From assembly GCA_964400895.1 (NCBI GenBank), contig CAYNWL010000002.1, positions 398,084-462,083 on the forward strand: a stretch of 64,000 nucleotides of DNA. The letters are read 5' to 3'. The notes beneath the pieces were generated by a model. The model had not been told where the DNA came from and searched no databases. It saw only the letters and a list, made by a program, of their open reading frames with translations. Positions 1 to 64,000 of the stretch are shown here, piece by piece (position 1 is the first letter of the stretch; each line of letters opens with the position of its first letter). The stretch is from an uncultured Bacteriovoracaceae bacterium (GTDB lineage Bacteria > Bdellovibrionota > Bacteriovoracia > Bacteriovoracales > Bacteriovoracaceae). The position numbers were made by a program, and so were the translations under genes.

Positions 1-2
1 AA

Positions 3-533
3 AACGAAGAAAAAAGAAAAAAAGATGAAGAGGAAAGGCAAAGAGTAGAACGGGAAAAAAAGGTTGAACAGCTTCAACCCAGTAAAAAATATTATTTGGC
101 ACAGGATTGGTATAAGGCCATCATCAGGTTAAATGAATTTTTAGAAATCAGCCCAATGGATGAAGACTTGATTAAAGAGGCCACTGACATGCTTAAAGAC
201 TCTAGACAAAAACTTGCAGAAATTATTGACCCAATTCTAGAAAAAGCGGAATCTTTAACGGAAGGTGGAGATGCTAAAGGAGCCTACGAAGAATATAAAA
301 GGGCATTGCTTTTTGATCCTTCATTGGAAAAGCCGTTGGATGAAATGAAAAAAATAAGCGAGAAGCTAAAAGTTCGAGCAGGCAAGGTTTATCGCGAGGC
401 CATTATCTCCGAATCCTTAAGCCTTTTTCAGGATGCGAAAGAAAAATTTTTGGAAGTCCAGCAGATTTCCCCAAGTGATGGTGAATATTATGAAAAGGCC
501 ACAGAGAAACTAAAAAATTATATGGATTATTAA
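3..533 (+). CDS. coiled-coil / helical-repeat protein, C-terminal part (5' end outside window)
   Basis: The frame is open from the first bases of the window (NEEKRKKDEEERQRVEREKK...) and runs into the listed 96..533 ORF. The TTG at 96 is therefore probably internal. Lys/Glu-rich stretch followed by TPR-like helices (AYEEYKRALLFDPS). No specific family recognised. Confidence 0.5.
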   Translation, partial: NEEKRKKDEEERQRVEREKKVEQLQPSKKYYLAQDWYKAIIRLNEFLEISPMDEDLIKEATDMLKDSRQKLAEIIDPILEKAESLTEGGDAKGAYEEYKRALLFDPSLEKPLDEMKKISEKLKVRAGKVYREAIISESLSLFQDAKEKFLEVQQISPSDGEYYEKATEKLKNYMDY

Positions 534-534
534 T

Positions 535-1275
535 ATGATTAATTTAAAAAGTTATTCTGCGAATACAAACCAGGGGCCATTTCTTCAGGTAAACGAAGAC
601 GATATAGATATTGACCTGGTAAATAAACTATTTTTAATTTTTGATGGTTATGGTGGTACAGGAATTGGCGATAAAAGTGTTGCTCAACTTAAAAACGATA
701 TTAAATCCTTTTATTTAAAGTTTGGCCAAGACCCAGATTCCACAATGCCTTTTTTTTATAGTCCAAAATACAATCTTGAGGGAAATGCTCTAATTAATTC
801 TCTTCACAATGCACATAAAAACCTAAAAGAGGAAAATCAAAAAAAGGAATTATCACTTAGGGGCGGGTCATCCATCATTGCAGGTGCCTTATCTTCCAAA
901 CTTCTAACTTTAGTTTCAATTGGCAATTGTGAAAGCTACCTTTACAGAAAAAATCATTTGGAAATGATCACTTCTCCAGATTCCCTTGCCACCCTAACTC
1001 AGGATAAATATAAGGCCTTTCTTCAAACCACTCCACTTAGCGGATTAGGTTTATTTGAAGATCTTCAGATGGAAGTTAAAGAATTGAAGATATTAGAAGG
1101 TGATTTGGTGGTTCTTTTAACGGATGGTGCCTATTCTAGGATTAATAGCGAAGAATTAAAGTACATTATTGAAGAACATACCTTCACTTTACCCAAAAAA
1201 GTGGAAGAACTTTTCAAACTTTCCAATTCACGGGGCAATCTCGATAACCAATCATGCATTTTTCTTCAGTTCTAA
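535..1275 (+). CDS. PP2C/PPM-family Ser/Thr protein phosphatase
   Basis: 246-aa ORF with PPM-type metal-binding blocks FLIFDGYGGTGIGD and LVVLLTDGAYSRI. Tightly coupled to the upstream ORF (1-nt gap). Confidence 0.65.
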   Translation: MINLKSYSANTNQGPFLQVNEDDIDIDLVNKLFLIFDGYGGTGIGDKSVAQLKNDIKSFYLKFGQDPDSTMPFFYSPKYNLEGNALINSLHNAHKNLKEENQKKELSLRGGSSIIAGALSSKLLTLVSIGNCESYLYRKNHLEMITSPDSLATLTQDKYKAFLQTTPLSGLGLFEDLQMEVKELKILEGDLVVLLTDGAYSRINSEELKYIIEEHTFTLPKKVEELFKLSNSRGNLDNQSCIFLQF

Positions 1276-1401
1276 GGTTGGCAACTAATTTATTTTAGTG
1301 AGAATTTAGAAATGTTGGCCTATACAGGGGGAAGAAGATGACTAAAAAAGTTTTAGTTGCTGAAGATAGTGTAACGGTTCAAAAAGTAATTGGGTTTACT
1401 T
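1195..1401 (+). repeat. left copy of a ~200-bp diverged direct repeat (PP2C 3' end + spacer + response-regulator 5' end)
   Basis: Aligns by eye with 1996..2196. The 75-nt PP2C-tail part has 13 mismatches. Blocks such as ggcaatctcga.aaccaatc.tgcatttttcttca.ttctaaggttggcaac and gttcaaaaagtaat.gggtttactt are shared. Confidence 0.85.
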
Positions 1402-1403
1402 GA
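1338..1403 (+). pseudogene. truncated response-regulator 5' fragment (21 codons, MTKKVLVAEDSVTVQKVIGFT*)
   Basis: Homologous to codons 1-21 of the intact regulator at 2133 (MTKKVLIAEDSQTVQKVIGFT). It ends at a TGA exactly where repeat similarity stops. Confidence 0.75.
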
Positions 1404-1995
1404 TCCAGAAGGGGAAAACAGGGTTGCGATGAGTTGTTGATTGCACAGGAATTTTTGGGAGAGGTAAAAGACATCAGTATTCCGATTTTAAGCGAACGCT
1501 TAAAGAGATCTATATCAATGTTATAGGCCTAAAAATTTATTTGCAGACAGCACTGCAATTAATCTTTGGCCACTCCGCGTATTCTTTTGTACCTATACGA
1601 GGTTTGTTTTTTTCTGGGAATTCACTTTTAAGAGTGCCAGTGTTAACGGAGCTTCCCATTTTTTTACATTCTTCTTCTAGTTTTTCTTGGCAAGTTTTCA
1701 GCAACCAACGCATATCCTTGTCCGATGAGTAATCCTTATTTTTGATTGAAGCTGTAACGGGTTTTCCTGCCCAGGAAATTTCATTAAAAAAACAAAGAAA
1801 AAAAGTTGCCAGAATTATTTTCTGCATAAAATCCCTCTTTTTGAGTTATTTTATAATTATACTGAAAATTTTTTAGTTATCCAGAGGAATTTTGAATAAA
1901 AAATCGGGAAAAATAAGGCAATTGCAGTGCTTTTTACCGTCCATATTAAATAGAAGAATTATGGTAAATTATTGATGGGGCTCAAATAGGTTTGC
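1402..1995. mobile_element. ~0.6-kb inserted segment bracketed by the diverged direct repeats
   Basis: Unique sequence between the two repeat copies. It carries one small secreted-protein gene on the minus strand. No recombinase gene is present. Confidence 0.4.
1537..1827 (-). CDS. small secreted Cys-containing protein (hypothetical)
   Basis: 96-aa ORF with N-terminal signal peptide MQKIILATFFLCFFNEISWA and four Cys in the mature part. It is the only convincing ORF in the insert. A 12-bp inverted repeat agcactgcaatt (1549..1560) / aattgcagtgct (1920..1931) brackets it. Confidence 0.5.
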   Translation of the reverse strand: MQKIILATFFLCFFNEISWAGKPVTASIKNKDYSSDKDMRWLLKTCQEKLEEECKKMGSSVNTGTLKSEFPEKNKPRIGTKEYAEWPKINCSAVCK

Positions 1996-2196
1996 AAAAA
2001 AAATCGAAGAGATTTTTTCCCTTTCCAATTCTCGTGGCAATCTCGACAACCAATCTTGCATTTTTCTTCATTTCTAAGGTTGGCAACCTCTCAATTTTGG
2101 GTGAGAATTTAAATCAATAGCTGGAGACTTAGATGACTAAGAAAGTATTGATTGCCGAGGATAGTCAAACAGTTCAAAAAGTAATCGGGTTTACTT
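1996..2196 (+). repeat. right copy of the ~200-bp diverged direct repeat
   Basis: See 1195..1401. Here the regulator 5' end is the intact part and the PP2C tail is the orphan part. Confidence 0.85.
2000..2077 (+). pseudogene. orphan PP2C C-terminal fragment (KIEEIFSLSNSRGNLDNQSCIFLHF*)
   Basis: 25 in-frame codons plus stop, homologous to the last 25 codons of the intact PP2C gene (KVEELFKLSNSRGNLDNQSCIFLQF*). There is no upstream coding continuation. Confidence 0.75.
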
Positions 2197-3143
2197 TGGA
2201 AAATGAACCTTTCGAATTGGTTAATTCCCCCGATGAGAAATCTCTTTTTTCCAATTTGGAAAAGGGATCTTTTGATTTGGTGGCTTTGGACATGAGTCTT
2301 TCTGAAAAAAAATCTGGCTATGATTTAGTAAGAGAAATCAAATTAAAATATCCCAAGGTGGCGGTGCTTTCACTTTTTGGAACTTTTGATGCCATTGATG
2401 AAAAGGCCTTTAAAAATTCTGGGGCGGATGAAAAGATAATAAAACCCTTTGATAGTGTTGAATTTGTTTCAAAATGCAAAAAATTAACCAACATTTCTGA
2501 AAAAGTTGCAGAGAAGGTAACCGAGGCCCCAGCTGATTTTGAAAATGTAAGCGAGGAATGGCAGTTGGAAGCTCCAAAGATGGAGGAAAAGCAGGAATCA
2601 ATTGGACTGGACCTTGAAAGTTGGGGAATGGATATACCTGGAATAATAGAAACGCCTAGTGTTCCGGATGAATCACTTTTAGAAGAAGGCGCGAAATTGC
2701 TCAGTACCATGTCGCAAAGTTTGGATGAAGAAGAAGAGGAATTGGATCAGGCCCCACTTTTTGAAGAACCCAATTTGGAATTTCCAGAAATTGTTTCAAA
2801 ATCGGTTACACCAGAACCCAAAATTCAAAAAGAAGATATCAAAGAAACCGCTTTTGATTTTTCATCTGCCATGGATGAGGAAATAACCCCTGAAGAATTC
2901 TGGGCAGTGGATACAGAAAGTATGGCCCAGCCGAAAATGGCAATGGAACCTAAGGTTGCTCCTTCCCAGGAATCTCAAAAAATTCCTGATGAGTTGATGG
3001 AATCTTTGCGCCCTCTTATTGAAGAATATATCAGGAAGTATTGCCAGCAGATCGCTGAAAAGGTTGCCTGGGAGGTAATTCCAGATTTGGCCGAAAACCT
3101 AATAAAAAAAGAAATAAAAGAAATTTCTAAGTCGTTGGACTAA
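2133..3143 (+). CDS. response regulator: CheY-like receiver + long acidic/Pro-rich tail (possibly RomR-like)
   Basis: N-terminal REC motifs (LIAEDS, LVALDMSL with the phospho-acceptor Asp, KPF). About 215 aa of Glu/Asp/Pro-rich sequence follows, ending in an amphipathic helix. No DNA-binding domain recognised. Confidence 0.7.
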   Translation: MTKKVLIAEDSQTVQKVIGFTLENEPFELVNSPDEKSLFSNLEKGSFDLVALDMSLSEKKSGYDLVREIKLKYPKVAVLSLFGTFDAIDEKAFKNSGADEKIIKPFDSVEFVSKCKKLTNISEKVAEKVTEAPADFENVSEEWQLEAPKMEEKQESIGLDLESWGMDIPGIIETPSVPDESLLEEGAKLLSTMSQSLDEEEEELDQAPLFEEPNLEFPEIVSKSVTPEPKIQKEDIKETAFDFSSAMDEEITPEEFWAVDTESMAQPKMAMEPKVAPSQESQKIPDELMESLRPLIEEYIRKYCQQIAEKVAWEVIPDLAENLIKKEIKEISKSLD

Positions 3144-3789
3144 AGATTAGGGATCCTGAAAAGATCTTTTTTAAGCCAGTAGCGGTTTTCAAGAGCATCT
3201 CTCCATTATCACCGATTCCCCAAAAAAATCCTGTTTCGTTTTCAACGATAACTTTTTGGTTTTGATGGGCACAGAGATTATTCCATTCCTTTTTTGTTTC
3301 AAAAGGATCTAGGCGATTTTTTAAAATGAAATCATAAAGTTCAACAGGCATTTCTTTCTGATGGGGAGTTAAGGGAAGGGAGGAAATTTCAATATTTGAA
3401 TCCTTTACCGAAAAATCAATTGTTCCAAAATTGATTCCCACACCGACCACTAGATAATTTTCAAAGGTTTGGCAAAGAATTCCTCCACATTTTTTAAGAC
3501 CTCCAAAAATTAAGTCATTTGGCCATTTAAGCTTTAGGTCGATTCCCTTAAAAAATTTTGAAATTAAAACTCCTACTTCCAAAGAAGTTAAAGAAATTAC
3601 CTCATTAGGTTTTAAGGTAAAGGAAAATGCAAGAGAAGAGCTTCCTTGAATCCAAGTGTTTCCACGGCGTCCAATACCTCCAGTTTGTTTTTCAGTACTC
3701 ACTAGAATTTCTTTATAAATTCCATTTACCAGAAGATCTTTTAGATATTCCTGGGTAGAGGAGCATTCTTTTAAATGGATGTGTTGCAT
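3127..3789 (-). CDS. birA: biotin--[acetyl-CoA-carboxylase] ligase (group I, no HTH)
   Basis: GGIGRRGNTW and KWPNDL signature blocks. 220 aa, so it lacks the repressor HTH. Its 3' end overlaps the convergent regulator gene by 17 bp. Confidence 0.75.
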   Translation of the reverse strand: MQHIHLKECSSTQEYLKDLLVNGIYKEILVSTEKQTGGIGRRGNTWIQGSSSLAFSFTLKPNEVISLTSLEVGVLISKFFKGIDLKLKWPNDLIFGGLKKCGGILCQTFENYLVVGVGINFGTIDFSVKDSNIEISSLPLTPHQKEMPVELYDFILKNRLDPFETKKEWNNLCAHQNQKVIVENETGFFWGIGDNGEMLLKTATGLKKIFSGSLIFSPTT

Positions 3790-3843
3790 TAAACTGGTCT
3801 TACCACATTGAATCAGGTATCAAAATAAAAAAAGGAAAATCAC

Positions 3844-4548
3844 ATGTCGCTCATACAAAGAGAACACCCTAGAACTATCAAATTTACCCCCGGAATCAAT
3901 CCCTACGCCGCTGGTTCGGTTATGGCAGAATTTGGAAATACCAAAGTTCATATAACCGCTTCAATTGAAGAAACCGTACCACCCTTTTTAAAAGGGAAAG
4001 GACAGGGATGGGTCACCGCAGAATATTCTATGTTACCCGCTTCTACCCATACCAGAAGCCAAAGAGAGCGCTCTAAAATTGGTGGAAGAACCCAGGAAAT
4101 TCAAAGATTAATAGGAAGGGCCCTAAGGGCAGTTGTAGATCTTAAAAAATTAGGGGAGAGAACCCTAATGCTTGATTGTGATGTATTGGTTGCCGATGGA
4201 GGAACTAGAACTACCTCCGTTTCAGGTTGCTATGTGGCAATGGCCCTGGCCTTTAAAAAATTAAAAAACGAGGGAAAAATATCAGAAACCCCTCTTAAGG
4301 AAGCACTTGGGGCCATCTCTGTGGGCATAAATAAGGAAGGAAAAATTATAGCTGATTTAAATTACGAAGAGGATTCTTCCTGTGAGGCCGATGTTAATCT
4401 AGTTGCTACTCGAAATGGAAAATTTATTGAAATCCAAGGTACCGCTGAAGGTGATCCCTTCTCCCAAGAACAATTAGATGCCCTTTTAATCTGTGGTAAA
4501 AAGGCCCTGGAAAAAGTTTTTGAGGCCCAAGAAAAGGCCTTAATGTGA
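3844..4548 (+). CDS. rph: ribonuclease PH
   Basis: 234 aa with GGRTQEIQRLIGRALR and DCDVLVADGGTRT blocks typical of RNase PH. Confidence 0.9.
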   Translation: MSLIQREHPRTIKFTPGINPYAAGSVMAEFGNTKVHITASIEETVPPFLKGKGQGWVTAEYSMLPASTHTRSQRERSKIGGRTQEIQRLIGRALRAVVDLKKLGERTLMLDCDVLVADGGTRTTSVSGCYVAMALAFKKLKNEGKISETPLKEALGAISVGINKEGKIIADLNYEEDSSCEADVNLVATRNGKFIEIQGTAEGDPFSQEQLDALLICGKKALEKVFEAQEKALM

Positions 4549-5132
4549 AATTTCTCCTTGCCTCAAATAATGCCCATAAATTAAAGGAACTGGGGGAGCA
4601 AGGTTTAGATTTGGAACCTGCTCCTAAAGATTTGCAGGTAGAAGAAACCGGCACCACATTTTATGAAAATGCCCAACTTAAGGCCAAGGCCTATTTTGAT
4701 ATTTATAAAAAACCAGTTCTAGCAGATGATTCAGGGCTAGTTGTGGAGGCCCTGGCTGATGAATTAGGGGTGGCTTCCGCCAGATTTGGAGGTGGAAAAT
4801 TATCCGATTTGGAAAAAAATCAACTTCTTCTTAAGAAATTGGAAGGAGTCGATGATCGAAAGGCCCATTTTATTTGTGTCCTTTGTTTCTATATAAATCC
4901 CAATGAAATTTTCTTTTTTGAGGGAAGGCTATCCGGCTCCATTGCCAGGGAAATAAAGGGAGATAAGGGCTTTGGATATGATCCTGTCTTTATCCCCGAA
5001 GAATTTGTGGGGTCATCCGAGGTTTTAACCCTTGCTATGATACCGGATTATAAGGCCAAAAATTCGCATAGGGTTAAGGCGTTAAATCTGGCCAAACAAT
5101 TCTTATCCAAAAGAAATTGCCAAAATAGCTAA
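4545..5132 (+). CDS. rdgB: non-canonical purine NTP (dITP/XTP) pyrophosphatase
   Basis: HAM1/RdgB motifs ASNNAHKLKEL, DDSGLVVEAL and GFGYDPVFIP. 4-bp overlap with rph, the classic rph-rdgB pair. Confidence 0.85.
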   Translation: MKFLLASNNAHKLKELGEQGLDLEPAPKDLQVEETGTTFYENAQLKAKAYFDIYKKPVLADDSGLVVEALADELGVASARFGGGKLSDLEKNQLLLKKLEGVDDRKAHFICVLCFYINPNEIFFFEGRLSGSIAREIKGDKGFGYDPVFIPEEFVGSSEVLTLAMIPDYKAKNSHRVKALNLAKQFLSKRNCQNS

Positions 5133-5173
5133 TTTCACCTATACCTGCTTTATCAAAATAACCCAATTCTAAT

Positions 5174-5248
5174 CGGAGCGTAGCGCAGGGGTAGCGCACT
5201 TGCTTTGGGAGCAAGTGGTCGGAGGTTCAAATCCTCTCGCTCCGACCA
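5174..5248 (+). tRNA. tRNA-Pro (anticodon UGG), CCA encoded
   Basis: Cloverleaf folds by hand. Acceptor CGGAGCG/CGCTCCG, D stem GCGC/GCGC, anticodon stem CTTGC/GCAAG with loop TT-TGG-GA, T arm GGAGG-TTCAAAT-CCTCT, then A-CCA. Confidence 0.9.
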
Positions 5249-5252
5249 TTTT

Positions 5253-5603
5253 TTAGACCTTCTTAACAAATTCAGATTTTAAATTCATGGCCCCGAATCC
5301 ATCTATTTTGCAGCCGATATTATGGCCATCATCGCTTTCTTGGATTCTTATATTTTTAACTTTGGTGCCAATTTTCACTGATTGGGAAGAACCTCTCACC
5401 TTTAAATCTTTGATAATGGTAACGGTATCTCCGTCTTTTAAAATATTTCCAAATGCATCCTTTACAGAATGATCAACAGCTTCCGGAGTAGTAGTTTTTT
5501 CCTGAGGATTCCATTCAAAGAAACAATCCGGACAAATCCAAAGATTTCCATCTTGATAAATATTTTCACCCTTACATTTAGGACAACTTTGTTCTTCTTT
5601 CAT
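5253..5603 (-). CDS. yjdM: PhnA/YjdM-family zinc-ribbon protein
   Basis: N-terminal CPKC...CPDC zinc ribbon, then a C-terminal PhnA domain ([17 protein letters not shown]...[20 protein letters not shown]). Confidence 0.8.
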
Positions 5604-5634
5604 GACTCAGGAAATTAGCCTATTATTTGGAAAT

Positions 5635-6348
5635 ATGAAACAAATTTTAATCCTAAATCTTATATTGCAAATTACATACGCCTCAGACCAATTTGAATTG
5701 GAAACGATCAAAAAATCCTGCGTTGATTTTTCTAAAATAAAGACAAAACCCTCTGTCTCTGATTGTAATGTTTCTTCCTTTGGAAATCTGGGTTCTGTTG
5801 ATGGAAAAGATTACTTTTATTCAATTTATTGTATTCTTACCGGTGAAAAATCAAAGTGTGGTGATAACAGCTGGGGTGCAAACTACAATAAAAACAGAGG
5901 AGTCGCTGTTTTTATTGGCGAACCCGGAGCTAGCTCAGTGTCTTTGGTAGAGGCTAAAGCTTCAAGTGAAAATAATCTTTATTACAAAGTTCCAGAAATT
6001 ATTGACACCGAATATGGAAAAATCCTAAGTTTTCCAATCGTGATGGATGGTTCGGGAGCTTTTGATTATAGCGAATATTATTTTTTCCGCGATAAAAAGT
6101 GGAATAAAATCGAATCAGAATCCTGGAAAGAATCGGTTTTAAAAAAAATACCTCAGGGACTTAGCATTTCCAAAGGTTTTCGGGCGGACTTTAAAACCAT
6201 GTCCGCACATATTTATTTGGCAAAGGAAGGGGATGGGAATTGCTGTCCAACCGGAGGGGAAGCCGAGGTCAAATTTGAAATTTTAAAAGATCAATTATCC
6301 ATAAAAGATATAAAAATTACTCCCAATCAGAAAGTTGAAGAGAAATAA
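5635..6348 (+). CDS. secreted hypothetical protein
   Basis: The ORF track starts at 5602, but the ATG at 5635 gives a clean signal peptide (MKQILILNLILQITYA). It also removes the start-codon overlap with the divergent yjdM. No family recognised. Confidence 0.5.
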   Translation: MKQILILNLILQITYASDQFELETIKKSCVDFSKIKTKPSVSDCNVSSFGNLGSVDGKDYFYSIYCILTGEKSKCGDNSWGANYNKNRGVAVFIGEPGASSVSLVEAKASSENNLYYKVPEIIDTEYGKILSFPIVMDGSGAFDYSEYYFFRDKKWNKIESESWKESVLKKIPQGLSISKGFRADFKTMSAHIYLAKEGDGNCCPTGGEAEVKFEILKDQLSIKDIKITPNQKVEEK

Positions 6349-6377
6349 TGAAACTTTCAATAGGCCCTTTTCATTTT

Positions 6378-6800
6378 TTAACTAGGTCTTTTAATTCTCT
6401 CTATTTCCCTTTCTTGTGCCTTATTTTTTAAGGCCCTTCCTTTATCTGGGGTAGGATCTTTCACTAATCCATACGTTTTTCTACCATCATGATTTTCTGG
6501 AAGATATTCGGTTATGGGTAATCCCTCTTTTGTAGTGAAGAGAAGGCAATGGCAATATTTATAAATTTGCATATCGTCGCAGGGACATATCCAGGTTCTA
6601 TGTTTAATTTCTTCGGTTTTGTCTGGGTAATAACGACATGGGCATAAGGGTTTTTTTAGTTCATCTAAATTCTTGGCCAAACCAAGGACCACACCTTCGG
6701 TTACAACTTTATCCGGATGGGTGGTTGTCCCAGATTTTTCGGTAAAGGTATCAACTAGTTTTTTAATTCGTTCCAAACTTTGATCGGTTGGTTTATTCAT
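6378..6800 (-). CDS. ferredoxin:thioredoxin reductase catalytic-subunit-like protein
   Basis: Diagnostic Cys pattern CPCRYY...WICPC...YCHCLLF (CPC / CPC / CHC) of the FTR catalytic chain. Confidence 0.75.
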   Translation of the reverse strand: MNKPTDQSLERIKKLVDTFTEKSGTTTHPDKVVTEGVVLGLAKNLDELKKPLCPCRYYPDKTEEIKHRTWICPCDDMQIYKYCHCLLFTTKEGLPITEYLPENHDGRKTYGLVKDPTPDKGRALKNKAQEREIERIKRPS

Positions 6801-6959
6801 AAGATCCCTTTTTATTAAGAATCTAGGATAGATGGTTAGAAGCTTTTAATCATTACCCACGGCACCTGAGGCAAACAAAAATTTATTAGATTTCCTCCCC
6901 AGGGACCTTTTTTTATTAACCTTGCTTGTTCTGACCATTCAAGATAAAGAATCCTGACA

Positions 6960-7691
6960 ATGACCACGCTTTTAATTGAAAATCTAACCAAATCCTATAA
7001 CCAAACCTTGGTACTATCAAATATAAATTTAAGTGTATCTAAGGGAGACCTAGTTTCTTTTATGGGGCCTAGTGGAAGTGGGAAATCCACACTATTAAAA
7101 TGCATTAACGCCCTGGAAATACCTCAAAAGGGAACTATTTCAATCGGAAGTGAAACAATAGATTACGTCAATCCCACAAATATTCATCACCTTAGAAAAA
7201 AAATTGGAATGGTTTTTCAATCCTTTAATCTTTTTCCCCATCTTAATTTATTGGAAAATCTTATAAAGGCCCCAATGGTTGTTTTAAAAGAATCAAAAGA
7301 GAAAGCAATAACACAGGCCATGGAATTATTGGAAAAAGTCGGACTTCAAGACCACTCCAAGAAATATTCTTTCCAATTATCCGGGGGAGAGCAGCAACGA
7401 GGCGCTATCGCTAGGGCGCTTATGATGAAGCCCGAAATAATGCTTTATGATGAACCAACAAGTGCGCTGGATCCTGAGAGAGTAGATGAGGTTTTGGATA
7501 TAATGCTAGACCTGAAAAAAGATGGATTAACTCAAATTATAGTTTCTCATGAAATGCGATTTGTAAAAGAGGCCAGTGATAATATTTATTTCCTGGAGAA
7601 TGGCATCATTGTAGATATGGGCCCTCCTGATAAAATTTTTTCAAACCAAAGTCATCCCCGGACCCAAAAATATCTTAGGAGGTATTTTTGA
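6960..7691 (+). CDS. polar amino-acid ABC transporter ATP-binding protein
   Basis: Walker A GPSGSGKST, signature LSGGEQQR, Walker B MLYDEPTSALD. GlnQ/ArtP-like over its whole length. Confidence 0.85.
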   Translation: MTTLLIENLTKSYNQTLVLSNINLSVSKGDLVSFMGPSGSGKSTLLKCINALEIPQKGTISIGSETIDYVNPTNIHHLRKKIGMVFQSFNLFPHLNLLENLIKAPMVVLKESKEKAITQAMELLEKVGLQDHSKKYSFQLSGGEQQRGAIARALMMKPEIMLYDEPTSALDPERVDEVLDIMLDLKKDGLTQIIVSHEMRFVKEASDNIYFLENGIIVDMGPPDKIFSNQSHPRTQKYLRRYF

Positions 7692-9181
7692 AAATACTTT
7701 TTTTTATAATTTGGGGAGTTGCCTTTGCATCCAATCTAAAATGGGCCGCAGATACTTCATCGGGAGCACCTTTTATTTTTTCTGATCCAAAAAAACCCGA
7801 ACAGTTGATTGGATTTGAATATGATATCATTCAATCAATTGGAAAAAGATTGGGAAAGGACCTTGAGTTTACAAATAACGCCTGGGACGGGCTAATCTTG
7901 GGACTTAAAGGTAAAAATTATGATCTGGCCATTAACGGAATTGAGATTACAGTTGAAAGAAAAAAGGAAATTGCTTTCTCAGATCCCTATTATATTACCT
8001 TTGAACAACTTACCGTAAGAAAAGATAACTCCACTATCACCACCCTAAAAGATTGCCATGGAAAAAAAGTTGGCACTCTTAAATCCGCTTTGGCCGAAGA
8101 AATTTTAAATAAAGAGGAAAAAATAGAAGTCATTACTTATGAAGATGAGGTCGCGGCCTATTCTGATTTGGAAAATGGGAGAATTGATGCAGTTTTGTTG
8201 GATGCACCCATCGCTCAGTATTATGCCCTTCCCAATCCTAATCTAAAAAATGTTGGCCCACCAATTGGCCAAATGATGTATGGGATTGTTATTAGAAAAG
8301 AAGATAGGGCATTGCTTGCAGATATAAATAAGGCCTTATCAGAAATGTTTGCCTCTGGAGAGATGAGGCAAATTTATAATGATTGGAATCTATGGAATCC
8401 CTTGATGGCTGTGCATTTTAATGACCCTACAACATCGAGAACACCTCCCACAAAATATTTGGATTATTTAGAATCAACCAGAGGTCTTCATCAACAGGGT
8501 ATTTTATTTAGAATTTCCAGGTATCAAAAATATTTTCCACTTTTTTGGGAAGGAACCCTGGTCACCTTGCAAATAAGTTTGTTATCAATGATTTTGGCGG
8601 TAACTTTAGGTATATTATTGGCAATTCTTCGTCTTTATTCATCCGCTTCCATATCTTTTTTTACGGGATTTTTTATAGAATGTATCAGGGGGACCCCGCT
8701 TTTAATTCAACTGCTTTTTATTTTCTATGGCCTTCCTTCCATTGGTATAAAATTAAGTCCCATGGTTGCCGCAATACTTGGGCTGGGAATAAATTATGCC
8801 GCTTATGAAGCAGAAAATTATCGGGCCGGAATTTTATCTGTGCCGAAAAGCCCAAATGATTCAGGTTTAGCTTTGGGGATGAGCAAATGGCAGGCGCTTT
8901 ACCATATAACTCTTCCTAATGCCATAAGGTTGGTTATTCCTCCGGTTACCAATGATTTTATCTCTCTATTAAAGGATTCTTCATTGGTGTCTATCATTAC
9001 AATGGTTGAGCTAACCAAGGTTTATTCAAAAATCTCCACAACCTATTTTGATTATCTGGGGACCGGAATAATTGTGGCGGCCATTTATCTTTTAATCGGG
9101 CTACCATTTGTAAAGCTAGCTAGATTTTGGGAAAAAAAACTTTCAAAAGAAAATTTAGTATTAAACAAAATTAATTTTTAA
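7688..9181 (+). CDS. fused substrate-binding protein + permease of a polar amino-acid ABC transporter
   Basis: Signal peptide, then a family-3 SBP-like half (DLAINGIEITVERKKEIAFSDPYY). The second half is a His/Glu/Gln/Arg-type permease (RGTPLLIQLLFIFYGLP, ALGMSKWQALYHITLPNA). 4-bp overlap with the ATPase gene. Confidence 0.8.
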   Translation: MKILFFIIWGVAFASNLKWAADTSSGAPFIFSDPKKPEQLIGFEYDIIQSIGKRLGKDLEFTNNAWDGLILGLKGKNYDLAINGIEITVERKKEIAFSDPYYITFEQLTVRKDNSTITTLKDCHGKKVGTLKSALAEEILNKEEKIEVITYEDEVAAYSDLENGRIDAVLLDAPIAQYYALPNPNLKNVGPPIGQMMYGIVIRKEDRALLADINKALSEMFASGEMRQIYNDWNLWNPLMAVHFNDPTTSRTPPTKYLDYLESTRGLHQQGILFRISRYQKYFPLFWEGTLVTLQISLLSMILAVTLGILLAILRLYSSASISFFTGFFIECIRGTPLLIQLLFIFYGLPSIGIKLSPMVAAILGLGINYAAYEAENYRAGILSVPKSPNDSGLALGMSKWQALYHITLPNAIRLVIPPVTNDFISLLKDSSLVSIITMVELTKVYSKISTTYFDYLGTGIIVAAIYLLIGLPFVKLARFWEKKLSKENLVLNKINF

Positions 9182-9288
9182 TAAAATTTATTAAACAAAT
9201 AAGTTTTATTTAAAGTTGGATTAATTTTTTTAAAATCCGATGAAAGAGAGTATTATTAAGTAATAAATAACATTAGGAGGGAAATCCT

Positions 9289-9714
9289 ATGAATAGATCA
9301 GCTATTATTTTATTTCTTTTTTTATCGGGTGGCGCTTTTGCAGATCATTGCGTAAAAAATGATGTAAAAGGGGAAGGTAGAAATGTAGTTGAGAGGATGG
9401 TCGATGAGGCAAATAAGTCAGGCTCCTATTTGGTTAAGAAAACTTTTGGGAAGGATGAATTAATAAGAGTTGGGGAAAAGTTTAGAGTAAAAAAATCAAG
9501 GATGGCATGTGTAGCTCCTGAGGACTGTAAGGTAGTTGGATTTTGTCTTGGTAGTAAATACTCCAGCTCAAAATCATTTGGTCTTGTCCCAGGGACTGGA
9601 GGTTACCAACATCATATCTCAAATCACTGTGTAAGTTTATTGGTAAATGTTGAACGATCTGGAAAATTTGAACCAAGTTGTTTAGACATTGATGATATTG
9701 AAAGAGTAAGATAA
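9289..9714 (+). CDS. secreted hypothetical protein
   Basis: 141-aa ORF with signal peptide MNRSAIILFLFLSGGAFA and a strong AGGAGG RBS upstream. Several Cys. No family recognised. Confidence 0.5.
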   Translation: MNRSAIILFLFLSGGAFADHCVKNDVKGEGRNVVERMVDEANKSGSYLVKKTFGKDELIRVGEKFRVKKSRMACVAPEDCKVVGFCLGSKYSSSKSFGLVPGTGGYQHHISNHCVSLLVNVERSGKFEPSCLDIDDIERVR

Positions 9715-9764
9715 CCTTTCTTTAAAAAGACCGAGTTTTTTCTAAGGGAATGAAAATTAGGTAG

Positions 9765-9806
9765 GTGTGGGCCGAAAAATAATATCTGGCCACACTTTAA
9801 ATTTTT
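9765..9806 (+). terminator. putative rho-independent terminator
   Basis: Hairpin gtgtgg(g)cc ... ggccacac followed by tttaaattttt, about 50 nt after the stop at 9714. Confidence 0.45.
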
Positions 9807-9895
9807 ATTGGTAAAGCACACTAAATTTTGGGATTAGAATTTGGCAGTGAAATAACTGGCTTTTAAAATCCTAAATTAAAAAAAGGATTAATTAA

Positions 9896-10840
9896 ATGGA
9901 AAATATATTTATTGATGCGGAAAGGGAGATTATATCCAGTCGTATTTTAAATTTTAATAGAGAAACGGTCTTTAATGCATGGAGTGAGCTTTCCAAGATC
10001 TCAAAATGGTGGGGTCCACACGGTTTTACCAATACCATCCATAAGTTTGAATTTAAACCTGGTGGGCATTGGAGTTTTATTATGCACGGTCCGAATGGAA
10101 AAAATTATGATAATGAAATAATTTTCCATGAAATAAAAAATCCGGAATTAATAATTTTAGAACATACTTCTCCACCTCATTTTTTTGTTCGGGCCTCTTT
10201 TGAAGAATTAGGGGAAAAAACTCAAGTCACTTTTCGGCAATTATTTGATGATTCCAGGACGTTTGATGCAGTTAAAAACATTTGTATTGAGGGAAATGAG
10301 CAAAATTTTGATAGGTTGGAATCACTTTTAAGCGGGGGGTTTAAGGATTATCCCTTTGACCCAAAGTTGGATTTGATTCTGGAAAAAATAGTGGATATAC
10401 CTCCTAACCTAATATTTAAGGGCTGGACTAGTCCCGAAATTATGCCAAACTGGTTTTGTCCCGTTCCCTGGAAGGCCAAAAACTTCAAAATGGATTTAAG
10501 GCCAGGAGGAGCTTTTAATTGGATGATGGAATCCCCAGAAGGAAAAGAGTTTTTAAATCAAGGAAGCATATTGGAAATTATTCCAAATAAGAAATTAGTA
10601 TTCACCAGTGCTCTTTTGGCAGATTATCGGCCAGTTTCTGAACTGAAATCCGGAGCAGATCTTTTTTTTACCGGCATCATTATTCTTGAACCGTCAGGAA
10701 ATGGCACTAAGTATATTGCAATAGGAAGACATCGGAATGAGCAAGATCGAAAAAGGCATGCCGAGATGGGTTTTGAAAAAGGTTGGGAAATTTGTTTGGA
10801 TCAGCTAGTAGAATTTATGAAAAAGAAAAATTATAGGTAA
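9896..10840 (+). CDS. tandem SRPBCC/AHSA1-like domain protein
   Basis: Two copies of the Aha1/SRPBCC-type pattern (VFNAWSE...WWGPHGF...FKPGGHWSFIMHGPNGK and KGWTSPEIMPNWF...LRPGGAFNWMMESPEGK). Confidence 0.65.
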   Translation: MENIFIDAEREIISSRILNFNRETVFNAWSELSKISKWWGPHGFTNTIHKFEFKPGGHWSFIMHGPNGKNYDNEIIFHEIKNPELIILEHTSPPHFFVRASFEELGEKTQVTFRQLFDDSRTFDAVKNICIEGNEQNFDRLESLLSGGFKDYPFDPKLDLILEKIVDIPPNLIFKGWTSPEIMPNWFCPVPWKAKNFKMDLRPGGAFNWMMESPEGKEFLNQGSILEIIPNKKLVFTSALLADYRPVSELKSGADLFFTGIIILEPSGNGTKYIAIGRHRNEQDRKRHAEMGFEKGWEICLDQLVEFMKKKNYR

Positions 10841-10849
10841 AAATCTTTT

Positions 10850-11836
10850 ATGGCCATAATTCTATCATTATTATTTTCCCTTAACCTATTGGCATCTTCA
10901 GATAATATAAAAAACTTTTTATTTTTTGGAAGAAATAGGGAAGGAATATTCCAAGAATCTTTTTTGAAAACACCCCGATTTCTGGGTGCACAATTGGTTT
11001 ATACTTGGAAAGAATTGGAACCTAAGAAGAATTCATATACCCTTAACATTATAAAAAAAGACCTTAATTTTTTAAAATCAAACCGAAAAAAACTCTTTAT
11101 TCAAATTCAGGATACAACTTTTGACCCCAAGGTTGTAGCAATCCCATCTTATCTTTTGGAAGATCCCATATATAAGGGAGGGGTAGTCTTGCAATTTGAT
11201 GATAAGGGAAAACCCGAAGGGAATGTCATGATGAGGTGGCATCCAGAAATACAAAAACGTTTCCATAAACTTCTTAGGGTTCTAGGAAAGACTTTCGATG
11301 GAAAAATTGAAGGAATAAACCTTCAAGAAACAGCAATAGGTGTAAATGAATCTGCACCAGGATTTAGCTACTCTGGGTATAGGGATAGCATTTTGGCAAA
11401 TATGAAGGCACTAAAGGATTCATTTCCCAAATCAAAAACATTGCAATATGCAAACTTTATGCCTGGAGAGTGGCTCCCTCAAAACGATCGTTCTTACCTT
11501 CGCTCAGTTTTTGAGTATGGGGAAAAAATTGGGGTAGGTATCGGTGCTCCTGATTTGCTCCCAGAAAGGAAAAACCAAAGAAATCATTCCTATAAATTTA
11601 TTCATGAAAGGACCAGTTCAATTCCCATAGGGGTTGCAGTTCAACATGGGAATTATACAGGAACAACAGGTGAAGATATTAAACCAAAAGGAGCCTGGGC
11701 AAATCTGGTACCTAATCTATATGATTATGCTAAAAATTTTCTCCGAGTGGATTATATTTTCTGGGCACCTCAAGAACCATTTTATTCTCATGATTTGCTT
11801 CCCTTTTTTACCGATAAAAAAGGACAAGTAAAATAA
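10850..11836 (+). CDS. secreted hypothetical protein
   Basis: 328-aa ORF with an N-terminal hydrophobic signal (MAIILSLLFSLNLLASS). No family confidently recognised. It has a weak resemblance to TIM-barrel glycosidase-like proteins. Confidence 0.45.
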   Translation: MAIILSLLFSLNLLASSDNIKNFLFFGRNREGIFQESFLKTPRFLGAQLVYTWKELEPKKNSYTLNIIKKDLNFLKSNRKKLFIQIQDTTFDPKVVAIPSYLLEDPIYKGGVVLQFDDKGKPEGNVMMRWHPEIQKRFHKLLRVLGKTFDGKIEGINLQETAIGVNESAPGFSYSGYRDSILANMKALKDSFPKSKTLQYANFMPGEWLPQNDRSYLRSVFEYGEKIGVGIGAPDLLPERKNQRNHSYKFIHERTSSIPIGVAVQHGNYTGTTGEDIKPKGAWANLVPNLYDYAKNFLRVDYIFWAPQEPFYSHDLLPFFTDKKGQVK

Positions 11837-11910
11837 GGAGATTTTAATTTTACTTGAGAGCAATAAAGAAAAATGGAATAATTGGTAAAAACTTAGATGG
11901 GAGTTTGAAT

Positions 11911-12510
11911 ATGAGAAGATTTTGGACTTATTTTGCTTTCCTTTTTTTAGTTTATTCATGTGGTCAATCGAATACCCCACCAACTACAGCCGCGACCTCA
12001 ACGTCTACTAGTTCTATTACAAACCCAACCCCAAATAACATTTCCGCCAGCTACTCACAATTTAGCGCTTCTGTTATAGCAGGAACTTGGGCCACTTCTT
12101 CAACTTGGAATAATTATAAGGGGAAAAATTTGGTTTTTTATTTTACCAAATTAAGTGCCAGCAACTGCCAAACCTATCTTGGAATATTCAAAATATGCAA
12201 TCAAGGAGGAAACTATCAGGCAGATCATAATAATTATCAAAATAATTGGCCTACAGGATCTACCATTTCTCACCCATTCGGAAATACTCTTTCCGCAATC
12301 CAGAACAAATTGACCTGGATAGTGAATAATCCACTGGCCCCAACTCCAACCCAGCCAGGTCCAACTCAAGTAAGTCAAACAATGTGGGCCATACCAACCT
12401 CAGAAGGCATATATTATTTGGATAATTCGTACCCGATGATAGCCAATCCAATGGCCTTTTCAAAAACAGATGGAACTGGTTTTAATTTTTATTCATGGGT
12501 CACTTATTAG
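11911..12510 (+). CDS. lipoprotein, Thr/Ser/Pro-rich (hypothetical)
   Basis: The internal ATG at 11911 gives MRRFWTYFAFLFLVYSCGQ with a lipobox (LVYSC). A low-complexity TTAATSTSTSS linker follows. Confidence 0.5.
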   Translation: MRRFWTYFAFLFLVYSCGQSNTPPTTAATSTSTSSITNPTPNNISASYSQFSASVIAGTWATSSTWNNYKGKNLVFYFTKLSASNCQTYLGIFKICNQGGNYQADHNNYQNNWPTGSTISHPFGNTLSAIQNKLTWIVNNPLAPTPTQPGPTQVSQTMWAIPTSEGIYYLDNSYPMIANPMAFSKTDGTGFNFYSWVTY

Positions 12511-12608
12511 TGACCAAAGTTCAATATTAGAAAAATAAGATAAAAAACAACTAATTTGTAAATTAAAATTGATCCAATTTTTTTATTTTACCTAGAAAAA
12601 ATCTAAGT

Positions 12609-13709
12609 TTATTTGTGTAGGTTTACAAAATTATTAAATATAAAATCCAAAATATCATTTTGAAAAATTGAACAATATTTATTCCTTGACATAGATCTTC
12701 TACAATCATTGGTTAGTGTAACTAAATCTTTTCCAATTTCTAAGGCCAAAATTTTCATCTTTTTAGAAACCTGGACCCTATCTTGAGAATTAAGTTTTTT
12801 TCCAGACCGTTTGGAAATTTTTGTTTTTGATTCGGAGTCTGTTTCTGCCACCTCACCTAAATTGACTGACATATTTTGATAATCATCTATTTTTTTATTT
12901 AATAAGCTATCTCCGCTTATCCATCCGATAACTTCCAAAAAGGAAAGAGAAACAGAAAATCGGTCTCTCAAGGATTTGTCCACTGGCCCTCGGTTCTGCT
13001 CTATGAAAAAGGGATAGTATGCTGGAGTATAGTAACCCTGATCAGAGAGAAGGGAATCGAGATCGGCCAAATCACAATTAAGCTTTCCGGAAGTTCCCGC
13101 TGGTGAATATAAAAAATTAGCGGGTTTAATATCTCCATGGAAAAGCTTTTTTGAATGGATAAATTTTACTCCATTTATCACTTGCCTGAAACAATCTGCA
13201 GCGCTTGGAATATATGCTGTATTTTCAGCTAAATATTCTTTTAATTTGTTAAAATCCCCTACATAAAGGGGAGTTCCAACATATATTTTATTGGGAACAC
13301 TGGTGGTATCCACCATTAAAAATGGCTCAATTCCTGGAGGCACTGTTGGAAACATTCTAATTAATTTAATTGAACTGTTTGCAATATCTAAGGAATCATT
13401 ATTTTTCGGCATAACTGCAATTGCCATAAAACTGTAAACATTCCCTCCTTTGATTCCTAAATAAACCTCCTTGAATCCGCCTTTCCCCAAAAGCATATTG
13501 GTAATATAAAATGGTTCGGGGTATCCCTTTATTGCAAGTAGTTGGGAATTTTTGACCGCATCTAATACCAGTTTTGAGTTTCCCTTTGCGGACCTTAGTG
13601 CCACTAAATAATCTTCAAATTTTTTTATTTTGAAATCATCTTGGATTGGAAAACTGGCACCGTAAGCAAAACCAAAAATATAAATAAATAATATATATAA
13701 AATTCTCAT
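12609..13709 (-). CDS. signal-peptide-bearing eukaryotic-like (Hanks-type) protein kinase-like protein
   Basis: Signal peptide MRILYILFIYIFGFAYGA, Gly-rich loop LGKGGFKEVYLG, catalytic loop FHGDIKPANFLY. A DLADLDS segment sits where DFG is expected and YYTPAYYP where the APE region is expected. Confidence 0.6.
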   Translation of the reverse strand: MRILYILFIYIFGFAYGASFPIQDDFKIKKFEDYLVALRSAKGNSKLVLDAVKNSQLLAIKGYPEPFYITNMLLGKGGFKEVYLGIKGGNVYSFMAIAVMPKNNDSLDIANSSIKLIRMFPTVPPGIEPFLMVDTTSVPNKIYVGTPLYVGDFNKLKEYLAENTAYIPSAADCFRQVINGVKFIHSKKLFHGDIKPANFLYSPAGTSGKLNCDLADLDSLLSDQGYYTPAYYPFFIEQNRGPVDKSLRDRFSVSLSFLEVIGWISGDSLLNKKIDDYQNMSVNLGEVAETDSESKTKISKRSGKKLNSQDRVQVSKKMKILALEIGKDLVTLTNDCRRSMSRNKYCSIFQNDILDFIFNNFVNLHK

Positions 13710-13978
13710 TTTTTATCTCCAAAGCTTTTCGTAAAATTGAATGTACTTTGTATTGTCGGTATTTTTAATTATTTTTAAAGATCTAAACTTCAAGAAAAAC
13801 GAATTTTATTTAATTCCCTATAATAGGAAATTTTAGTTTGAAGATAAAATTTATTTTAGCTAATTTTTATTAAGGGAGGTAGGGATAAAATCTTTTGTCA
13901 GATGTAGTCAAATTGGTCTCCAATGGAGAATTTTATTTTAAAAAAGGTTATAATGTGGTGGATTATTGATACCTTTGC

Positions 13979-14006
13979 TTGACTTTACCCATTTGGAGAA
14001 TAAGAA
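13979..14006 (+). promoter_or_regulatory. candidate sigma-70 promoter for the ceramidase-like gene
   Basis: TTGACT (13979-13984), 16-nt spacer, TAAGAA (14001-14006), 12 nt upstream of the ATG. Pattern match only. Confidence 0.25.
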
Positions 14007-14018
14007 TCCTGCTCCATT

Positions 14019-14744
14019 ATGATTGATCTAACAAATTGTCCTTGGGGCCATCTTGAAAGAGCAAAACTTTCTTTTTGTGAGGCACCCCTTTGTTCTATTG
14101 TTCACCGTCCCTCCGAAACTTATTCCTCATTTGCTTTCGTGGTTGCAGGGCTTTATATCTACAAAATTGCAAGAAAAGATAAAAACTATCATTACATATT
14201 CTTTGCAATTTTTGCGTCCCTAATTGGGTTAACTTCTGCGGCTCTTCACGCTACCTCCTCCAGAATAGGAGAGGTGATGGATGTTTCCTCAATGTTTGCC
14301 TTGGTTAACTTTTGTATAACCCTTGGTCTAAAAAGAAAATTTCCTAATTTATCTGGACTTTCCCAAGTGGGCCTTTTTGTTTTATTTACCATAATATCAA
14401 GTATTTCATTATTTATTGATAATCAGGCAGCAGGTTCTGCCATGTTTGGTTCATTGATTGTAATAGGTGTGCTAACCGAGTATGCCTTATTTAAAAATAC
14501 AAAAATTAAACCTAATTATATGTTATTGGTCCAGGCCATAGGCTCATTGTTGATAGGATGGGGAATTTGGTGGCTGGATATTTTAAAGATTGTTTGTAAT
14601 CCAAATAATCATTTAATAACAGGACACGCAGTTTGGCATTGCTGTAATGCCATCGGAATCATTTATCTTTGGAAATTTTTCGACCAGTTTGAATATGCTC
14701 CATCACCTTTTTGGCCAAGATCTAAAAAATTGGTCCTTAATTAG
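14019..14744 (+). CDS. alkaline-ceramidase-like (ACER/YPC1 family) integral membrane hydrolase
   Basis: Multi-TM protein. It has family-like landmarks in order: N-terminal CE (LSFCEAP), SAALHATSS, MDVSSMF, and C-terminal HAVWH (compare HAWWH in eukaryotic ACERs). Confidence 0.55.
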   Translation: MIDLTNCPWGHLERAKLSFCEAPLCSIVHRPSETYSSFAFVVAGLYIYKIARKDKNYHYIFFAIFASLIGLTSAALHATSSRIGEVMDVSSMFALVNFCITLGLKRKFPNLSGLSQVGLFVLFTIISSISLFIDNQAAGSAMFGSLIVIGVLTEYALFKNTKIKPNYMLLVQAIGSLLIGWGIWWLDILKIVCNPNNHLITGHAVWHCCNAIGIIYLWKFFDQFEYAPSPFWPRSKKLVLN

Positions 14745-15597
14745 GAAATTCAATATTTAAATCTGCGTAAATGGTGAGTCCTCCAGGTCGATTTTCTTTC
14801 CAAAAATCCCAATATGCTCTTAAGGATAAATTTTTGTTATTAAAAGAATAAGACCCTAAAGGCCCAATTGCAGCCGCCTTGGATTTAAAGGAACCATATT
14901 GGGTATTTCCTGTATCTGGAGTCAGCTGATAATAAAGATATCCAACAATACCTGCCTCCCATTGTTCTTCAAATATTTTGGTGAGGGAATAATCCAGGTG
15001 GGAATCTATTCCATTTTTATAATCGGTTTGAGGATTTATGAAATTATAGGTGAAGCCCAAAAGCCCTGAACCTTGAAGACCTGAGCCCTGGTTAAAATAA
15101 GTATAGCCAAATCCCAGATCTAAAGAAAAATGTCCCACCCCAAGGGAATCTATACTTGAGGGATTATAGTAACCTATGGGGAGACCTCCCATTAAATAGA
15201 TATTCCAATTTTGGTTTTCTTTGTTCCAGGCAATTTCTGCAAATGGATACATATCTGAAAGCCCGGTAATATCTTGTGGGGTATTTTCAGAGGATTTTGA
15301 ATCATTATTGGCGATTCCCTGGGCGATAGTAAATGACGGCCTTCCATTAAACCAATTTGTATTGGGAGTATAGGTAGGTTGAAAAAAAATCCAGGGAATT
15401 GAAGACTCAACGGTTTGATTATTAGGGTATTCCAATTTGTTGTCCAAATAATAAAATCTTGTATCGAGACTCCAAAAAGGGTTTTTTGGATTGGCAATTA
15501 GAGAAGCAAATTGGCCACAAAACCAAAAAGAAGCTCCATTCTCATCAGCAAATGAAATATTTCCCAGGAAAACCAAAATTAAAAAAAACTTATTCAT
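14737..15597 (-). CDS. outer-membrane beta-barrel protein (hypothetical)
   Basis: The start at the internal Met gives signal peptide MNKFFLILVFLGNISFA and avoids overlap with the ClC gene. Alternating aromatic/Gly-rich beta-strand pattern (GFGYTYF, GLLGFTYNF, GIVGYLYYQL). Confidence 0.5.
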   Translation of the reverse strand: MNKFFLILVFLGNISFADENGASFWFCGQFASLIANPKNPFWSLDTRFYYLDNKLEYPNNQTVESSIPWIFFQPTYTPNTNWFNGRPSFTIAQGIANNDSKSSENTPQDITGLSDMYPFAEIAWNKENQNWNIYLMGGLPIGYYNPSSIDSLGVGHFSLDLGFGYTYFNQGSGLQGSGLLGFTYNFINPQTDYKNGIDSHLDYSLTKIFEEQWEAGIVGYLYYQLTPDTGNTQYGSFKSKAAAIGPLGSYSFNNKNLSLRAYWDFWKENRPGGLTIYADLNIEFPN

Positions 15598-16855
15598 TTT
15601 TAAAAAATTTTCGGGGGAGATCACCAGCCCACCTTAATATCATTAATAGTCTTTGATGTTTTTTTAAATATACTTTTTGAGCATGGAAAATCCCCGAATG
15701 TCCGGAAAAATAATAAGCACTATAGCATGCTAAAAAAGAGTAAGGCGCCATTTTAAACCCAAAAATCTCTATTGCAACTATACTTAATGTCAATGGTGCA
15801 TTTGCGGCCCCTGCAAAGACTGCAACAAATCCCATCCCGGCCAAAAGTTGAAAGGAAATCGGGAAAACGGAGGAAAGCGCACTCCCTAAAGTACTACCAA
15901 TAAACACCATTGGGATAAATTCTCCGCCTTTAAATCCTGATCCAACTGTAATGGAGGAATAAACCAATTTTAGAAAAGGGGTTTTTAAAATTTCTGGTAC
16001 CATAAATGCTTGTTTAATTTCGGAAAGACCAAGTCCCTTAAATTTATTAGTTCCTTCTATGTAAAAAAGAATTATCACTACAACCCCACCGATAAAAGTA
16101 GCAAAAGGGGGATAGGTGAAAAAACGAGATAAGCACCTATGGACAAAATTTTTGGATTTAACGAAAATTTGTGAGGTAATTCCAAAAATAATTCCTGAAA
16201 GTATGGAATAAAAAATTGTTATAAGGTTTGGATCAGGAATTTGAAAATGTAGAAGTTCAAAATCATGATAATGCAAGCTTACCATTGTAAAATAGGCCAC
16301 AAAAGAGGTTACCAGGCATTCCAGCCAATAATGTAATTTAAATCTTCCAATTGTAATTACTTCCATTCCAAAAAGCGATCCTGCCCATGGTGCACCTAAC
16401 ATTGCCCCAAAACTTGCACCGGCGGCGGCAATCATTAAAATTTTTCTTTCCTCACGATTAATAGTGAAAAAATCTTGAAGACGATCTGTAAATGCAACTC
16501 CCATTTGAACTGCTGTCCCCTCTCTACCGGTTGGTCCCCCGAAAAGATGGGTTAGTATCGTGCTTAAAAAAATAAATGGGGCTTTTCTTATAGGGAGCTT
16601 TATTTTTGGCTCAAGGATTTCCTCAATTATTAAATCGGTTCCCCCTGCTACACTCTGACCAAAATGATAATAAATTGTCCCAATAATAAATCCTGCTAAG
16701 GGAAGAAACCAAATGATATACTCATGTGCTTCCCTTGTTGAGGTGACCAAGTGAAGGGAAAAGGAAAGTATCCAGACCGCAACTCCACATAAAATGCCGC
16801 TCAAAACGCAGAAAAATATTAAACGAGAAAATTGGATTGGGGAGAAATTTTTCAC
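15590..16855 (-). CDS. ClC-family voltage-gated chloride channel/antiporter
   Basis: Polytopic membrane protein with ClC selectivity-filter blocks GPTGREGT and GSGFKGGEFIP. Confidence 0.8.
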   Translation of the reverse strand: MKNFSPIQFSRLIFFCVLSGILCGVAVWILSFSLHLVTSTREAHEYIIWFLPLAGFIIGTIYYHFGQSVAGGTDLIIEEILEPKIKLPIRKAPFIFLSTILTHLFGGPTGREGTAVQMGVAFTDRLQDFFTINREERKILMIAAAGASFGAMLGAPWAGSLFGMEVITIGRFKLHYWLECLVTSFVAYFTMVSLHYHDFELLHFQIPDPNLITIFYSILSGIIFGITSQIFVKSKNFVHRCLSRFFTYPPFATFIGGVVVIILFYIEGTNKFKGLGLSEIKQAFMVPEILKTPFLKLVYSSITVGSGFKGGEFIPMVFIGSTLGSALSSVFPISFQLLAGMGFVAVFAGAANAPLTLSIVAIEIFGFKMAPYSFLACYSAYYFSGHSGIFHAQKVYLKKHQRLLMILRWAGDLPRKFFKNE

Positions 16856-16873
16856 TCTAGGAAGAATTATAAT

Positions 16874-18055
16874 TTATTTCTTTTTTCTTGCATATAGGAG
16901 AATAAAACACGCCAAAATTGCCAGCAATGACCCGGTAGTAAAAGCCGCAGGAGCTCCAAAAGTCTGCCAAATCCATCCAAATATTACACTAGATGGTAAG
17001 GCAGAAAGTCCTACTACTCCGTGGAAAAATCCAAAGGCAGTTCCTCGAGTTTTTGCAGGTACAAGGTCCGCCACAAGCGCTCTTTCGGAAGGCTCCACCA
17101 TTCCAAAAAATAATCCATATAAAAGAAAAAGGGTGATCGATGGAATCAGAGAGTCGGTAAGTGCAAATCCCAAATAGATTAAGGAAAAATAAATCCAACC
17201 GGAAATAATCATATTATTTTTTCCGAAATGATCTGCAAATTTTCCACAAAAATAGGTTGATAACATTTTAATTACATGAAGAATTGCCCAAAGAAAGGGA
17301 ATCCAGGAAATTGAAATTCCAGTTTGGGACAACTTAAGAAGCAAAAAGGCGTCCGTTGAATTTCCTAATGTGAATATAAACACTGAAAGGAGAAAAACTT
17401 TAAAATAATTGTTAAATAAGGACCAATCCTCTTTAATATTTAGGGATATTTTATCCGATCCCTCCTCAATTCTTTTTGGCTCCCTTATTCCAAAAAGAAG
17501 AATAAATACTCCAATCGTTGCCGGGATGGCGGCAAAAAGGAAAATCTTGTTTAAGGTAAATCCCAAATATCCCATTAATACGCTGGCAATCAATGGACCG
17601 ATGAATGCGCCAGCATGATCCATGGACCGGTGAATCCCATATGCAGTCCCTCTTAGTTCCTGAGAGGTCAGATCAGCAATAAGAGCATCTCTAGGAGAGG
17701 TGCGTATTCCTTTGCCTACTCTATCTGTAATTCTAAGACCTAAAACAAAATACCAAGAATTTGCTAATGCAATTAAAGGTCTAGAAATGGCAGCAATAAT
17801 GTAACCAATCAATATGAAGGGTTTTCTTTTACCAACTTTGTCGGTCCAAATTCCCGCAATTATTTTTAAAAATGAGGAAAAGGCATCAGCGGCACCTTCA
17901 ATAATCCCAATGGCAACGGGTCCTGCACCCAAATTTTGGGTAAGGAAAATGGGAAGAAGCGGATAGATCATTTCACTTGATAGATCTGTGAAAAAGCTGA
18001 CAATTCCTAAAATATAGACAGTTTTTGAAATCAAATATTTTTGGGTCTTTTGCAC
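16874..18055 (-). CDS. MFS transporter
   Basis: 393 aa and about 12 predicted TM helices, with an MFS loop motif (TDKVGKRKPF / ITDRVGKGIRTSPRDA). Confidence 0.75.
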   Translation of the reverse strand: MQKTQKYLISKTVYILGIVSFFTDLSSEMIYPLLPIFLTQNLGAGPVAIGIIEGAADAFSSFLKIIAGIWTDKVGKRKPFILIGYIIAAISRPLIALANSWYFVLGLRITDRVGKGIRTSPRDALIADLTSQELRGTAYGIHRSMDHAGAFIGPLIASVLMGYLGFTLNKIFLFAAIPATIGVFILLFGIREPKRIEEGSDKISLNIKEDWSLFNNYFKVFLLSVFIFTLGNSTDAFLLLKLSQTGISISWIPFLWAILHVIKMLSTYFCGKFADHFGKNNMIISGWIYFSLIYLGFALTDSLIPSITLFLLYGLFFGMVEPSERALVADLVPAKTRGTAFGFFHGVVGLSALPSSVIFGWIWQTFGAPAAFTTGSLLAILACFILLYARKKK

Positions 18056-18840
18056 AATGGCCTTTTACCTTCTTTTCTGGCCAATTCCATGGTCATTAAT
18101 GCTCCAGGCATTTGATGATTTAGGTTTTTTATTCGATTTTCCTCAGAGGGGTGTGTGCTTAAAAATTCAGGAGGCCCTTTTCCTCCCGAAGCCTTAATCA
18201 TATTTTCCCATAGGGTTACACTTTGTTTAGGGTCAAATCCGGCCTGGGCCATTAAATCAAGTCCTATTTGGTCCGCTTCCGATTCATGTGTTCTACTATA
18301 TGGGAGAAGGATTCCAACTTGGGCGCCAACGCCTAAAGCGGCAAGAATAAGTTGTCTGGATTCCCCGCTCATGGCCCTTCCACCAAGGTAAGCGTTAACT
18401 CCTGTCATACCAATTTGAGTTACAACGGATTGAGAAACCCTTTCAGCACCATGATGTGCCATAACGTGCCCAACTTCATGTCCTAATACGGCCGCCAGCT
18501 GGGAGTCGGTTTCGGCAACTTTTAAAATTCCAGTATGGACTCCAATTTTTCCACCAGGAAGGGCAAAAGCATTGGCGCTATTGTCTTGGAAGACAACAAC
18601 TTCCCATTCCTTAACATTTGTTTTTCCTTCTTGTGCTTTGATTATGGGATCCACTACGCATTTTACATATTTGTTTATTTCTGGGTTATTTTCTATTGGG
18701 ATTTTGGTTTTCATTTGATTAAAAGATTGAATCCCCATGGAGCTTATCTGGTTGTCAGAAATCAAAATTAATTGCTTACGGCCTGTTGGAGAGGTTGCGC
18801 ACGCAAAGAGTAGGAAGATAAAAAAGTATTTTTTTAACAT
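18031..18840 (-). CDS. M48-family zinc metallopeptidase lipoprotein
   Basis: Lipobox LLFACA, zinc motif [10 protein letters not shown], and a downstream ESEAD third-ligand block typical of M48 peptidases. Confidence 0.8.
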
Positions 18841-19370
18841 AATATTGATTTACTCTTTTTATATAGGGAAATGGCAGCTTTAATTACCTTATACGCTTCT
18901 TTCCGATTTAAAAAATTTTCCACTAAAACTTTTTTCTTTTCTAGTGTTTTATAATCTTCAAAAAATCTTTTAACTTCTGCCATTCTATGTGGAGGAAGCT
19001 CCTCAATATTTTCGTAATGGCTATATTCAGGATCATTGGCATGGACAGCAATGATTTTGTCATCCTCTTCCCCCTGATCAACCATTTTCATAACCCCAAT
19101 TGGTTTGGCCAAAATAATACTCAATGGAACTACCGATTCCTGGCCTAATACTAAAATATCAAGGGGATCTTTATCATCACAATAAGTCTGGGGAATGAAA
19201 CCGTAATTTGCTGGGTAATGAACCGAGCTAAATAAGATTCGATCCACTTTTATAAGACCAGAATTCTTATCTAGTTCATATTTTACTTTGCTGCCTTTGG
19301 GTACTTCGATTATGGCTCGAAGGAGTTGAGGTATTTCTTTTCCGGGGTTTACATCATGCCAGGGATTCAT
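18834..19370 (-). CDS. ppa: inorganic pyrophosphatase (family I)
   Basis: 178 aa with [19 protein letters not shown] and DDKIIAV blocks. Confidence 0.9.
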
Positions 19371-19643
19371 TAACTTTCCTTTATTGATAGACCTTAACCT
19401 TTTTTTGGAAAAGGTGGCAAAAAATGGCCCAAAACTTTTTATTGAATAATTTTAGGTTCATTTTGTCCTCAGATTGAGTAATCTTATCGGTCCCATAGGT
19501 ATTTTTTAAAAAATAATGCAAAAAGTCATTTTAAAATTTAAACCTAATGCGTGGAAAAATTGATGCCAAATAAAAGCCAATATGGGAAATTTGTTTAATA
19601 AATAAGGATTTTAAGCTTGCGCTTGCAGTCATGAGGGCCATCT

Positions 19644-22600
19644 GTGAGATTAAAAAGACTAATTGTTCAGGGATTTAAATCATTTAAAGACAGAACCACG
19701 ATTCATTTTGAGGATGGGATTACTGGAATTGTAGGTCCTAATGGATGTGGTAAGTCTAATGTGGTCGATGCCATTTTTTGGGTAATGGGGGAACAATCGG
19801 CAAAACACCTGCGTGGAAACTCAATGCAGGATGTAATTTTCTCTGGGTCTGAAAAATATAAGCCTGCTTCCTGGGCAGAAGTAACTTTAGTTTTAGATAA
19901 CAAAGAACTTAAGCATATTCACATTGGAAATTCCGTTACAAACCCCTCAGAAATTCAATTAACAAGAAAGCTTTATAGAAATGGGGAAAGTGATTTTCGG
20001 ATCAATGATATTCCCTGCAGGCTTAAAGATATCCAAGAAGTATTTATGGACACGGGCGCTGGCGCCAAGTCCTATTCTGTTATCGCCCAGGGGGAAATAA
20101 ATAAGCTTGTCCAAGCAAAACCTCATGAACTTAGGACAATGATAGAAGAAGTTGCGGGTATTACAAAATTTAAACTAAGAAAAAAAGAATCACTTAGAAA
20201 AATTGAACAAACACAGCTTAATCTAAACCGTCTTTCAGATATCAAAACAGAAATTGAAGGGAATTTAAATTCCCTGGAAAAACAATCTGAGAAAGCACTA
20301 AAAGCTCGTTCACTTAAAGAAAAAATAAAAAATAGCGAACTTTTGGTTTTTACCAACAAGGTGGTTAACCTTTTAAAAGATTATAAAGAAGGAAAGGAAT
20401 TTAAAATTTCCGAAAAGGCAGCCATTGAAGGAAATAAAACAAAACTTGAAACCAATAAAATTGAAAAGGATAAATTCAAGCTTGAAAAAGAGAATTTGGT
20501 AGAAAAAATAAATGAATTTCAGGAAGATTATAACAGGCTTTCCCGGGAATTGGCAGCAAAAGAGGAAAGATATAAAAACCTAAAAGAAAAAAAGAAAGAA
20601 AGAGAAGATGGCATCATTTATAAAAATGCAGAAGCTTTGGAAACAAAACAAGAAAGAGATGACAGGCAATTAAAACTAAACCTGGCAGAAACCGATCTTT
20701 CTAAATTAAATGATTTAAGTAACAAGAATTACGACTTAGGCCAACTTGAAAAAAATTTGGCAAATTTAAAATCGGATCTAGATCTTAAAAAAGAAACCCA
20801 TAATTTGGTACAAAAAGATATTAGGGAAAAATCTGATAGACTAAATTTCCTTGAAAGAGAAAAAATTAAAATTGATTCCTCACTTGAGGAGTTCTCCCGT
20901 CAATTGCAATCGATTGCCAAGGAAAAGGAAGAGCTTGAATCAAAACACTCAAGTTTTTCAGGTGAAATTTCCCTAGACAGAGATAAAACCAATGAGGCCC
21001 AAGATAGATATTTAAGTCTAGAAAAAGAAGAGCTTTCTCTAAAAGAAAAAATAAAAGAATTAGAAGAGAAATTCCTGAAATCTGAAGATAGTTTCAAAAA
21101 AATTGATAAAGAAGTAACTGAGCTTGAATCAATTGAAAAATCTCTAAAGGCCCTCAATGATTCTTTTGAAGGATTTAAAGAGGGGACTGGACTCTTTTTA
21201 AAATCAAAATATGCTAAAGATTCTTTACCAATAGGAAATTTAATCCAATGTTCTGAAAAATATACCAAAGCATTGGAATCCCTAATCATTGATATTTCCC
21301 AGACGATTTGGGAAAAGGATATGGATATCCAACGTGTATTTAATTGGTTTGAAGAAAATAAAAATCAGGGAATTGATTTATTAATTGATATAAATTCAGG
21401 ACTTGATAACATGGATCATCACTTTGATGAAATCCATTCAGTATTAGATATTGCCAAAATTCAGTCACCAGAGTTGATAAATCTCTTTAATGGAATGTAT
21501 ATCGTTCCTACCTTGACGGCAAAGGATGTCAAAAATCTTTCCGGAAAGAAATTCAAGGCGATCTGTTCATTGGATGGGGAGATCCTCGTGAAAAATACTC
21601 CTCAGGGAATGATGTTATGCATGGGTCCCCAAAGAGGAGAATCCGTTGCACTTATTGAGAGAAATAACCGGATTTCTCAAATAGGGGAAAACTTAAAGCT
21701 TAAAAAAGAAGATTTTATCCGAATTCGGGAAAAATACACTTCGATTAAAAACGATTTGCAAGCAAATAGGGATAATTGGGAGAAAATGAGGACACAGTTG
21801 GTTGAGGCCAAAGTAGAATATGCAGGAAAATTTTCTTCCCTTGAAACCAAAGTAAAAAATAACGAAACCAATAAATCTAGGTTTGAAATCCTAAAAAATA
21901 ATGAGGTAAAGATCTCTGGCTTAAGGCTTTCCCATCTAGAGACCCAGGAAAAACAAAGAAAAGATATTGAGAACACCAAAAAGGAATTAGATGTTCTTGC
22001 CCTTAATTTCAAAAACCTTGAAAATGACCTAACCAAAACCGCTAGTAATTATGAAGAGGAAAAAAATAAATTTTATGAAATCAAGGTAGCATTGGGAACA
22101 TTCCAGGAAAGAAATAAAACACTTAACTCCCAGATAGAAGATCTCAAAAAGCAGATACAAAAATTGGATTCTAGGCTTGAAAGTTGTTATTCTTCAGTGA
22201 ATGAATTTAATACCACCGTAGCTTCCCTTTCAGATGAAATCGAATTACTTGAAAAAGAAAATAAGGAGATTGCTCAAATTCTAAAGGATAAGGAGGATGT
22301 CCTAGGTATAAGAAAAGATGAAGTTGAAGAAATTGAGAGGGCCATATCCAAATTAGACAAAGAAATAAATTCCCTGACAGTAAAAATTAATAATGGGGAA
22401 AAAGAACTTGCCCAAATGGATGTTAAATTGGAGCAGTATATCTCAGAGGAATTTGAACTGACCAAAAATACTTTTGAAAAGCATCAGGTTAATGCAAGGG
22501 ATGTGGCAAAAGGATTTTTAAATCTAAATGATGAACAATGCCTAGAACTAAAGGATATTTCTGCCATCTTTTTTATGGAAAGCGAAAATGGTCCGGTTGA

Positions 22601-23291
22601 AATTAAAACTGAATTCTATGAATTCACCAAAAAGTATCCTAATGAATTAAAAGAAATCGAAAGCAAATTAAATGGTTATCGAAGAGAATTTAATAATTTG
22701 GGAGACATCAATTGGCAGGCCATCGGGGAATATGAAAAGCAAAAAGTGAGATTTGATTTTCTTAAAAATCAGGAAGCAGAGCTCATTAATTCTATGGAAG
22801 ACCTCAGATCGGCAATCGGCCATATTGATCAAAAATCAAGAGAACGGTTTGAGCTTGCTTATCGGGAAGTCGCCGATAAATTTGGAAGAATCTTCCCCAT
22901 AGTTTTTGGTGGTGGGCATGGAGAGTTGAGATTAGTTGGAAATATTGATGATCCGGAGTGTGGAGTGGACATTTTCGCCCAGCCAATGGGTAAGAAAACC
23001 CAAAATATATCCCTTATGTCAGGGGGTGAAAAAGCGCTTACAGCGGTCTCATTATTATTTGCAATATTTTTAATTAAACCATCCCCATTTGTACTACTAG
23101 ATGAGGTGGATGCTCCACTGGATGAGGCGAATGTTGGAAGGTTTAACGAGTTACTAAAAGAGTTAAGTAACCAATCCCAGTTTATTTTGATCACACATAA
23201 TAAAAAGACGATGTCATTAAATGACACTCTCTATGGGATTACGATGCAGGAGCCAGGGGTTTCAAAATGCGTATCAGTTCAGCTTCAATAA
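19644..23291 (+). CDS. smc: chromosome segregation protein SMC
   Basis: 1215 aa. N-terminal Walker A GPNGCGKSN, long coiled coils with a central hinge, C-terminal LSGGEKALTA and Walker B LLDEVDAPLD. GTG start. Confidence 0.9.
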   Translation: MRLKRLIVQGFKSFKDRTTIHFEDGITGIVGPNGCGKSNVVDAIFWVMGEQSAKHLRGNSMQDVIFSGSEKYKPASWAEVTLVLDNKELKHIHIGNSVTNPSEIQLTRKLYRNGESDFRINDIPCRLKDIQEVFMDTGAGAKSYSVIAQGEINKLVQAKPHELRTMIEEVAGITKFKLRKKESLRKIEQTQLNLNRLSDIKTEIEGNLNSLEKQSEKALKARSLKEKIKNSELLVFTNKVVNLLKDYKEGKEFKISEKAAIEGNKTKLETNKIEKDKFKLEKENLVEKINEFQEDYNRLSRELAAKEERYKNLKEKKKEREDGIIYKNAEALETKQERDDRQLKLNLAETDLSKLNDLSNKNYDLGQLEKNLANLKSDLDLKKETHNLVQKDIREKSDRLNFLEREKIKIDSSLEEFSRQLQSIAKEKEELESKHSSFSGEISLDRDKTNEAQDRYLSLEKEELSLKEKIKELEEKFLKSEDSFKKIDKEVTELESIEKSLKALNDSFEGFKEGTGLFLKSKYAKDSLPIGNLIQCSEKYTKALESLIIDISQTIWEKDMDIQRVFNWFEENKNQGIDLLIDINSGLDNMDHHFDEIHSVLDIAKIQSPELINLFNGMYIVPTLTAKDVKNLSGKKFKAICSLDGEILVKNTPQGMMLCMGPQRGESVALIERNNRISQIGENLKLKKEDFIRIREKYTSIKNDLQANRDNWEKMRTQLVEAKVEYAGKFSSLETKVKNNETNKSRFEILKNNEVKISGLRLSHLETQEKQRKDIENTKKELDVLALNFKNLENDLTKTASNYEEEKNKFYEIKVALGTFQERNKTLNSQIEDLKKQIQKLDSRLESCYSSVNEFNTTVASLSDEIELLEKENKEIAQILKDKEDVLGIRKDEVEEIERAISKLDKEINSLTVKINNGEKELAQMDVKLEQYISEEFELTKNTFEKHQVNARDVAKGFLNLNDEQCLELKDISAIFFMESENGPVEIKTEFYEFTKKYPNELKEIESKLNGYRREFNNLGDINWQAIGEYEKQKVRFDFLKNQEAELINSMEDLRSAIGHIDQKSRERFELAYREVADKFGRIFPIVFGGGHGELRLVGNIDDPECGVDIFAQPMGKKTQNISLMSGGEKALTAVSLLFAIFLIKPSPFVLLDEVDAPLDEANVGRFNELLKELSNQSQFILITHNKKTMSLNDTLYGITMQEPGVSKCVSVQLQ

Positions 23292-23881
23292 TTTTCCTGC
23301 TTTTTTCAATGGTAGGCTATGCTAGCAATTCCTTTCTGCCAGAGACCTTTTCTGCGAAATTTGAGCAGGTTTACCTAAGTTCCCTTACCAAAAAAGAAAA
23401 AAGATCCTTTGGGGTTTTGGACTATAAATTTCCTGGAAATATCCGTTTTGAGGTTGAAAAACCCAATAATATTCTTTTTATATCCAACAATAAAACAAAT
23501 TGGATCTACAGACCCCCCTTTATTGAAGGGGAACGTGGTGAGTTGACAATTAAAAGGTCCGAGGAGATCGGATTATCCGGCCTTTTGGATACCTTAAACC
23601 AAGGGCTTTCCAATAATCCTCAATTTAAAATCGAAAAAACTGGCAATAAAGTTAAAATGTTATTTAATCCAAAGACTGTAGATAAAATCGGACTTAAGGA
23701 AGGGCTCTTGGTTTTTAAAGAGGGCGCCAAGGAAGACTTTAACACTATTGAAGAAATAGAAATCACATATCCGGATAAAAAGAAGGTTTCTTTTAAATTA
23801 TCTCAAATTAATCCAAAGGTAAGCTTTGGGGCAGATCATTTTAATTTTGAACCTCCAAAAAATACGAATGTCACACCTTAA
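23267..23881 (+). CDS. LolA-like outer-membrane lipoprotein carrier protein
   Basis: Signal peptide, then the LolA-like pattern FSAKFEQVY...GVLDYKFPGNIRFEV...NKTNWIYRPPF. Confidence 0.6.
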   Translation: MRISSASIIFLLFSMVGYASNSFLPETFSAKFEQVYLSSLTKKEKRSFGVLDYKFPGNIRFEVEKPNNILFISNNKTNWIYRPPFIEGERGELTIKRSEEIGLSGLLDTLNQGLSNNPQFKIEKTGNKVKMLFNPKTVDKIGLKEGLLVFKEGAKEDFNTIEEIEITYPDKKKVSFKLSQINPKVSFGADHFNFEPPKNTNVTP

Positions 23882-25662
23882 ATTGAATTAAAGAAATTAT
23901 CTGGAAAAATGAATTTTTCTTTGGCTTCAAGGCGTTTATACAGAAAATAATTCCGGGTAACTAGTTTTATGAAATTTTGAGTTTCTTCATAGGGGATTAA
24001 TTCTATATATTCTAGATGGTCACCATTAAAGCGTTCCTTCTTCCAAACTTCAACTGACTTATAGCTTGCATTATAGGAACTCACAATTGATACATAATCA
24101 TTTTCAAACCTGGTAATAAGATCTTTGATTACGGCGGTCCCAAGTTCAAAGTTAATTTTTGGATTATAAAGATCGCTGGCCGTTTCATACTTGATTTTAA
24201 ATTCTTGGGCCATTTTTTTTGCCATCTCAGGGGTAACTTGCATTATCCCGAATGCGTCCGCTAAAGATCTGGCATTTTCATCAAATCCTGATTCTTGTCT
24301 TGCTATCGAGTAAATTAGAGATTCCTGAATTGAAAATTTTGATGAAATTTCCTTAACTTCCTTTTCCAGGGGTCTTGGGAAGACAAAACTTAGGAACGTT
24401 TGGTGAAGGGAAAATCGTTCTAATGGGTCTATTTTATTAAAATAATTTATAACTTCTTTATACCAATTTATCCTGAAGTAAAGGCCAATTATTTCTTCCG
24501 GATCTTTAATTGTTTTAACATAATCAATTAAAAAATTTTTAGAAGTTTTTAATTCACCCATTGCATAAAGCCATTCTAGTTCTGGGATTATGGATTTAGG
24601 GGAGAATTCTTTTCTTTTAATGGGAGTGAATGGAATTTTTAATTCCTTTTGAGAAAGAACCCCATAATAACTATAGGGATTTTCTTTTAGAATTTCATTT
24701 ATTTCTTTTTTATATTTTGGAATGTTATTTAATTTTTTGTAGGAGATGGCCTTCCAATATTTTATTTTTAGTTTTAAATGGTAATTTTCAGTTATATTTT
24801 CATACCGGTCAAAATAAAAAATAGCTTTTTTAAAATCTTTTAGTAAATAATAATTCCACCCGATTGCCCAGTTCACTTTATCTTTAAGATTTAAATCGGT
24901 GATATTTTTTGAGGAGGCAAGTTCCAGCCACTTTATAACTGGGTCAAAATCTTTTTTTTCCAAGGCCATCATGGCCAATACCCAATATGCCTCAGCAAGG
25001 TAATTTTGATTTGGAAATTTCGATTTAATAACCTGGGTCAAAATTTTTTCCCCTTCACTTCTCCTATGTTCTGTCCATTCGGCACGGGCCAGGTCAACTT
25101 GGCATCTGGCCAGGGCATCCAATATCTCATTTGATGGATTTAATCTTTTTAACCATCTTTCTTGTTCTTTAATTTTTTCAATAAATTTTGAGAGTTTTCT
25201 TTCTTTCTTATAAGAAAGGGCCAATTGATTAAAGGCCAAAACCTTTTCTTTAAAGGAAAATTCTTTTTCATCTATAACTTTTCGGTAAATGGATCTTGCC
25301 TTTTCAAAGTTTCTCACCCTTTCAAAATCCAAACCAGCTGAAAAAATATTCTCTTTTAAATCAGAGGGGGAAAACCTAGGGGAAACCTTATAAAGCATTT
25401 CCAGGTACTCAGGTCTTTTATCCCATTTGATTGCCTCTAATAGGAACGCTTCTTTTTCCTGACGGTTAGGAGCGAATTGGGAAAGTCTGGCCTTAAAATA
25501 GGCCATTTTTGGATAATTTTTAATCCGTTCAGCTTGAATTAACGAAGCTTCAAAATAATCTTCCAAGGCCCATTTTGGAATGTTCTTTTCCTCATTTTCC
25601 CAAATGGAACTTAACTGATCCTCGCTAAAATCACATGTTTTTATAGCATTGATAAATGCCAT
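23878..25662 (-). CDS. soluble lytic murein transglycosylase (Slt70-like); true 5' end probably upstream
   Basis: C-terminal SLT domain (ARQESGFDENARSLADAFGIMQVTP) preceded by a superhelical repeat region. The frame stays open upstream to 25875 and encodes a signal peptide there (see findings). Confidence 0.8.
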   Translation of the reverse strand: MAFINAIKTCDFSEDQLSSIWENEEKNIPKWALEDYFEASLIQAERIKNYPKMAYFKARLSQFAPNRQEKEAFLLEAIKWDKRPEYLEMLYKVSPRFSPSDLKENIFSAGLDFERVRNFEKARSIYRKVIDEKEFSFKEKVLAFNQLALSYKKERKLSKFIEKIKEQERWLKRLNPSNEILDALARCQVDLARAEWTEHRRSEGEKILTQVIKSKFPNQNYLAEAYWVLAMMALEKKDFDPVIKWLELASSKNITDLNLKDKVNWAIGWNYYLLKDFKKAIFYFDRYENITENYHLKLKIKYWKAISYKKLNNIPKYKKEINEILKENPYSYYGVLSQKELKIPFTPIKRKEFSPKSIIPELEWLYAMGELKTSKNFLIDYVKTIKDPEEIIGLYFRINWYKEVINYFNKIDPLERFSLHQTFLSFVFPRPLEKEVKEISSKFSIQESLIYSIARQESGFDENARSLADAFGIMQVTPEMAKKMAQEFKIKYETASDLYNPKINFELGTAVIKDLITRFENDYVSIVSSYNASYKSVEVWKKERFNGDHLEYIELIPYEETQNFIKLVTRNYFLYKRLEAKEKFIFPDNFFNSI

Positions 25663-25991
25663 ATTTTTTAAAGGAAATTCATTTTCTTTTGAAAGAGAAA
25701 GGAAGTTTTCACATCTTCCTAAGAGGTATTTTTTTGCCCAAATTACTTTTTTTTCCTGAAGATTTAATTCCTTTCCAAAAGAAATTGCTTCCCTTATCTC
25801 CTCAACTTTTTTAGGGGAAGGAGGAAGTATGGAGGCCCAAGCGGAAATAGAGTAAAGGAGAATAAAGATTTTTATTTAAAGGTCCTTGGTTAAGTATCTA
25901 AAATTACTGATATTTTATAATTCTTTGGGATTTATTACAACTTTAAAAAACTTTCTGGATTAAGACCCTATTTTATTATAATTTTCCCCGG

Positions 25992-27344
25992 ATGAAATTG
26001 GATAAAAAGACCGTTTATTTCACCTCTTTGGGGTGCTCAAAAAATCTTGTAGATTCAGAGGTTATGCTGGGTCATTTAGGCTTAGGCGGCTTTCAGATGG
26101 TTACAGAACCTGAGAAAGCTGAAGTAATAATCACCAATACCTGTTCGTTTATTGAAGCTTCAAAAGTTGAATCAATAGATACCATTTTGGAAATGGCAGA
26201 GTATAAGGAAAAAGGAGTTTGTAAGGCCCTGGTAGTTTCCGGTTGTCTTGCCCAGAGGTATTCAAAAAATCTGGAGTCCGAACTTCCTGAAGTTGATTTG
26301 ATTATTGGAACTGGAGAATACAACAAAATTGTAACTTTGCTAAAGGCTTTTGAGGAAGGGAAACTTGAGGCGAAATCCCATGTGGAAATTCCCAAGTTTA
26401 TTCACACTGAATTTGATCCTAGAATCAACACTTCCCCTTTTTATACCGCATATTTAAAAATTTCTGAAGGCTGCAATCGAAACTGTACCTTTTGTATTAT
26501 TCCCACAATCCGAGGAAGACTCCGATCAAGAACCGTTGAATCATTGGTTGCCGAGGCAAAAAATCTGGCCAAGACGGGAGTAAAAGAGCTTAATTTGATC
26601 TCTCAAGATCTTTCCGATTACGGCGTGGATTTAAAAGATAATACTTTGCTTGATCTTCTAACAGGTTTAGAAGCAGTAGAAGGAATTGAGTGGATAAGGT
26701 TATTTTATTTTTATCCTGATGATTTAACCGAACCAGTAATGGAAAAAATCGCCACTTCCAAGAAAATCTGCAAATACCTGGATATGCCAGTTCAACATTT
26801 CTCCGATTCAGTGTTAAAAAGAATGAACAGGAGAATTACGGGTGATGAAATATTGGCCAAGGTTAAAAGCCTTAAGGAAAAAATTCCCGGAATGATTATC
26901 AGAACCTCCATCATTGTGGGGTTTCCCGGTGAGACTGAAGAAGATTTCCAAAAAGTACTTGAAGGAGTGGAAGCTTGCCAGTTTAATCATTTAGGAATTT
27001 TTAGATATTCCGACGAAGATGGGACTCCAGCTTTCAAACTAGGACCAAAGGTTCCTCAAGAAATAATTGAAGAAAGATTTGATCGCCTACACAAGGCCCA
27101 GAAAAAAATAGTTAAGGAACTAAATAGAAAAGTCATCGGTCAAACCGTTGATGTATTGATAGAAGGACTTCATGAAGAGACTGAACTTTTAATCCAAGGA
27201 AGATTTGAAGGCCAGGCTCCTGATATCGACGGAAAAGTTTTTATCAATGACACCAAAAATAGGCCCTTAAGTGAGGGACAAATGGTGAAGGTCAAAATCC
27301 AAAAAGTAATGGATTATGACCTTCTCGGTGAAATTTCTTTATAA
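25992..27344 (+). CDS. rimO: ribosomal protein S12 methylthiotransferase
   Basis: N-terminal SLGCSKNLVDSE, radical-SAM CNRNCTFC, C-terminal TRAM domain. 450 aa. Confidence 0.8.
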   Translation: MKLDKKTVYFTSLGCSKNLVDSEVMLGHLGLGGFQMVTEPEKAEVIITNTCSFIEASKVESIDTILEMAEYKEKGVCKALVVSGCLAQRYSKNLESELPEVDLIIGTGEYNKIVTLLKAFEEGKLEAKSHVEIPKFIHTEFDPRINTSPFYTAYLKISEGCNRNCTFCIIPTIRGRLRSRTVESLVAEAKNLAKTGVKELNLISQDLSDYGVDLKDNTLLDLLTGLEAVEGIEWIRLFYFYPDDLTEPVMEKIATSKKICKYLDMPVQHFSDSVLKRMNRRITGDEILAKVKSLKEKIPGMIIRTSIIVGFPGETEEDFQKVLEGVEACQFNHLGIFRYSDEDGTPAFKLGPKVPQEIIEERFDRLHKAQKKIVKELNRKVIGQTVDVLIEGLHEETELLIQGRFEGQAPDIDGKVFINDTKNRPLSEGQMVKVKIQKVMDYDLLGEISL

Positions 27345-30300
27345 ACCCGATCCTGGATAGGTGTAAGTGGGAACCGAGCAGGTGGGAGTTCCAGTGGTTT
27401 TATTATCCCAATCCTCGTAAGCGTTTTCTGGATAACCAAACGGATCAGTGGTGCCCACATCAATTGGATTACCAGTAAAATTCATAATATCAGTCCCATC
27501 CTTTGCTTTAAAGTCATGGTCCCACTCCCTAATTAAAAGATTGATTTGGCCAATAATATTAGCTGCGCCATCAAGACACCTAATCGCGTAAACCCCATTA
27601 CCACCCGAAAATGGTGAGTTGACACCTTGGGCCCCAGCGGGATTTCTATTCATACCAACATTAAACCAAGTACTCATATTATATTCATAAACGTTTCCAT
27701 TAAAAGGAGTACAAGAATTTGTCCTGGAGAAATTAGAAAGGTAAATATTGGTCTGGTAATTTTTGGATAAAGGAGATGAATAAGTAAATTGGATGGGGTC
27801 TACACCCACCTTTAAGGCATATCCTCTTAGAGGGGTTCCAAATCTTCCTGTTAATTTGGATTGCGGAAAATTCAAATCATCTTTTGCTGGACCGTTTATG
27901 CAATTGATCTGTTCTCCCCCACATTCATAATCTGGTCCAGGAATTCCTGCAGTTGAAAAGCAGTTAGAATTGTTTGCAAAACTACCGGTTGTGGCCCAAG
28001 AACCTCCATTTGCAACACATTGAGATCTATTAGCACCTGCCGCACCGTTGCAAGCTCCATAGTTGTCTGAACAAGTCCCTGCATCAGTTTCAGGCCGGAT
28101 AAGGTAGCATTGATTGTTAATAAATGCATTTCTACTGTTCCAAGCCTGGTTGGCATTCAAGCAATTGGCCCTGGTGACCAAGGCAGCATTAGAACAATAA
28201 GCAGCAGCATCGAAACATCCATTAAAACCACCAGCTATCGCAAGGGGAGTTGCGGTGTTGTAACAAACTCCTTGGAGAGTATAATCTCTTTGAATAGTAC
28301 TGACTTTACCATCATCGCATTGAACCCCACCTTGATTACCCAGGCATTGATTGCTAGGTGGTCCGTTTGGAAATTCCGCTATAGTACCAGTTGGTTGTCC
28401 AGGCGCGCATAAAATATTCTGGTAATCACCTGTATGTTGCATTACTGGAGCAGCTGGATTTGGTACAGTTTTAATGTATTGTGATTGATAAAAAAAGTAA
28501 GGAACGTGCTCAACATATACACACAAATTTGAACCCACATTAACCTGTAATTCCAGACCATTCTGGTAAAGGTCACCCTCACCTACATCATAAAGGCAAT
28601 TAATATTTTTCCCTCTGGAATTTGCTGTGGCCTGGGATTTAATTTGTTCTTGTGTGATTCTACATGGAAATCTTGAATACCCTTGACCGGATTTATGAAG
28701 AATTCCGGTGATATTACCATCGGTGCCTGTAATATCGGAAATGGAGAATACCTCTCTTACGGCCAGGCCAAAGGTAAAGGAGGTTGTTCCTAAAAAGTTA
28801 GATGCTACTATAGTGTAATTTTTAAGAGCAGAAGCAACTGGACCTGGTGCCACCACAGAAATTTGTCCTGTGCTGGTGTCTAGGCTTAACCCTGAGGGTA
28901 GGGCAGGGTTTATTGCATAAGTTACGCCATTATTTGGAGGAGAATTAATGGAAGGTTGTATTCCACTTGTTCCATATCTATCCAAATAAAATATCGGATT
29001 TGAGGTTACATTGTTAATCACGGAAGAACCTTGGGATGCATCTGTAGAATTTGTTGGGTTTAATCTAAAAAGATTTAGGCTACTTAAGAATTTTCCGTTT
29101 GCAACAGAAACTGAAACATTATTGCCGCTAGCGGAGTTGGCCATGGCGGCAGAATTTAAATAGCTTAACATGGTATTAGGAATTGCTCCTTGATAATTCC
29201 AAGTTACTCCGTTTGACACAAATACTGCCGTGTAATCCTTAGATAAAGCTGTAGGATTAACTAAATTAGTTCTATCAGTTTGAATTGTTACCCCAAAATC
29301 CGAAGTCCTATTTATATAAAATACTGAACCGGAGACCCTAACTGCTGGAGTATAGATATTGGCCGTCCAACATGCATTTCGTGGATTTACCCCATTAAAC
29401 CCTGCTCCTAACGGCATTGGATTTGCCCATAAAGCAGCTGAACAATCCAAAACCTGGGTTGGAACATTTGAGGTTACATCATATCCAGGAGAAAAAGTCG
29501 TAGCATTATTTTGATTAATAGTTACATTATCTCCAATTATCCCATAAATATTTGCAGAAGACCCACTTCCTCCACTCGAGGTTGCAAGAGCGGAAATAGC
29601 AGGATTTCCATTATTGCTGAAACTGGTTAAGGGGTTTGAGGAGTCAGTAGTATTAATTAGTGAAACCCAAAGTGCATTTTGATTTGGATCTATATAATTT
29701 ATAATTCCCCTTGAATTCGTTGGGGCAGTAGAAAAAACCTCCTCATCTCTTTTGAAATTTGAAAGATTATTTACAATTATCCCCATTGAATTATATCTGG
29801 CCCTAATGATCTCACCTTTCTGATAAGTAAATGGGAATACATTGTCGATATCTTCACCTTCTTGGAATTGTCCAGAAGTTGCTCTAACGACTAAAATTTT
29901 ATTTGTTCCGGTATAAGTGGGAGTTCCTGTTTGTGGTGAACTGGTAAATTTATAAGTTATTACACCTACACCGTTACCATCTGAAGAAACTAAATCTCCG
30001 ATATCAAAAGCTGAATCATCATCAACTTCCAATAGCACATCACTATTATAACTTAAGTTTTTGGGGATATCTTCAAAGCTAATTGCTGTGGTAGTATTGA
30101 GGGTAACCCCAGTTAAGCTTGTAACAGAAACGGTAAAAGTTCTACCTGGAAAGGTTTTTTGGGGATTATCTGCTCCAAAGACACCAGTTCTTCTATTAAA
30201 CCATAATTCGTCTTTATATTCAGTTAGAAATTTTGCACTTGTGGTCCATGTTCCTGCAGTTGGAGTCGCAGAGGCGCAGGCGATTGCATTTGTATATGCT

Positions 30301-31835
30301 GGTATAGAGCAAGTTCCATGAGCATTGGTGCAAGAAGCAGCATCTAAAGGATCGTTTGTATTTTCTATAAAATAGGTCGTTGGAGTACTAGCAATACTTT
30401 GGCAAAGGTGGGGAAGTTCTGGTTCAGATTTCCAGGTCAGAGTTAGCTTATCAGAATCGGTTAAATTTGGTGAAAGGATTGGAGGAAAATTAAATGGAGA
30501 TTTTATTTTATGTACTAAAATTGGCTCAGCTGCTCCTATGGTTGTGGCCGGTAAAATATAAGGGTAACCATTATCAACTAATTCATTTGCTTTAAAAGAT
30601 GAGGAGCTATTTAAATCAATATCTACAAGAGTTATATTTTGGGTACCACCAGCACCACCATTTCCTGCAACAGTTAGGTTACCAATTACCGTTCCAACCG
30701 TTCCATCTTTATTGGAAATTTTGCCACCGGCTGGAAAGGTATTAATGTCAGTTAATTCTAATACTATACGATCTCCTCCTCTATAAGCATATTCCACTTT
30801 GTCTGGAGAAGTTGGCGTGGCAACTGCCAAAACTTGCAAATTAAGAATGACGTTTGCAGTTTGGTTTATAATGTTTTTTACGGTGACCGTATATTGTGTG
30901 TTTGGAAGTTGAGCCGTTGGAGTTCCTGAAATCTGCCCTGTGGTTGAATTAAAATTTATACCGGTTGGTAATTTTGGTGAAATTGCGAATTGTGGAAGTT
31001 GTGAGCTAATTTCTGGCGGATTAACTATGGGAGTCATATTAGTGATACCCGTAGTGGTAGTAAATCCATATACCACCTTGTTTATGGTGGATTGTTCGAT
31101 AAAGTAGCTGGATTTGTTATCAATTTTGTCACCAACATTGAAATTAGGACAAACACCATTAGGAGATGTACAGGAAACTGTGGCATAAATTATTCTATTT
31201 TTTTGATCTACAGAGGTTACTGTACCTTTGGAATTATTCTGGCCAGAAATGGGATCTCCCACGGCAAAGTTTTGTGGAGTACTTACTTCCAATAAAAGAT
31301 TTTGCCCATTTTTTTGGGGATAGATCAAAGCTTCAGGCCGAGTTGCCATACTAATCATAATTTTTGTCTGAATGGGTGTAATGGCACCTAAGGGAAGAGC
31401 ATTAATAGTATATGTATTATGATTAATAAATTGATTGGGCCTTCCTGAAATTATTCCTGTGTTTGGATCCATCGATAAAGTATTAGGCCAGACGGTCTTT
31501 GTTGAAACTCCATTTACATCCTGAACTTGGGCCAAGGAAAAAGTAATAAAGCCTTCGGTAATCTCTCCTCCGCCAGTTGAAATGGGAACCAAATCTGTAA
31601 TGGTTGAAGATGCATCTTTTGTCAGATTGAATTCATATACTGGAGGTTCAGGTGTATAAGCTATGGAAGTAGGAGCAGGTGGATTGTTTGTGCTTGGCTG
31701 ACCCGGTACTGCACCACTGGTGCCAGAATTTTGCGAGGATGGAGGCGCCAAATTCCAGTTAGTAAAACTGTCCGGGATACAACCTGAAATTAGAAAAATG
31801 GTTAAAGTTAAAAACGTGGTATTTAGTATTTTCAT
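27339..31835 (-). CDS. giant surface lipoprotein with putative-Ig (He_PIG-like) repeats and a Cys-rich C-terminal third
   Basis: Lipobox FLISGC. Three segments match the LPxGLxxxxxTGxISGxP pattern, e.g. PKLPTGINFNSTTGQISGTP and NPALPSGLSLDTSTGQIS. Three copies of C-x6-C-x10-C-x6-9-W. No other family recognised. Confidence 0.6.
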   Translation of the reverse strand: MKILNTTFLTLTIFLISGCIPDSFTNWNLAPPSSQNSGTSGAVPGQPSTNNPPAPTSIAYTPEPPVYEFNLTKDASSTITDLVPISTGGGEITEGFITFSLAQVQDVNGVSTKTVWPNTLSMDPNTGIISGRPNQFINHNTYTINALPLGAITPIQTKIMISMATRPEALIYPQKNGQNLLLEVSTPQNFAVGDPISGQNNSKGTVTSVDQKNRIIYATVSCTSPNGVCPNFNVGDKIDNKSSYFIEQSTINKVVYGFTTTTGITNMTPIVNPPEISSQLPQFAISPKLPTGINFNSTTGQISGTPTAQLPNTQYTVTVKNIINQTANVILNLQVLAVATPTSPDKVEYAYRGGDRIVLELTDINTFPAGGKISNKDGTVGTVIGNLTVAGNGGAGGTQNITLVDIDLNSSSSFKANELVDNGYPYILPATTIGAAEPILVHKIKSPFNFPPILSPNLTDSDKLTLTWKSEPELPHLCQSIASTPTTYFIENTNDPLDAASCTNAHGTCSIPAYTNAIACASATPTAGTWTTSAKFLTEYKDELWFNRRTGVFGADNPQKTFPGRTFTVSVTSLTGVTLNTTTAISFEDIPKNLSYNSDVLLEVDDDSAFDIGDLVSSDGNGVGVITYKFTSSPQTGTPTYTGTNKILVVRATSGQFQEGEDIDNVFPFTYQKGEIIRARYNSMGIIVNNLSNFKRDEEVFSTAPTNSRGIINYIDPNQNALWVSLINTTDSSNPLTSFSNNGNPAISALATSSGGSGSSANIYGIIGDNVTINQNNATTFSPGYDVTSNVPTQVLDCSAALWANPMPLGAGFNGVNPRNACWTANIYTPAVRVSGSVFYINRTSDFGVTIQTDRTNLVNPTALSKDYTAVFVSNGVTWNYQGAIPNTMLSYLNSAAMANSASGNNVSVSVANGKFLSSLNLFRLNPTNSTDASQGSSVINNVTSNPIFYLDRYGTSGIQPSINSPPNNGVTYAINPALPSGLSLDTSTGQISVVAPGPVASALKNYTIVASNFLGTTSFTFGLAVREVFSISDITGTDGNITGILHKSGQGYSRFPCRITQEQIKSQATANSRGKNINCLYDVGEGDLYQNGLELQVNVGSNLCVYVEHVPYFFYQSQYIKTVPNPAAPVMQHTGDYQNILCAPGQPTGTIAEFPNGPPSNQCLGNQGGVQCDDGKVSTIQRDYTLQGVCYNTATPLAIAGGFNGCFDAAAYCSNAALVTRANCLNANQAWNSRNAFINNQCYLIRPETDAGTCSDNYGACNGAAGANRSQCVANGGSWATTGSFANNSNCFSTAGIPGPDYECGGEQINCINGPAKDDLNFPQSKLTGRFGTPLRGYALKVGVDPIQFTYSSPLSKNYQTNIYLSNFSRTNSCTPFNGNVYEYNMSTWFNVGMNRNPAGAQGVNSPFSGGNGVYAIRCLDGAANIIGQINLLIREWDHDFKAKDGTDIMNFTGNPIDVGTTDPFGYPENAYEDWDNKTTGTPTCSVPTYTYPGSGL

Positions 31836-31883
31836 ACCTTTATATCGACACCTTGATAAAATTTGTTTATTGGCAGGAGGAGT

Positions 31884-31901
31884 AGGAAGATATTTCTTCC
31901 T
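31884..31901. promoter_or_regulatory. 7-bp perfect inverted repeat in the divergent intergenic region
   Basis: aggaaga-tatt-tcttcct lies between the giant lipoprotein gene and the sigma-54 activator gene. Function unknown. Confidence 0.2.
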
Positions 31902-31961
31902 GGGTGTTTAATCTGAAAATTTTGAGGACAAAATAGGATTTTCTTATCTATTTTGTCAGAA

Positions 31962-33260
31962 ATGAAATTTTTAATTTTGGATAGGGATGATTATTTTCCT
32001 AAGGAAATAACGATTAGTCTTAGGGCCAAGGGTGAGGTTTTTCAGTCCGATAATTTTGATGAAATAAACAATTTGTTGGAAGGCCAACTTTTTAAAATAG
32101 TTTTTTTATGTCAAAGGGGTTTTGAAACAGAATCCTTTTTTAATTTGTTGAAATCATTAAAAGATAAAAATTTATCTTTTGTGGTTTACTCGGATTTAAA
32201 GAGTACTGATTTTATAGCCAAATGTTATGAAATGGGATGCATTCACTTTATTTCTGGTCCAATTTCATCAAGTTTTATGGAAAACCTTTTATCAAAGACA
32301 AATTTAAGAGAATTTTTATCCAAAAGGATTAAAACCTATGATTTAGAATTTTGGTCCCAGGTTGAATTTTTAGACAATTTTGCCCTTCAAGAAAGACCAT
32401 TATTTATTACCGGTCCAACAGGCGTGGGAAAAACAAAAATAGCAGAAATTATTCATGAATATTTGTTTGGAACTAGGAAACCATTCATTGCTCTAAATTG
32501 TTCCGAAGTATCTGAATCTCTAATTGAATCAGAGTTATTTGGTTATAAAAAAGGTTCATTTACAGGTGCAATAGCGGATAAAAAGGGGCTGATATCCCTT
32601 GCAAATGGAGGAACATTATTTTTGGATGAGATTGCCACCATGCCCCTGGGCATCCAGAAAAAAATCCTAAAGGTCATAGATGATAAATCTTATTTACCTG
32701 TAGGTGGCGATAGAAGAGAGTATTCTGAATTTTTTCTAATTAGTGCGACCTGTGAAAATATGGAAGATTTGAAAAAGTCTGGACGGTTTAGAAGTGATCT
32801 TTTCTATAGAATAGAAGGGCAGGGCCTTACTATAAAGGGATTGAAGGAAAGGAAAGAGGATATTCTTCTTTTGATTGAATATTTTTTGGCCAAAGGGTCC
32901 AGAAAAATAGTTTTTTCAGAGGAGGCATTAGAAATTTTATTAAATTATGGCTGGCCGGGAAATGTTAGGGAGCTCTTAAATTTAGTGGAGTGTCTAAGGA
33001 TGGTAAGGGGAGGGATAATTTTAAAAGATCATTTGGGAAAAAAGTTTTTTAAAAATTCAAATCAAGTTAGATTATTTCAAGACCCCACTATGTATCAACT
33101 GGTTAGGGAAAATGGCCTGACCGAATTTATCCAGGCCCTTGAGGAGGATATCTTGGGACATTTTTATAAGACAAATAAAAAAAGAGTCAGAAAAACCACC
33201 ACGGATTTAAAAATTTCATCCAATACATTTTATAGAATAAAAAAAAGAATACCTGTATAA
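31962..33260 (+). CDS. sigma-54-dependent transcriptional activator (bEBP) with a degenerate receiver domain
   Basis: AAA+ core has Walker A GPTGVGKT, Walker B LFLDEI and the sigma-54 contact loop ESELFGYKKGSFTGA. There is a C-terminal HTH. In the N-terminal REC-like domain the expected phospho-acceptor position reads IVFLCQRG (no Asp). ATG at 31962 preferred over TTG at 31953. Confidence 0.8.
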   Translation: MKFLILDRDDYFPKEITISLRAKGEVFQSDNFDEINNLLEGQLFKIVFLCQRGFETESFFNLLKSLKDKNLSFVVYSDLKSTDFIAKCYEMGCIHFISGPISSSFMENLLSKTNLREFLSKRIKTYDLEFWSQVEFLDNFALQERPLFITGPTGVGKTKIAEIIHEYLFGTRKPFIALNCSEVSESLIESELFGYKKGSFTGAIADKKGLISLANGGTLFLDEIATMPLGIQKKILKVIDDKSYLPVGGDRREYSEFFLISATCENMEDLKKSGRFRSDLFYRIEGQGLTIKGLKERKEDILLLIEYFLAKGSRKIVFSEEALEILLNYGWPGNVRELLNLVECLRMVRGGIILKDHLGKKFFKNSNQVRLFQDPTMYQLVRENGLTEFIQALEEDILGHFYKTNKKRVRKTTTDLKISSNTFYRIKKRIPV

Positions 33261-33267
33261 TTTAAAC

Positions 33268-34047
33268 ATGATAAAAATTTTATGTTTATTGTTTTTTTTA
33301 AATGGTTGTTCCTATACCGAAAAATACAGGCCTGTATTAGAATCGATCTTAGGTAAAGATCTGGTAAATCAAATTTTTGGTGAACCTCCTGCTGAGATTC
33401 AAAAAGAAATCGTCCTACCTCCCATACCCCAGGTGGAAGTTAGTGCTACTTCTTTAAAGAGTAATATTGAGGAAGAAAATATTAATAAAAATGCTATTCC
33501 CTTTCAAAAAATTCGAGATTTAAATATTCTATATATTCGGGAGCTTTACCGAGAAGTTTTGGGCGTAGAAGTAGATCAGAAAAATTTATCCAGTTGGATT
33601 AATGTTTTGGAACAAGGCGGGACTCGTGAGGGAGTTTATCGGGCCATTATAAACAATGTAGAATATTTCAAGTTATTTGAAAAACCCTTACCACTAACCG
33701 ACAATACCATTGAATTTGTAGAATATTTTACCAAAAAATATTTAAATATTACCTATGATAAAAGCACGTTGGAAAAGGTAAACTTCTATCAGTTAAAAAG
33801 TGATTTAACCGACAATGCTCTTGAAATAATGGATGCTTTTTCTCCCCGGTTTAATGAACTCTATGACTGGTATGCAGTTTTCTCAGCGGAAATTGCCGAA
33901 AAATATCCATTCACCATTAACAATGAAACAAGAAAAAATTTAAGTAAAGAATTTCACCGAAAATGGGCTCAATCGGTTCCTATCCAATTGATTAAGTCTG
34001 AAATGATCATTAAACTTCAGAAAGTTTTGAACCATTTGAATAAATAA
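33268..34047 (+). CDS. lipoprotein with DUF4214-like segment (hypothetical)
   Basis: Lipobox FFLNGC. ELYREVLGVEVDQKNLSSWINVLEQGGTREGVYRAIINNVEY resembles the DUF4214 repeat. 7-bp gap after the bEBP gene suggests co-transcription. Confidence 0.45.
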   Translation: MIKILCLLFFLNGCSYTEKYRPVLESILGKDLVNQIFGEPPAEIQKEIVLPPIPQVEVSATSLKSNIEEENINKNAIPFQKIRDLNILYIRELYREVLGVEVDQKNLSSWINVLEQGGTREGVYRAIINNVEYFKLFEKPLPLTDNTIEFVEYFTKKYLNITYDKSTLEKVNFYQLKSDLTDNALEIMDAFSPRFNELYDWYAVFSAEIAEKYPFTINNETRKNLSKEFHRKWAQSVPIQLIKSEMIIKLQKVLNHLNK

Positions 34048-34049
34048 GA

Positions 34050-34985
34050 TTATTCCCAAAAAGGATTTTCAATTCCAGTAAGTGCGGATAAAAATCTTTC
34101 CACCCCTAATGCAATTCCACTTGATGGTGGTATACCTTTGTCCATGGCCGACTGAAACTTTTTTGGAAAGGGGAGAGAATAATTATATCGGTTTTTTTTG
34201 TCTTGGTTTTGATCTTGCAATCTCTTTTTTTGTTCATGGGGATTGGTTAGTTCATTAAAGGAATTACAAAGCTCCATTCCCCTCCAATAAATTTCAAATC
34301 TTTCACAAACCCGGGGATCTTCTTTTTTTAAGGTGGAATAAGCAGATAATGGAGCTGGATATTCATAGATTAAAAGAGGAGATTTTGTTTCAAGCTTGGG
34401 CTCCACTAAATTTAAAAAGAGTAGAAAAAAATAATCATCCCACTCTAGCTCCTCCTTTGGGATAGGAACTTCTGGAAATTGATTTCTAATTAGATTGGCC
34501 AATTTTTCCCTTTCCAAATAATTTAGGATATCCAAATTTAGGGTTTCAAGAAAAATTTCCTGGACTGTTTTCTTTTTAATTTGGCCAAAATCTTGGTTTT
34601 TGGGAAAGTGTTTTTGACAGAAGTTTATTAATTTCTGGCAATCTTCCATAATTTTTTCATATCTCTCATTTGCCCTGTACCATTCGAGCATTAAAAATTG
34701 TGGGCGATGGATGGGAGAATCCTGCTCATCTCTAAAACAATAAGAGACTGTAAATATTTTTTCCATTCCCTGAGAAAGGAGTTCTTTCATGCAAAATTCT
34801 GGTGATGAATGAAGAAAAAGGGGCACATCCTTTCCATTTTTAATACTTTTTAATTGGAAGGGATGGATATGGGTTTCCATTCCTGGGTTTTCCACGGCTG
34901 GTGGAGTGAGCACATCGATAAATCCTTCCTGTTTGAAAAAAGATCTTATGATCTCAATAAGTTTAAATCTTTCATGATGGCCCAT
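34050..34985 (-). CDS. epmA: EF-P lysine aminoacylase (truncated class II LysRS paralogue)
   Basis: 311 aa with no anticodon-binding domain. Class II motifs SSPEFCMKELL, CFRDEQDSPIHRPQFLMLEWY and GIALGVERFL. Confidence 0.7.
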   Translation of the reverse strand: MGHHERFKLIEIIRSFFKQEGFIDVLTPPAVENPGMETHIHPFQLKSIKNGKDVPLFLHSSPEFCMKELLSQGMEKIFTVSYCFRDEQDSPIHRPQFLMLEWYRANERYEKIMEDCQKLINFCQKHFPKNQDFGQIKKKTVQEIFLETLNLDILNYLEREKLANLIRNQFPEVPIPKEELEWDDYFFLLFLNLVEPKLETKSPLLIYEYPAPLSAYSTLKKEDPRVCERFEIYWRGMELCNSFNELTNPHEQKKRLQDQNQDKKNRYNYSLPFPKKFQSAMDKGIPPSSGIALGVERFLSALTGIENPFWE

Positions 34986-35066
34986 GAGTGGAACTTACAA
35001 TAACAAATCTTTATTGCAAAGCATAAGCTTTCCAAAAATATGCAATTGTGTTAGCTAGACCCTCCT

Positions 35067-36134
35067 ATGAATCAAATAATGAGTTATATGCCCTATATTT
35101 TTGGCGTTATTATTGTACTTTCACTTTTATTTTTTCTTAGAAAGAAAAAACAACCTGAAAAATTTGAAGCACCGGCCATTGTTCCTGAAGTACCTAAGGT
35201 ACCAGAAGTTAAAATTACCTGGACCGACCGGCTTAAAAATGGGCTTTCCAGATCTAGGTCTGAAGTTTGGGGAAAATTAAGTGGGCTTTTTAGCGGTGAA
35301 ACCCTTCCCTTAGATGATATTGAAGAACTTCTTTATGGATCCGATTTAGGCCCTAAAACGGTTCAAGAACTAGTTGGGCAACTTGAAGGGAGAAATGACC
35401 TAACAGATTCCGAAAAATTTAAAGATTTCCTTTTTAATTTTTTAAAAGAAAAAATTAAAGGAATACAGGATAAAGTAGATCCTTCTTTAATCAAGTTTGA
35501 TCCTAATGCCCCCAAGGGACTTCCAAAAGTAATTATGATTGTAGGTGTAAACGGAGTGGGAAAAACCACCACGATTGGAAAGCTTGCCATGAAATTAACC
35601 TCACAAGGGGCCAAGGTAGTTGTCGGTGCAGGTGATACCTTTAGAGCGGCTGCTGTAGATCAATTGGAAGTTTGGTGTAAAAAGGCAAATGCTGAAATTT
35701 TGAGGGCCAAGGAAGGAAGTGGTCCAAGCGGAGTGGCATATGGTGCTCTAGAACGGGCCATAAATGTGAAAGCTGATTATTGCATTCTTGATACTGCGGG
35801 GCGTTTGCACAATAAAGAAAATTTAATGGAAGAGCTTAAAAAGTCCAAAGAAGTGCTAAAAAAATTAGACCCAAGTGCTCCTCAGCATGTAGTTTTGGTT
35901 ATCGATGCAATTTCTGGACAAAATGCAATACGTCAAGCTGAGGAATTTAATAAATATCTAGGTTTAACAGGGATCATTTTTACCAAATGTGATGGTTCCT
36001 CCAAAGCAGGTGCAGCGGTGCCGATAGTTCAGGATTTAAAAGTTCCCATTATATATATTGGGGTTGGGGAATCTGTGGAGGATTTGAATCCCTTCCAGCT
36101 AGATGATTATTTAAAGGCCCTTTTGGGTCTTTAA
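35067..36134 (+). CDS. ftsY: signal recognition particle receptor
   Basis: N-terminal TM/acidic region, then an NG domain with GVNGVGKTTTIGKLA, DTAGRL and TKCDGS. Confidence 0.9.
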   Translation: MNQIMSYMPYIFGVIIVLSLLFFLRKKKQPEKFEAPAIVPEVPKVPEVKITWTDRLKNGLSRSRSEVWGKLSGLFSGETLPLDDIEELLYGSDLGPKTVQELVGQLEGRNDLTDSEKFKDFLFNFLKEKIKGIQDKVDPSLIKFDPNAPKGLPKVIMIVGVNGVGKTTTIGKLAMKLTSQGAKVVVGAGDTFRAAAVDQLEVWCKKANAEILRAKEGSGPSGVAYGALERAINVKADYCILDTAGRLHNKENLMEELKKSKEVLKKLDPSAPQHVVLVIDAISGQNAIRQAEEFNKYLGLTGIIFTKCDGSSKAGAAVPIVQDLKVPIIYIGVGESVEDLNPFQLDDYLKALLGL

Positions 36135-36171
36135 TTGACGATAAAATGAAGAAAAGGTAGTCTTTCAATAG

Positions 36172-36474
36172 ATGAATTATAATGAAGGAAAAAGCGAATT
36201 TAACGTACTTGGTTACAAAGTAATTTTTCGGCCAGATAATGACGGATCTACCCATTCTCCCGAAAGAATAGCCAACTTTGTCCAAAATGAAGCAGATATA
36301 TTAAGAAAAACCATGCCAAATTTAGAACCTGGTCAAATTGCAATACTTTTGGCACTAAAATTTGCAAAAGAAAATTTAGATCTTAAGACGGAATTTAAAG
36401 ATAGTATCAATAAGCTTCATATGAGCGCCAAAGATGCCCTACAGTATCTTGAGGAAATAGCGCCCATTTCGTAA
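36172..36474 (+). CDS. zapA: cell division protein ZapA-like
   Basis: 100 aa. ZapA-like pattern (VLGYKVIF..., EPGQIAILLALKFAKENLDL). It sits directly upstream of a 5-formyl-THF cyclo-ligase gene, as in the E. coli zapA-ssrS-ygfA locus. Confidence 0.55.
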   Translation: MNYNEGKSEFNVLGYKVIFRPDNDGSTHSPERIANFVQNEADILRKTMPNLEPGQIAILLALKFAKENLDLKTEFKDSINKLHMSAKDALQYLEEIAPIS

Positions 36475-36511
36475 AATTCACCTTTTTCTTCCTTTTAAAA
36501 AGGTAATTTAG

Positions 36512-37063
36512 ATGGCCCTTTCTAAAGTTGAACTTAGAAAGACGATTAGAAATCTGCTTTCAAAGAAAACTAAGGAAGAGCAGGAAAAGCAAAGTTTGGA
36601 AATTTCCAAGCATTTAATTGAATTTTTGAAAAATGAAAATTCAAAAAACTATTGTTTAGGGGGCTATTCCCCAATTCAAGAGGAACCTATTTGGTTTAGT
36701 GCAATGAGGGATTTTCCAAAGCTTGCTTTCCCCAGAATTGAAAAAGAAAAAATGGATTTTTTTTTGGCCCCATTTTCTGAATTAAAAGAAAGGGGTGAGT
36801 ATTCTATTAAGGAGCCGGATCTTCATCATCAAAGGGTAACACCAGATGTTTTGTTGATTCCGGGAATTGCCTTCACTAAAAAAGGTCTTCGTCTCGGTAG
36901 AGGTGGAGGACACTATGACCGGTATCTTTCCGGTTTTAAGGGAATGAAGATTGGTATTTGTTTTGAATTGCAGATTGTAGATGACGTTTTGGCCCAACCC
37001 CATGACCAAAAAGTCGATTTTGTTGTTACAGAAAATGGGGTGATTGGTAACAGGAGTAAGTAA
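36512..37063 (+). CDS. 5-formyltetrahydrofolate cyclo-ligase
   Basis: LLIPGIAFTKKGLRLGRGGGHYDRYL block typical of MTHFS/YgfA. Confidence 0.8.
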   Translation: MALSKVELRKTIRNLLSKKTKEEQEKQSLEISKHLIEFLKNENSKNYCLGGYSPIQEEPIWFSAMRDFPKLAFPRIEKEKMDFFLAPFSELKERGEYSIKEPDLHHQRVTPDVLLIPGIAFTKKGLRLGRGGGHYDRYLSGFKGMKIGICFELQIVDDVLAQPHDQKVDFVVTENGVIGNRSK

Positions 37064-38613
37064 TGGAACCCATAAGTATTATTTTAGCGTTTATTTTAGG
37101 AGCAGGAATAATAGCCCTGGTTGTTTTTATTAGGGCCAAGGCGAATGCTCAAAAAATAAAGGAAAGAGAAAATGAAATAATTGAAAAGGCCAAAAAAGAG
37201 GCAAATGAAATTAAATACAATGCCAGGAGAGAGGCCAAAGATATTGCCAGAGAAGAAAGGGAAATTTTAGAGAAAGAAATTTATAAAAGGCAAAATGATA
37301 TCAAAAGCCAAGAGATCGGTATGGCAAAAAAAGAAGCTATATTAGATCAGAAGATCGAGGAGAGACAAAGAGAAATCGGCGAAATTAGAAAGAAAGAAGA
37401 AGAACTTAAGGTCCAAAGAGCTAGGGTGGTAGAAGAGGCCGATAAATTTAAAAGAAAACAGGAAGAGGTTTCCACAGAACTAAGCAAAGTGGCCCAAATG
37501 ACCCGGGAAGAGGCAAAAAGCTCCCTTGTAAAAGTTATGGAGGAAGAGGCCAAGGTTGAATTTGCCAAAAATTTAAGAAGGCTTGAAGAAGAAGCCAGAG
37601 AAGACTCCGAAAAAATGTCTAAAAGAATTATTGGTATTGCCATTCAGCGTTTTGCCGGTGAATACGTCGCTGAGAAAGCAATTACCTCTGTGGATCTTCC
37701 ATCTGATGATTTAAAGGGAAGATTGATTGGTAGGGATGGAAGAAATATTCGTGCCTTTGAACAAATTTGTGGTGTTGATTTAATTATCGATGATACCCCA
37801 GAAATTGTTGTAGTCAGCTCCTTTAATGTGGTTCGAAGAGAAATTGCCCGGATGACACTGCAAAAGTTAATCGCTGACGGAAGAATCCATCCCGCCAAAA
37901 TCGAGGAGTTTCATGACAAATCCAGATCGGAAATGAATAAGGTCCTTTTGGATATGGGTCAGAAGGCCCAAATGGAAATAGGCGTTCATGGAATCCATCC
38001 GGAGATATTAAAGCTAGTGGGTGCCCTAAATTGGAGAACTTCTTACACACAAAATCAATATCAGCATGCTTTGGAAGCTGCTTTTATTTGTGGGGCCATG
38101 GCACAAGAACTTGGTCAAAACGTAAAGCAAGCTAGAAGGGCAGCACTTTTACATGATATAGGAAAAGTTATTGATGCTTCAGCAGAAGGATCTCACGCGG
38201 TAATTGGGGCGGATTTCGCCAAAAAATATGGAGAGTCTCCAGAAATTGTTCATGCCATCCGTGCTCACCATGATGATGAAAAACCTGAGACCATTTTGGC
38301 CCATTTGGTAGCGGCATCGGATGCATTATCTGGTGCTAGACCCGGGGCCAGAAAGGCCATGGTCGAATCCTATGTTTCCAGACTTACCGATATTGAAAGT
38401 ATCGTAAATAGTTTTGAAGGTGTTTCAAAATCTTTTGCCATCTCTGGTGGAAGGGAAGTTAGGGTTTTTGTTGAAAATGATAAGGTTTCTGATGAAGGGG
38501 CCGTTCTACTTTCTAGAGATATTGCCAAAAAAATTGAGGAAGAAATGTCTTATCCTGGTACCATTAAGGTTACAGTGCTTCGTGAGACAAGGGCAGTAGG
38601 TGTTGCAAAATAA
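37063..38613 (+). CDS. rny: ribonuclease Y
   Basis: N-terminal TM helix, Lys/Glu coiled coil, KH domain (GRLIGRDGRNIRAFE), HD domain (LLHDIGKV, RAHHDDE). Confidence 0.9.
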   Translation: MEPISIILAFILGAGIIALVVFIRAKANAQKIKERENEIIEKAKKEANEIKYNARREAKDIAREEREILEKEIYKRQNDIKSQEIGMAKKEAILDQKIEERQREIGEIRKKEEELKVQRARVVEEADKFKRKQEEVSTELSKVAQMTREEAKSSLVKVMEEEAKVEFAKNLRRLEEEAREDSEKMSKRIIGIAIQRFAGEYVAEKAITSVDLPSDDLKGRLIGRDGRNIRAFEQICGVDLIIDDTPEIVVVSSFNVVRREIARMTLQKLIADGRIHPAKIEEFHDKSRSEMNKVLLDMGQKAQMEIGVHGIHPEILKLVGALNWRTSYTQNQYQHALEAAFICGAMAQELGQNVKQARRAALLHDIGKVIDASAEGSHAVIGADFAKKYGESPEIVHAIRAHHDDEKPETILAHLVAASDALSGARPGARKAMVESYVSRLTDIESIVNSFEGVSKSFAISGGREVRVFVENDKVSDEGAVLLSRDIAKKIEEEMSYPGTIKVTVLRETRAVGVAK

Positions 38614-39016
38614 AGTATTAATTAGATATTACCTTTTGGTCTTTATTCCTTTTTTATTTCTTTGGGCAATTTTAAAAGGAACCGGGGCCACTTGGTATAA
38701 TCAACTTCTTTATACCCTGGGATTTTTCTGGCCAGTTACAGTGAATGCTCCTGGGGTCTTGGAAAGAGTAAATTCCAAAAAATATAAATTTAGTCTATTA
38801 AGAATGATCTATCTTTTTGACCTTCTTTTTAAAAAAGCATCACAAAGATTTAAAATATATTTGACCACCAAAATTATTTCTTCCCTTGCTCCGATTGTTT
38901 TCGGGGTAACTCTTGCTCTTTTATCCAAATTTGGAGACCCGCTTTTTATAGTATTGGGAGTGGTTTTGGCCGAAGCCATTTTAGAGCTTAGATCCCGTTT
39001 TAAAATCTATGAATAA
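38600..39016 (+). CDS. membrane protein (hypothetical)
   Basis: 138-aa ORF with about 4 hydrophobic helices, translationally coupled to its neighbours. No family recognised. Confidence 0.45.
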   Translation: MLQNKVLIRYYLLVFIPFLFLWAILKGTGATWYNQLLYTLGFFWPVTVNAPGVLERVNSKKYKFSLLRMIYLFDLLFKKASQRFKIYLTTKIISSLAPIVFGVTLALLSKFGDPLFIVLGVVLAEAILELRSRFKIYE

Positions 39017-39455
39017 AGTCGTTCCAGTTTCCATAGTCTTATTTATAAAAGATTTAGGGAATTCATCTTTTTCAATTTGGATGCAACAAAGAATAGAAAC
39101 CGGTCCGCTTAATGGCCTTTGGGAATTTCCCGGGGGTAAAATCCACCAAGGGGAAAGTGCTAATTTGGCAGCAAGAAGGGAAGTTTTGGAAGAAGTTGGG
39201 GTTTTACCGCCAAAGCTTTTTGATTTTAAGACCTATTCCTACTCCTATGAAGGAAAAAATATCATTTTACATGTATTTTTAAGCCCTTTTACGGAGATTT
39301 CTCCTGATAAAGGCAGGTGGGAAAATATAGATTTTAAAGATAAATCAGGGTATCTAAAGGGAAAAATTCCACCTATTAATCACCTGGTGATTGATGAGGT
39401 CGCCGACTATTTAAAGGTGGAGTCTAATTTTTGGGATATTTTATGGAGGCCTTAA
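39009..39455 (+). CDS. NUDIX hydrolase (MutT-like)
   Basis: Nudix box GLWEFPGGKIHQGESANLAARREVLEEVGV. Confidence 0.7.
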   Translation: MNKVVPVSIVLFIKDLGNSSFSIWMQQRIETGPLNGLWEFPGGKIHQGESANLAARREVLEEVGVLPPKLFDFKTYSYSYEGKNIILHVFLSPFTEISPDKGRWENIDFKDKSGYLKGKIPPINHLVIDEVADYLKVESNFWDILWRP

Positions 39456-40189
39456 AAAATACCGGTCAATTTTTTCTTTTCTCCCTTGCTTTTGGGATGA
39501 TCCTTTTTTCTCCCATAGTTAATTCTCGGGAGTTTGGAGGCGGTTTTTTCAGGCTTATCAACAATATTTGCGGAGTAACCCTTTTGATCGCTACGGCTTT
39601 TTATGTCGGAGTTTTTGGATTTTTAGGAATTCTTCCTTGGCTTTCGTTAGTGGGACTAGGATCTTTTTTCACTTCTGCAATTTTGCATAAAGATGAAAGG
39701 TCCCCATCTATGTGGATACATTATTTTGTTCAATGTTTTTGTTTGGTCGCGATTCTTTACTTGTTTAACGGTCCTAATTTATGGGAACAGTTATTTTTCT
39801 TCTCTTCCTCTATGGTATTGGGGCTTATCACATTTTCCATGACCTTAGGGCATTGGTATTTGGTAAACCCCAAATTAAGTGAAAAACCCCTAAAAATATC
39901 CATGTATATTTTGTGGTTTTTGCTTATATTTAAAATTGTCTTTTCTACCATTGCTTTCCTGGGGAAACAGCAAATGGAGTTATCCAATTCCTTTTTAGTA
40001 ATAATTTTTTCCATGAGAATGCTTTGGGGCTATTTCATTATTGGACTTCTAAGCTATTTTGCTTATAGGCTGATTAAAATGAGGTCCATCCAATCGGCTA
40101 CCGGAGTATTGTACGTAATGACCTTTTTTGTTTTGGCCGCAGAGCTGATCTCCAATTATTTTTATTTTAGGTACGGGATCTATTTATGA
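39431..40189 (+). CDS. polytopic membrane protein (hypothetical)
   Basis: 252-aa ORF with about 7 hydrophobic helices. No family recognised. Confidence 0.45.
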   Translation: MGYFMEALKNTGQFFLFSLAFGMILFSPIVNSREFGGGFFRLINNICGVTLLIATAFYVGVFGFLGILPWLSLVGLGSFFTSAILHKDERSPSMWIHYFVQCFCLVAILYLFNGPNLWEQLFFFSSSMVLGLITFSMTLGHWYLVNPKLSEKPLKISMYILWFLLIFKIVFSTIAFLGKQQMELSNSFLVIIFSMRMLWGYFIIGLLSYFAYRLIKMRSIQSATGVLYVMTFFVLAAELISNYFYFRYGIYL

Positions 40190-40638
40190 TGGAAGTCACT
40201 ATAACTTGTCCCGGGTGTGGATCTGCGATTTATTTACATCCAGATAAGGAAATTAAAAATGCCACTTGTAAGGTATGTTCGGAGAATGTACCCGTCTCCT
40301 TTTCAGAAAAGGAACTTGAAGGGAAACTTGAACAATGTCCGAAATGCCATAGGATGGATTTTTATTCTCAAAAGGATTTTAATAGAAAATTAGGGGTTAT
40401 TCTCTTTGTCATTGCGGCGATTTTATCCATTTGGTCCTATGGAATTAGTTTTATAGTTCTATATATTTTTGATCTAATCCTTTTTAAAAAACTCGGAAAT
40501 ATTGCTATTTGCTATAAATGTCAGACCATTTTTAGAAAAATTTCCAATATTAGTGAAATTAGGCCCTTTGATCATGAAATGAATGATCGGATTGTCTATT
40601 CCGATCATGATTTTAAGGGAAAACCCCTAACCCACTGA
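40186..40638 (+). CDS. double zinc-ribbon membrane protein (hypothetical)
   Basis: CPGCGS...CKVC and CPKC...H pairs, followed by one TM helix and a further CYKC. Confidence 0.45.
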   Translation: MMEVTITCPGCGSAIYLHPDKEIKNATCKVCSENVPVSFSEKELEGKLEQCPKCHRMDFYSQKDFNRKLGVILFVIAAILSIWSYGISFIVLYIFDLILFKKLGNIAICYKCQTIFRKISNISEIRPFDHEMNDRIVYSDHDFKGKPLTH

Positions 40639-40698
40639 CCAAACTAGACATCTTTATCCCTTTTTTAGATAATTTTTAAAATTATTGGATTTTAAATC

Positions 40699-41991
40699 AT
40701 GCAAGAAATTCAAGGTTATGAATTATTCACAATAGTGGCCTGTTTGATTGCTTCGGGATTTTATTCGGGTTCTGAATCCGTTCTTTTATCAGTGGGAATT
40801 GATCGTGCAAAAAGAATAATTGATGAAGGTGGGCCGGCGGCGAAATCTATGAAGTTCATGATCGACAAACCTTCTGAACTTCTGACCACAATTTTAGTGG
40901 GAAATAACCTTGTAAATATTATTCTTTCAACAATGGTTACCGTGGTAACCACCAAATATTTTGGTGAAAGTCATCTGGGGATAGCTGTAGGTATTTCAAC
41001 TTTTGCAATTTTAATGTTTGGAGAAGTAATCCCAAAAACTTTCGGGATGGCCCAGGCCGAAAGAATTTCAATTCCGGCAATTAGATTTTTACAAATAAAC
41101 TATTATACTCTTTTCCCAATCGTCCATTTGATGGCCTTTATAACTAAAAAAGTTTTAGGGGAAAGCGCCGTAGTAAAGGCCAAGCTAATTACCAAGAGAG
41201 ATCTTGAATATATGGTCTCTAAGGCAGGGAGAGAAAAATCAATTGATTCCAAACAATTGGACATGCTTTCCAATATTTTAGAATTTCCCACCATCAAAGT
41301 AAAAGATGTAATGATCCCAAGGCAGGAAATTAAATTTGTCCAAGTGGATTGGAATTACCGGCAGCTTTTGGATTATGTAAAGCTTAATGTTCATTCAAGA
41401 TTTCCTGTATGCGAGGAAAATCTGGATAAGTGCATCGGATTTTTACATACCAAATCCATACTTGCAGTAGATGAAAACCAGATTGAAAATTTTAAAGCAA
41501 GAGACGTTGTAAGGGATCCCTTTTTTGTATTTGAAAATATGAAGATTCAGATGGTTTTTGAAACCATGAATCGAAAAAAACTCCATTTGGCCTTGGTTAA
41601 GGATGAATCAGGACTAGTGGTGGGAGTAATAACTATTGAAGATATAATTGAAGAGGTCCTGGGCGAAATTCATGATGAATATGATGTCGATGAAGAGGAT
41701 TTAGTTCTTGAAAAGGGGCAAAAAGGAATCCTAGTTCCAGGAATCATCTCTATTAGGGATCTAAGTTCGGAATACGATGTTGAACTTCCGGCAAGTCCCA
41801 ATTATTCCACTCTTTCCGGATTTCTTCTTGAAATGATCGGAAATAATTTTCCTAAAAAGGGACAAATCGTGGTTTATGAAGACCATATTTTCGAAATTTA
41901 TAAGGTTGAAAATTATTTCATAGAAAAAGTTAGAATTAGAAACCTGGTTGGAGAGCCGGCACCAAATTCATCCTCAAAACCTCAAACATGA
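40699..41991 (+). CDS. CNNM/HlyC-CorC-family transporter (DUF21 + CBS pair + CorC_HlyC)
   Basis: N-terminal 4-TM DUF21-like region (GSESVLLSV, VGNNLVNI), a CBS pair, and a C-terminal CorC/HlyC-like domain. Confidence 0.75.
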   Translation: MQEIQGYELFTIVACLIASGFYSGSESVLLSVGIDRAKRIIDEGGPAAKSMKFMIDKPSELLTTILVGNNLVNIILSTMVTVVTTKYFGESHLGIAVGISTFAILMFGEVIPKTFGMAQAERISIPAIRFLQINYYTLFPIVHLMAFITKKVLGESAVVKAKLITKRDLEYMVSKAGREKSIDSKQLDMLSNILEFPTIKVKDVMIPRQEIKFVQVDWNYRQLLDYVKLNVHSRFPVCEENLDKCIGFLHTKSILAVDENQIENFKARDVVRDPFFVFENMKIQMVFETMNRKKLHLALVKDESGLVVGVITIEDIIEEVLGEIHDEYDVDEEDLVLEKGQKGILVPGIISIRDLSSEYDVELPASPNYSTLSGFLLEMIGNNFPKKGQIVVYEDHIFEIYKVENYFIEKVRIRNLVGEPAPNSSSKPQT

Positions 41992-42977
41992 TTTATCCAA
42001 TTGCAATAATAGGAGGAGGATCTGGTGGAGTCATGGGCCTTCTTCGCTGCATATTAAATAACCACCCCTGTCTTTTTTTTCCCGGATCATCCCTGGATAA
42101 AAAAAGATCTAGAGGTTTTTGGGTGTCCAAAGTGGAAAATATTCCCGGTTATTTCCATTATAAAAAGGGTATAGAGGATCCAAATCGGGAAACTATCGAT
42201 TGGATAAAAAATTCTCCCTTTGAAAAAAATTTTAATTTTAAGAAAAATAGATCAATCATTTCCATTAAAAGAAATGAAGAAGGTCTTTTCCTACTTGAGG
42301 ATGATAAAAAGGAAATCTATCTTTGCCAGTATGTTATTTTGGCCACAGGAGTGATGGATATCCAGCCCCATATTCAAGGATCAATTGAACCGGTATTCCC
42401 ATATGCCAATATTTCCCAAATAGACTATTGCTTACGATGCGACGGCCACCACACTTTGGATAAAAACACCTCAGTAATAGGTCATAATGATAATGCCGGT
42501 TGGGTGGCAATTATGCTTTATGAGAGATACCAAAATCCATCCATGAATATTTTAACGAATGGAGCAATTCCAAATTTTGGCGAAGAAGTTTGGGGCCTCC
42601 TAAATGGCCATAATATAAAAGTATTTGAACAGGAAATTTTGGAAATTATAGGCGATGGAAAAAATCTTGACGGTTTTTTGCTTAAAGATGGAACGCTAGT
42701 AAAATCTGAAATGGCCTTTGTCTCATTGGGAATGATAATTCATAATCATTTGGCCAAAGAAATTGGTGCCCAAATCGATGAACGTGGATTTGTTATTACC
42801 AATGAAAAAGGGGAGAGTACCATTCCCAACTTGTTTGTTGTTGGGGATTTAAGGGCCAATACTAAAAAACAAATTTATACGGCCTGGGATCAGGCCGTGG
42901 ATAGTGCAGATACAATTGATTATAGGATTCGCAGGGAAAAAAGGGCTAAATTTTTTCTTTCAAAGAGCAAAACTTAA
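41988..42977 (+). CDS. thioredoxin-reductase-like FAD/NAD(P) pyridine nucleotide-disulfide oxidoreductase
   Basis: FAD fold IIGGGSGGV, redox-like CLRCDGHH (compare CATCDG of TrxR), C-terminal FVVGDL. Confidence 0.55.
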   Translation: MIYPIAIIGGGSGGVMGLLRCILNNHPCLFFPGSSLDKKRSRGFWVSKVENIPGYFHYKKGIEDPNRETIDWIKNSPFEKNFNFKKNRSIISIKRNEEGLFLLEDDKKEIYLCQYVILATGVMDIQPHIQGSIEPVFPYANISQIDYCLRCDGHHTLDKNTSVIGHNDNAGWVAIMLYERYQNPSMNILTNGAIPNFGEEVWGLLNGHNIKVFEQEILEIIGDGKNLDGFLLKDGTLVKSEMAFVSLGMIIHNHLAKEIGAQIDERGFVITNEKGESTIPNLFVVGDLRANTKKQIYTAWDQAVDSADTIDYRIRREKRAKFFLSKSKT

Positions 42978-43290
42978 AAGAACCTTTAATCCTTGCCCTA
43001 CAGGCAAGTCGGATATGTTTTGCCTTTAAAAATTCCTCGCCATATTTTTTCTTATATTGCTCCATCAGGTGATTGACAGTTTCTGTTTCAATCGCTCCTT
43101 TTGGAGCAAGTGATTCAAATCCTTCAAGGACATTTATTCTACAAGTACCACAGGAGCCAGCCAGACAGCCGGCAGGAAGTTTGGTGCCCAATCGGTCGAG
43201 CTCGTCCCAGATTAGCTCCCCATCGCTAACCTCAAATTGTTTTTCACCTTCTTCATTCACAAATGACACTGTGTGCATATAATTTCCCAA
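42946..43290 (-). CDS. plant-type [2Fe-2S] ferredoxin
   Basis: Cluster-binding pattern CLAGSCGTC ... C (C-x4-C-x2-C plus a distal Cys). 114 aa. Confidence 0.7.
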   Translation of the reverse strand: MGNYMHTVSFVNEEGEKQFEVSDGELIWDELDRLGTKLPAGCLAGSCGTCRINVLEGFESLAPKGAIETETVNHLMEQYKKKYGEEFLKAKHIRLACRARIKGSFKFCSLKEKI

Positions 43291-43337
43291 AGTGCTTTAA
43301 TATGATGGCGCAATTCAACATAACAAAGTGATATTTT

Positions 43338-44456
43338 ATGCTTACCTTTGAAAAATTATACCAAGAAGGTCATGAAGAAGTCGTCTTTTTCTCTGATCCA
43401 ACCTGTAATCTTAAGGCCATAGTGGCAATCCATAGTACAATTTTAGGGCCATCTTTGGGTGGAACCAGAATGTGGCCATATAAAAATGAAGAAGAGGCCA
43501 TAAAAGATGTATTAAGACTAAGTAAAGGTATGACTTATAAGGCCTCTATTTCAGGGCTAAATCTTGGAGGAGGAAAAGCTGTCATTATTGGAGATCCAGA
43601 TAAAGATAAATCCGAGGCCCTCTTCAGGTCTTATGGAAAATTTATAGAATCTTTAAATGGAAGATATGTAACCGCTGAGGATGTAAATATCACCGAAGAG
43701 GATATCCAAGACATTTATAAAGAAACTTCATTTGTAACTGGAGTTCCTCAGGCGCATGGTGGATCAGGTAATCCTGCTCCCTATACCGCTTTGGGTGTTT
43801 ATAGGGGGATTGAGGCTTCTCTTTTAAAAGTAAATGGTGGCAATTCAGTTAAGGGAAAATCCTTTGCTTTGCAAGGAGCTGGGGCAGTAGGAAGAATCTT
43901 GGCAAAACTTTTGGTTAATAATGGGGCCAAAGTATTTGTGTCCGATATTAGTAAAAAACATTTGGATTTGATTAAAGAAGAAGTTCCAAATATTGAAATA
44001 GTAGGAGTGGATGAAATTTATTCTCTTAAATGTGACGTTTACACTCCATGTGCCCTTGGTGGGACAATAAATGATGAAACCATCGATAAATTAAAATGCA
44101 AAATAGTTGCAGGGTCGGCCAATAACCAGCTTGCCAGAAATGATCATGGAGATATTCTTAAGAAAAAAGGAATCCTTTATGCCCCAGATTATCTTATTAA
44201 TGCGGGCGGGTTAATGAATGTTTCCACAGAATTTGAGGGATGGAGCCATGAAAAATCAGAAAGAATGGTCAACACAATCTATGATACAACCTTGAAAATC
44301 TTCAAGTTTGCGGAAGAAAATAATCTACCAGTATATAAGGCAACCGATTTGATGGCGGAAAAAAGAATTGAATCCATTAAAAAGCTCCAGGGTAAATTTA
44401 TCAGAAGCTCCAGCCCCCGATTTCCTGGTAGAACCAGAAGTCCTTTCCTATCTTAG
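43338..44456 (+). CDS. Leu/Val/Phe-type amino-acid dehydrogenase (probably leucine dehydrogenase)
   Basis: GGTRMWPY and LNLGGGKAVIIGDP blocks, then a Rossmann GAGAVG. Confidence 0.75.
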   Translation: MLTFEKLYQEGHEEVVFFSDPTCNLKAIVAIHSTILGPSLGGTRMWPYKNEEEAIKDVLRLSKGMTYKASISGLNLGGGKAVIIGDPDKDKSEALFRSYGKFIESLNGRYVTAEDVNITEEDIQDIYKETSFVTGVPQAHGGSGNPAPYTALGVYRGIEASLLKVNGGNSVKGKSFALQGAGAVGRILAKLLVNNGAKVFVSDISKKHLDLIKEEVPNIEIVGVDEIYSLKCDVYTPCALGGTINDETIDKLKCKIVAGSANNQLARNDHGDILKKKGILYAPDYLINAGGLMNVSTEFEGWSHEKSERMVNTIYDTTLKIFKFAEENNLPVYKATDLMAEKRIESIKKLQGKFIRSSSPRFPGRTRSPFLS

Positions 44457-44479
44457 GAAAATCCCCTTATAATTTAAGG

Positions 44480-45559
44480 GTGATTAAATTTTTAATTTTA
44501 TTATTCCCAATATTGTCATTCGCCCAATTAACTTTTAATGACACCATCATCCCAGAATTAGTAGTTTCGGGTAGATCTATGGCACTTGGAAATGCTTTTT
44601 CTGCTCGAGTTGATGATTCAATGTCGCCTTTTTTTAATCCAGCGGGACTTGGAACCGTTAGAAAATTAGATCTTAGAATTTCAGATCTTTATTTTGATAA
44701 CGATATTGATCTTATAAATATGACTTTTGGTACTTCAAATTTTTGGGAAGATTTATTGGGGGCCTTATCCATCGATGGTATCAGACAGTTGATGCTAGAG
44801 GATGGAAAAAATTTGGCCTACACCAGGTTTAATTTTGTTCCAAATCTTGTAACCAGATATTTTGCTGCCGGATATTTTTATTCCCAGAGAACCTATATGG
44901 GCATTCCTGATTCCTCCTCACCAACAGTTGAGTATATCTACAGACAGGACCAAGGAGCATTTTTAGGTTTTAATGTTTCCCTTTTAGGTGGAGTCATAAA
45001 ACTTGGACTAACTGGCCTTTATATTTGGAGAAAAGAATTGGATGGCCAGTCTCCGGCAGACCAATCAATTATTATTGAAAGTGATGACTACAACAGGGGC
45101 CAGGGTTATTTTGGGATAGCTGGATTTAAATTTACCTACCCCTCCGATTGGCTCCCTACTTTATCAGCAGCTTATCAGAATATTGCGGGTAATACCTTCG
45201 ATAATTATGGGACAGCTCCAGTATCACCTTATCCTCAAAATTTAACGGTGGCATTTTCCCTAAGTCCGCAAGTGGGAAAGGAAACCAGGCTTCACCTTGA
45301 GGCGGATTATGTAGATGCCCTCAGGGAGAATTCTAATGTCCAAGATAAGGATCGATTTGAGGCAAGCATGGAACTTGATTATTATCGCCAGGCCTTTTTA
45401 AGATTGGGATGGCTAGATGGATATCTATCAGGTGGATTTGGATTCACCTGGTCTCATTTGACTCTAAATCTTTCCACTTATGGTGTCCAGGCCACTCTTG
45501 CCCCTGGACAAACGGTTCAGGACCGCCGTTTTGTTCTTTCCATGTCCTACGGAATCTAG
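44480..45559 (+). CDS. outer-membrane beta-barrel protein (hypothetical)
   Basis: Signal peptide MIKFLILLFPILSFA. N-terminal GRSMALGNAFSARVDDSMSPFFNPAGLG motif as in TraF/PorV-like barrels. Alternating beta-strand pattern. GTG start. Confidence 0.5.
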   Translation: MIKFLILLFPILSFAQLTFNDTIIPELVVSGRSMALGNAFSARVDDSMSPFFNPAGLGTVRKLDLRISDLYFDNDIDLINMTFGTSNFWEDLLGALSIDGIRQLMLEDGKNLAYTRFNFVPNLVTRYFAAGYFYSQRTYMGIPDSSSPTVEYIYRQDQGAFLGFNVSLLGGVIKLGLTGLYIWRKELDGQSPADQSIIIESDDYNRGQGYFGIAGFKFTYPSDWLPTLSAAYQNIAGNTFDNYGTAPVSPYPQNLTVAFSLSPQVGKETRLHLEADYVDALRENSNVQDKDRFEASMELDYYRQAFLRLGWLDGYLSGGFGFTWSHLTLNLSTYGVQATLAPGQTVQDRRFVLSMSYGI

Positions 45560-45607
45560 AAAAAGAAGACTTTTTGATATAAAAAAGCATAAATCAGAGA
45601 TGAATTT

Positions 45608-46795
45608 ATGCGAAAAGATTTTATCCAATATTTAAATAATCAGATAAGTGAAATTGACCAACAGGGACTTTTTAAAAAAGAACGGATCATTAAATCCCCT
45701 CAAGGGGCCCATATTCTATCTCAAGGATCCGATGTAATTAATCTTTGCGCCAATAACTATTTAGGGTTGGCCAATAATCCTGATTTAAAAACTGTAGCAA
45801 AAAATTCCATTGATAAATATGGCTTTGGAATGTCCTCTGTTAGATTTATCTGTGGAACCCAAGATGTACATAAGGAATTAGAAAAGAAAATTTCCCAGTT
45901 TTTGGGGATGGAAGATACTATTTTATATTCCTCCTGTTTCGATGCCAATGGTGGATTATTTGAAACTCTTCTTGGAGCAGAAGATGCAGTGATTTCCGAT
46001 TCTCTAAACCACGCCAGCATTATCGATGGAATCAGACTTTGTAAGGCACAAAGGTTTAGGTACGAAAACAACAATATGGCAGACCTCGAGGAAAAACTTA
46101 AAGAAGCACAAAAATCTAGATTTAGATTAATTGCTACTGATGGAGTTTTTTCCATGGATGGATACCTAGCAAATCTTAAGGCCATCTGTGATCTTGCGGA
46201 CAAATATGATGCCCTTGTAATGGTTGATGATTCCCATGCAGTAGGATTTATCGGTGAAAAAGGTAAAGGTACTCATGAATACTGCCAAGTAATGGATCGG
46301 GTGGATATAATTACAGGAACCTTGGGCAAAGCTTTAGGCGGAGCATCAGGTGGGTACACCTCGGGAAAAAAAGAAATTGTAGAAATTTTGCGGCAAAGAT
46401 CTAGACCTTATTTATTCTCAAACACTTTAGCTCCGGTTATTGCCGCAACCTCCATCAAAGTTTTGGAAATGTTGGAAGGATCAGGTCATTTAAGAATCAA
46501 ATTAATGGATAATACCCAATTTTTCCGCAAAGAAATGAAAAAGCTGGGTTTTAATATACCTGAAAGCATTCACCCTATTGCACCTGTAATGTTGGGTGAT
46601 GCCCAACTTGCAAAAACGATGGCAGATGAACTGCTAAAAGAGGGAATATATGTGATAGGATTTTCATACCCCGTAGTACCAAAGGGGTTAGCTAGAATTA
46701 GAACTCAGATTTCCGCTGCTCATGAAAAAGAAGATTTGGTAAAAGCGATTTTGGCCTTCGAAAAAATTGGAAAAAAACTTAAGGTAATAAAATGA
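45608..46795 (+). CDS. kbl: glycine C-acetyltransferase (2-amino-3-ketobutyrate CoA ligase)
   Basis: Alpha-oxoamine synthase fold with the PLP-Lys region [15 protein letters not shown]. Coupled to tdh by a 4-bp overlap. Confidence 0.85.
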
Positions 46796-47814
46796 AAGTT
46801 TTAAGAAAAAGTAAAAGAGAAAAAGGACTCTGGATGGAAGAAGGGGAAAAACCCACTCCAGGAGTTCATGAAGTCCTGATAAAAATTAAGAAAACCGCTG
46901 TCTGTGGGACAGATCTTCATATTTTTAATTGGGATGAGTGGTCTCAAAAAACCATTCCTGTACCTTTAGTTACCGGACATGAATTCTTTGGAGTTATCGA
47001 GGAGCTTGGTAGTGAGGTAAATGGATATAAAATTGGAGATAGAGTTTCTGGTGAAGGGCATATAACTTGTGGCCATTGCAGAAATTGTCGGGCAGGCAAA
47101 CAACATCTTTGCCGAAATACATTAGGTGTAGGTGTAAATCGTCCTGGTTGTTTTGCAGAATACTTAGTTCTTCCGGCCACCAATGTTTTTAAAATTCCAA
47201 AGGAAATTCCAGATGAAGTGGCGGCCATCTTTGATCCATTTGGAAATGCAGTTCACACGGCCCTTTCATTTGATCTAGTGGGTGAGGATGTTTTAGTTAC
47301 GGGAGCGGGACCCATTGGAATCATGGCTGCAGCGGTTGCGGCCCATGTCGGTGCAAGAAATGTAGTGATCACCGATGTAAATGATTACCGATTATCCCTG
47401 GCCAAAAAATTGGCAAAAGTTAGGACAGTTAATCCCACCAAGGAAAAATTAACCAATGTCATGAAAGAATTAGGGATGGTTGAAGGCTTTGATGTCGGTT
47501 TGGAAATGTCTGGAAATAAAATTGCCTTTAATGACCTACTAGAAGTTATAAACCATGGCGGAAGAGTGGCCCTTTTAGGGATCTTTCCAGAGCCTGTTTC
47601 CATAGATTGGTCCAAAGTTATTTTTAAGGGCCTAATTCTTAAAGGTATCTATGGGAGGGAAATGTATGAGACCTGGTATAAAATGACAGCATTAATTCAA
47701 AGTGGTCTGGATATTTCTCCAATAATTACCCATACTTTACCTGCAAAGGACTTCTTAAAGGCCTTTGAAATTATGAATGAAGGTAAAGCGGGAAAAGTAA
47801 TTCTGGAATGGTAA
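46792..47814 (+). CDS. tdh: L-threonine 3-dehydrogenase
   Basis: Zn-ADH fold ([22 protein letters not shown]), a GAGPIG Rossmann motif, and the classic kbl-tdh pairing. Confidence 0.85.
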
Positions 47815-47870
47815 GTCAAAATTAGACTTTTCTTAAATGATTTTATAGATTTTCTCAAAGGACATTTTCA

Positions 47871-50039
47871 ATGCTTGAGCTAACAAAGGGCACAAATGCC
47901 ATGAAAGAAAACTCTGTCGAAAAAAAGTTAAAACTTGCTAAAAAATACGGCCTATCCAACAAGGATTTAATCGGTTTTTTAAAAAATATTTATTTATCTC
48001 GAAGATTAGATGATGCAGAGATTTCCATGAGAAAGGCCGCAACTGCATTCTTCCAAATTTCCGGTGCCGGCCATGAAGGTGTCCTATCTGCCTTTGCCAA
48101 AGTTTTAAAGCCTAAATATGACTGGTTTGTCCCTTACTATCGGGATCGCGCCCTTTGCCTTTCATTGGGAGTTACCCCTTATGAAATGCTTTGCCAGGCG
48201 AACGGAAATACTGGAGATAGCGCTTCCCATGGCAGACAGATGCCAGTTCATTTTGGAAATAAAAATTTAAATATTTTGTCTAAATCTTCTTGCACAGGTA
48301 CCCAATTTCTTCATGGCGTAGGGTTGGCCGAGGCAGGAAAATTTTTGCAATCTCTTGCAAAAAGAAAAATCAAAACCAATTTGGACTCCTATCCCGATGA
48401 AATCATTTATGTTTCAAGTGGTGATGGAACAACCTCCCAAGGAGAGTTTTGGGAAGCCCTAACTACTGCTGTGGTAAATAAACTTCCTGTTCTTTTTATG
48501 GTTGAGGATAATGGCTATGCCATATCAGTTCCTGTTGGAGTGCAGACTCCTGCTGGATCAATTTCCAGGGCCTTGGAACATTTTCCTGGACTTAAAATTT
48601 TTACCTGTGATGGAAACTGCCCAATAGATTCATATGCTGCTGCAGTTGAATGTGAAGAGTATTTAAGATCAGGAGAAGGCCCGGCCTTGGTTCATGCAAA
48701 TGTTACCAGACCTTATAGTCACTCCCTATCAGATGATCACTCAAATTATCGAACCAAAGAAGATCTATCCCATGAAAAAAGCTTGGATGTTTTTAATTCA
48801 TATCCCAAACTTTTGATGGATGGTAAGGTTATCACCCAGGAAGACTTTGAAAAATTAAAAAAGGAAATTGATCTAGAGGTTAAAGAGGCCAGAGAAAAAG
48901 CAGAAAGCACTCCTTGGCCGGAAAAATCCACCGCCTGTGACCATCTTTTTTCTGATTTAGATGTTACCTCTTTAGAATTTGAAACAGCACCTAAGTTTTC
49001 TGGAAAAGAAGACGTCCCCATGTCTCAGGCAATAAACAATGTTTTAAAATCTGAAATCAAAAGGAATCCCCTAATGAGGATGTTTGGGGAAGACGTAGCG
49101 GATTTTTCTGATCTTTCAAAACTTGAAGATCCCAATTTAAAAGGCAAAGGTGGTGTTTTTTCTGTTTCCCGCGGCTGTCAAAGGGTTTCCATCGAAGGAC
49201 AGGTCTTCAATTCACCATTAGCAGAGGCCAATATTATTGGAAGGGCAGTGGGAATGGCCGCAAGAGGAATAAAGCCAGTTGTTGAAATTCAGTTTTTTGA
49301 TTATATCTGGACAGCTTTCATGCAACTTAAAAATGAGATGGCCACTATGAGGTATAGATCAGGAGGGGATTTTAAAAGCCCAATGGTAGTAAGGGTGCCC
49401 ATTGGAGGATATCTTAGGGGTGGAGCGATTTATCACTCCCAAAGCGGAGAATCTATTTTTACTCATATCCCAGGAATTAGAGTCGTCTTTCCCTCCAACT
49501 CAACAGATGCCGCAGGATTATTAAGAACTGCAATCAGATGTGATGATCCCGTATTATTTTTGGAACACAAGCATCTCTATTATCAGGGCTATAATAGATC
49601 AGCTGATCCCGGGGAAGATTTTATGATTCCATTTGGTAAAGCAAGACTTGTAAAAGAAGGTTCAGATGCCACGATCTTGGCCTGGGGAGCATTGGTACAA
49701 AAATCTGTAGATGCCGCAAAAGCTGTTGAAAAAGAAACTGGAAAAACCGTGGAAATTTTAGACGCCAGAACTTTAGTTCCATTTGATATGGAATCCCTTA
49801 AAAATTCTCTTTTCAAAACAAATAGACTTCTAATCTGCCATGAGGAAACTAAGACTTCTGGATTTGCCGGAGAGATATCTGCCAGAGTAAATGAGGAATG
49901 TTTTGAATATTTGGATGCCCCTATATTAAGAGTTACCGCCAAAGATTCCCACGTTGCCTATAATCCTGCATTAGAAGATGAAATTCTGCCTCAGATGGAA
50001 AATGTAAAAGAGGCACTTTTAAAACTTTTATCCTACTGA
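47871..50039 (+). CDS. fused alpha/beta E1 component of a 2-oxoacid (branched-chain type) dehydrogenase
   Basis: The N-terminal half resembles the TPP-binding E1-alpha (GDGTTSQGEFWEAL). The C-terminal half resembles E1-beta (FNSPLAEANIIGRAVGMA, VVEIQFFDY). Confidence 0.8.
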   Translation: MLELTKGTNAMKENSVEKKLKLAKKYGLSNKDLIGFLKNIYLSRRLDDAEISMRKAATAFFQISGAGHEGVLSAFAKVLKPKYDWFVPYYRDRALCLSLGVTPYEMLCQANGNTGDSASHGRQMPVHFGNKNLNILSKSSCTGTQFLHGVGLAEAGKFLQSLAKRKIKTNLDSYPDEIIYVSSGDGTTSQGEFWEALTTAVVNKLPVLFMVEDNGYAISVPVGVQTPAGSISRALEHFPGLKIFTCDGNCPIDSYAAAVECEEYLRSGEGPALVHANVTRPYSHSLSDDHSNYRTKEDLSHEKSLDVFNSYPKLLMDGKVITQEDFEKLKKEIDLEVKEAREKAESTPWPEKSTACDHLFSDLDVTSLEFETAPKFSGKEDVPMSQAINNVLKSEIKRNPLMRMFGEDVADFSDLSKLEDPNLKGKGGVFSVSRGCQRVSIEGQVFNSPLAEANIIGRAVGMAARGIKPVVEIQFFDYIWTAFMQLKNEMATMRYRSGGDFKSPMVVRVPIGGYLRGGAIYHSQSGESIFTHIPGIRVVFPSNSTDAAGLLRTAIRCDDPVLFLEHKHLYYQGYNRSADPGEDFMIPFGKARLVKEGSDATILAWGALVQKSVDAAKAVEKETGKTVEILDARTLVPFDMESLKNSLFKTNRLLICHEETKTSGFAGEISARVNEECFEYLDAPILRVTAKDSHVAYNPALEDEILPQMENVKEALLKLLSY

Positions 50040-51139
50040 CAGCTTTTATTTATCCCCCCGAGAGAAAATTCATAGCTGCATCTCCAACCCTGGTGGTATT
50101 CAATAATATACCCTTTGGTATTTCGAGAAATTTTTTTAATTCCTTCTTTATCTAAGGCCAGATAAAAACTATCTCTTCTCTGAGGCACAATTTTATTTAA
50201 ATTAAAAATGGCAGGAGACGAAAAAATTGAAAAAATAATCAAGGCCGTAGCTTTTTTTTTAAAATTTAAACTAGAAATAAAAATAAGAATTAAAATAAGA
50301 AGCTCACCGGATATAAAAATGGATGGGGAGTGTTTTAAATAAAAATTTCCCCATTTTATCAAAAATAAAAACACGCTGAGCAAGAATTTGGAAAAAAAGG
50401 ATATCCCAGGAAAACAAAAGGAAATAAAAAAAATGGGAAAAATAAAAGTGAAAATAGAGGTTAAAAAAAATCCTAAAATAAAATTTAATGGTAAAAAGGG
50501 CGTGTCCAGAAAAAAATGAATTAGAATTTGTCCCAGCATTAGGAAAAATGGGAGCCAAATAAATGGCCATTTTTGATGGGAAAATATTAGCCCCAAAAAC
50601 AAAAAGCTATAGATAAAGCTAAGTGGCGCCCCATCAAAAGTTCCGAATAAGAAATCTAGGAGGAAGGCCAACAAAAAAATCCAGAATAGGGAAAATTTAT
50701 TTTTTGTACGTTGAAACAACAATGAAAGAAGTTTTAAAAATGAAACTCTTTTCACCGCAAAAAAACCATCCAGAAAAAAAGGTGGAAGGGTTAATAAAAA
50801 GGACAAAACGAAAAAATAATTAAAAGATTTAAATTTTAAAAAGGCCAAGAGAGGAGTTAAGAACAAAAATAGCGAACTTAAATGAAGCCCTGATGGAGTA
50901 AATAAATGAATAAGATAAAGGTTTTTATGGGAGGAAACGATAGATTTGGAAATACCTTTTTGACCTCCAACCGTATAGGCAAATAAAACTGAGGATAAAT
51001 TGTTATCTTTTATAACTGATTCAACTTTTTCCTTTTGCCGGGTAATAAAAAGTGGTTCTTTTGTGGGAATTGATCTTTTTGACTCATAGCATAAAATAAG
51101 GATAAAGGTAGTAATTAATATAAAAAGCACCCGGTTCAT
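50033..51139 (-). CDS. ComEC/Rec2-like membrane channel domain protein
   Basis: Polytopic membrane protein with YLIHLFTPSGLHLS (compare the ComEC HLLAISGLH block). It has only the Competence-domain portion, with no metallo-beta-lactamase part. Confidence 0.5.
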   Translation of the reverse strand: MNRVLFILITTFILILCYESKRSIPTKEPLFITRQKEKVESVIKDNNLSSVLFAYTVGGQKGISKSIVSSHKNLYLIHLFTPSGLHLSSLFLFLTPLLAFLKFKSFNYFFVLSFLLTLPPFFLDGFFAVKRVSFLKLLSLLFQRTKNKFSLFWIFLLAFLLDFLFGTFDGAPLSFIYSFLFLGLIFSHQKWPFIWLPFFLMLGQILIHFFLDTPFLPLNFILGFFLTSIFTFIFPIFFISFCFPGISFFSKFLLSVFLFLIKWGNFYLKHSPSIFISGELLILILIFISSLNFKKKATALIIFSIFSSPAIFNLNKIVPQRRDSFYLALDKEGIKKISRNTKGYIIEYHQGWRCSYEFSLGGINKSCQ

Positions 51140-51235
51140 TCAACTGATTAGGTGAAAGTTTCCCAAATAAAATAAATTCTTAACGAATCAATATTTAAGA
51201 GTTATGAAACCATGAGTAAAAAATTGGGAAATTAA

Positions 51236-52051
51236 ATGTTTCAAGAACTGCAAAATTTCTTCCAAGAGGACGATCTATACAGGAATTTATCCTATATGGA
51301 AAAACTCCCCAAAGATCCTGTTCTCTGTCAGCTTAAATTTAAATCCCCCCTCGTGTTGGCCGGGATCCCTTACTTTGTAGGGGCCTTTAAGTTTTTAGGC
51401 TCCAATTTAGAGATTCCTGGATTGGAAGGGAAAAAATTTGATGAGATGTCCGACCCTTTTTTATTTAAATTACCATTTGATATTGCAATTTTAGGAGAGA
51501 GGGTGGCGCTGAATCTACTTACAAGGGCGACATCCATTGCTACCTATACCCGTGAGTTTGTGGATAAGGCGGAGGAATTTAATATTTCCGTTTTAGATAC
51601 CAGAAAAACGACCCCAGGATTAAGGGCACTTGAGAAATATGCTGTATTGGTAGGTGGCGGAAAAAACCATCGATTGGGACAGACTGATGCCTGGATGATC
51701 AAGGATAACCATAAAAAGTTTTTTGGAAGTATAGAGAAATCTTTTGAATTTTTTCAATCTTTAGGGGGATTCTATACTCCGGTTATTGTTGAGGTATCAG
51801 ATCTTTCTGAGGTAATTCAAGCTCAAGAGCTAGGGATAAAACATCTACTTTTGGATAACTTTACTCCTCAAATGGTTAAAAGCTCCCTGGATCTAAAAAA
51901 GGATGGGGTCACTTTTGAAGTTTCTGGAGGGATTACACCAGATAATTTTAATAATTATTTAATTAGGGGCGTAGATGCCATCTCCATTGGTGGACTAACT
52001 CAATTTGCACCAAGAGTGGATATCTCCCTTAAGATGGAAAGGTTGAAGTGA
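51236..52051 (+). CDS. nadC: nicotinate-nucleotide pyrophosphorylase (carboxylating)
   Basis: DTRKTTPGLRALEKYAVLVGGGKNHRLG and MIKDNH blocks. Confidence 0.9.
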   Translation: MFQELQNFFQEDDLYRNLSYMEKLPKDPVLCQLKFKSPLVLAGIPYFVGAFKFLGSNLEIPGLEGKKFDEMSDPFLFKLPFDIAILGERVALNLLTRATSIATYTREFVDKAEEFNISVLDTRKTTPGLRALEKYAVLVGGGKNHRLGQTDAWMIKDNHKKFFGSIEKSFEFFQSLGGFYTPVIVEVSDLSEVIQAQELGIKHLLLDNFTPQMVKSSLDLKKDGVTFEVSGGITPDNFNNYLIRGVDAISIGGLTQFAPRVDISLKMERLK

Positions 52052-53610
52052 TTTATCAATTTGATGCCTTAATAATCGGATCGGGAATTGCAGGCCTCTC
52101 TGCAGCCTTAAAGATGGCGGAAAAGGGATTGTCAGTTGGTCTGGTAACCAGAGAAGAGGATCCCAACACTACAAATACGTGTATGGCCCAGGGTGGAATC
52201 ATCTTTTCCAAACCGGATGATTTAGAAATCGAAGGTGATATAAAAAAGGCCAGTTCAAATACAAGCCATCATGCCGCAATTAATTGTCTTAGGGAAAATT
52301 CTGCAAAAATTATAGAAGAGGTCCTTTTAGATAAAGTAAAAGTTGGCTTTGCTAAAGATGAAAACGGAAATCTACTTCTAACCAGGGAAGCTGCCCATTC
52401 CATACCTAGAATCCTTTTTAAGGGAGATTACACCGGAAAAGAAATCCAAACTTCTTTTTTAAATTATCTAAAGGATGAAAAGCGATTTCCAAATCTAAAA
52501 ATATTAACCTCTCATACAGCAGTTGACCTGCTAACCCCAAGGCACCATGGGGTTTCACTTACTCAAAGATATGAAGAGGAAAAAATAATCGGTGCATATT
52601 TATTTGATCAAAAGGCAGGAAAAGTTCGAAAAGCAATTTCTAAGGTAACTATCTTGGCCACTGGTGGATTGGGTGCACTATACCTCCACCATACAAATTC
52701 CGAGGGGGCCAGAGGAGATGGACATGCCATGGCATCAAGGGCCGGGGCCATATTAACCGATATGGAATTCGTCCAATTTCATCCAACAACATTTTTTGAA
52801 CAACACTCTCACAAACGATTTTTAATATCGGAAGCCGTAAGAGGTGAGGGAGGAATACTTCTAAATTGTAAGGGTGAGCGTTTTATGAATAAGTATCACC
52901 CTGATAAGGAATTAGCGCCAAGAGACGTGGTTGCCCAATCCATAATGGAAGAAATGATCGGTACAAATCATGACTGTGTTTACTTGGATGTTTCCCATAA
53001 AGACAGCAACTGGATAAGGGAACGGTTTCCAACTATTTTTGAATACTGTCTCCAAAGAAAAATAGATATTACTACGGAACCTATTCCGGTAATTCCAGCG
53101 GCCCATTACACCTGTGGTGGGGTAAAAACAGATTTAACCGGCAAAACAAATTTGAAAAATCTTTATGCTGTAGGCGAAGTTGCATGTACTGGTCTTCATG
53201 GGGCCAATCGGTTAGCCTCCACTTCTCTTTTGGAAGGTCTCACGTTTGGATATTTGGCAGCACTAGATATTTGCAACCAGATATCACGATTGGATTTTTA
53301 CCCTGATGATTTAATAAAAGATTGGGAAGAAAGTTCCACCGAATGCGATCATACCCTAATAAATCAAGATTGGCTTACCCTAAAACAAACCATGTGGAAC
53401 TATGTAGGGTTAACTAGAAATACTTCAAGGCTAAAGCGTGCCCAGGCCATGTTTTTTGAATTGTCCCAAGAAATAGAAAAATTTTATAAGAATGCCTCAC
53501 TAAATGATGCTCTAATAGGACTTAGAAATGCAGTTTCCGTTGCACAGATAGTGCAAAAGGCATCCCTTTTAAACAAAAATTCAATTGGCTGTTTTATTAG
53601 GAAGGATTAG
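52048..53610 (+). CDS. nadB: L-aspartate oxidase
   Basis: FAD motif IIGSGIAGLSAAL, then FVQFHPT, RGEGG and HYTCGGV blocks. 4-bp overlap with nadC. Confidence 0.9.
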   Translation: MIYQFDALIIGSGIAGLSAALKMAEKGLSVGLVTREEDPNTTNTCMAQGGIIFSKPDDLEIEGDIKKASSNTSHHAAINCLRENSAKIIEEVLLDKVKVGFAKDENGNLLLTREAAHSIPRILFKGDYTGKEIQTSFLNYLKDEKRFPNLKILTSHTAVDLLTPRHHGVSLTQRYEEEKIIGAYLFDQKAGKVRKAISKVTILATGGLGALYLHHTNSEGARGDGHAMASRAGAILTDMEFVQFHPTTFFEQHSHKRFLISEAVRGEGGILLNCKGERFMNKYHPDKELAPRDVVAQSIMEEMIGTNHDCVYLDVSHKDSNWIRERFPTIFEYCLQRKIDITTEPIPVIPAAHYTCGGVKTDLTGKTNLKNLYAVGEVACTGLHGANRLASTSLLEGLTFGYLAALDICNQISRLDFYPDDLIKDWEESSTECDHTLINQDWLTLKQTMWNYVGLTRNTSRLKRAQAMFFELSQEIEKFYKNASLNDALIGLRNAVSVAQIVQKASLLNKNSIGCFIRKD

Positions 53611-54120
53611 TTATTTTAGCCGAATGGCTTGAATCTTTAGTTCAATAGGATCCGAAATAGGGCAGTTATGGATTCCATTAGATTTCATGAATTGATCATT
53701 CATTTGCCAAAAGTTTCTATTGAATGTGCCACATTGTACTCGAAAGTCGATCCTTCCAAAGGGATGTCTAAGTTGTCCCCAAGTTTGGGCCGCATTATTA
53801 CACATAAAAATATTGGGGTAACATTGATTTCTCCATTGAAATTGGCCAATTTGAGGAAGATCAATAAAAGCTTCGATTCCTAAAACCCCGTTAAAGTCAG
53901 CACAAATTCTATTTTGTTTTTCACCTGGTGTTTTGTCTCTACACTTGGAACCAATTCTGAAATTTCCATAAGGAGGTAGGTTTAGAATTTCCGAGGCCAT
54001 TAAACAGGTTTTTTTGTCTTGAAAACAAAGAGGATATAAGGTCATTTGAGGATTTAATGGTTGGGCAAATAAATTTTTTCCTAAAGAAAAAAGAACAAGG
54101 ATAAATAATATATTTTTCAT
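53611..54120 (-). CDS. secreted Cys-rich protein (hypothetical)
   Basis: The internal Met gives signal peptide MKNILFILVLFSLGKNLFA. Eight Cys in the mature part. No family recognised. Confidence 0.45.
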   Translation of the reverse strand: MKNILFILVLFSLGKNLFAQPLNPQMTLYPLCFQDKKTCLMASEILNLPPYGNFRIGSKCRDKTPGEKQNRICADFNGVLGIEAFIDLPQIGQFQWRNQCYPNIFMCNNAAQTWGQLRHPFGRIDFRVQCGTFNRNFWQMNDQFMKSNGIHNCPISDPIELKIQAIRLK

Positions 54121-54121
54121 T

Positions 54122-54376
54122 TTATTTTTTTCCACTAGTTTTGCTACATTCTTTTTTACAAATAATTATTTCTTTGAGGCATCCAATAACTTTTTTTAAG
54201 TTACGATTATAACAATTATGAAATTTGGATTCACATGACATGTTACAAATTTCCTTTTCTGAAATATTTTTTTCTCTCAACTTTTGTCCTGTTGTCTTAA
54301 AATCATCAATATTTTCTTCCGCAAAAGAAAAGTTGGAGAAGGTAATAAGCAACAAAAAGATTGCAATAAATTTCAT
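54122..54376 (-). CDS. small secreted Cys-rich protein (hypothetical)
   Basis: 84 aa with signal peptide MKFIAIFLLLITFSNFSFA and six Cys in about 60 mature residues. Abuts the next Cys-rich gene. Confidence 0.45.
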   Translation of the reverse strand: MKFIAIFLLLITFSNFSFAEENIDDFKTTGQKLREKNISEKEICNMSCESKFHNCYNRNLKKVIGCLKEIIICKKECSKTSGKK

Positions 54377-54486
54377 TTTTTTCTCACTTTAATTAAATTT
54401 TTATTTAAAAAGCCTTTAATGTCCATTTCAAAAAGGTTATCCTCTTTCAAAATAGCCTGATTGTTTTAGTAGGAAAAAAACATCCT

Positions 54487-55518
54487 ATGTTTAGCCAAGT
54501 AATAGATTGGTCCAAAAATCAATTTTCTAATTTGCCCTGGCGAAAGGAAAGATCCCTTTATGGGACTTTAGTTTCCGAAATCATGCTTCAACAAACTACC
54601 GTGCCTACAGTAATTGGCCGATTTGAAAATTTTTTATCCAAATTTCCAGATTTAAATTCCCTTTCAAAGGCATCCGAGGAAGATTTGCTTATGGCCTGGA
54701 AAGGACTTGGATATTATCGCAGGGCCAGAAATTTAAAACTGGCCGCTAAAGAAATTCTAAAGAAATTTCAAGGAAATATTCCCGATGATATTGCAAATTT
54801 AAAAGAAATTAAAGGAATTGGAGAATATACCGCAAATGCCATAGTGGCGATTGGTCACAACAAATTTGCGCTATCCTTGGATGCCAATTTGGAAAGGGTT
54901 CTCTGTAGATTTTTTGCCCTCCCCCTTACAAAGGGGCCAAATCTAAAAAAGGATTTAACAAAAGAACTCCATGAACTGGGAATTGTGGAAAAGTTTAAAA
55001 ATTTTTCCTCCAGGGATTTAATGGAAGCTTTGATGGATTTAGGCAGAGTCATATGCCAGGCCAATAAAGTTAACTGCAAAGAATGCCCATTAAACAAAAA
55101 TTGCAAATCCTATAAATTGGGCAGTCCTTTGGAATATCCTAAAACATTAATGAAAGAGAAAAAAAACTTTGAATTAAACTTGCTTAGAATCGCGGTAAAA
55201 AGTAAGCATAAAATATTTTTGGTTAAAAGAGAAACGGGATATTGGCTGGAGGGCCAGTGGGAAATCCCCACATTTATTTTAAAATCGGAGGATAAAAAAA
55301 TTAGGCAATATCCCATGTTAGAGAACACAGAAATAACACTTCCAAAAACATTTTCCTTTAAAACCAACATCACCAACTACAAGATAAAAAATTTTATTTT
55401 GAAAATGGATGAGAAAGAATTTAAAGAAAAATTTGGTTTATCTGGGAAATATTTTGACTCAAAAACCAAAAATAATAATTTTACAACCGCTACCCTCAAG
55501 GCATTAAAGTTTTTATGA
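54487..55518 (+). CDS. mutY: A/G-specific adenine DNA glycosylase
   Basis: HhH-GPD region (SEIMLQQTTV, GLGYYRRARNL, GIGEYTANAI), 4Fe-4S loop C-x6-C-x2-C-x5-C, and a C-terminal NUDIX-like domain. Confidence 0.85.
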   Translation: MFSQVIDWSKNQFSNLPWRKERSLYGTLVSEIMLQQTTVPTVIGRFENFLSKFPDLNSLSKASEEDLLMAWKGLGYYRRARNLKLAAKEILKKFQGNIPDDIANLKEIKGIGEYTANAIVAIGHNKFALSLDANLERVLCRFFALPLTKGPNLKKDLTKELHELGIVEKFKNFSSRDLMEALMDLGRVICQANKVNCKECPLNKNCKSYKLGSPLEYPKTLMKEKKNFELNLLRIAVKSKHKIFLVKRETGYWLEGQWEIPTFILKSEDKKIRQYPMLENTEITLPKTFSFKTNITNYKIKNFILKMDEKEFKEKFGLSGKYFDSKTKNNNFTTATLKALKFL

Positions 55519-56591
55519 TAAAAATTTTATTTTTACTCTTTTCCTTAAGTGTTTTTTCCCAGGAACAAATTTCTGTAATGACCTATAACATGTCCTTAAA
55601 ATATGGAAAAGAAAATCCTAGATTTCCAGAAATAATCAAGGAACTTAAAAAACTAGATTCGGATATCTTATGTCTGCAAGAGGCCTATGAACCCCAAAAA
55701 GTAATTGATCGATTAGAGTATCCCCACAGTTTTTATGTCGAATCTTCTCAAACTTATTTTTCTTATGGTGTTTGCCCTATTTGGGAGCTTTTTAAATTTG
55801 ATAATCCCTTTATATGTAGAATTAAAAACTGCTCAAATTTTACAGGAAAGGAATTAAACGATTGTCTGGTCGAAAAATGTTTCTCTTCAATGGAAAATTT
55901 AAGGAAAAATAATAACGAGTGTGCCCAGGCCTTTATTACAAGAATCCAAGATAATGCCGTGGTGGATATATTTGCCCTAATAAATCCTTTTAAATCACTG
56001 CCTAAGTTTTTAGATAATGGTTCCACAGGATTGTTAATGCTCTCAAAATTCCCAATACAGAATAAGGAATCAGGCGATTTTTCAACCATATCCGCTATTA
56101 GAAACAGGGGAGTGCTTATCGCGGATATTTCAGGATTTAGGATAATTTGTGCAACAACCACTGGAAGGGGAGGTGGGTATGTCTATATGGGAACAAATGA
56201 TTCCTGGGAAAATGAGAATAAAATCCAAATTGAAAAACTAAAAAAATGGTTGACCGGAAAAAATGATATTTTATTGGGGAACCTAAATTGTTCAACAGAA
56301 GTTCCTTATACAGACATCAAAGAGAGTTTTTCAAAGAATTGTGAAAGTTTGGAAGATATGGGACTTGAGGAACCCATTTATAAAAAACCTGAATGCACGT
56401 ATTGCCCCTATAACAATCTTGTTAGTGATCAGGAACCCGGCGGATTGATAACAGATAATCTATTTATTCGGAAAGATTCGATGATTGATGTAGATGTGGT
56501 CATGAAAAATCTCAATGAATCGGAAAGTTTTTTATCGGATCATTTTGGAGTGAGAGTAATACTTAAAAAAAATCCCCGAGAAGAGGAATAA
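55515..56591 (+). CDS. secreted endonuclease/exonuclease/phosphatase (EEP) family hydrolase
   Basis: Signal peptide, N-terminal ISVMTYNM ... DILCLQEA and C-terminal SDHFGVRV blocks of the EEP fold. Cys-rich insertions. The last codons and stop lie inside the rnpB-derived repeat. Confidence 0.65.
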   Translation: MIKILFLLFSLSVFSQEQISVMTYNMSLKYGKENPRFPEIIKELKKLDSDILCLQEAYEPQKVIDRLEYPHSFYVESSQTYFSYGVCPIWELFKFDNPFICRIKNCSNFTGKELNDCLVEKCFSSMENLRKNNNECAQAFITRIQDNAVVDIFALINPFKSLPKFLDNGSTGLLMLSKFPIQNKESGDFSTISAIRNRGVLIADISGFRIICATTTGRGGGYVYMGTNDSWENENKIQIEKLKKWLTGKNDILLGNLNCSTEVPYTDIKESFSKNCESLEDMGLEEPIYKKPECTYCPYNNLVSDQEPGGLITDNLFIRKDSMIDVDVVMKNLNESESFLSDHFGVRVILKKNPREEE

Positions 56592-56660
56592 GCCGGATTT
56601 TGTTTTCGACCACCATTCCTCTAGGATCCCAGTCGCCTAGGACCTCATGAGCCGTATCCT
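56565..56660 (-). repeat. displaced copy A of the rnpB 3' end (att-like direct repeat)
   Basis: 56567-56631 is identical (65 nt) to 59848-59912, the 3' end of the intact rnpB. Similarity continues in diverged form to about 56660 (gacctcatga gccgtatcc vs gacctcatgc gtcctaccc). Confidence 0.85.
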
Positions 56661-58486
56661 TAAGAGTTTAACTGTTTTCATTTTTAAATAAATTTTTTAG
56701 TTTTTCTTTACTTCTAAGGTCGAGACTGAGTATTGATTCTGACATAGCTTTAATTGTTTTAGATTTTGAAATGAGTTCATCCTTATTTTTAAAGGTTGAA
56801 TGATTAGAATCTGCCATCTGATTAATTATAATAGGCATTACAAAATCAAAAAGTTTCCTGCAGGAGTCCTCTAAGAGGTTTTTATCATTTAAAATATCTG
56901 AATTAAAAGAAAGCTTTCTTTGAGAGAATCCGGACAAAAGGGAACCAATTATTCCTATGGTGTAAAGTACCATATACTTAAAGGTTCCATAATTAAATAA
57001 TTTACTAATTTCACTGAAATTCTCAGAATTCCTTTGATCTAAGGACGCCCTATAGGAATTTAATCTCTTATGTAGAAAATAAAAGGTGAGGTAGTTTTCA
57101 ATAGAGAAATCATCATCCCCGAAAACATTAATGTATTTTGATTCGTTTTCAAAAATTTCGGAATGATTCTTTCCAGCAGTTACTGGATCTCCATAAGCTC
57201 CACAAAGTACTTTTCCCAAAATTTCAAAATCCACGGTCTCTTGAGTTTTTGGTCTGGACCCACCTCTTTGGGTAATATATAAAATTCCTTTTTCTTCCAA
57301 CTTTTCTTTTATTCTCTTTTGAATTCTATCTATTGATCTCAATTCCCACGGTTTAACTGGGTTTTGTGTATTATTATTTTTAATGATTTTTTCAATAATC
57401 TCAGAAGAAGTGGCCTCAATAACCCTTGCAGGTAGGATAATTTTTCCTAATTTTTCTTCTTCCACTTTTGAAAGACATCCACAAGTTTGAGCACCATTAA
57501 TTAAGGTCACTCCCTCAATGGTGACTGAATTTTTGGTGATTTCGGATATTTTAGAGGTTAGTAAAGTTATTCCATTATGAAAGGGCAAAAAATTTTCTGG
57601 TTCATTATTGGCTGTCTGGATAATTGAATTGTTGATATTTTTGCTTGTTTTTCGGGATCCAATAAAATCTCTGATATTCCCACTTGTGAAATCTTCACCG
57701 TATTTATTACTTAATTGGACGAGTTCTTTAGCTTCCATTGTAAAAATACAAGTTTTCCAACGGTCATTTTTAATCAGAATAGTAGGGTAATTTGTAGAAA
57801 TTTTGATTTGGTCAGTGATTTTTATGTTTTCCTGCAATTCCTTTTTAAGGTTAAATAAATGAGTAATTCCAATTTCTTGGCATCTAGCCTCAATATCCTT
57901 GCCTTCCAATTTTGATTCTAGGTTAGCCTTTAGGGTATCCAATTCTTTTTGCACATTTTTGGAATTGGGGAGATTGTGAACATAATAGCAATTAATAGAA
58001 TTAATTTTTTCCTTCTCGATTAATTCTCTTAACTGAATTGCTTTATACTTAATTGTATCACTAGAAATTGACTCTAAATCTGCATCAATCAACCAACTGA
58101 GGGTTCCATTAAGATCCGTGGCTTTTTTAGAGGGAGCTGAGTCCCTTGTCCAATTTTGGGCCAAATAAGATTGTCCCAAATGGACGGCTTCGGTTCGGCT
58201 GTCGTATATAAAAAAATCAAGACCCTTATCATCCACTTTGGTATCATTGTGATCAATAATGTAAGAAGAAAATATCTCTTCGTAATCATTTGTTTTTAAT
58301 AAAACCCCAAGGAAAAATACTAATAAGGAGTTGTTGTTAAATTTTTTTAAATGATCTTTTTCAATCTCACTTTGTACATATTTTACAAAGGCATCTTGGT
58401 CTTTAAACATTTTTTACCTCAAAGGAAAAATTTGAACAATGACCTCTTTTATAAATGTGGGTAGGAAAAATGTCTATATTGGGAGA
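56661..58486. mobile_element. degenerate islet I between rnpB-fragment repeats (cargo: AIPR gene; no integrase)
   Basis: Bounded by rnpB 3'-end copies A and B in the same orientation. Visibly more AT-rich than its flanks. A single gene fills it. Confidence 0.5.
56668..58410 (-). CDS. AIPR-family abortive-infection (phage resistance) protein
   Basis: 580 aa. The N-terminal DDKGLDFFIYDSRTEAVHLGQSYL block and the central GNIRDFIGSRKTSKNINNSIIQTANNEPENFLPFHNGITLL ... LINGAQT block match my recollection of the AIPR (PF10592) signature. Confidence 0.6.
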   Translation of the reverse strand: MFKDQDAFVKYVQSEIEKDHLKKFNNNSLLVFFLGVLLKTNDYEEIFSSYIIDHNDTKVDDKGLDFFIYDSRTEAVHLGQSYLAQNWTRDSAPSKKATDLNGTLSWLIDADLESISSDTIKYKAIQLRELIEKEKINSINCYYVHNLPNSKNVQKELDTLKANLESKLEGKDIEARCQEIGITHLFNLKKELQENIKITDQIKISTNYPTILIKNDRWKTCIFTMEAKELVQLSNKYGEDFTSGNIRDFIGSRKTSKNINNSIIQTANNEPENFLPFHNGITLLTSKISEITKNSVTIEGVTLINGAQTCGCLSKVEEEKLGKIILPARVIEATSSEIIEKIIKNNNTQNPVKPWELRSIDRIQKRIKEKLEEKGILYITQRGGSRPKTQETVDFEILGKVLCGAYGDPVTAGKNHSEIFENESKYINVFGDDDFSIENYLTFYFLHKRLNSYRASLDQRNSENFSEISKLFNYGTFKYMVLYTIGIIGSLLSGFSQRKLSFNSDILNDKNLLEDSCRKLFDFVMPIIINQMADSNHSTFKNKDELISKSKTIKAMSESILSLDLRSKEKLKNLFKNENS

Positions 58487-58610
58487 TAAAAATCCCTGAA
58501 GAGGAATAAGGATTTTGTTTTCGACCACACCTCCTCTAGGACCTCATGCGCCCTACCCACCTGCCAAGTTCTAGCCTGTCATTAATAGCAAATCTATTTG
58601 GGCTTGTCCG
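58487..58610 (-). repeat. decayed copy B of the rnpB 3' end (att-like direct repeat)
   Basis: aaaaatccctgaagaggaataaggattttgttttcgaccacacctcctctagg-acctcatgcgccctacccacctgcca...tagca.atctatttgg.cttg aligns with 59849 to about 59990. Small deletions remove ga, gcc and the 17-nt hairpin atcccaagttacccggg. Confidence 0.7.
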
Positions 58611-58618
58611 AGTCAAGA

Positions 58619-58688
58619 TTGACCCATATTTAGAATAAAAATTAAATATTTTTAAAATTTTATGGTTAATAAATAATGCATGGGTCAA
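58619..58688. promoter_or_regulatory. 9-bp perfect inverted repeat upstream of the orphan gene
   Basis: TTGACCCAT (58619-58627) and ATGGGTCAA (58680-58688), about 100 bp upstream of the 58784 ORF. Could be an operator or a long hairpin. Confidence 0.2.
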
Positions 58689-58783
58689 ATTTTAATATTT
58701 TTTTTAAAGGAGTGGAAAAGAATATTTCCTGTGGTAAAAGTCATTTCTTACTATTTGGATAAATTAAAGGAAATAGAACTAAT

Positions 58784-59788
58784 TTGAGAATGCCTATGAA
58801 TGAGAAAATTGATAAGAAACTAAATAAGTTTGTTACAAAAGCCATTAATTTTGTAAAAAGTTTTTGGCCTACTATTTGTGTAGCATTTTTACTTTTTTGG
58901 GGATTGTGGAAACTTTATCATTTTGGGTCTTTTTTTGAAGAGTCAAATTTAAGAGAAACGATAAGTCTTGGTTCTTTATTTGCGGCGATTGCAATACCAA
59001 TTGTTGTATTTAATTTAAAAAACTTTCAAAAAATCTCTAGGGTAAAAATTCAAGAGGGAAATGCGTATCATGCCTTGGATAAAATAATTTTGGAATTAAT
59101 AAACCTTTATACAAGTCTACCCATATTTTTTGGCAAGGTATTAGATAAAAAAATTATCCAAGAATCTTCTCAAAAATTGCCTTTTCCAGAACTTTGTATT
59201 GATGGAATTTTTCAAATTGTAAAAAGTCAGCACTTACTTAATACAGAAAAGGAACATTTTCGAGATTCTTTAATAAGCCTTACTCCTCAGATTCAAAAAT
59301 TAGAGCAGAATTATAAGGAAACTAAAGATATCCATAATGAATTAGCTTCAATACTAATAAAACCATTATCAGAAATAATTGAAAATGAAGTAAATAAGGA
59401 AGGTTTATTTAAAAAAGGTATACTTGAACCTCAACCTTTTGAATTTTTAAAAATTCACGAATTTCAAACCCAAGTAAGAGAACTTCGAAGAAATATTTCT
59501 GAGACCTTACTGTTATTAATAGAATCAATTGTTATGACCGATTTTATTATTGAAAATAGTAACACCAAAATTGTTAAACAATATTTGGAAAGAATAAATT
59601 TAATAGATTGTGAGGACGTAATTAGAGCTAAATTTCTAAATTTTGTTATTGATGTAAACTATTTTATAGAGGAAAAAAGAATTGCGAAATATATGAAAAT
59701 TTCGGAAAAAAGTTCATTTCCTAAAAATAATATTCCTAAATCAAACAACAAGGATAGGGGAACCGACCTCACCCCTAGCTTAAATTAG
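58784..59788 (+). CDS. orphan membrane-anchored (2-TM) alpha-helical protein, no recognisable family
   Basis: 334-aa ORF (TTG; alternative ATGs at 58790 and 58796). Two N-terminal TM helices (FWPTICVAFLLFWGLWKLYHF, LGSLFAAIAIPIVVFNL). The rest looks helical and charged. It is the only gene in islet II. Confidence 0.5.
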   Translation: MRMPMNEKIDKKLNKFVTKAINFVKSFWPTICVAFLLFWGLWKLYHFGSFFEESNLRETISLGSLFAAIAIPIVVFNLKNFQKISRVKIQEGNAYHALDKIILELINLYTSLPIFFGKVLDKKIIQESSQKLPFPELCIDGIFQIVKSQHLLNTEKEHFRDSLISLTPQIQKLEQNYKETKDIHNELASILIKPLSEIIENEVNKEGLFKKGILEPQPFEFLKIHEFQTQVRELRRNISETLLLLIESIVMTDFIIENSNTKIVKQYLERINLIDCEDVIRAKFLNFVIDVNYFIEEKRIAKYMKISEKSSFPKNNIPKSNNKDRGTDLTPSLN

Positions 59789-59854
59789 AAAAAAATCCTT
59801 TATTTCAATTAAACTGAATTATTTAATCTAAGTTTAAAGCGGTTATGAAAAAAT

Positions 59855-60155
59855 CCCCGAGAAGAGGAATAAGCCGGATTTTGTTTTCGACCACCATTCC
59901 TCTAGGATCCCAAGTTACCCGGGACCTCATGCGTCCTACCCGCCTGCCACGATCTGGCCAATCTTAAATAGCAGGCCTATTTGGACTTGCACCACGTAGA
60001 GTTTACCTGATTTCACTACAGCATGACCTGTACATTCTTTCTGTTGCACTAGTCCTCATCTTGCGATGGACGGGCGTTACCCGCTACGTTGCCATGTGGT
60101 GTCCGGACTTTCCTCCCGTACCCGAAAGTACCAGCGGTAGTCCCCTCTTCTCGAG
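59855..60155 (-). ncRNA. rnpB: RNase P RNA, bacterial type A, compact (~300 nt; ends approximate)
   Basis: The reverse complement has P1 CGAGAAGAGG...CCUCUUCUCG and GGGAGGAAAGUCCGGAC (P4 5' strand). It also has GGGUAACGCCC, AGUGCAACAGAAAG, GGUAAACUCUACGUGGUGCAAGUCCAAAUAGG, and ACAAAAUCCGGCUUAU (P4 3' strand) followed by a U-run. The patch is GC-rich in an AT-rich genome. Confidence 0.9.
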
Positions 60156-60241
60156 AATTATTCATTCAATATTTCAACTTGGCCTATTCGTCAAATTTGG
60201 GTGAAAATACTACAAGTTGGCAATATTATTATGGATTTAAG

Positions 60242-61678
60242 GTGAGAAAATCAAGGTGGATTATTTTCATTTTTCTAATTATTCCCTCAATGGGAAGATC
60301 CGAATTGGTTTCCATGGTAAGGGAACTACTGGCCAATAATTCAGATATTAATACTTCAAAATCCAAAGTTGCCATTTCTGTTAATGAAATTGAAGCCTAT
60401 TATGCAAAGATGCCCTGGTCGTTTATTTATACCGGATCCTACACCCAGGATAAGAGAGATTATCTAATTAAGTTTGTAAATTACAATGCTGAATATTGGA
60501 ATAACGAAATTGGAATTGAAAAGGATTTTATATTCGGCGGGAAATTCAAATATAAAATTTTTAGCAGTAATCAATATCGATATGAGGATAATGCCGCAGT
60601 TTTAGCGGGAGAGCCTCCAAGGGTATTTGAACTCCTCCAAAACATCAATTTTACAGAAGATATTGGGCAGAATTTTTTTGGCCGTGAACAATACAAGGAA
60701 GTTGAGATCAGAGAAAAAAATAAGGGAAATTCCGAATCAGAATATGATCTTGAAATCGAAAACAAGGTATTAGATTTTTTTAGGGCCTATATAAATGTCC
60801 GCCTTTTAAGGACAATTGTTCGAATAGAAGAAAATGCCCTCGAAAGGTCAAAAGAACGGGTTAAAGCCATTTCTCAAATGGTGAAAAATGGCTTAAGACA
60901 AAAAGTTGATATTTTAGAGGCCCAATATCAGGAAATCGAATATGAACAAAGCAAAAGAAGGGCCCTTATTAGTTTAGGTAGTGCACTGGAAGAAATTTCC
61001 AATTTATTACATAGGGAGGTAAAAGTAGAAGAGTTAGAATATCTTATTCCCTTCCAAAAAATTTTTCCCCTCACGCTAAATTCAAAGGGGGAAATCCTTT
61101 CCAATAAAAATATCTTATCATTGGAAACCCAGGCAGAAGTTATAAAGGCCAATCTGGAAAAAATAAATTATGGATTTTTTCCGGAACTAAATTTAGAGGC
61201 CAATTATTTAAGCAATGCAATCGAGCCAACCAGAAAAGAAGCTAATCAATTGGCCTTTTTTGGCCCAGGTTATGAATTTAAAGGTTTGATTAATCTTAAA
61301 TGGCCCTTAGGCTATCCAGAAAAAGAGACTGACAGAACCAGAAATAGGATCGATTTTAATAATCTGCAAGTTAAAAGAAATGCAACCCTAAACAACTTAA
61401 AAAACTCTGAAAAATATATTTTTTTTCGTTTAAAAAATCTGGAAGAAAACTTGGAAATGGGTAAAAAAAGGTGGGAACTTTCAAAAGATATAGTTAAAAA
61501 TTATAACCATCTTTATGGAATTGGGAGAACTCAAATTTTAGAAACAATAACCGCGGAGCAAAATAGGATAGAAACCGAAAGAGGTTATATGTTAAATTTG
61601 GCGGAAAGGGAAAAGCTTTACGCTTCACTGGCCTACTTGTGGGGTAGGCTTAAAGATACGGTTCTCACAATTAAGTAA
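60242..61678 (+). CDS. TolC-like outer-membrane efflux protein
   Basis: The GTG at 60242 gives signal peptide (M)RKSRWIIFIFLIIPSMG and avoids rnpB. OEP-like N-terminus (LVSMVRELLANNSDINTSKSKV) and two helical-repeat halves. The first 51 codons of the ORF-track start at 60089 are antisense to rnpB. Confidence 0.5.
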   Translation: MRKSRWIIFIFLIIPSMGRSELVSMVRELLANNSDINTSKSKVAISVNEIEAYYAKMPWSFIYTGSYTQDKRDYLIKFVNYNAEYWNNEIGIEKDFIFGGKFKYKIFSSNQYRYEDNAAVLAGEPPRVFELLQNINFTEDIGQNFFGREQYKEVEIREKNKGNSESEYDLEIENKVLDFFRAYINVRLLRTIVRIEENALERSKERVKAISQMVKNGLRQKVDILEAQYQEIEYEQSKRRALISLGSALEEISNLLHREVKVEELEYLIPFQKIFPLTLNSKGEILSNKNILSLETQAEVIKANLEKINYGFFPELNLEANYLSNAIEPTRKEANQLAFFGPGYEFKGLINLKWPLGYPEKETDRTRNRIDFNNLQVKRNATLNNLKNSEKYIFFRLKNLEENLEMGKKRWELSKDIVKNYNHLYGIGRTQILETITAEQNRIETERGYMLNLAEREKLYASLAYLWGRLKDTVLTIK

Positions 61679-62384
61679 TACTACTGGGAAGAAGAATCCT
61701 TCCACAGCTTGGACAAGTTTCTACCGTTGTTAAATGTTCCACCTCCTGGCAAACCATAGATGGAATCGACATTTTGCAAACGCCACATTTACCGTGTTCT
61801 ATAAATGCCAAGGAATTTGTTTTAAATTTTTTGTTGATGGCCAAAAAGATAGCACCAATTTCCTTTGGTAAAATGGAAATAAGATTTTTTTCTCTTTCTT
61901 TTAGGTTTTTAATTTCTTTTAATTCAATATTGTTTTTTTCTTCAACTTCTTTTTTGATATCTAAAATAGTTTTTTGAATTCCTTCCTGGAAGGATTCAAA
62001 ATCCTTTAGTGAGGTTTGAAGGGTTTCTTGTTCTTCCAATAGACTAAAAATCTTATCTTCCAGGGCCAATTTATTCTTTTGTAATGAAGATATTTCCTCC
62101 GATATGGCATTGGCCTCTTTTTCAGATACAACTTTTTTTTGGTTTACCAGGGCATCGGTTAGTTTTTTATCTGTTTTAAAAAGTGACCCCTCATTTTCTT
62201 TTAAATCTAAATTTATTTTGGACAGATCGGCCTTTTCCCTCAAATATGTCTCATTCCGCCATTTTATTTGGGCCCCAATATCTTTAATGCGTTTTAGTTC
62301 CCCTTCCATTTTTTGATTTAAAGTCTCAATTTTCTTTTGTAGGGATTGGATTTGAATTAGGTCTAAAAAGCTATCTTTTAACAT
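61671..62384 (-). CDS. coiled-coil protein with C-terminal C4 zinc ribbon (COG1579-like)
   Basis: About 190 aa of heptad-rich coiled coil, followed by CGVC...(x23)...CPSCGRIL. Confidence 0.6.
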   Translation of the reverse strand: MLKDSFLDLIQIQSLQKKIETLNQKMEGELKRIKDIGAQIKWRNETYLREKADLSKINLDLKENEGSLFKTDKKLTDALVNQKKVVSEKEANAISEEISSLQKNKLALEDKIFSLLEEQETLQTSLKDFESFQEGIQKTILDIKKEVEEKNNIELKEIKNLKEREKNLISILPKEIGAIFLAINKKFKTNSLAFIEHGKCGVCKMSIPSMVCQEVEHLTTVETCPSCGRILLPSSIT

Positions 62385-62486
62385 TAATAGAACCTAAGGC
62401 CGCAGAAGTTTTAAGTAAAAATAAATTTTACTTTGGATAAAAATAACGCTAATAGTAAATTAGAATATTTTATTATGTAGTGCGTT

Positions 62487-63494
62487 ATGAGTGGTAATAC
62501 TTTTGGAAAAATTTTCTCCTTCACTACCTTCGGGGAATCTCACGGCCCCTCTCTTGGCGTTGTTGTAGATGGCGTACCCCCAGGACTTAATTTTTCCCTT
62601 CAAGACCTCCAAAATGAGTTAAATAAAAGAGCTCCAGGTAAAATAGCAGGAACCACCTCAAGGCAAGAACCGGATAGAGCAGAAGTTCTTTCAGGTATTT
62701 TTAATGAAAAAACATTAGGCACTCCCATTGCAGTTGTAGTTCGAAATGTTAATCAAAAAAGTGAAGATTATGATTCCCTTAAAGAAGAGTTTAGGCCCGG
62801 CCATGCTGATAAAACCACGCTTTTAAAGTATGGGATAAGAGATCATCGGGGCGGAGGCCGTTCAAGTGGCAGAGAAACCTTGTCTAGAGTTATCGCTGGT
62901 TACTTTGCTGGACTAATTGTGCCAGAGATTAGAGTTTTCGCTTTTATCAATCAATTAGGTCCCTATAAAGTAAAAGATAAAAACCCTAAAGAGTTTTCTC
63001 TTAATCAGGATCCATTCTCTTTTCCCTTTGGAGATAGAAGAGAGGAGATAATTCAATTTCTTCTAGATTTAAAAAAAACCGGCCAATCCGTTGGTGGAAA
63101 AATTTCGGTAATTATCGATAACTGCCCAGCAGGGCTAGGTGAACCGGTTTTCGATAAGCTAAAGGCCGATTTTGCTAAGGCCTTTCTATCGATAGGTTCC
63201 TGTGTTTCCTTTAGTTATGGACTAGGTGAGGAAATGGCCGAAAAAATGGGTACAGATATATCCATAGATTCCTCCAATTTTGGTGGCATGGAAGGAGGCA
63301 TTTCTTCAGGTGAGAGAATTTTTATGGAGTGCGCGTTTAAACCTCCTTCCACAGTAGGGGAAAAGGCAAAACTTGGAAGACATGATCCTTGTATATTACC
63401 AAGAGTGATTCCTGTGGTGGAATCAATGGCCAAAGTGGTATTGGCAGACCATTACTTGAGACAAAAAGCCTATGCAGACAAATATTCAATTTAA
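62487..63494 (+). CDS. aroC: chorismate synthase
   Basis: N-terminal GNTFGKIFSFTTFGESHG, then RPGHAD and GGGRSSGRET blocks. Confidence 0.9.
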   Translation: MSGNTFGKIFSFTTFGESHGPSLGVVVDGVPPGLNFSLQDLQNELNKRAPGKIAGTTSRQEPDRAEVLSGIFNEKTLGTPIAVVVRNVNQKSEDYDSLKEEFRPGHADKTTLLKYGIRDHRGGGRSSGRETLSRVIAGYFAGLIVPEIRVFAFINQLGPYKVKDKNPKEFSLNQDPFSFPFGDRREEIIQFLLDLKKTGQSVGGKISVIIDNCPAGLGEPVFDKLKADFAKAFLSIGSCVSFSYGLGEEMAEKMGTDISIDSSNFGGMEGGISSGERIFMECAFKPPSTVGEKAKLGRHDPCILPRVIPVVESMAKVVLADHYLRQKAYADKYSI

Positions 63495-64000
63495 AAAATT
63501 AAAAGATATATTTATTGCCTTAAAGGAACTTCCTAATGAAACACTCCTCTTAGTGATCGATAAGAAGTTTTATAGTTTGTATGGAAAATTGCTTAAGCCG
63601 TTAATTGGGAATTTAAAAAATAAAAAGAAGGTTTTAGTTTATCATTCTTCCTATGGTGAAAAAGGAAAGAGTTTTAAAGATGTGGAAAACCTTTGTGAAT
63701 ATTTTCTTGAAGAAGGAATCACTAGGGATTCACATCTAATTGCCATTGGCGGTGGTGCCACTGGTGATTTGGCAGGATTTTGTGCCTCCATCTTATTACG
63801 AGGAATTTCGTGGAGTATTATTCCCACAACATTGCTTTCTATGATTGATTCAAGTGTGGGAGGTAAAACCGGGATAAATTCAAAATTTGGAAAAAATTTA
63901 ATAGGTTCATTTCATTTACCGGAAAATATCTGGATTGATACAACCCTCATAAACACCCTTCCTAATAAACAAATAGAAAGTGGGAAGGGTGAGATAATTA
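63472..64000 (+). CDS. aroB: 3-dehydroquinate synthase, N-terminal part (runs off the window)
   Basis: Not in the ORF track because no stop is reached. The ATG at 63472 opens a frame with IAIGGGATGDLAGFCAS, IPTTLLSMIDSSVGGKTGIN and GKNLIGSFHLP. It overlaps the end of aroC by 23 bp. Confidence 0.85.
   Translation, partial: MQTNIQFKKLKDIFIALKELPNETLLLVIDKKFYSLYGKLLKPLIGNLKNKKKVLVYHSSYGEKGKSFKDVENLCEYFLEEGITRDSHLIAIGGGATGDLAGFCASILLRGISWSIIPTTLLSMIDSSVGGKTGINSKFGKNLIGSFHLPENIWIDTTLINTLPNKQIESGKGEII

Follow-up and report, generated by a model that had tools for sequence, protein, structure and literature searches.

Displaced copies of the rnpB 3′ end delimit two integrase-less, single-gene islets at the EEP/rnpB junction of a Bacteriovoracaceae bacterium

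The DNA analysed is a stretch of 64 kb (hereafter the window), in which an intact type-A RNase P RNA gene (rnpB), reduced to about 300 nt, is found at 59854–60153 on the minus strand. A first-pass annotation, made from the sequence alone, had placed an RNase P RNA on that strand at about 59855–60155, and a covariance-model search with RF00010 confirmed it with 217.9 bits (E = 2.5e-69; gathering score, 100 bits) in a match covering the full model, positions 1–367. A mosaic test for a foreign 3′ part in the resident gene gave no signal, with the P1 and P2 strands co-varying consistently with those of relatives. The right flank is an outer-membrane efflux (TolC-like) gene (60089–61678, plus strand; PF02321, 1.8e-20), which adjoins the rnpB 5′ end as a conserved neighbour in every relative (synteny in L001, L002, L004, L007, L008, L011 and L014) and the true start of which is probably at about 60232, downstream of rnpB. 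The left flank is a gene of the endonuclease/exonuclease/phosphatase (EEP) family (55515–56591, plus strand; Pfam PF03372, 4.4e-5), the final 8 codons and stop of which (KNPREEE*) are encoded by a displaced copy of the rnpB 3′ end. EEP orthologues in relatives have the same tail, ending inside the intact rnpB.

The rnpB 3′ end recurs twice to the left of the resident gene, both displaced copies having the same orientation as the gene. Exactly 3 occurrences of its 19-mer core are present in the window (0.01 expected by chance), and the outer edge of all three copies is the U-tract at the RNA 3′ end. Copy 1 (56567–56660) contains about 80 nt of rnpB (blastn, 93.6% identity over 78 nt; E = 3e-28). 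Its outer block, at 56567–56631 on the minus strand, consists of the U-tract, the P1 3′ strand, J18/2, and the P18 3′ arm and is identical at 65/65 positions to the right-hand direct repeat at 59848–59912 (minus strand), which is made up of the terminal 59 nt of rnpB and the A/U-run just past it. Divergence then begins inside the P18 hairpin, so that pairwise alignment reproduces the copy first described at 56565–56660 as 65 identical nt followed by diverged sequence. The diverged inner part (56632–56660, minus strand) comprises the P18 loop (GCGA) and 5′ arm, in which the changes keep an 8-bp hairpin with no non-canonical pairs in P18 (RF00010 local alignment). Against RF00010, copy 1 alone scored 34 bits (E = 2.9e-8) with its P18 hairpin fully paired, and the P18 fold energy is −10.9 kcal/mol, versus −11.5 kcal/mol in the resident gene. 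Because 8 pairs are retained despite changes in both stem and loop, the source of copy 1 P18 appears to have been functional or dyad-constrained rather than subject to drift. Similarity past P18 fades where all functional rnpB genes are invariant, as judged from an alignment of 9 rnpB alleles. A terminator-like hairpin with a T-run at 56587–56573 (minus strand) is identical to that at the rnpB 3′ end. The terminal ~60 nt of rnpB are invariant across the clade and common to lineages with EEP proteins that are only 62% identical; the 65-nt identity is therefore no proof of recency, and neither the timing of the event nor the crossover position can be read from it.

Copy 2 (58487–58610, minus strand; RNA positions about 165–293) lies between the divergent cargo genes described below. 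It is about 80% identical to the rnpB 3′ end and extends about 130 nt into the gene, with two HSPs (81% over 68 nt, E = 6e-10; 87% over 47 nt, E = 8e-9) and a local-alignment score of z = 34 against 1000 shuffles, in agreement with its first description as a more decayed copy that reaches further into the gene. P18 is deleted from it (17 nt), with no hairpin left at that position, and the P1 strand carries 3-nt and 2-nt deletions. The P18 deletion and the small indels in the P1 strand put copy 2 below the covariance-model threshold, so of the two fragments first assigned to RNase P RNA, only copy 1 is recognized by RF00010. Copy 2 is thus ~20% diverged with three indels, versus 0 changes across 40 non-coding nt in copy 1. 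Promoter-like sites around copy 2 were in no excess over shuffled expectation. Start to start, copy 1 and the right-hand repeat are 3281 bp apart, and successive copies are separated by 1915 and 1366 bp.

Only two real ORFs were found between the repeats, and neither encodes a recombinase. Cargo 1 (56668–58410, minus strand) encodes a 580-aa protein that, from its sequence matches, is placed in the AIPR (PF10592)/AbiU single-gene abortive-infection family and is a putative phage-defence gene. The matches are to PF10592 (1.3e-26; 94.5 bits against a threshold of 25) and to PADLOC AbiU (1.1e-37 over residues 82–547), the length is normal for the family, and the AIPR gene recognized at first pass in one of the intervals is thereby upheld. 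Its nearest homologue is only 31% identical, and its GC content is 31.4% (z = −1.85). Cargo 2 (58790–59788, plus strand) is an ORF with a probability of being open by chance of 2e-14; its 332-aa product is all-helical and has two hydrophobic segments at the N-terminus. A word-indexed search returned no homologue; an exhaustive HMMER scan recovered 7 remote full-length relatives with 22–29% identity, including a protein of a Bdellovibrio sp. The cargo 2 protein, first taken for an orphan, is therefore a member of a very rare family and not a strict orphan. At 19.8% (z = −4.1), its GC3 is below that of all 47 background ORFs, so that the compositional check proposed for the islets found the cargo atypical, and cargo 2 especially so. 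An AF2 model built with an MSA reached a pLDDT of 76 (a single-sequence model, with a pLDDT of 39, was useless) and matched no fold in PDB or BFVD at E < 0.06. Pfam and PADLOC searches with cargo 2, a PADLOC scan of all family members, and a profile search against PDB sequences were likewise negative. The idea that cargo 2 is a diverged recombinase was ruled out by its two TM segments, its all-helical fold, and the lack of a conserved His/Tyr.

In the ancestral order, the EEP gene and rnpB face each other, with the EEP stop codon inside the rnpB 3′ end. The first-pass annotation had proposed insertion into the rnpB 3′ end and predicted an empty site where the two genes abut, and such sites were indeed found in about 10 related lineages (L001, L004, L006, L007, L008, L010, L016, L017, L011/12/13 and L014), in which the EEP gene runs straight into a single-copy rnpB. 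These include the two closest lineages and two deep outgroups. Not one of about 13 relatives has an extra rnpB 3′ copy, and none has the three-copy arrangement, the sharing of which by all relatives had been named as evidence against insertion. The EEP tree puts the window together with two lineages that have empty sites; with the outgroups empty as well, the insertion is derived. A different gene (LMF1-like) occupies the same EEP/rnpB junction in a separate monophyletic sister clade. It is flanked by a repeat of only about 10 nt (AAAAAAATCC), a length suggesting that the junction may be permissive to more than one mechanism. The segment is a derived insertion at a reused site; the junction is split by two single-gene modules in this genome alone, one MAG, with rnpB left intact. 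Other cargo at the site, which had been looked for together with integrases, is thus represented by the LMF1-like gene, but no integrase-bearing element was found at rnpB in about 14 related lineages of a thinly sampled clade. The suggestion of a defence-cargo hot spot fared less well, as the islets hold one defence gene only and the independent LMF1-like insertion is not a defence gene. Exact-protein look-ups of the EEP and AIPR proteins of the window returned no record, and a GTDB genome scan with the EEP alignment returned no relative. A GTDB scan with a degenerate rnpB pattern found only the two deep outgroups, both empty sites, and a metagenome pattern scan found two further empty sites; another match of the latter scan, L005, was rejected on reading as a chance match.

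Among the islets and all ORFs of ≥150 aa across the 64-kb window, no integrase, excisionase, or transposase was found, and the islets are integrase-less as first described. The accompanying view that both elements have lost their integrases was an inference, with no relic to support such a loss. Nothing was returned when viral contigs were scanned for AIPR, cargo 2, or the rnpB 3′ pattern, and blastn searches of phage and plasmid collections with the island and rnpB gave no match. Matches of E. coli rnpB in "phage" records were considered as possible prophages beside rnpB and discarded, the record opened being a mislabelled Acinetobacter chromosomal contig. The sole tRNA gene of the window is at 5174–5248, 50 kb from the rnpB insertion. 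In the literature searched, rnpB appears as a phylogenetic marker or qPCR reference and was not found as an attB, in keeping with the first-pass remark that it is rarely described as one; as an integration site, rnpB has rarely, if ever, been reported.

On balance, we consider it probable, if only just, that the segment is a composite, accreted one that entered in Campbell fashion at P18 of rnpB, with a recombinase that acted in trans or has since been lost. In such an event, incoming circular DNA with an attP-like copy of the rnpB 3′ end would recombine with the chromosomal 3′ end of rnpB by one reciprocal crossover, which would regenerate the gene and leave copy 1, as the displaced 3′ end, next to the former neighbour. 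The landmark of this crossover would be the P18 hairpin, with copy 1 matching the resident gene exactly as far as the P18 3′ arm. The 5′ arm and loop of copy 1 differ yet are self-complementary, as might be expected of a dyad-symmetric att core analogous to the anticodon or T stem-loop of a tRNA. Copy 2 may be an older junction of the same kind with its P18 core deleted, in which case accretion would have joined two modules into a composite segment. The segment most likely arrived in one piece, or the AIPR module may have entered a displaced copy; the recombinase was presumably a tyrosine integrase. The EEP C-terminus would now also come from copy 1, as would the terminator-like hairpin that follows the AIPR gene. 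Under the two successive insertions into rnpB proposed at first pass, the outermost copy should be the oldest, whereas the inner copy 2 is far more decayed; two successive hits on the intact gene therefore fit poorly, and the segment is more likely to be composite or accreted. A single fixed crossover point is disfavoured by the different lengths of rnpB in copies 1 and 2 (~80 versus ~130 nt).

Islands and prophages in the 3′ ends of tRNA and tmRNA genes, integrated by tyrosine integrases of the P4, HP1, and CP4-57 types and catalogued in the Islander database, share much of this architecture. In both, an essential RNA gene, highly conserved and structured, serves as target and is left intact, the insert lies between direct repeats of the gene 3′ end with their outer edge at the gene end, and the identity block ends in a stem-loop; putative phage-defence cargo and relatives with empty sites are further points in common. 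The rnpB segment differs in its target, in encoding no integrase, in its size of only 3.3 kb with two genes, and in its third, internal copy. Cis-mobilisable elements (CIMEs) and the tandem accretion of ICEs and genomic islands, as with ICESt1 and its CIME in Streptococcus thermophilus, provide a possible second likeness: integrase-less modules between att-type repeats, an internal att copy between tandem modules, and inferred accretion at one att. Unlike in CIMEs, about 14 lineages and the viral, phage, and plasmid collections yielded no cognate integrase-bearing element. Outer repeats and an internal copy are both present here; the internal copy, ~20% diverged, has lost the presumed core, P18, which probably leaves the array frozen. 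Tn7-like elements and CASTs have transposase genes, terminal inverted repeats, and a short target duplication (about 5 bp), whereas the rnpB segment has no transposase genes and its duplication is 65–130 nt of the target gene itself. The islets are genuine and amount to a modestly novel form of tRNA-type island integration, with a mechanism that we infer.

A partial precedent is found in E. coli K-12, where the rnpB 3′ flank carries 113-bp repeats in 3.5 copies (reportedly described by Reed and Altman in 1983), the sequence features of which we confirmed. As here, the terminal part of rnpB is reiterated downstream in the same orientation, and the rnpB-derived part of each unit begins next to P18, ending 2 nt 3′ of it. 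The E. coli units are head to tail with a 113-bp period, share a common spacer and terminator, have no genes between them, and are 96% alike, unlike the copies here, which are 1.4–1.9 kb apart, enclose unique cargo, and are unequally decayed.

Among the alternatives, integrase-free homologous capture is the strongest, although we consider it unlikely. Donor DNA with a conserved rnpB 3′ end, circular or linear and from related bacteria (an islet excised via its own flanking repeats, for example), would have undergone a RecA-dependent single crossover with the chromosomal rnpB, duplicating whatever length of rnpB the donor carried, with no dedicated recombinase ever involved. This would account for the absence of an integrase everywhere, for the unequal lengths of rnpB in the displaced copies (about 80 and about 130 nt), and for the P1/P2 allele state that both share with the resident gene, and the terminal 60 nt, identical between lineages with 62%-identical EEP proteins, would offer ready cross-species homology. 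A specific site is nevertheless indicated by the coincidence at P18 of the copy 1 identity boundary, the copy 2 deletion, and the E. coli repeat boundary; 65 nt is also a short substrate for RecA-mediated integration, and homologous recombination has no need of the hairpin symmetry kept in the inner arm of copy 1. It is quite improbable that the rnpB 3′ end was first reiterated locally in tandem and that unrelated genes were inserted between the units later: the cargo-less, head-to-tail rnpB 3′ ends of E. coli K-12 (3.5 × 113 bp, 96% identity) offer a model, but two separate gene insertions would be needed, each exactly between repeat units, no extra copy exists in any of about 13 relatives, and the repeats here lack the common downstream spacer of the E. 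coli units. An assembly artefact, in which the real site is empty and a 3,281-bp circle or strain variant sharing the 65-nt repeat was threaded into the contig, would suit the MAG origin of the contig, the exactness of the repeat, the closure of the inter-repeat unit as a 3,281-bp circle, and the identity of the 60-nt terminal block in different co-existing lineages. We hold it very improbable, given that the 544-kb contig passes through three copies, and hence resolves the repeats, that modern assemblers use k-mers of >65 or read pairs, and that such a circle would encode no replication function; even if the artefact were real, the element would still bear the rnpB 3′ end as an att-like site. 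An ancient structure of three copies, repeatedly and precisely lost by direct-repeat recombination, which can restore a perfect empty site without a scar, is hardly credible. On the EEP tree it would cost at least 4–5 independent losses where a single gain suffices; both deep outgroups have the empty site, the composition of cargo 2 is strongly deviant, and no relative keeps even a portion of the arrangement.

Bacterial island finding relies heavily on integration into the 3′ ends of tRNA and tmRNA genes, which the Islander database takes as its basis, and other structural RNA genes are only now being recognized as targets. Campbell-type entry at P18, as favoured above, puts forward an att core at this hairpin, a concrete hypothesis by which the old E. 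coli rnpB repeats might be explained. A bolder extension would make P18 of RNase P RNA genes the att site of very small, integrase-less single-gene cassettes that are mobilised in trans and stacked by accretion, rnpB being a miniature defence-gene array in predatory bacteria and the 113-bp repeats of E. coli representing scars left by such a process. We regard this extension as doubtful; if true, an essential ribozyme gene would act as a defence-gene array and the long-unexplained E. coli repeats would be accounted for. The weight of the rnpB case is limited by its origin in a single MAG with no known recombinase. As a clean case, with an intact gene, displaced 3′ ends, empty sites, and defence cargo, it argues that island finders should scan for truncated RNase P RNA matches. 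The attB of Enterococcus phage phiEf11 within ffs (4.5S RNA) was described as novel in 2025, with tRNA/tmRNA and csRNA given as the only earlier ncRNA targets (PMC12540744). That system comes with experimental confirmation, an identified integrase, and a core of 27 nt (PMC12540744), to which the rnpB case has no equivalent; the two are alike in that a non-tRNA structural RNA gene would serve as the attachment site.

The feature is real, and its best reading is an islet of two modules, lacking an integrase and probably accreted, that integrated through the 3' end of rnpB. An Rfam scan of the window found a sole RNase P RNA gene of type A on the minus strand at 59854–60153, which bore out the intact gene proposed in the first-pass annotation with 217.9 bits over the full model, against a gathering score of 100 for RF00010. 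Alignment likewise upheld the two further copies of its 3' end in the same orientation. Copy 1, the outer copy, is identical to the resident gene at 65 of 65 positions (56567–56631 against 59848–59912), reaches 93.6% identity over 78 nt when its diverged continuation is included (blastn, E 3e-28), and on its own matches RF00010 at E 2.9e-8. Copy 2, the inner copy (58487–58610), aligns in two blastn segments (81% over 68 nt and 87% over 47 nt) spanning between them RNA positions ~165–293, with an alignment score 34 sd over shuffles; its P18 hairpin is missing through a 17-nt deletion, and its P1 strand carries deletions of 3 nt and 2 nt. A core 19-mer occurs exactly 3 times in 64 kb, compared with 0.01 expected, and the A/U-run at the RNA 3' end forms the outer edge of all three copies. 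At only ~300 nt (window 59854–60153), RNase P RNA in this clade is a reduced type-A RNA, because the alignment to RF00010 skips a 43-nt block almost fully and a 28-nt block in part.

An EEP-family gene borders copy 1 on the left, with its final eight codons and stop inside the copy. Between copies 1 and 2, the minus strand encodes a 580-aa AIPR protein (PF10592, 1.3e-26; PADLOC AbiU, 1.1e-37), the closest homologue of which is just 31% identical. Some 80 nt past the AIPR stop codon, copy 1 keeps the terminator-like hairpin and T-run found at the rnpB 3' end, and the AIPR gene may now be terminated there. Between copy 2 and rnpB, the plus strand carries a 332-aa ORF with two N-terminal hydrophobic segments, for which a chance open frame is excluded (P 2e-14). 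A word-indexed search returned only the self-match and neither Pfam nor PADLOC gave a match, but an exhaustive HMMER scan recovered seven full-length relatives at 22–29% identity, one of which, WP_415063737.1, is from a Bdellovibrio sp.; the ORF therefore belongs to a rare family and is not strictly the orphan it had been taken for. An AlphaFold model built with the family alignment is all-helical (pLDDT 76), with no significant structural neighbour in PDB or BFVD.

The description of both cargo genes as AT-rich held strongly for one and mildly for the other. Against 47 background ORFs (GC 36.5%, sd 2.7; GC3 30.9%, sd 2.7), the 332-aa ORF falls below every one (GC 27.3%; GC3 19.8%, z −4.1), whereas the AIPR gene is mildly low (GC 31.4%, z −1.85). 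The lowest background gene, at 30.5% GC, is a 368-aa ORF on the minus strand at 50033–51139, which lacks a Pfam match and occupies a conserved position in L001, L002 and L011, three contigs of related lineages. As had been noted, integrases are absent: no integrase, recombinase or transposase was found between the repeats or among window ORFs of at least 150 aa, which are ordinary housekeeping genes. The sole tRNA gene in the window, tRNA-Pro (UGG) at 5174–5248, has no adjoining integrase or island; its neighbours are a Ham1-family gene upstream and, downstream, a 248-aa ORF without a Pfam match.

Copy 1 ceases to be identical to the resident gene within the P18 hairpin, whose 3' arm is common to both, while the loop (GCGA in copy 1, GUAA in the resident) and the 5' arm differ. 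The 8-bp hairpin is nevertheless kept in copy 1 (−10.9 kcal/mol versus −11.5 in the resident), with zero non-canonical pairs in the covariance-model alignment, and beyond P18 the similarity fades where all functional rnpB genes are invariant. Integrases that target tRNA genes use att cores at the anticodon or T stem-loops, with an identity block that extends as far as the gene 3' end. By analogy, the layout of copy 1 is as would be expected for a dyad-symmetric att core at P18 followed by such a block. The terminal 60 nt of rnpB are nearly invariant across the clade, L002 matching the window exactly though its EEP is only 62% identical, so that the 65-nt identity reveals neither the age of the event nor the point of crossover. 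The evidence demonstrates the insertion and the repeated use of its site, whereas we infer how the recombination took place, with P18 as a candidate core and a possible role for an integrase; integrase-free homologous capture is a main rival. Each of the three copies has the P1/P2 allele state able to pair with the 5' strand of the resident gene, and no sign of mosaic ancestry was seen in the resident rnpB.

The two successive hits on intact rnpB originally proposed are disfavoured. Plain succession predicts that the outermost copy is the oldest, but copy 1 has 0 changes in 40 non-coding nt and the inner copy 2 is much more decayed (~20% diverged); at that age, copy 1 would have stayed unchanged with a probability of ~1e-4 by our arithmetic. 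The data agree better with any of three histories, in which a composite element came in once, the AIPR module inserted into a copy that had been displaced before, or copy 1 and rnpB underwent gene conversion.

No account of rnpB serving as an attachment site turned up in literature searches, and a 2025 paper presenting ffs as a novel ncRNA attB gives tRNA/tmRNA and csRNA as the only earlier cases (PMC12540744). Integration through rnpB would extend island integration of the tRNA/tmRNA type to another target, as a variant.

Local reiteration of the rnpB 3' end, followed by insertions, is another main rival. In 1983, Reed and Altman reportedly described repeated sequence flanking E. coli rnpB on its 3' side. 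In MG1655, the rnpB 3' end is overlapped by 3.5 repeats of a 113-bp unit that are 96% identical (L015 1347–1767, NC_000913.3), the rnpB-derived part of which ends 2 nt 3' of P18, a landmark shared with the window copies; unlike the latter, the units stand head-to-tail without genes. These K-12 tandem units start within the rnpB 3' end, and in each of them the rnpB-derived part has an insertion of 12 nt compared with the gene itself. Positions 115323–115518 of MW495066.1 (Microcystis phage MaAM05, a jumbo cyanophage) match roughly half of E. coli rnpB (positions 127–317 of the query) at 73% identity and may represent a phage-borne RNase P RNA-like sequence. CAKLQH020000044.1 ('Acinetobacter phage MD-2021a') appears to be a contig of a bacterial chromosome wrongly filed as a phage, since it carries a full rnpB, tRNA-Met and ordinary metabolic genes; CAKLQF020000022.1, under the same name, has the same rnpB match.

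EEP orthologues, through which the related contigs were reached, place the source as a Bacteriovoracales MAG, and a metagenome assembly artefact is the third main rival. An insertion separates EEP from rnpB in the window. The predicted empty site was found in L001, L004, L006, L007, L008, L010 and L017, where EEP, ending in the same '...KKNPREEE*' tail as in the window, runs directly into intact rnpB, and the same TolC-like gene comes next; EEP likewise runs straight into rnpB within the reach of contig L016, and adjoins it in two deep outgroups, L011/12/13 and L014 (EEP ~37% identical). On the EEP tree the window clusters with L001 and L010, both of them empty-site lineages, which marks its insertion as derived. 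An ancient fixed three-copy structure is effectively refuted by this placement and by the single copy of the 3'-end core in every relative.

At the identical junction, a separate monophyletic clade (L002/L003, L009 and L018) carries a 495-aa LMF1-like gene, flanked by a repeat of only ~10 nt (AAAAAAATCC), that took up the 'KNPREEE*' tail from rnpB. This junction has thus served as an insertion site on two or more independent occasions, and in that modest sense the suggested hot spot stands; a defence hot spot is not supported. The antisense of the rnpB P1 3' strand encodes the final 8 codons, together with the stop, of any gene situated downstream of rnpB (window 56567–56591; L001 8010–8034; L002 12577–12601): EEP ends KKNPREEE* in all empty-site lineages, and in the sister clade the LMF1-like gene ends QKNPREEE* and EEP stops earlier, at KKSP*/KKNP*. 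A second presence/absence polymorphism is seen on the opposite side of rnpB: L001 (9945–13073), L002 (14496–17630), L007 and L011 have a 3.1-kb AcrB-like (ACR_tran) gene separating the TolC-like gene from the CT398-like one, and the window (61671–61678) and L004 (4238–4243) lack it.

Follow-up and report, generated by a model that had tools for sequence, protein, structure and literature searches.

A very rare family of membrane-anchored proteins with a candidate defence role, one member of which is the sole cargo of an islet beside rnpB

Introduction

What is a single open reading frame (ORF) doing as the only gene between the RNase P RNA gene (rnpB) and a second, diverged copy of that gene's 3' end? 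The question is raised by a locus in the window, a 64,000-nucleotide stretch of DNA. A sequence-only reading of the window had described the ORF product as an orphan membrane protein and had proposed it, by association with its surroundings, as a candidate defence gene, with a membrane protein left over from a mobile element as an equal alternative.

Proteins of several kinds are relevant to this question. Membrane-spanning effectors of abortive infection include the CBASS and Pycsar effectors with two or four transmembrane (TM) helices, the SLATT-domain proteins and lambda RexB. Phage superinfection-exclusion membrane proteins include T4 Imm, P22 SieA and lactococcal Sie2009, and the classic superinfection-exclusion and entry-exclusion (Sie/Eex) proteins act at the envelope face. 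Islands carry non-defence cargo too. The phage biology of the predatory Bdellovibrionota is little studied.

Results and Discussion

Architecture of the islet

The ORF lies in the right-hand of two neighbouring insertions, which are bounded by rnpB and by partial copies of it:

56567-56659, rnpB fragment A, the left boundary of the AIPR islet
56668-58410, minus strand, AIPR/AbiU-like gene, in the next islet leftward, which is bounded by fragments A and B
58488-58606, minus strand, rnpB fragment B, a diverged, indel-bearing copy of the last ~136 nt of rnpB
59854-60153, minus strand, rnpB, the intact class A RNase P RNA gene (Rfam, 217.9 bits)

Fragment B and the intact rnpB gene enclose a 1.25-kb AT-rich insert (58607-59853). 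Its right boundary is the 3' end of intact rnpB, and its left, att-like boundary is fragment B. When aligned to rnpB 59849-59989, fragment B shows indels and lacks one internal stretch, with 81% identity over 68 nt. The first 65 nt of fragment A (56567-56631) are 100% identical to rnpB 59848-59912.

The genome of a relative provides an empty site. In this genome OEP, rnpB, an EEP hydrolase gene, mutY and nadB are contiguous, with the end of EEP 9 nt from rnpB and nothing between the two. The window has 3.3 kb between EEP and rnpB, and this DNA must therefore have been inserted. A second rnpB-like match is present in just two of the 41 genomes of the family, the window genome and one other, and no further rnpB-like att copy is found elsewhere in the window assembly.

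The AIPR/AbiU-like gene matches the Pfam AIPR family (1.3e-26), the PADLOC AbiU model (1.1e-37) and phrog_1841 (9.3e-65). It is the only gene in its unit, and neither this unit nor the ORF islet contains a recombinase gene. The AIPR islet is a separate insertion, and the AIPR gene is not a conserved partner of the family to which the ORF belongs. We considered the ORF and the adjacent AIPR gene as a two-gene system and rejected the pairing, a diverged rnpB fragment lies between them and none of the homologues of the ORF has an AIPR neighbour.

A cis-mobilizable element (CIME) is defined as an element that has kept its att sites and lost its genes for integration and transfer, and tandem accretion places such elements one beside another at the 3' end of their target gene (PMC5704250). 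Compared with this description (PMC5704250), the islet is alike in having direct repeats of the rnpB 3' end on both sides, in containing no integration or transfer genes (the ORF has no recombinase domain) and in standing in tandem with a second unit, the AIPR islet. It differs in its target, which is the RNase P RNA gene and not a tRNA gene or a protein gene. No description of rnpB as a site of island integration came up in full-text literature searches. A further difference is that each rnpB unit is cut down to one gene. We suggest that the islet is a decayed integrative element, CIME-like in its sequence features, which used the rnpB 3' end as its insertion point, kept its att-type repeats and lost its integrase.

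A real gene of foreign composition

The following features were located in the islet:

58607-58783, no strand, AT-rich upstream region of 177 nt
58619-58627 and 58680-58688, 9-bp perfect inverted repeat
58680-58787, 35-codon upstream ORF, ending 2 nt before ATG 58790
58768-58773, AAGGAA, Shine-Dalgarno-like site 10 nt before the TTG
58784-59788, plus strand, protein-coding gene, 334 aa from TTG 58784, with the stop codon TAG at 59786-59788

The sequence-only reading had seen one ORF filling the interval between fragment B and rnpB, and this ORF is indeed the only credible gene there: no other candidate of 50 aa or more within 58607-59853 has any support. Alternative in-frame starts are ATG 58790, which gives the 332-aa form that is on record, and ATG 58796 (330 aa). 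The longest open frame in the islet spans 341 codons, compared with a mean of 66 and a maximum of 133 in 2000 shuffles. First codon positions of the ORF have a GC content of 37%, third positions one of 20%. Its overall GC content of 27.3% lies well below the genome ORF mean of 35.9% (sd 3.0) and ranks in the bottom 0.15% among 1373 long ORFs; the AT-richness reported earlier is thus borne out, and it fits a recent acquisition from an AT-richer donor. The ORF converges on rnpB, and no terminator-like site is present on the plus strand between the two.

The analysis shows a real and conserved gene that is of foreign origin and is carried on an island. It is full length relative to all of the homologues described below, and it is not a pseudogene, since every residue that is invariant in the family is present. 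The earlier reading had named pseudogenisation in relatives as a reason to abandon its proposal; the window gene shows no sign of it.

The upstream region contains little that stands out. The inverted repeat, which had been pointed out before, exists, but it does not exceed chance: when the 177-nt region is shuffled, 23% of the shuffled sequences contain a perfect inverted repeat of 9 bp or more. The motif has 22 copies in the genome with no special distribution. We therefore rejected the repeat as an operator, an att site or a hairpin, it being at chance level. The predicted RNA fold of the region is no better than that of shuffled sequences (z = -0.27), and the number of promoter-like sites equals the shuffled expectation, with no site standing out. 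The AAGGAA site and the 35-codon upstream ORF, which has no Shine-Dalgarno site of its own, are likewise not above chance.

These observations bear on the possibility that the islet is a decaying, non-functional remnant in which the ORF looks intact and is no longer expressed. The islet has lost its integrase and has no promoter-like site above chance, as such a remnant might. The completeness of the ORF and its invariant residues argue against this, and a 334-codon frame in DNA of 27% GC would not stay open long without selection. We regard a dead remnant as highly improbable.

Members and distribution of the family

The description of the protein as an orphan does not hold. An exhaustive phmmer (HMMER) search of 1.84 billion representatives found seven full-length relatives of 305-336 aa, which align with the window protein nearly end to end at 22-29% identity (E-values of 2.7e-20 to 4.3e-7). 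Each relative is a singleton cluster, found on one or two contigs, and the family thus comprises eight singleton clusters among ~15 billion proteins. Word-indexed searches, including one of 5.8 billion clusters, returned the protein itself or itself together with one relative (P0010). Although the GC content of their hosts ranges from 27% to 48%, the members agree in length, in having both TM helices and in 14 invariant residues.

The earlier statement that the protein has no recognisable motif stands, as none of the libraries Pfam, PADLOC, PHROGs and NCBIfam yields a family for it. In Pfam-A the window protein matches no family and the eight members together give scattered single matches with E-values of 0.0047 or more. 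The 5027 models of PADLOC-DB v2.0.0 contain no match at E<=1 for the window protein and none at E<=0.1 for any of the eight members. The best NCBIfam match has an E-value of 0.13, no PHROG is common to two or more members, and sequence and profile searches of the PDB gave nothing below an E-value of 0.076. No significant HMM match to the SLATT/DUF4231, HEPN, Fic or Abi families was found in Pfam-A, NCBIfam or PHROGs. This is a new and very rare protein family of a familiar kind, namely single-gene island cargo and a candidate defence gene.

The family is accessory, with a patchy distribution and no conserved core context. At least two of the eight members come from Bdellovibrionota: the window protein and P0007 (WP_415063737.1), from a Bdellovibrio sp. 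The ffh gene of the P0007 host is 84% identical to those in genomes of a genus in the phylum of the window genome, and sequence comparison places the window organism in Bdellovibrionota, in a family other than that of the P0007 host. The protein family is missing from 460 further genomes of the phylum (60 relatives and 400 sampled), and none of the 44 species genomes of the genus to which the P0007 host belongs has it. It was not found by tblastn in 50,697 phage records or 72,556 plasmids, and IMG/VR contigs contain no relatives of the four family members that were searched there. Scans of genome contigs with single proteins of the family likewise gave no further member.

Several other matches were rejected as members. 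P0009 is a protein of 2505 aa that shares short stretches only (the best of 39 residues). A weak match in the genome G356 is a cytochrome bd subunit II matched through its TM segments. The matches in loci L002 and L003 are false positives, and a metagenome match (L018) proved to be a LacI-type regulator with a peptide in common by chance.

Predicted structure of the protein

The protein is predicted to consist of an N-terminal membrane hairpin followed by a helical domain:

58862-58921, plus strand, predicted TM helix 1, residues ~25-44 of the 332-aa form (hydropathy, AF2 helix)
58961-59017, plus strand, predicted TM helix 2, residues 58-76 (hydropathy, AF2 model)
59018-59719, plus strand, predicted cytoplasmic all-alpha domain, residues ~77-310

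A Lys-rich N-terminus with a net charge of +4 precedes TM helix 1. TM helix 2 is preceded by a short, acidic loop of 12 residues and followed by Lys/Arg-rich sequence. By the positive-inside rule, applied to the window protein, we infer an N-in/C-in hairpin, which places the C-terminal domain on the cytoplasmic side. The ~250 aa that follow the hairpin are predicted to be all-helical, and the hydropathy analysis and the AlphaFold2 (AF2) model agree on the two N-terminal TM helices and the helical remainder that the sequence-only reading had proposed. By alignment both N-terminal hydrophobic segments are kept in all eight members; a crude hydropathy scan separates the two in five of them.

The family is characterised by the motifs IIKSxxFLxTENxxF, VxKExxFxxGxLxPQPxEF and (D/E)VNxxIExxR. 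The 14 invariant residues are L103, F113, K145, F157, L171, V201, E204, G210, P214, P216, F219, R233, N290 and R297.

A single-sequence AF2 model was unusable (pLDDT 38). A model built with the shallow alignment of the eight sequences has a pLDDT of 76.3 and a pTM of 0.63, and several 10-residue blocks, spread across much of the soluble domain, average a pLDDT of 87-93. This model is all-helical. TM helix 2 runs on into a helix of 67 residues, after which come three helices of ~32-34 residues joined by short, conserved connecting segments. The fold as modelled is a simple bundle of helices and has no enzymatic motifs.

Searches with this model used a threshold of a Foldseek E-value of 0.001 or less together with a meaningful TM-score. 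The best match in the PDB has an E-value of 0.059, with TM-scores of 0.15-0.25 to designed helical bundles, and the best match among the viral structures of BFVD has an E-value of 0.086; neither is significant. No catalytic or pore-forming fold was recognised in these structure searches. The structural check that the sequence-only reading had called for thus matched no known fold in the PDB or BFVD. Homology to a housekeeping protein or a structural phage protein, which that reading had said would count against its proposal, is seen in none of Pfam, PADLOC, PHROGs, NCBIfam, the PDB and BFVD.

Genomic context of the relatives

The neighbourhoods of the seven relatives are as follows:

P0008 (locus L011), 298 nt upstream of ShosT (3.5e-43) and ShosA (7.1e-70), on the same strand
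P0005 (L007), converging, at a distance of 20 nt, on full-length Rosmer RmrA (1.1e-144)
P0004 (L006), preceded by genes for a tyrosine integrase and an acetyltransferase and by a 109-aa integrase fragment with 54% identity to the tyrosine integrase
P0007 (L009 and L010), diverging from a Nuc_deoxyrib_tr/TIR-like gene (7.9e-10), near DUF4258
P0003 (L004), adjoining an NTP_transf_2/NTase_sub_bind pair (MNT/HEPN-like) and a tRNA at the contig end
P0010 (L005), adjoining PemK and a small upstream gene
P0006 (L008), among TnsA-like, DUF2779/Cas4-like, HNH, trypsin-like (protease) and HigBA-like genes

All seven relatives are found in variable or mobile contexts and none in a conserved core context. 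Downstream of P0004 are an ISL3 transposase and an hsdR-hsdM-hsdS type I restriction-modification (R-M) operon. The full integrase and the integrase fragment at this locus show the CIME type of decay in progress. P0005 was considered as the Rosmer toxin RmrT and rejected: it converges on rmrA, a cut ORF lies directly upstream of rmrA on the rmrA strand, and there is no PADLOC match.

P0007 lies within a 6.1-kb block between direct repeats of 143 nt (88% identity), adjoining a tRNA-Met gene. In the two genomes nearest to the P0007 host, synteny with locus L009 ends at the gene beside tRNA-Met, and neither these two genomes nor any of the 44 species genomes of the genus has the block. A conserved core-genome setting, another outcome that would have spoken against the defence proposal, is thus seen for no homologue, and in the case of P0007 synteny breaks at the island.

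No neighbour family is common to the loci, which means that the family has no conserved partner gene, and none of the eight loci contains conjugation or virion genes. These findings are relevant to the idea that the protein is an exclusion or entry-blocking protein, of the superinfection-exclusion or conjugative entry-exclusion type, left behind by a decayed integrative element or prophage. Such a protein would protect the host of the element from related elements by a means other than abortive infection. Like the superinfection-exclusion proteins, the ORF product is small, is predicted to lie in the inner membrane and is encoded by a lone accessory gene on what appears to be a mobile-element remnant, with no partner. 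One homologue, P0008, is found on a contig that also bears a D5_N/DUF5906 primase gene, a type of primase that is typical of satellites or integrative elements. Against this, no prophage context and no phage copy of the family was found, the searches of phage records, plasmids and IMG/VR and the PHROG comparisons giving no consistent match, and conjugation and virion genes are missing from all eight loci. The ORF product is also larger than these exclusion proteins and mostly predicted to be cytoplasmic (~250 aa), in contrast to the classic proteins of this type with their action at the envelope. We consider an exclusion protein unlikely.

The toxin-antitoxin modules beside P0003, P0010 and P0006 (three of the seven relatives) bring to mind a membrane toxin or addiction-type gene that maintains the islet and does not defend against phage, its antidote being an unrecognised small RNA, a short upstream ORF or autoregulation. 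The predicted hairpin of two TM helices resembles that of small membrane toxins, and a 35-codon ORF ends just before ATG 58790. The family members, however, have 305-336 aa and a large soluble domain that is conserved, which makes them far bigger than type I membrane toxins. The loci share no conserved adjacent small gene, the structure of the upstream region does not exceed that of shuffled sequences, and the upstream ORF is without a ribosome-binding site of the Shine-Dalgarno type. An addiction gene is therefore rather improbable.

Association with defence systems

A specific defence system lies within five genes of the family member in four of the eight loci, window included: AIPR/AbiU, the Shosta pair, RmrA and the type I R-M system. 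One further locus has a TIR-like neighbour, which is weaker, and three have toxin-antitoxin, nuclease or protease modules. The count takes in specific systems that are complete or full length, and covers eight sequences, several of them on short contigs. If a background of 10-15% per locus is assumed, the probability of finding four or more of eight such loci is ~0.005-0.02, a weak statistic with so few sequences.

The raw number of PADLOC families was rejected as a measure of enrichment, as the control did not discriminate. In this control 54 ordinary genes of the window matched 28 PADLOC families at E<=1e-5, compared with 41 for 51 neighbours of the family, and the control matches came through generic ATPase, kinase and sigma-54 activator domains. 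Because raw PADLOC matches are so unspecific, the case for defence is carried by the few complete or full-length systems.

The association of the family with defence is suggestive, and it fits any mobile-island cargo equally well. The inspection of homologue neighbourhoods that the sequence-only reading had recommended came out in the direction of its proposal. With specific systems at four of the eight loci the gene is a plausible defence candidate, by an argument of guilt by association drawn from eight sequences.

Single-gene defence candidates that were predicted by guilt by association, such as the PDC families of PADLOC-DB v2, offer a comparison. The family is similar to them in being a protein of unknown function found near known defence systems and mobile-element genes. 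It differs in that the ORF is not among the 5027 PADLOC v2 models, and eight singleton clusters are too few for the usual statistical criterion to be applied confidently.

The protein could also be accessory cargo with no part in genetic conflict that hitch-hikes in variable regions. It might, for example, be anchored in the membrane for a role in signalling, as a scaffold or in the envelope, perhaps in connection with predation in Bdellovibrionota. The presence of at least two of the eight members in Bdellovibrionota would suit such a role, as would a plain helical bundle that has no enzymatic motifs. A function in lifestyle would be kept more widely, whereas the family is sporadic (found in 0 of 44 species genomes of the genus and 0 of 460 genomes of the phylum), and its neighbours are conflict genes and not envelope or signalling genes. 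Non-conflict cargo is again unlikely.

A possible function in abortive infection

We propose that the ORF encodes a stand-alone, membrane-anchored defence protein of the abortive-infection type, which is the sole cargo of a decayed integrative element; we give this reading a probability of about 0.4. A stand-alone anti-phage function appears the most likely because every member of the family sits alone among defence, toxin-antitoxin and recombinase genes. It is quite unlikely that the truth lies outside this and the other four explanations considered here.

Both the defence role and a mechanism of membrane disruption are inferred, the latter by analogy with known membrane effectors. The cytoplasmic helical domain may sense a phage product or a change induced by infection, and this sensing might involve the invariant residues K145, E204, R233, N290 and R297 together with the GxLxPxPxxF loop. 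The long helix that forms TM helix 2 and its stalk would then drive oligomerisation of the membrane hairpins. Such hairpin oligomers could permeabilise or depolarise the inner membrane, and phage replication would stop.

The protein proposed here would be like the membrane effectors of abortive infection in its N-terminal TM hairpin with a cytoplasmic domain, in its defence-island setting and in the suggested permeabilisation of the membrane after a cytoplasmic trigger. It differs from them in that the eight members have no match in Pfam (including the SLATT and DUF4231 models), in PADLOC or among known structures. It also differs from effectors of the CBASS and Pycsar type, as no cyclase or other signal-generating partner is conserved beside the family. 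The protein would have to sense infection alone.

We hold more tentatively that the family represents a new group of single-protein, membrane-anchored anti-phage systems. These would have an all-alpha cytoplasmic sensor fold that has not been seen before, would sense infection without a partner and lead to the killing or arrest of the cell, and would travel as a one-gene cassette at RNA-gene sites (rnpB and tRNA genes) in Bdellovibrionota and other bacteria.

Conclusions

The practical value of the family is limited by its rarity. This same rarity shows how much single-gene island cargo escapes the annotation of defence genes by HMMs. The locus illustrates clearly how an integrative element can be worn down to one gene, here at the unusual target rnpB. 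If the ORF is a defence gene, a self-contained sensor and effector with a new fold would join the catalogue of bacterial immunity, and it would be among the very few defence candidates from the predatory Bdellovibrionota.

Gene boundaries around rnpB

The 334-aa membrane protein gene lies beside the intact rnpB gene, and the features of this part of the window are as follows:
58619-58627 and 58680-58688, arms of a 9-bp inverted repeat
58680-58787, upstream ORF of 35 codons, starting within the right arm of the repeat
58784-59788, plus strand, the membrane protein ORF, from TTG (or ATG at 58790)
59854-60153, minus strand, intact rnpB
60089-61678, strand opposite to rnpB, mechanically called ORF of the outer-membrane efflux protein family, starting inside rnpB

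The 35-codon ORF ends in a TGA (58785-58787) that shares nucleotides with the TTG start codon, and the ATG follows after a gap of 2 nt, a geometry like that of translational coupling. This small ORF has no Shine-Dalgarno site and is probably due to chance.

At the other end of the gene, a scan of 59789-59868, between the stop codon and the 3' end of rnpB, found no plus-strand terminator-like site. The sole hairpin in this interval is the minus-strand terminator of rnpB. Transcripts of the membrane protein gene could therefore extend antisense into rnpB.

Two gene annotations appear to need correction. The first 50 or so codons of the efflux ORF (60089-60235) are almost certainly a spurious extension, and tblastn matches in relatives start at residue 2-8 of the version begun at 60236. 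The second concerns P0010 (L005:866-1834), a distant homologue of the membrane protein, which is named 'ABC-type multidrug transport system fused ATPase/permease subunit' by JGI. This name looks like a misannotation, because a Pfam profile search detected no ABC domain in the protein.

PADLOC matches of ordinary genes

As a control, 54 ordinary ORFs of the window (1-56591 and 60089-63494) matched 28 PADLOC families at E<=1e-5, including RtcR-type (4e-69), mad3 (9.5e-58) and LmuB (2.1e-20), presumably via generic domains. This calls for caution before a single PADLOC HMM match is taken to mark a defence gene.

The rnpB site and homologue loci in relatives

The rnpB site is empty in the relative G007 (G007:C11:36000-45500), where the gene order is OEP, rnpB, EEP hydrolase, mutY, nadB and the EEP gene ends 9 nt from rnpB. 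In G001 and G025 the EEP gene is absent and mutY adjoins rnpB. Only one other genome of the family, G022, has a second rnpB-like match, an internal piece close to a contig start; it may be a fragment left by the assembly or else a further rearrangement linked to rnpB. This match and the features at two homologue loci are:
G022:C9:1063-1238, second rnpB-like match, 108 bits, model positions 73-214
L009:7010-7152 and L009:13125-13267, direct repeats, 143 nt, 88% identity
L006:7334-8527, full tyrosine integrase
L006:9461-9790, integrase fragment, 109 aa, 54% identical to the full integrase

The repeats in L009, a Bdellovibrio sp. contig, flank a 6.1-kb block adjoining tRNA-Met. Besides the homologue P0007, this block contains a TIR-like gene, DUF4258 and a MerR-domain protein of 494 aa, whose gene overlaps at its 3' end with the right-hand repeat. 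The two nearest genomes lack the entire region left of tRNA-Met.

At L006 both integrase sequences lie just upstream of the homologue P0004, the fragment 1 kb beyond the full gene. This arrangement suggests that two related integrative elements accumulated in tandem and that the integrase of the second is in decay, the same process as we infer for the window.
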